From a virus: a DNA stretch of 7,976 bases. The notes below the pieces were generated by a model. It was not told the DNA's origin and did not search any database. It saw only the letters and a program-made list of their open reading frames with translations. The translations under genes and the position numbers were made by a program. The DNA is taken from IMG/VR virus record IMGVR_UViG_3300031760_001810, positions 1 to 7,976 of that record; one strand, written 5' to 3'. Shown piece by piece: positions 1 through 7,976 of this stretch (positions are counted from its first letter, which is position 1; the number at the start of each line of letters is the position of its first letter).

Positions 1-1
1 G

Positions 2-703
2 CGTGTTGTAAGGGCGTTCCTTTATTGGTGTATGGAGAAGCACTATGTCCAACAATTTAAAGTTAAATTAGTTGCCGAGCAAGAGATTGTGAAGATGACA
101 TACAGTGATGAAGACTGTATGAAATTGTTAGCCAAGCCGCGCAAGAATGATAGTTTTGTTGAGTGGCGCACCTGGGCTATTATCAACTGGGTGCTGGCTA
201 CTGGCAATCGTGCTGGCACTATTTGTAATATAAAAATTGGTGATGTTAATTTTTTAAGGCGCGAGGTTTATATCAATCGCACCAAGAACAACAAAGCAAG
301 CATTTTGCCCCTTTCAACAGCATTGGCAAATGCTTTGCAAGAGTATATTAAGATGTGGCTGTATGAGTTTGGACCCAACGATTGGTTATTCCCATCTTCT
401 ACAACCGCAGATCAATTAACAGTAAATGCGTTGAAGCATAGTGTGCGCCGCTATAATCTGGCGCGTGAGGTGGAGATGACTAGCATTCACGCATTTCGGC
501 ATACATTTGCTAAAAATTGGATTAGGAACACTGGCGATGTGTTCCGCTTACAAAAGATATTGGGTCATTCCACGCTAGAAATGACCCGACGCTATGTGAA
601 TATGTTCAGTGAAGACCTTAAAGAGGGTTATGAAGAGTTTAGTCCGCTTGACAAGTTGAAGAAAGCTAATAGCCGCACTCAACAAATCAAAAAGAGGGGT
701 TGA
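2..703 (+). CDS. int: Tyrosine-type site-specific recombinase / phage integrase, C-terminal catalytic domain. The 5' end probably lies upstream of the window.
   Basis: This frame is open from nt 2, with no stop before the ATG at 32, so the gene likely starts off-window. Catalytic signature read from the translation: LATGNR (Arg I), HAFRHTF (His-x-x-Arg), ILGHS, and RRYVNMF (Tyr nucleophile). TGA stop at 701-703. No in-frame TAG. Confidence 0.9.
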   Translation, partial: RVVRAFLYWCMEKHYVQQFKVKLVAEQEIVKMTYSDEDCMKLLAKPRKNDSFVEWRTWAIINWVLATGNRAGTICNIKIGDVNFLRREVYINRTKNNKASILPLSTALANALQEYIKMWLYEFGPNDWLFPSSTTADQLTVNALKHSVRRYNLAREVEMTSIHAFRHTFAKNWIRNTGDVFRLQKILGHSTLEMTRRYVNMFSEDLKEGYEEFSPLDKLKKANSRTQQIKKRG

Positions 704-712
704 TTACCCCTC
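689..712 (-). terminator. Intrinsic terminator hairpin shared by the two convergent genes. The U-tract is on the minus-strand side only.
   Basis: Perfect 7-bp stem GAGGGGT (694-700) / ACCCCTC (706-712) with the 5-nt loop TGATT. The loop and stem contain both stop codons (TGA 701-703 on plus, TAA 706-704 on minus). On the minus strand the hairpin is followed by TTTTTGATTTGTT (693 down to 681). On the plus strand no T-run follows. Confidence 0.55.
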
Positions 713-1018
713 GATGGCTTGTAATGCTGCCGCGAACTTCTCGTCAAGTTCGCGTCTTTTCTTCTCTTGGGCACGGCGCCGCAGTTCAGCATAGTTCTTA
801 ACCTTGTCTTTTGGTGTATAACCAAGGAACTTCTTGGCATAGTCAAACTTCAAGGTTGTAATGGAATGTGCTACTTCAATCTCTTGGTCGTCTCTCTTGC
901 GGATGTCTTTGCGCGCGCTCTCTTGTTGTATCCAGAGGAGTGCTTTCTTATCTTTGCGCGCAACTGCGTCGGCGATGAGGTCATCAATCGACATCGCCAT
1001 TATTTCTTTTGTAGTCAT
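704..1018 (-). CDS. Hypothetical 104-aa highly charged protein of unrecognised family, forming a stand-alone leftward transcription unit.
   Basis: ATG at 1018-1016 is preceded by AAGGAGGTGG (core GGAGG = plus 1026-1030, 7-nt spacing). TAA stop at 706-704. Lys/Arg/Glu-rich, helix-like composition. Has its own promoter and terminator (see other features). No in-frame TAG. Confidence 0.75.
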   Translation of the reverse strand: MTTKEIMAMSIDDLIADAVARKDKKALLWIQQESARKDIRKRDDQEIEVAHSITTLKFDYAKKFLGYTPKDKVKNYAELRRRAQEKKRRELDEKFAAALQAIEG

Positions 1019-1039
1019 AAGACCACCTCCTTAATGACT

Positions 1040-1068
1040 ATTATACTGGATATATTGTAAAATATCAA
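1040..1068 (-). promoter_or_regulatory. Near-consensus sigma-70/sigma-A type promoter driving the 104-aa leftward gene.
   Basis: Read on the minus strand: TTGATA (plus 1068-1063), a 17-nt spacer (1062-1046), then TATAAT (plus 1045-1040). The SD and ATG follow about 10-25 nt downstream of the -10 element. Confidence 0.55.
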
Positions 1069-1165
1069 GCCCATTTTGGGCGGATTAGCCATATTGGCTT
1101 ATGAGAAAAATTATTATTATATGAAAGTAGAACTCATTGAGGGCTCTTTCAAGAAAGGTTTTATT

Positions 1166-1738
1166 ATGAGTGAATTAGAAAATAAGGGTATGGAAAATCA
1201 GCAAACTCCTGATGAGGGTGCTACACCAAAGACTTATACCGAAGAAGAAGTGCGTGCTTTATTACAACAAGAGGGCGACCGTCGAGTGTCCCAGGCGCTG
1301 AATAAACAGCGTAAAGAGTTGGAAAAGAAGCAAGCAGAAGCCGAGAAGTTGCGCGAAATGGATGAGGCGCAACGCCGCGACTATGAATACAACAAGAAGG
1401 TTGAAGAACTTGAAGCAAAAGAACGTGAGTTCGCTATTGCGCAGAATAAATTAGAAGCATCCAAAGTGCTTACTAATAGAGGGCTTCCAATTGAGTTTGT
1501 AGATTATATTGTCGCGGATGATGCTGATACGATGATGGCTAATATCGAGACTTTTGACAAGGCATTTAAAGCTGCTGTCGCAGACGAGGTAGCCAAGCGT
1601 ATTGCACAACCGGCACCAAAGGCAGGGTCCGCACAGCAAGGTGGGCTTACGAAAGAACAGTTCCGCAAGTTGAACCTCGCGCAGCAGGCCGAGATTTATA
1701 GAACTAACCCTACATTATATAAAGAATTAACACAATAA
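1166..1738 (+). CDS. Phage head scaffolding protein (DUF4355-like).
   Basis: Charged coiled-coil-like protein (EEEVRALLQQEGDRRVSQALNKQRKELEKKQAEAEKLREMDEAQRRDYE...) placed immediately upstream of the major capsid gene. TAA stop at 1736-1738 overlaps the capsid SD. The start is uncertain. ATG 1166 has a weak AGAAAGG SD 7 nt upstream. ATG 1121 and ATG 1190 are alternatives. The TTG at 1076 in the ORF track is unlikely because it lies in the divergent promoter region. No in-frame TAG among 16 Gln codons. Confidence 0.8.
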   Translation: MSELENKGMENQQTPDEGATPKTYTEEEVRALLQQEGDRRVSQALNKQRKELEKKQAEAEKLREMDEAQRRDYEYNKKVEELEAKEREFAIAQNKLEASKVLTNRGLPIEFVDYIVADDADTMMANIETFDKAFKAAVADEVAKRIAQPAPKAGSAQQGGLTKEQFRKLNLAQQAEIYRTNPTLYKELTQ

Positions 1739-1752
1739 GGAGTGTATTGATT

Positions 1753-2529
1753 ATGGCACATACCATTTATGAGAACTTTGTTCTTGAAAATAAGATTAAT
1801 GATATCTTGACCACACAGGTTGATTTATCTAATTATATGTCTGTTGATAATTCTCTTACCGAAAATGCTGGTATGAAGAAGATTATTAATCGTTATACCG
1901 CTACCGGTAATGTTGAAGACCTTGCTATGGGCAAAGGCAATACCAATGATATCGAAATTGGTTTCGTTCCAGAAGAGTATGAAGTTGGCACCACCCAGGG
2001 TCGTTTTAAGTATTATGACGAGCAGGAAATGACCGACCCTATGGTAGTTGATGTTGGTCTTGATGGACTTGCCAAGCAGATGGTAAATGACTTTACTACC
2101 AAGGCTATTGCTGAATATAATAAGGCAACTCTTCTTGCTCCTGCTGCCGCTTGGAGTTTTGATGCTGTGGTTGATGCTATTGCCAAGATGAACCTTGAAG
2201 ATGAGACTGGCTTGTTCTTGCTTATCTCTCCTGCCGACCAGGCTGCTTTCCGCAAGGCTTTGAAGGACGACTTGAAGTATGTTGAAGGTTTTGTCCGCAC
2301 TGGTTATATCGGCACCGTTTGTGGTGTTCCTGTAATCGTGTCCAAGGCTGTTCCAGCAAATACTGGTTATCTTGCTACCAAAGATGCTATTACCCTTTTC
2401 GTTAAGAAGAGCACCGAAGTTGAACAAGAGCGCGATGCTAATGTTCGTGAAAATAAGGTATATGCTCGCAAGGTCGCATTGGTTGCTTTAACCGACGCTA
2501 CCAAGTTAGTAAAAATTACTATTGCTTAA
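1753..2529 (+). CDS. Major capsid protein, HK97 fold. By recollection it resembles the roughly 260-270 aa N4-gp56-type capsid family common in Bacillota siphophages.
   Basis: AAGGAG at 1737-1742 lies 10 nt before ATG 1753. The TTG at 1747 in the track is too close to the SD. Size, position after the scaffold gene, N-terminal YENFVLENKINDILTTQVDLSNYM and C-terminal GYIGTVCGVPVIVSK motifs fit. A strong terminator follows. TAA stop at 2527-2529. No in-frame TAG. Confidence 0.88.
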   Translation: MAHTIYENFVLENKINDILTTQVDLSNYMSVDNSLTENAGMKKIINRYTATGNVEDLAMGKGNTNDIEIGFVPEEYEVGTTQGRFKYYDEQEMTDPMVVDVGLDGLAKQMVNDFTTKAIAEYNKATLLAPAAAWSFDAVVDAIAKMNLEDETGLFLLISPADQAAFRKALKDDLKYVEGFVRTGYIGTVCGVPVIVSKAVPANTGYLATKDAITLFVKKSTEVEQERDANVRENKVYARKVALVALTDATKLVKITIA

Positions 2530-2537
2530 TCAATAAT

Positions 2538-2580
2538 GAGGCTCATAGGACTAATGTGCCTATGAGCCTCTAATTTTTTT
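2538..2580 (+). terminator. Rho-independent terminator or attenuator after the major capsid gene.
   Basis: Perfect 12-bp stem GAGGCTCATAGG (2538-2549) / CCTATGAGCCTC (2559-2570) with a 9-nt loop, followed by TAATTTTTTT (T-run 2574-2580). Confidence 0.85.
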
Positions 2581-2600
2581 ACACAAGGAGGTTCATTTTT

Positions 2601-2897
2601 GTGCTCGATAAGATTAAATTATTGCTCCATAAAGAAGACGATGAAAGCGTAGATGAATTGCTCCTTACATTGATTTCTTTATGCAAAGATGAAGCTTATA
2701 TCTACTGTAATTTAGAACAGTATGATGACGCACTTGATTATATTGTAATCCAGATGGTTATTGAACGCTTTAACCGCATTGGTAGTGAAGGGTTAGTAAG
2801 CCAGAGCTCATCTGGTGTATCAGCACAGTATAATGAGTTTTATAGTCCAAAAGTAGAAAGAATGTTAAATAAACATAGAAGGGTGAAATGTGTATGA
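2601..2897 (+). CDS. Head-tail connector / adaptor protein (gp6-like, putative DNA-packaging family).
   Basis: GTG start at 2601 with AAGGAGG at 2585-2591 (9-nt spacing). Length 98 aa. The acidic N-terminal pattern (LLHKEDDESVDELLLTLISLCKDEAYIYCN) and the C-terminal ...IGSEGLVSQSSSGVSAQY... are typical of this family, as is the position after the capsid gene. TGA stop at 2895-2897 overlaps the next ATG (ATGA). No in-frame TAG. Confidence 0.8.
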   Translation: MLDKIKLLLHKEDDESVDELLLTLISLCKDEAYIYCNLEQYDDALDYIVIQMVIERFNRIGSEGLVSQSSSGVSAQYNEFYSPKVERMLNKHRRVKCV

Positions 2898-3199
2898 CAA
2901 AGCGAGATACATTAACATATTTGCGCCTTCACTTTGTTGATGATGGCGAGGGCGGTGCAACAGTAGATAATATTGAAGAAGTCTCTGTGGTGCCAGCGCA
3001 CATTTCAGTCAATTCTACCGCAGAAGAAATAACAATGTATGGTGTAAAGTCATAGTGGATTTTACACGCTACGACTGACAAGCAACTTAACGATGGTATT
3101 GCCGCGCGTTATGCTTGGGGCGGCAGAGTATTTAAGATTATGCGGCAGATTAAATCAGGCAATGAATGGTTTTCTACTCTCTTGGAAGTAAGTGAATGA
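2894..3199 (+). CDS. Putative head-closure / head-tail joining protein (101 aa), readable only if TAG 3053-3055 is a sense codon.
   Basis: ATG 2894-2896 overlaps the upstream TGA (ATGA coupling), with a GAAGGGTG SD-like site upstream. The frame is open to TGA 3197-3199 except for the single TAG at 3053. The translation is ...EEITMYGVKS[TAG]WILHATTDKQLNDGIAARYAWGGRVFKIMRQIKSGNEWFSTLLEVSE. Without read-through, 2898-3211 would be an unexplained roughly 300-nt ORF-less gap in a tightly packed operon. Function is assigned from size and synteny only. Confidence 0.65.
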
Positions 3200-3211
3200 G
3201 GAGGGTAAGAA

Positions 3212-4432
<1,221 letters not shown>

Positions 4433-4446
<14 letters not shown>

Positions 4447-5596
4447 TAAACTTACTAATATTGCGGATGCTATTCGCGCGAAGACTGGTGAGAGTGATTT
4501 ACTTACTCTTGATGAGATGCCTGATGCTATTGCTAGTATTACTAGTGGCGGAAGTGCTGTTGATAATATGCCATAGCAGTTAATTTATTCCGGAGCATTA
4601 CAATATCATTTTTAGGGTGACCGTTATAAATGGGTAATTGAAAATTATAGTAATAAAATGATTTTTTAGCAACCTACGACTTTAAATTATGCTTTTCTGA
4701 ATTGCTCTTTATTACCTACTGTTGATATTAATATAACTAATGGTTGTGACTGTGAGTAGACTTTTAGCCAGTGTAAGCAACCTATACCTTATACTCTGTT
4801 TGGTGATCCTGTTAATATCCCATATATAAAAGGGAAACCTGGCTCATTAGAGTCTTTATTTTATGCGGCGAAAATAAACTTACCAAATGATTGGTTTAGT
4901 TATATTAGTTTAGAAAGTTATAATACTCATGCCGTAGCACATAGTATGAATAATATGTTTGCTGCTTCGACAATTCGTGGGACAATAAATATGAATATGT
5001 CTGTATTAGGCGACCGTGTTGGGATTAATGGTAGAAACGTTTATAATCTTTTGCCTTTTGATAGTAGCACCATAATGCAACCTGCTGTTATTGATAATTT
5101 ACTTAATATCCCAGTAATGAAATCGACTAACAATCCTACATCAGCAAGAACATTGTATTGGCGGTCTCCTATTTGTAAAAGAATAACTTTTTAGCTAAAT
5201 AATGGAGTTCCTTATGAAGCAAATTGGAATAAAATAACTTTGAATTTTTCAAACTGCGGATGGTGTAATGAGACTACTCCTTCTACTTTACGTTCTGGAT
5301 ATTCAATGACAACACAGGAAGTAGCAACGCTTGAAATTACGGATGCTACCAGCGCAGCCGCGTTAGCAGATAATCCAAATCGTTGGACCTCTAATGTAGA
5401 ATGGTCTTTATATAATAAAACATCAGCGCTTGAAACAATCGCTACATTACCCGATTTAACTTCAAGCGGTTCAACCGCTACTATTGTATTTAGTGGTAAT
5501 GCTGGCGCGAATACTCCTGGTGGTGCGATTAATACGATGACTGCTGATGAAATAGCAGTAGCAACCGCAAAAGGATGGACTATTTCATTCGTATAA
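4433..5596 (+). CDS. Putative fibre or receptor-binding protein (387 codons) with an N-terminal ADAIR-type motif and leucine-rich-repeat-like segments. Contains 5 in-frame TAG codons.
   Basis: ATG 4433 has AGGAG at 4419-4423 (9-nt spacing) and overlaps the upstream gene end by 14 nt. Track ORFs 4946-5194 and 5240-5596 lie in one frame. I checked that frame codon by codon: it is open from 4433 to TAA 5594-5596 except for TAGs at 4574, 4613, 4667, 4757 and 5192. The N-terminus LTNIADAIRAKTGESDLLTLDEMPDAIASI is a motif I recall from phage fibre and BspA-like proteins. LNYAFLNCSLLPTV and MNNMFAAS resemble LRR/DUF285-like units. Confidence 0.8.
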
Positions 5597-5609
5597 GGAG
5601 GGAAAAGAA

Positions 5610-6140
5610 TTGAGTTCAATTAAATATCGTAATTCAACTAATGATACTTGGCAAGAGCTTCAAGTAGTTGTCGGTCCATAGGGGCCAGCGGGAGCCGTTG
5701 GACCGCAAGGACCTGCTGGACCATAGGGCGAAACAGGGCCATAGGGGCCTGCTGGCCCCGCAGGCACTTATACAGCAGGAGCTAACATTACTATTGAAAA
5801 TGGCGTGATTAGTGCTACTGGTGGTTCAAATTATACTGCGGGCACCGGTATTGATATAACAAACAATGAAATAAGTGTTGATGCGACCGATTTGTCTTAT
5901 AACGATTTACAGAATAAACCCACTATTCCAACAGTGCCTACAAATATCAGTGCTTTTACAAATGATGCAGGTTATTTAACTGCACATCAAAGTTTAGTTG
6001 ATTATGCAACACAGACTTATGTTGATAACGCAGTTGGGAGTATTACGCCTGGCACAACCTATACCGCGGGCACAGGAATTGACATTACAAATGGTGTAAT
6101 ATCATTAGCTCTTGCTAATGCGAGTTAGGAGGAGATGTAA
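5610..6140 (+). CDS. Second collagen-like fibre protein (176 codons) with 4 in-frame TAG codons.
   Basis: TTG start at 5610 with AAGGAGGG at 5595-5602 (7-nt spacing). The frame is shared with track ORF 5805-6128. TAGs are at 5679, 5724, 5742 and 6126. The first non-TAG stop is TAA 6138-6140, which overlaps the next ATG (TAATG). It has an 11-triplet Gly-X-Y tract followed by three copies of a YTAGxGIxIxNxxIS motif. Confidence 0.8.
5673..5771 (+). repeat. Collagen Gly-X-Y tract in the second fibre gene: 11 triplets.
   Basis: GP[TAG] [14 protein letters not shown][TAG] GET GP[TAG] GPA GPA GTY. TAGs are at 5679, 5724 and 5742. Confidence 0.88.
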
Positions 6141-6925
6141 TGGCTGGCGAGATTAGTTCTTGGAGTTCAAGTAAAGAATGGCATCAAAACCTTGTAGATG
6201 ACTATAATGATTTAGTAATTGTTCCAAAAAGTATTTTAATTGATACTGCTGACGCAATTCGTATTAAACGAGATGGGACGAGCGCGATTCAGGCAGGTTC
6301 TGTTATTACGACTGGTAATGGCATTGCACCCGAAGATTTTGCTACTGAAATTACCAATATTCCTAATAAGATGAGTAGGCGCCAAGGACAGGTATCTTTT
6401 CCTTTAACTTGGAATGAAACCACATATTGTTGGGAAGGTTCTTTCTCCGTGCCTTCGGCTTTGACTAATTCATAGCAAATTGCTACAATTGTTTTATATA
6501 CTAATTAGACAGCGAATGCAAGCACTACCAGCATTTCTAACCCAGGAAGAATTGCTATATATAGCCGCAGTGTTATGCAGGATGCAATTGTAAATAATAG
6601 AACTTTTAATTGTTTGCCAACATCCGAGATTTTTGTATCTGGCAGTAGTTCCGGACATCGATGGGGCAGTTAGTGGTATCCATCTAGTGGGTCATTAGAG
6701 GCGAATACAACTTATCCACATTGGGTGATAGATATTGAGGCATTATTTGGTGCTACGCAAAGAACCCCTCGTAATTACACATCTGATGAGACTATTTCTG
6801 TAAAGTTTTATGCAATAACCGGCACACCATATACTCTTACTCCCAATGTTTTAACAGAAAGATATGGCACTGTTTGTCGCGGGCTACTTACCTATGATGC
6901 TTTTAAGGGCGAATGGGTGGGATAA
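6140..6925 (+). CDS. Putative fibre-associated or receptor-binding protein (261 codons) with an internal ADAIR-type motif and 3 in-frame TAG codons.
   Basis: ATG 6140 has AGGAGGAG at 6127-6134. Track ORFs 6140-6475 and 6725-6925 share one frame, which is open to TAA 6923-6925 except for TAGs at 6473, 6506 and 6671 (checked codon by codon). Contains LIDTADAIRIKRDGTSAI...APEDFATEITNI. Confidence 0.75.
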
Positions 6926-6929
6926 TAAT

Positions 6930-7598
6930 ATGGGCTTATATTGTGCTATTCCTGTTAGTTGGATAACTGAATAGATTGCAGAATTGGGCGCACTGGAAGT
7001 TGCAATGGGGCAAGCACAAGCAGCATCCGAAGCTTCACGATATCCACCAGACGACCAAGAAGAAGCAGAAGATTTTTATGATGTTTGTTGGGGCTATGAT
7101 GAAGCAGAAGTGCCAGAGTTTAATATTAACCCTGCGGTTGAAGCATTTAAATCAGCTTTTGATAATGTGATTTATACAATGTGCCCCGTGCGCACTGGGT
7201 TCTTACGCAGTAGTTGCCACTGTGAAATAAGCAATGAGTTGATTGAATGTTTTGCTGATGCTGAATATGCGCAATATGTTGAATATGGCACTTCACGCAT
7301 GGCACCATAGCCCTATTTTGAACCGGCGATTATGGCGGGTCTTCAAGCATTTATCGAGATAAACGGTTCGTGTATTGACCAATTTAAAAGAGATGTTGAA
7401 AAGATCACCCAAGATGCGGTTCAAGATATTATATTTAGTGCAGCGGACTTTGGCAGTTTAATTTTGGCATTAATTATTGCTATTTTAATCACTGCGGTTA
7501 TTGAAGTTATTTTAAGTATATTTGACCCAATGTGGGATGATTTCCGTGCGGCCATAGCAGAAGTGTTATTTGACGCCATAGATATATAGATTGAATAA
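6930..7598 (+). CDS. HK97-gp10-like head-tail joining / tail-completion protein with a hydrophobic C-terminal extension (222 codons). Contains 3 in-frame TAG codons.
   Basis: ATG 6930 lies 5 nt after the upstream TAA. Track ORFs 6984-7310 and 7332-7589 share one frame. TAGs are at 6972, 7308 and 7587, and the first non-TAG stop is TAA 7596-7598. The motif AEYAQYVEYGTSRMAP[TAG]PYFEPA matches my recollection of the gp10-family signature (yVEfGT..m.a.PF/Y..pA). The start is uncertain: TTG 6984 and ATG 7005 are alternatives. Confidence 0.7.
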
Positions 7599-7608
7599 GG
7601 AGACAATT

Positions 7609-7806
7609 ATGAACAGAGTTTATACTGCTCCTGATGGTAAAGTATATGATTGGGCTGAACCGCATATCGCTACCATCATTGAGGAAGATGGAAGCACTAC
7701 TGAACGAGTAGAGCATTTGTATGCGAAGTATTTATCTATTTCGCGCTTTGATAATATTGACAATTATATCATCGTAGATGACCCAAGGAGTGGGGCCAAT
7801 GTATGA
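7609..7806 (+). CDS. Hypothetical 65-aa protein.
   Basis: AAGGAG at 7597-7602 lies 6 nt before ATG 7609. The TTG at 7591 in the track has no SD. TGA stop at 7804-7806. Contains no Gln and no TAG codons. Confidence 0.65.
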   Translation: MNRVYTAPDGKVYDWAEPHIATIIEEDGSTTERVEHLYAKYLSISRFDNIDNYIIVDDPRSGANV

Positions 7807-7976
7807 AGTGATTAAAAAGAAGTTTAAAGAATTTCTTACAGCGATGGGATATAATGTTGGCGATAATTGGGTAATGCGAGATGAGTTCCCATATTTAAAT
7901 TTGCGAATTAATGGTGGAGCATTTGCTCCATTGCGCAATGCTAATGGAACTATCTTAACTATTACTGTTGATATTT
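7799..7976 (+). CDS. 5' part of a further neck or tail structural gene, running off the right edge. Function assigned by synteny only.
   Basis: AAGGAG at 7785-7790 lies 8 nt before ATG 7799 and overlaps the upstream gene end (ATGTATGA). There are 59 open codons to the window edge (MYEVIKKKFKEFLTAMGYNVGDNWVMRDEFPYLNLRINGGAFAPLRNANGTILTITVDI...). It is absent from the ORF track, presumably because it has no stop in the window. Confidence 0.55.
   Translation, partial: MYEVIKKKFKEFLTAMGYNVGDNWVMRDEFPYLNLRINGGAFAPLRNANGTILTITVDI

What the first reader, a model, noticed from the sequence alone, without database searches (positions are those of the whole stretch)
32..3055. TAG usage is sharply compartmentalised: lysogeny and head-shell genes are standard-code compatible, while neck and fibre genes need recoding
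By hand count, integrase (8 Gln), the 104-aa gene (5), scaffold (16), major capsid (6) and connector (4) use only CAA or CAG. That is 0 TAG at 39 Gln positions. From 2894 to the window end, 23 of 71 Gln-equivalent positions are TAG.

Under a naive uniform model with the downstream TAG fraction, 0 of 39 has a probability of about 1e-7. For scaffold, capsid and connector alone (0 of 26) it is about 4e-5. Both are hand arithmetic.

The switch lies between the capsid stop at 2529 and the first TAG at 3053, close to the strong terminator at 2538-2580.

Two non-exclusive readings are possible. (a) Recoding gates translation: integrase and the prophage-expressed gene can be made by an unmodified host, while virion completion and fibres require the suppressor to be active. 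This extends the published idea that recoding times lytic gene expression. (b) The genome is a mosaic, with a head module recently acquired from a standard-code phage.
Basis: partly seen in the sequence, partly recalled or inferred. Interest (0 to 1): 0.75.

Follow-up and report, generated by a model that had tools for sequence, protein, structure and literature searches.

The report
TAG-free integrase and capsid genes
In this small gut phage that reads the stop codon TAG as glutamine, the integrase and the two most abundantly made head proteins avoid TAG; the integrase part is already published for such phages and the capsid part is a modest new detail, not a head-versus-tail split.

Summary
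The counts are correct: 0 TAG at 39 Gln positions from integrase to connector, against 23 of 71 downstream. The significance was overstated. A scan-corrected permutation test on the whole genome unit gives p about 0.002, not 1e-7.

The window is part of a ~25.8-kb TAG-to-Gln recoded siphophage, recovered at 99.85% identity in a 52-kb ENA contig. It resembles the published Topaz and Garnet prophages.

The genome-wide view contradicts a head-versus-neck/fibre split. Just upstream of the integrase, terS (2/10), terL (5/23), portal (4/20) and MuF (3/7) are all recoded.

The TAG-free run joins two unrelated things:
- **Integrase plus antisense 104-aa gene.** This cassette is present in some relatives and absent in others. 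Integrase avoidance of TAG is already published.
- **Scaffold plus major capsid.** These are TAG-poor in 13 of 13 recoded relatives, despite abundant CAA/CAG turnover. They sit upstream of a terminator whose position is conserved across the family.

The connector's 0/4 is probably chance, since the family-wide figure is 17%. Recent acquisition from a standard-code phage is not supported for the head genes. The most likely cause is selection against a costly suppressed codon in the most heavily translated proteins. No suppressor tRNA is detectable.

The parts
1..703 (+). Tyrosine integrase, C-terminal 233 codons. The gene is cut by the window edge; the full gene is 322 aa. It has 0 TAG at 8 Gln in the window and 0 of 9 in the full gene.
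   Evidence: PHROG 1 and 216 integrase, E 7e-32. PF00589 on the full gene in L001. Codon counts.
1..973 (.). The window's part of an indel-polymorphic integrase + g104 cassette (L001 7714-9221). L018 lacks it entirely despite portal and MuF proteins 99% identical to this phage's. L019 lacks only the integrase.
   Evidence: blastn breakpoints. GC3 of 0.45 and 0.53 against 0.23-0.42 elsewhere.
694..712 (.). Hairpin between the convergent integrase and g104 stop codons. It is followed by a T-run on the minus strand.
   Evidence: Terminator-like site found.
704..1018 (-). 104-aa gene of unknown function, antisense to the structural operon. It has 0 TAG at 5 Gln, and 0 of 15 across four lineages.
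   Evidence: No PHROG, Pfam or NCBIfam match.
1040..1068 (-). Sigma-70-like promoter (TTGATA, 17 nt, TATAAT; 11 of 12 matches), 21 nt upstream of the g104 start.
   Evidence: Best-scoring promoter-like site in the window. This is a consensus match only.
1166..1738 (+). Head scaffolding protein (DUF4355). It has 0 TAG at 16 Gln.
   Evidence: PHROG 172, E 4e-37. Pooled over 12 recoded relatives, 7 TAG of 171.
1753..2529 (+). Major capsid protein. It has 0 TAG at 6 Gln and the strongest codon bias in the genome.
   Evidence: PHROG 544, E 1e-21. T-ending 4-fold codons 0.69 against 0.22-0.64 in the other genes (most 0.25-0.48), and AAG 0.85. Pooled over relatives, 3 TAG of 62.
2538..2580 (+). Intrinsic terminator immediately after the capsid stop codon. 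Its position is conserved across the family.
   Evidence: dG -25.5 kcal/mol, z -5.0. A hairpin plus T-run follows the capsid gene in 11 of 12 recoded genomes examined (this phage included), with different stem sequences, and in 3 of the 5 standard-code relatives examined.
2601..2897 (+). Head-tail adaptor (connector). It has 0 TAG at 4 Gln, which is not a family-wide property.
   Evidence: PHROG 132, E 2e-21. Pooled over relatives, 7 of 42 = 17%. At column level 4 of 19, not significant.
2894..3199 (+). Head-closure (Hc1)-like gene. It carries the first in-frame TAG, at 3053.
   Evidence: PHROG 501, E 0.002, with the alignment spanning the TAG.
3212..3541 (+). 109-aa gene of unknown function. 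It has 0 TAG at 3 Gln.
   Evidence: PHROG 1084. Counts.
3541..4446 (+). Collagen-repeat fibre protein. It has 7 TAG of 22, at the Y position of the G-X-Y repeats.
4433..5596 (+). 387-aa protein of unknown function. It has 5 TAG of 12.
5610..6140 (+). Second collagen-repeat fibre protein. It has 4 TAG of 10.
6140..6925 (+). 261-aa protein of unknown function. It has 3 TAG of 10.
6930..7598 (+). HK97 gp10 / Neck1-like protein. It has 3 TAG of 11.
   Evidence: PHROG 5, E 3e-8. Counts.
7609..7806 (+). 65-aa gene with no Gln codons.
7799..7976 (+). Start of a 129-aa gene that continues past the window end. Its counterparts in relatives show a weak tail-completion gp17 Pfam hit.

Best explanation
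The window comes from a ~25.8-kb temperate siphophage of Clostridia that reads TAG as glutamine. It resembles the published Topaz clade of Borges et al.

The TAG-free run from integrase to connector is not a head compartment. It is two separate gene sets that happen to lie next to each other.

1. **Integrase plus the antisense 104-aa gene.** This cassette has to be translated in a host that still terminates at TAG, so TAG is excluded from it. This is the known lysogeny-module behaviour. The cassette is also an indel-polymorphic insertion with its own base composition.

2. **Scaffold plus major capsid.** These are the proteins made in the largest amounts. They are encoded upstream of a terminator whose position is conserved across the family. 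Codon-level selection keeps TAG out of them, presumably because suppression of TAG is slower or less complete than decoding of CAA/CAG. The cost of truncated product, and possibly of poisoned assembly, would then scale with expression.

The connector's 0 of 4 is a small-sample accident of this lineage.

Shown directly: the counts, the genome-wide distribution, the family-wide depletion, the synonymous turnover, the capsid codon bias, the terminator and the cassette indel.

Inferred: that expression level and incomplete suppression are the cause.
For: **TAG is read as glutamine.**
- Reading TAG as sense restores full-length homologues of the structural genes.
- None of the 27 complete genes ends in TAG.
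- Opposite TAG columns, standard-code relatives carry Gln in 134 of 641 cases (21%), against a 3.75% background.

**Genome-wide distribution** (TAG / Gln-equivalent positions).

| Gene | TAG/Gln | Gene | TAG/Gln |
|---|---|---|---|
| terS | 2/10 | adaptor | 0/4 |
| terL | 5/23 | fibre and neck genes | 27-42% |
| portal | 4/20 | major tail protein | 0/4 |
| MuF | 3/7 | giant tail gene | 7/105 |
| integrase | 0/9 | | |
| g104 | 0/5 | | |
| scaffold | 0/16 | | |
| capsid | 0/6 | | |

**Family-wide depletion in scaffold and capsid.**
- Their TAG fraction is below that of other genes in 13 of 13 recoded genomes.
- A homology-free ORF count shows no excess of TAG in them: they are clearly lower in the more heavily recoded genomes and not distinguishable in the three weakly recoded fragments, L096, L099 and L100.
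- At alignment-column level, scaffold plus capsid have TAG in 8 of 56 columns, against 179 of 453 in other families (p = 1.2e-4).
- Integrase, g104, s136 and s59 together have 0 of 46 (p = 5e-10).

**There has been time for TAG to accumulate.** The scaffold has 18-20 CAA/CAG-polymorphic Gln columns but only 5 with any TAG. terL has TAG in 31 of 47 columns.

**Signs of translational selection on the capsid gene.**
- T-ending 4-fold codons are 0.69, against 0.22-0.64 in the other genes (most 0.25-0.48). AAG is 0.85.
- CAG preference is 0.81 in recoded genomes. In standard-code relatives it is 0.52, against 0.30 for other genes.

**Terminator.** A terminator follows the capsid stop codon at the same position across the family, with different stem sequences.

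**Cassette.** L018 lacks the cassette and L019 lacks only the integrase. g104 has its own strong promoter-like site.

**Literature.** Integrase avoidance of TAG is reported for Topaz and Garnet, along with the lysogeny-switch model (10.1101/2021.08.26.457843).
Against: - There are no expression or read-through data. The link to abundance is an inference.
- The major tail protein, which is also abundant, is not TAG-depleted in the family (12 of 54 pooled; 9 of 19 columns).
- The scaffold's general codon bias is unremarkable.
- Across all genes, TAG fraction does not correlate with simple codon-bias indices.
- In TAG-recoded crAss-like phages, capsid proteins were among those detected only under code 15 (PMC9523058). 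Capsid avoidance of TAG is therefore not universal.
- The relatives share ancestry, so the 13-of-13 result and the column counts are not fully independent.
- No suppressor tRNA was found. How efficiently TAG is decoded is therefore unknown.
Confidence: 0.55

Rival explanations
1. Gating of the whole block. Integrase, g104, scaffold, capsid and connector are kept standard-code compatible so that an unmodified host can make them. Only virion completion and fibres would then wait for the suppressor.
For: Integrase, g104 and two small genes upstream of terS are completely TAG-free across lineages (0 of 46 columns). This matches the published lysogeny-switch model (10.1101/2021.08.26.457843). The first TAG in the window lies just beyond the terminator that follows the capsid gene.
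Against: terS, terL, portal and MuF lie on the same strand directly upstream and carry 2-5 TAGs each. No procapsid can be completed or filled without the suppressor, so a TAG-free capsid gene adds nothing to the gate. Relatives carry occasional TAGs in scaffold and capsid (7 of 171 and 3 of 62), which an all-or-none gate would not tolerate. No phage-encoded suppressor is detectable to act as the switch.
Confidence: 0.15
2. Mosaic origin. The TAG-free head genes were recently acquired from a standard-code relative and have not yet accumulated TAG.
For: The family is strongly mosaic. Against L006, the scaffold is 100% identical, the capsid 81% and the adaptor 99%. Against L018, portal and MuF are 99% identical but the capsid only 81%. 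Standard-code relatives exist at 62-75% capsid identity. The integrase cassette really is an indel with higher GC3.
Against: The closest scaffold, capsid and adaptor relatives (86-100%) are all in recoded genomes. The best standard-code identities (scaffold 69%, capsid 75%) are no higher than for TAG-rich terL (72%). The depletion is shared by 13 recoded genomes, down to 64% capsid identity. The scaffold has 18-20 CAA/CAG-polymorphic columns, so synonymous change has been plentiful.
Confidence: 0.07
3. Chance or composition. The run is a sampling accident among short genes with few Gln codons, or it follows local GC3, gene length or mutation bias.
For: Taken one at a time, the genes are weak evidence. 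At 20-25% TAG, 0/6, 0/5 and 0/4 are each unremarkable. The gene-level heterogeneity test without the giant gene gives p = 0.098. Other small genes are also TAG-free: Dit 0/3, g7 0/3, major tail protein 0/4, chapT 0/5.
Against: The scan-corrected permutation test gives p = 0.0023. The family-wide column tests give p = 1.2e-4 and 5e-10. TAG fraction does not correlate significantly with GC3 (rho -0.35, p 0.11), GC or gene length.
Confidence: 0.08

Closest known systems
Topaz and Garnet TAG-recoded temperate phages (Borges et al., bioRxiv 10.1101/2021.08.26.457843; later published in Nature Microbiology, 2022)
   Same: Both are small circular genomes. Topaz is 22 +/- 3 kb, with curated 23.7-kb Topaz and 24.4-kb Garnet prophages; this unit is about 25.8 kb. 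TAG is read as Gln in the structural genes. The integrase is among the few genes with no in-frame TAG. Standard-code close relatives exist within the same clade. Relatives of this family occur on Ruminococcaceae and Oscillospiraceae-type MAG contigs, matching the Topaz host.
   Different: Membership could not be tested against the Topaz reference genomes. Here the integrase sits inside the head-morphogenesis operon, between MuF and scaffold, as an indel-polymorphic cassette. The scaffold and capsid depletion is not reported in that paper, which names only integrase families as TAG-avoiding.
Block-wise dual coding in crAss-like and other recoded phages (Ivanova 2014; Yutin 2021, PMC7886860; Mgcod, 10.1101/2022.06.29.495998)
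   Same: The genome is divided into genes translatable under either code and genes that need the reassigned code. Lysogeny or early functions fall on the standard-compatible side.
   Different: In those phages the boundary separates early from late genes and usually coincides with a strand switch. Here two late, same-strand structural genes (scaffold and capsid) are TAG-free in the middle of recoded late genes. No suppressor tRNA is encoded either.
Avoidance of poorly decoded codons in highly expressed genes (translational selection on codon usage; general knowledge, not tested here)
   Same: The capsid gene has the strongest codon bias in the genome. It prefers CAG even in standard-code relatives. 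It excludes the one Gln codon that competes with release factor.
   Different: The disfavoured codon is a reassigned stop, so the penalty would be truncation rather than slow decoding. The other abundant protein, the major tail protein, does not follow the rule in this family.

Membership tests
Code-15 (TAG to Gln) recoded phage | In-frame TAGs lie inside conserved genes, and reading them as sense restores full-length homologues. | tested here: met
   TAA/TGA-delimited ORFs give full-length Hc1, fibre, gp10, terL, portal and other genes. The ENA gene calls on L001 agree.
Code-15 (TAG to Gln) recoded phage | TAG is not used as a terminator. | tested here: met
   None of the 27 complete genes ends in TAG; all end in TAA or TGA.
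Code-15 (TAG to Gln) recoded phage | TAG positions correspond to Gln in standard-code homologues. | tested here: met
   Gln is the commonest residue opposite TAG columns (134 of 641 = 21%, against a 3.75% background), followed by K, E and R. TAG also occupies the Y position of the collagen G-X-Y repeats, where CAA and CAG occur too.
Code-15 (TAG to Gln) recoded phage | A phage-encoded suppressor tRNA(CUA). This is frequent but not universal: 40-52% of such genomes in the literature. | tested here: not met
   ARAGORN finds no tRNA in L001, L006, L007, L008 or in ten further recoded relatives scanned. Rfam at E <= 1 finds nothing in the whole unit.
Code-15 (TAG to Gln) recoded phage | Peptides showing Gln at TAG positions. 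| not testable with these tools
   This needs proteomics.
Topaz clade (Borges et al.) | A small circular genome of about 22 +/- 3 kb. | tested here: met
   The unit length is about 25.8 kb, from the spacing of the two giant-gene ends in the 52-kb contig. Many relatives sit on 24-26-kb contigs. This is at the upper edge of the published range.
Topaz clade (Borges et al.) | A Firmicutes (Oscillospiraceae) host. | tested here: inconclusive
   Capsid relatives (54-67% identity) lie on long contigs of a Ruminococcaceae MAG, a Faecousia MAG and the Sedimentibacter hydroxybenzoicus DSM 7310 genome, but these are standard-code prophages. No integrated copy of the recoded phage itself was found.
Topaz clade (Borges et al.) | The integrase is free of in-frame TAG. 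| tested here: met
   0/9 here, 0/7 in L017 and 0/12 in L030.
Topaz clade (Borges et al.) | The large terminase clusters with Topaz reference genomes. | not testable with these tools
   The reference Topaz sequences are not in any searchable collection here.
Early/late block-wise dual coding (crAss-like, Mgcod) | The standard-compatible block consists of early genes, and its boundary coincides with a strand switch. | tested here: not met
   Scaffold and capsid are late structural genes on the same strand as the recoded terminase, portal and fibre genes. Only g104 is on the other strand.

The most novel reading that the evidence does not exclude
In this suppressor-less phage family, TAG codons may act as graded translational attenuators that set virion stoichiometry, rather than as an on/off gate. 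Read-through by a host-derived or co-resident suppressor would be efficient but incomplete, so each protein's yield would fall with its number of TAGs. Under this reading:
- Proteins needed in hundreds of copies (capsid, scaffold) are held at zero.
- Low-copy proteins (terminase, portal, fibres) carry 2-7.
- The 2935-aa tail protein keeps a low TAG fraction (7 of 105), which limits its TAG number to 7, the same as the shorter collagen fibre gene.
- Genes expressed without any suppressor (integrase, g104, s136) are strictly TAG-free.
Probability: 0.15. Interest if true: 0.7.

Novelty: new member of a known kind. Interest (0 to 1): 0.35.

Why it matters
The result shows how far a single window can mislead. 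What looked like a clean head-versus-tail code boundary breaks down once terminase and portal are seen.

What remains is a small but testable addition to the recoding literature. In one family of about 25-kb TAG-recoded phages, the two most abundant head proteins avoid the reassigned codon as a conserved, codon-level trait. Published work has stressed which genes prefer recoded stops and that integrases avoid them.

If the cause is incomplete suppression, recoding carries a measurable translational cost. That constrains models of how code change evolves. It also matters especially for the roughly half of TAG-recoded phages with no detectable suppressor tRNA, this family among them.

Tried and rejected
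- **Close GenBank relatives.** Megablast of the window against GenBank phages found nothing. tblastn with the capsid protein found only 28%-identical Streptococcus and Staphylococcus phage capsids. There is no cultured close relative.
- **Rest of the 52-kb contig.** I searched the protein database with the C-terminal 956 aa of the giant gene. The exact protein was not returned, so contig positions 1-17488 and 43543-52010 were not read. One full unit was nevertheless covered by L001 plus L007. An earlier attempt failed because TAGs were read as stops.
- **Function of unknown genes.** Pfam, NCBIfam and PHROG searches on g104, s57, s59, s136, g9, g11 and the giant gene's N-terminus gave nothing usable.
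- **Suppressor tRNA or other RNA.** None was found.
- **Compositional explanations.** GC3, GC, gene length and Gln count do not predict TAG fraction. T-ending 4-fold, NAC and AAG indices do not correlate with TAG fraction across genes; only the capsid gene stands out.
- **TAG as a leaky capsid stop.** I considered that longer capsid ORFs in relatives might arise from a leaky TAG stop codon. Rejected: those alleles have a genuine ~50-aa C-terminal extension with no TAG.
- **Dimer contig as a simple repeat.** I considered that the 52-kb contig was a simple duplicated assembly. Rejected: its two giant genes are only 52% identical at the C-terminus.

Full report
**1. What the window is**

Reading TAG as a sense codon turns the fragmented standard-code ORFs into a continuous, same-strand structural operon. 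The genes, in order, are:
- integrase fragment (2-703)
- an antisense 104-aa gene (704-1018)
- scaffold (1166-1738)
- major capsid (1753-2529)
- head-tail adaptor (2601-2897)
- Hc1-like (2894-3199)
- a 109-aa gene
- two collagen-repeat fibre proteins and two proteins of unknown function
- a gp10/Neck1-like protein
- two small genes

PHROG matches support these names.

The window is 99.85% identical to part of a 52,010-bp ENA contig. Window position 1 corresponds to L001 position 8249.

**2. Check of the observation**

The hand counts are exact: 0 TAG at 39 Gln positions upstream, and 23 TAG of 71 from 2894 onward. The first TAG is at 3053. The terminator at 2538-2580 is real (dG -25.5 kcal/mol, z -5.0).

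Fisher's exact test gives p = 1.2e-5. A permutation test on the longest TAG-free run in the complete genome unit, which allows for the split having been chosen after looking, gives p = 0.0023. The pattern is real but far less extreme than 1e-7.

A second run of 54 TAG-free Gln positions covers chapT and the first 1247 codons of the giant tail gene.

**3.

L001 and L007 together cover one complete unit of about 25.8 kb. Many relatives sit on 24-26-kb contigs. The 52-kb contig is two related units in tandem.

The gene order is: Dit, Tal, HNH, three small genes, terS, terL, portal, MuF, [integrase, g104], scaffold, capsid, adaptor, Hc1, fibre module, gp10, tail completion, major tail protein, two chaperone-like genes, then a 2935-aa gene in the tape-measure position.

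TAG per Gln-equivalent position:

| Gene | TAG/Gln | Gene | TAG/Gln |
|---|---|---|---|
| terS | 2/10 | coll1 | 7/22 |
| terL | 5/23 | g9 | 5/12 |
| portal | 4/20 | coll2 | 4/10 |
| MuF | 3/7 | g11 | 3/10 |
| integrase | 0/9 | gp10 | 3/11 |
| g104 | 0/5 | major tail protein | 0/4 |
| scaffold | 0/16 | chapG | 3/7 |
| capsid | 0/6 | giant | 7/105 |
| adaptor | 0/4 | Tal | 4/24 |
| Hc1 | 1/3 | | |

No gene ends in TAG. The head-assembly genes just outside the window are as recoded as the fibres.

**4. TAG means glutamine**

In alignments with standard-code relatives, the residue opposite TAG columns is most often Gln (134 of 641, against a 3.75% background), then K, E and R. In the collagen repeats, TAG alternates with CAA/CAG at the same repeat position.

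**5. Relatives**

A capsid-based scan of IMG/VR returned 80 loci. Thirteen further genomes of this family are TAG-recoded; ten come from that scan and three from the contig look-ups. Twelve close relatives use the standard code, at 62-75% capsid identity.

Scaffold plus capsid have a lower TAG fraction than the other genes in 13 of 13 recoded genomes that could be tested (this phage and 12 relatives; L012 holds neither gene). A homology-free ORF count shows no excess of TAG in scaffold plus capsid; they are clearly lower in the more heavily recoded genomes and not distinguishable in three weakly recoded fragments.

Pooled TAG fractions:

| Gene family | TAG fraction |
|---|---|
| integrase | 0% |
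| g104 | 0% |
| s136 | 0% |
| scaffold | 4% |
| capsid | 5% |
| terS | 15% |
| adaptor | 17% |
| portal | 19% |
| major tail protein | 22% |
| terL | 37% |
| MuF | 41% |

Alignment columns are closer to evolutionary events than pooled codon counts. At column level, scaffold plus capsid have TAG in 8 of 56 Gln columns, against 179 of 453 elsewhere (p = 1.2e-4). Integrase, g104, s136 and s59 together have 0 of 46 (p = 5e-10). The adaptor (4 of 19) and the major tail protein (9 of 19) are not depleted, and terL is enriched (31 of 47).

The scaffold has 18-20 CAA/CAG-polymorphic columns. Synonymous change has therefore been plentiful, and it is TAG specifically that is missing.

**6. Testing the two proposed readings**

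*Gating.* This fits the integrase, and is already published for the small TAG-recoded Topaz and Garnet prophages. [quoted passage not shown] It also fits g104, which is antisense, has the best promoter-like site in the window, and is TAG-free in four lineages.

Gating does not explain scaffold and capsid, because terminase and portal already require read-through.

*Mosaic acquisition.* Gene-scale mosaicism is rampant. Against L006, for example, the scaffold is 100% identical, the capsid 81% and the adaptor 99%. The integrase cassette is an indel: L018, whose portal and MuF proteins are 99% identical to this phage's, lacks L001 7714-9221, and L019 lacks only the integrase.

However, scaffold and capsid are closest to alleles in recoded genomes. 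They are no nearer to standard-code relatives (69% and 75%) than TAG-rich terL is (72%). Recent import from a standard-code phage is therefore not supported.

**7. Most likely mechanism**

Scaffold and capsid are the proteins needed in the largest numbers. The evidence pointing to expression level is:
- The capsid gene has by far the strongest codon bias in the genome (T-ending 4-fold codons 0.69, AAG 0.85).
- It prefers CAG even in standard-code relatives (0.52 against 0.30).
- A strong terminator follows the capsid stop codon at the same position in nearly all family members, with different stem sequences. This is the usual sign of a highly expressed scaffold-capsid unit with attenuated downstream transcription.

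I infer that suppression of TAG is less efficient than normal decoding, and that its cost is selected against in proportion to expression.

This inference has weaknesses:
- The major tail protein is not depleted in the family.
- The scaffold's general codon bias is ordinary.
- Composition does not explain the pattern either, so no simpler alternative is available.
- In crAss-like phages, capsid proteins were among those needing code 15 (PMC9523058).
- No expression data exist.

**8. An open problem**

No tRNA or any Rfam family is detectable in the unit or in any recoded relative scanned. This is in line with reports that only 40-52% of TAG-recoded phages have a detectable suppressor (10.1101/2021.08.26.457843; PMC11210395). 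The gate's switch, if there is one, is not a recognisable phage tRNA.

**9. Verdict**

The conserved TAG avoidance in scaffold and capsid is a modest new detail within a known phenomenon. I class the finding as a new member of a known kind, with moderate-to-low interest.

Noticed in passing
L001 and L007 (ENA ERZ27256908 k141_100508, contig positions 17489-43542): The 52,010-bp contig appears to be two related ~25.8-kb phage units joined head to tail. Their giant tail genes differ (2969 aa and 2935 aa) and are only 52% identical at the C-terminus. This is either an assembly figure-of-eight of two co-occurring strains or a real tandem.
   Followed up: partly
Whole unit (L001 1-20777 plus the L007 tail) and the recoded relatives L012, L014, L016-L019, L026, L027, L030, L031: ARAGORN finds no tRNA gene of any kind, and Rfam finds no family hit in the unit (L001 and L007), although 19 of the 28 genes in the unit model need TAG read-through. 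The source of the suppressor is unknown. It could be the host, a co-resident phage, or a non-canonical RNA.
   Followed up: partly
L007 11631-20198 (downstream of the window): A 2935-aa gene occupies the tape-measure position, between the chaperone-like genes and Dit/Tal. It has no Pfam or NCBIfam match. Its N-terminus looks Dit-like by eye. It has no TAG in its first 1247 codons and 7 in the rest. No conventional tape-measure gene was recognised.
   Followed up: partly
Window 1-973 (L001 7714-9221): The integrase + g104 cassette lies inside the head-morphogenesis operon, between MuF and scaffold, and is present or absent among near-identical relatives. If attP is next to the integrase, integration would split the late operon in the prophage.
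   Followed up: partly
Window 3212-6925: A module of two collagen-repeat fibre proteins and three proteins of unknown function sits between the head-closure gene and the gp10/Neck1 gene. This is an unusual place for fibres and may indicate neck or head fibres.
   Followed up: no
L006 3792-4721, and the capsid genes of L017, L018, L019, L026, L031 and L037: Several relatives carry capsid alleles with a C-terminal extension of about 50 aa (longer in L031), which this phage lacks. In L006 the flanking scaffold and adaptor are 99-100% identical to this phage while the capsid is only 81% identical. This implies allele swapping at the level of a single gene.
   Followed up: partly
L020-L025, L028, L029, L033-L036: Standard-code phages with the same gene order and 62-75% capsid identity coexist with the recoded ones. 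The genetic code has therefore switched within this family.
   Followed up: partly
L001 2995-3603 (upstream of terS, outside the window): Two small genes of unknown function (59 aa and 136 aa) are TAG-free in all three genomes where they were found (0 of 5 and 0 of 19 Gln). They may be early or regulatory genes. In L014, a 213-aa gene between the HNH gene and terS shows a faint Rep3_N hit.
   Followed up: no
Window 694-712: A single GC-rich hairpin sits exactly between the convergent integrase and g104 stop codons. The scan flagged it as a terminator on the minus strand only; it could also act on the integrase transcript.
   Followed up: no

Follow-up and report, generated by a model that had tools for sequence, protein, structure and literature searches.

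Recoding of the TAG stop codon to glutamine in phages was reportedly described by Ivanova and co-workers in Science in 2014, and the survey of recoded gut phages by Borges and colleagues, which forms the main point of comparison here, is said to have appeared later in Nat Microbiol in 2022. In that survey TAG-to-glutamine recoding is described for many gut phage clades, two of them consisting of small temperate phages, namely Garnet (34 +/- 5 kb) and Topaz (22 +/- 3 kb); curated prophages of 24.4 and 23.7 kb reside in Prevotella and Oscillospiraceae that use the standard code, each flanked by an integrase and a host tRNA gene (Borges et al., 10.1101/2021.08.26.457843). The survey also reports that integrases of the Garnet/Topaz type significantly avoid TAG, that close relatives of these phages use the standard code, and that no more than 40% of the TAG-recoded genomes had a suppressor tRNA that could be detected (Borges et al., 10.1101/2021.08.26.457843). 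For crAss-like phages, metaproteomics has confirmed genetic code 15 (Peters et al., 2022, PMC9523058). The phenomenon itself is already known, and the phage described below is a further example of the TAG-recoded temperate phages.

The DNA analyzed is a stretch of 7,976 nucleotides (positions 1 to 7,976 of the IMG/VR record IMGVR_UViG_3300031760_001810; hereafter the window), which is very probably part of a ~26-kb temperate phage genome using genetic code 15, with TAG as a sense codon for glutamine and only TAA and TGA as stops, as judged from its reading frames and those of its relatives. Set against the published description, the phage appears to match the Garnet/Topaz type feature for feature: TAG is concentrated in structural genes and aligned to glutamine, the genome is small (~26 kb) with a TAG-free integrase beside a putative tRNA-derived att site, close relatives are standard-code, the association is with Firmicutes/Clostridia, and a suppressor tRNA often goes undetected (Borges et al., 10.1101/2021.08.26.457843). 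It shares with the crAss-like and Lak phages the same reassignment and the preferential recoding of late genes, the proteomic proof of principle being theirs (PMC9523058). Those phages differ in being ~100-600 kb in size, mostly virulent, associated with Bacteroidota, and usually equipped with suppressor tRNAs and sometimes RF2, whereas the present phage is ~26 kb, carries an integrase and strong Shine-Dalgarno (SD) sites, and has no detectable tRNA. It adds a well-resolved example to a known class, and the window displays, codon by codon, the exchange between TAG and CAA/CAG among near relatives, one of which uses the standard code.

Gene content and in-frame TAG codons

With TAA and TGA taken as the only stops, the plus strand of the window was resolved into tightly packed genes, all of which end in TAA or TGA and none in TAG:

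1-703 (+), tyrosine integrase gene, 3' part (322 aa in the full contig), no in-frame TAG
1121-1738 (+), scaffold gene (DUF4355), annotated by PHROGs/Pfam, TAG-free here
1753-2529 (+), major capsid gene, annotated by PHROGs/Pfam, TAG-free here
2601-2897 (+), head-tail adaptor gene, annotated by PHROGs/Pfam
2888-3199 (+), head-closure-like gene, 103 aa, one in-frame TAG
3212-3541 (+), gene in a frame with TAA/TGA as only stops
3541-4446 (+), first collagen-like fibre gene, 301 aa, seven in-frame TAG, Pfam Collagen match of 93.4 bits
4433-5596 (+), function-unassigned gene between the two fibre genes, 387 aa, five in-frame TAG
5610-6140 (+), collagen-like tail-fibre gene (the target gene), 176 aa with TAG read as Gln, four in-frame TAG, stop TAA 6138-6140
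6140-6925 (+), gene downstream of the target, 261 aa, three in-frame TAG
6930-7598 (+), 222-aa gene with a weak match to the tail completion/Neck1 family, three in-frame TAG
7609-7806 (+), gene in a frame with TAA/TGA as only stops
running off the window end (+), tail-terminator-like gene, annotated by PHROGs/Pfam

The frames of 12 window genes (2,380 codons) contained 22 in-frame TAG and not one TAA or TGA, compared with 75 TAG, 165 TAA, and 201 TGA in the two off-frames of the same genes. Over the parent genome, in-frame TAG counts were five in TerL, four in the portal gene, three in the MuF-like gene, seven in the first fibre gene, four in the target gene, and three in the 2,300 codons of a giant ORF, with zero in the integrase, scaffold, and capsid genes. 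Long open frames covered 0.69-0.75 of the parent loci when these were read with the standard code and 0.93-0.97 when TAG was made sense; making TGA or TAA sense instead gave just 0.73-0.78. In these genes TAG never serves as a terminator. The same coverage test identified as TAG-recoded the capsid-family members at loci L001-7, L009, L021-25, L032, L036, L038, and L043, and as standard-code those at L010, L026-29, L034, L039, and L040 (62-75% capsid identity).

The bare presence of stop codons, and nothing further, would favor an origin of the TAGs in errors of assembly or sequencing, or in nonsense mutations restricted to a strain with a defective prophage. This reading has a negligible probability, given that the same TAGs occur in the independent assemblies ERZ27256908, ERZ27291670, ERZ27256863, and IMG/VR 3300031994, which come from different samples and sources, that contigs of 24-26 kb with these genes recur in ENA, JGI, and IMG/VR, and that one 52-kb contig holds two unit lengths ~25.9 kb apart (with two giant ORFs of 2,969 and 2,935 aa). 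The recurring contig size together with the two-unit contig also suggests circular or concatemeric replicating genomes.

The element and its host

The gene order of the element runs from the giant ORF through a Prophage_tail protein, an HNH endonuclease, three small ORFs, TerS, TerL, an SPP1-type portal, the MuF-like gene, the tyrosine integrase, a divergent 104-aa ORF, the scaffold, the capsid, the adaptors, and the first fibre to the 387-aa protein, the target fibre, the 261-aa protein, the Neck1-like gene, the tail terminator, the tail tube (Phage_tail_2), two small ORFs, and the giant ORF again. From this content the element is predicted to be a ~26-kb integrase-bearing temperate, siphovirus-like phage.

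Megablast of the whole window against GenBank phages gave no match, and the nearest deposited capsids found by tblastn were those of Streptococcus and Staphylococcus prophages at ~28% identity. Capsid relatives at 46-70% identity were present in Clostridia/Bacillota genomes and MAGs, e.g., an isolate of Dorea ammoniilytica. These capsid matches, the Clostridia/Bacillota relatives, and the strong AGGAGG sites that precede the genes point to a probable Bacillota host, which is assumed to use the standard code on the basis of the relatives in Clostridia/Bacillota genomes. Exact-protein look-ups for an integrated copy of the phage returned only free phage-sized contigs.

Layout and boundaries of the target fibre gene

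The features of the target gene and its flanks are:

5595-5602 (+), Shine-Dalgarno AAGGAGGG, overlapping the TAA stop (5594-5596) of the upstream gene
5673-5771 (+), Gly-X-Y tract of 11 triplets, perfect once TAG is read as Q
5679-5681 (+), in-frame TAG at the Y position of GP# (# denotes TAG), CAG in L005/L003/L028, CAA in L002, TAG in L024
5724-5726 (+), in-frame TAG (GP#), likewise TAG in L005/L003
5742-5744 (+), in-frame TAG (GP#), likewise TAG in L005/L003
6126-6128 (+), fourth in-frame TAG, the apparent standard-code stop, within TAGGAGGAG, which is the SD of the following gene

Translation would begin at TTG 5610-5612 (frame 3), 8 nt past AAGGAGGG, in a frame with four TAG but neither TAA nor TGA across the 176 codons of 5610-6137. 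When this interval was shuffled 20,000 times at the mononucleotide level, TAA and TGA were both missing in just 6 of the shuffles. The encoded protein would consist of a conserved 21-aa N-terminal head, the 11 Gly-X-Y triplets, and repeat modules of the form TYTAGxGIxIxNxxIS along with a second module type. The Gly-X-Y tract, beginning at GGT 5673, opens with GP# and closes with # GET GP# GPA GPA GTY, and a GPQ within it is written with CAA at 5706-5708; neither Lys nor Arg occurs in the tract. PHROG tail-fibre families matched the gene (1e-10 to 1e-6), Pfam Collagen (PF01391) scored 23.9 bits against the target alone, i.e., below the cut-off of 27.2, and a PDB sequence search with the target gave matches to collagen tracts only; the C-terminal repeat modules had no Pfam or PDB match. 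From its sequence, the tract is predicted to build the stalk of the 176-aa tail-fibre protein as a collagen triple helix in which the three GP[TAG] triplets are GPQ.

This layout resembles the collagen-like fibres of phages and related proteins (the collagen-like segment of the hyaluronidase HylP of a streptococcal prophage, PDB 6x3m; BclA, 1wck) in that a short Gly-X-Y stalk follows a small N-terminal anchor, the stalk is rich in GPQ, GPA, and GET, and the C-terminal part is a putative beta-rich fibre or receptor-binding part. It differs from the known fibres in its C-terminal modules lacking a Pfam or PDB relative and in a tract score just below the cut-off.

The initial annotation, which had drawn attention to three GP[TAG] triplets and a CAA-coded GPQ in an 11-triplet tract and to a strong SD and TTG start upstream of it, was exact in coordinates and reading for the tract and had located the SD and start correctly. 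Its expectation that the interval 5745-5805 holds no alternative start backed by an SD also agreed with the sequence: the only canonical in-frame start there is GTG 5805, which has no SD, and the lone SD-like AGGAG (5777-5781) precedes just an ATT codon at 5787. Under table 11 the sole listed ORF in the target frame is the one from this GTG (5805-6128, 107 aa). The initial view that the frame holds TAGs was upheld; the gene end at 6128 was not, as the frame reads through TAG 6126, adding QEEM, to TAA 6138-6140. Together with the ATG at 6140 that starts the following gene, this TAA forms the overlap TAATG, a common arrangement. The 3' end of the target, AGT TAG GAG GAG ATG TAA, is kept in L005 and L024, and the L022 counterpart, AGC GAG GAG GTA ATG TAA, is without the TAG and uses the same TAA stop.

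Gene calling under the standard code would shred the phage, reducing this fibre to a 107-aa stub without anchor and collagen stalk. Functional or host-range inference from such calls would go wrong, and correct products need TAG translated as glutamine.

Orthologues and selection upstream of position 5805

Two public translations of the target already read TAG as Q: P0001 (197 aa, 99% identical), which is on the 52-kb ENA contig, and P0002 (176 aa, 97% identical). Their loci do not yield these proteins under table 11. The window is the same as the 52-kb ENA contig over its 7,976 bases save for 12 mismatches. P0001 begins at ATG 5547; the TTG at 5610 is preferred as the putative start, because ATG 5547 overlaps the upstream gene by 50 nt and is without orthologue support.

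The orthologues begin at the codon homologous to 5610, which is ATG in L005/L003, L002, and L028 and TTG in L024, and conservation of the N-terminal head is seen at overall identities of 50-62%. Each of these starts has an SD or translational coupling; the L024 TTG is preceded by the motif TAAGGAGGG, as in the target, and the ATG of the standard-code L028 by AAAGGAGG. The head MSxIKYRNSxNDxWQELxV(I/V)VG followed by the collagen tract is common to L005, L003, L002, L024, and L028. A single standard-code ORF in L028 runs unbroken through the N-terminus and a long collagen tract, with CAG or CAA where the window has TAG, and the reverse exchange is seen at CAA 5652 of the window, which aligns to TAG in L002 and to CAG in L028. 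These alignments establish 5610 as the predicted gene start.

Over 5610-5804, comparison with the 97%-identical L005 orthologue gave 23 synonymous and 5 non-synonymous changes, and 24 of the 34 nucleotide differences fell at third codon positions. The control frames, scored on the same differences, gave synonymous/non-synonymous counts of 2/22 and 2/23. The 23/5 pattern has the signature of a translated frame that runs across the TAGs and would be under purifying selection.

These data bear on the reading that the standard code applies, the real gene being the 107-aa ORF 5805-6128 and the head and collagen region upstream a decayed, untranslated remnant. Such an ORF does exist under table 11, and P0004, a JGI protein of 107 aa ending in ...LALANAS, starts at the equivalent position. 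Against it stand the lack of an SD at GTG 5805, the strong in-frame purifying selection on the 65 codons upstream, and the retention of the start codon and head in orthologues including the standard-code one; the occurrence of TAG without TAA or TGA in the frames of 7 of the 12 genes, as well as in terminase and portal, is likewise contrary to decay of this one gene. P0004 itself looks like the same TAG truncation rather than a true short homologue, because the JGI gene calls on the related contigs L007 and L102 are broken up at TAG. A pseudogene of this kind is consequently regarded as extremely improbable, and translation from TTG 5610 through the TAGs is retained as the preferred reading.

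Three further points of the initial annotation can be judged here, although it did not link the pattern to the genetic code 15 already known from phages. A start upstream of 5805 had been favored, and the orthologues, L028 among them, do begin there. Homologues lacking the collagen N-terminus had been named as contrary evidence, and all five of those inspected (L005, L003, L002, L024, and L028) carry both head and tract. The exclusion of a one-off mutation in a single gene also held, with in-frame TAGs in seven of the 12 window genes and in the terminase, portal, and MuF-like genes of the parent genome.

Assignment of TAG to glutamine

In aligned gene frames, the partner of TAG was glutamine in 89 of 214 cases (CAA 53, CAG 36) against a background glutamine frequency of 3.6%, the tally being of pairwise, non-independent comparisons of four related recoded genomes (L004, L005, L002, and L007). 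Mutational proximity fails to explain this signal, since CAA, two mutations away from TAG, outnumbers CAG. The pattern is repeated within single tracts: the TAGs of the first fibre lie in GI#, GE#, and AE# contexts beside GIQ and GEQ written with CAA/CAG, and over the collagen tracts GP#, GI#, and GE# have GPQ, GIQ, and GEQ as neighbors in the same tract. Public gene calls of the parent contig already give TAG as Q.

A sense TAG could in principle encode another amino acid, e.g., Glu, Lys, Trp, Tyr, Leu, or pyrrolysine. The minority partners Glu (21) and Thr (15), followed by Ala, Ser, Asn, and Lys, could be taken in this direction, as could the 'Pyl' label that ARAGORN attaches to any CUA anticodon. 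The minor partners are, however, the usual exchange partners of glutamine, which is itself enriched more than 10 times over background with CAA the commoner codon; the paired GPQ, GIQ, and GEQ triplets point the same way, and no pyl genes were seen in the genome. A residue other than glutamine is therefore very unlikely, and glutamine is by far the best-fitting amino acid predicted at TAG.

Decoding machinery and a probable attachment site

At default settings ARAGORN called no tRNA, whether in the window, in the ~25 kb covered of the ~26-kb parent genome, or in 14 recoded relatives among 100 loci, and Rfam searches of the genome returned nothing at gathering thresholds or at E<=10. Neither the small accessory ORFs nor the 2,100 aa of the giant ORF scanned with Pfam and PHROGs revealed a release factor, aminoacyl-tRNA synthetase, or tRNA-modifying domain. 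The failure to find a decoding gene in a 26-kb genome read almost to completion bears on how UAG is decoded in small recoded phages.

With the ARAGORN threshold relaxed to 90%, an 88-nt tRNA(CTA) was called ~400 nt upstream of the window (L004 8400-8487), in the spacer that separates the MuF-like gene from the integrase. It was rejected as a suppressor tRNA: the candidate has a poor D arm and carries C33 instead of U33, scores just 14.7 bits with the Rfam tRNA model, and is conserved in six relatives only in its 3' part and not in the CTA-bearing 5' part, which the recoded L002, L023, and L025 are without. In the alignment of this spacer from the six relatives, conservation is confined to CTCTTAATCAGGGTGTCCAGGGTTCGAGCCCCTGATGGTGCACCA, which corresponds to a tRNA-Lys(CUU) from its anticodon loop to its final ACCA, with the 3' anticodon stem, T arm, and 3' acceptor strand in between. 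The region is best read as a putative attP copy of the 3' half of a host tRNA-Lys(CUU) gene, which differs from the examples given by Borges et al. (10.1101/2021.08.26.457843), where the tRNAs are tRNA-Thr and tRNA-Met. Next to it, on the 3' side, come a terminator hairpin with compensatory changes and then a TTGACA-17-TATAAT promoter for the integrase.

L019, which is more distantly related and forms a prophage-like region of a 156-kb contig from a Bacillota MAG, does have a tRNA(CUA) at the default threshold. This relative is lightly recoded, with a few internal TAGs in TerL, portal, MuF, and capsid genes.

In the proposed mechanism, UAG would be decoded during lytic growth by a glutamine suppressor tRNA with a CUA anticodon or by an equivalent factor, whose gene, not detected in the phage genome, would reside in the host or a co-resident element and act in trans, or else would be non-canonical. 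The first of these possibilities, that recoding is not phage-autonomous and that the UAG-decoding tRNA comes from the host cell or a co-resident prophage with TAG still a sense codon, is doubtful but worth serious consideration. It would account for the negative tRNA searches and for the lack of release factor or aminoacyl-tRNA synthetase domains, and the L019 tRNA(CUA) indicates that such tRNAs circulate in the host range. That the integrase, scaffold, and capsid genes so strongly avoid TAG argues against constant free decoding, undetected non-canonical phage tRNAs are deemed likely by Borges et al. (10.1101/2021.08.26.457843), and ~0.9 kb inside the giant ORF lay outside the tRNA searches.

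A related reading is also entertained, as searches covering ~96% of the genome, and those of the 14 relatives, yielded no tRNA, release factor, or aminoacyl-tRNA synthetase: the ~26-kb phage clade may have no UAG-decoding gene of its own, with late genes translatable only through suppression by the host or by co-resident elements of the L019 type, or through an undescribed factor unlike a tRNA. This is considered unlikely; if true, one mobile element would depend in trans on another, or the phage on its host, for the state of the genetic code.

Gene-class bias in TAG use

Among the 14 recoded relatives, TAG/(TAG+CAA+CAG) was 0/50 for the integrase (from 6 relatives), 6/194 for the scaffold, and 5/69 for the capsid, compared with 338/1,319 (26%) for other genes (Fisher p = 2e-22, the loci not being independent). 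TAG is thus avoided in all three of these gene classes.

A TAG-free integrase could be made while the host is in its standard-code state, and the TAG-bearing late genes would need a suppressing state, as Borges et al. proposed. The low TAG content of the scaffold and capsid genes probably reflects selection, in the proteins with the highest expression, against a codon that is decoded inefficiently. Avoidance in these two genes sets the phage apart from the Garnet/Topaz description, the bias being one that the compared sections of the survey do not describe (Borges et al., 10.1101/2021.08.26.457843). It bears on whether recoding serves as a lysis-lysogeny switch or whether the distribution of TAG is partly a matter of translational efficiency.

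Mixed genetic codes within the phage family

Phages that read TAG as a sense codon and phages that use the standard code were intermixed at 62-83% capsid identity within a single family of ~25-kb genomes. The comparison included loci from TAG-recoded (L021-L025, L032, and L036) and standard-code phages (L026, L027, L028, L010, L029, L034, L039, and L040), and this interleaving implies that the genetic code changed within the family over short evolutionary distances. A more distant relative, L019 (50% capsid identity), was only lightly recoded, with two internal TAG codons in the large terminase subunit gene (TerL) and one each in the portal, MuF, and capsid genes.

L019 4545-4622 and 5709-10792: distant relative in the Bacillota MAG JAFADG010000026.1, 156-kb contig

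A tRNA with a CUA anticodon was detected at the default threshold directly upstream of the L019 terminase module. The same recoding may exist in L019 in an intermediate form, or in one that is self-sufficient.

Distribution of TAG codons and the giant ORF

TAG usage differed between gene classes, accounting for 6 of 194 glutamine-type codons (TAG, CAA, and CAG) in the scaffold gene and 5 of 69 in the major capsid gene compared to 26% in other genes (window 1121-2529 plus 14 recoded relatives). The near-absence of TAG extends beyond the integrase to these two genes. The ~26-kb genome also carried one giant ORF of ~2,935-2,969 amino acids, corresponding to one third of the genome, that was similarly TAG-poor (three in 2,300 codons).

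L001 13693 onward and L004 1-1085: giant ORF, outside the window

The scarcity of TAG in the scaffold, capsid, and giant ORF suggests selection against this codon in the longest or most highly expressed genes. The giant ORF has a distal-tail-protein-like start, is highly repetitive, and matched no family in Pfam or PHROG. Tape-measure, lysin, holin, and replication genes were not recognized in the scanned part of the ~26-kb genome. Two slightly different unit lengths were present within the 52-kb contig.

Integrase placement and a probable attachment site

The tyrosine integrase and a divergent ORF without a family match were located in the middle of the morphogenesis module, flanked by the MuF-like gene on one side and the scaffold gene on the other, rather than at a genome end beside regulatory genes. 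This placement was maintained in L002, L005, and L006.

Window 1-1120 (L004 8615-9898): tyrosine integrase with the divergent 104-aa ORF
Window 704-1018, minus strand: divergent 104-aa ORF beside the integrase
L004 8363-8615: intergenic MuF-like/integrase spacer, ~270-520 nt upstream of the window start

The spacer contained a conserved 45-nt copy of the tRNA-Lys(CUU) 3' half, from the anticodon loop to ACCA, which is probably the attP. Downstream of this copy lay a terminator hairpin, in which compensatory changes were seen, and the integrase promoter TTGACA-17-TATAAT. The 9-mer TAATCAGGG occurred three times. A tRNA(CTA) call in the spacer was rejected as a relaxed-ARAGORN miscall of the tRNA-Lys(CUU) 3'-half region.

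Fiber modularity, gene calls, and source of the window

Fiber genes were modular. In L023 (5589-8009) and L025 (11906-14308), the N-terminus and the collagen tracts that characterize the first fiber (window 3541-4446) shared a single ORF of ~800 amino acids with the C-terminal repeat modules found in the target fiber (window 5610-6140). An additional 64-aa gene, lacking in the window, separated the 387-aa gene from the target fiber in L005 (13696-13890) and L002.

Window 2601-2897: gp6-like head-tail adaptor gene (Pfam Phage_connect_1, 44.5 bits)

Public TAG=Q gene calls for the parent contig omit the adaptor gene, leaving a gap between the capsid and 103-aa genes. JGI and ENA calls on relatives include this gene. 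Alignment of the window with contig k141_100508 gave 12 mismatches, with 10 in the first 281 bases (window 13-281) inside the integrase gene and the remaining two in the capsid gene, at positions 1992 and 2007. Judged from this mismatch pattern, the window source is a near-identical yet distinct assembly or strain.
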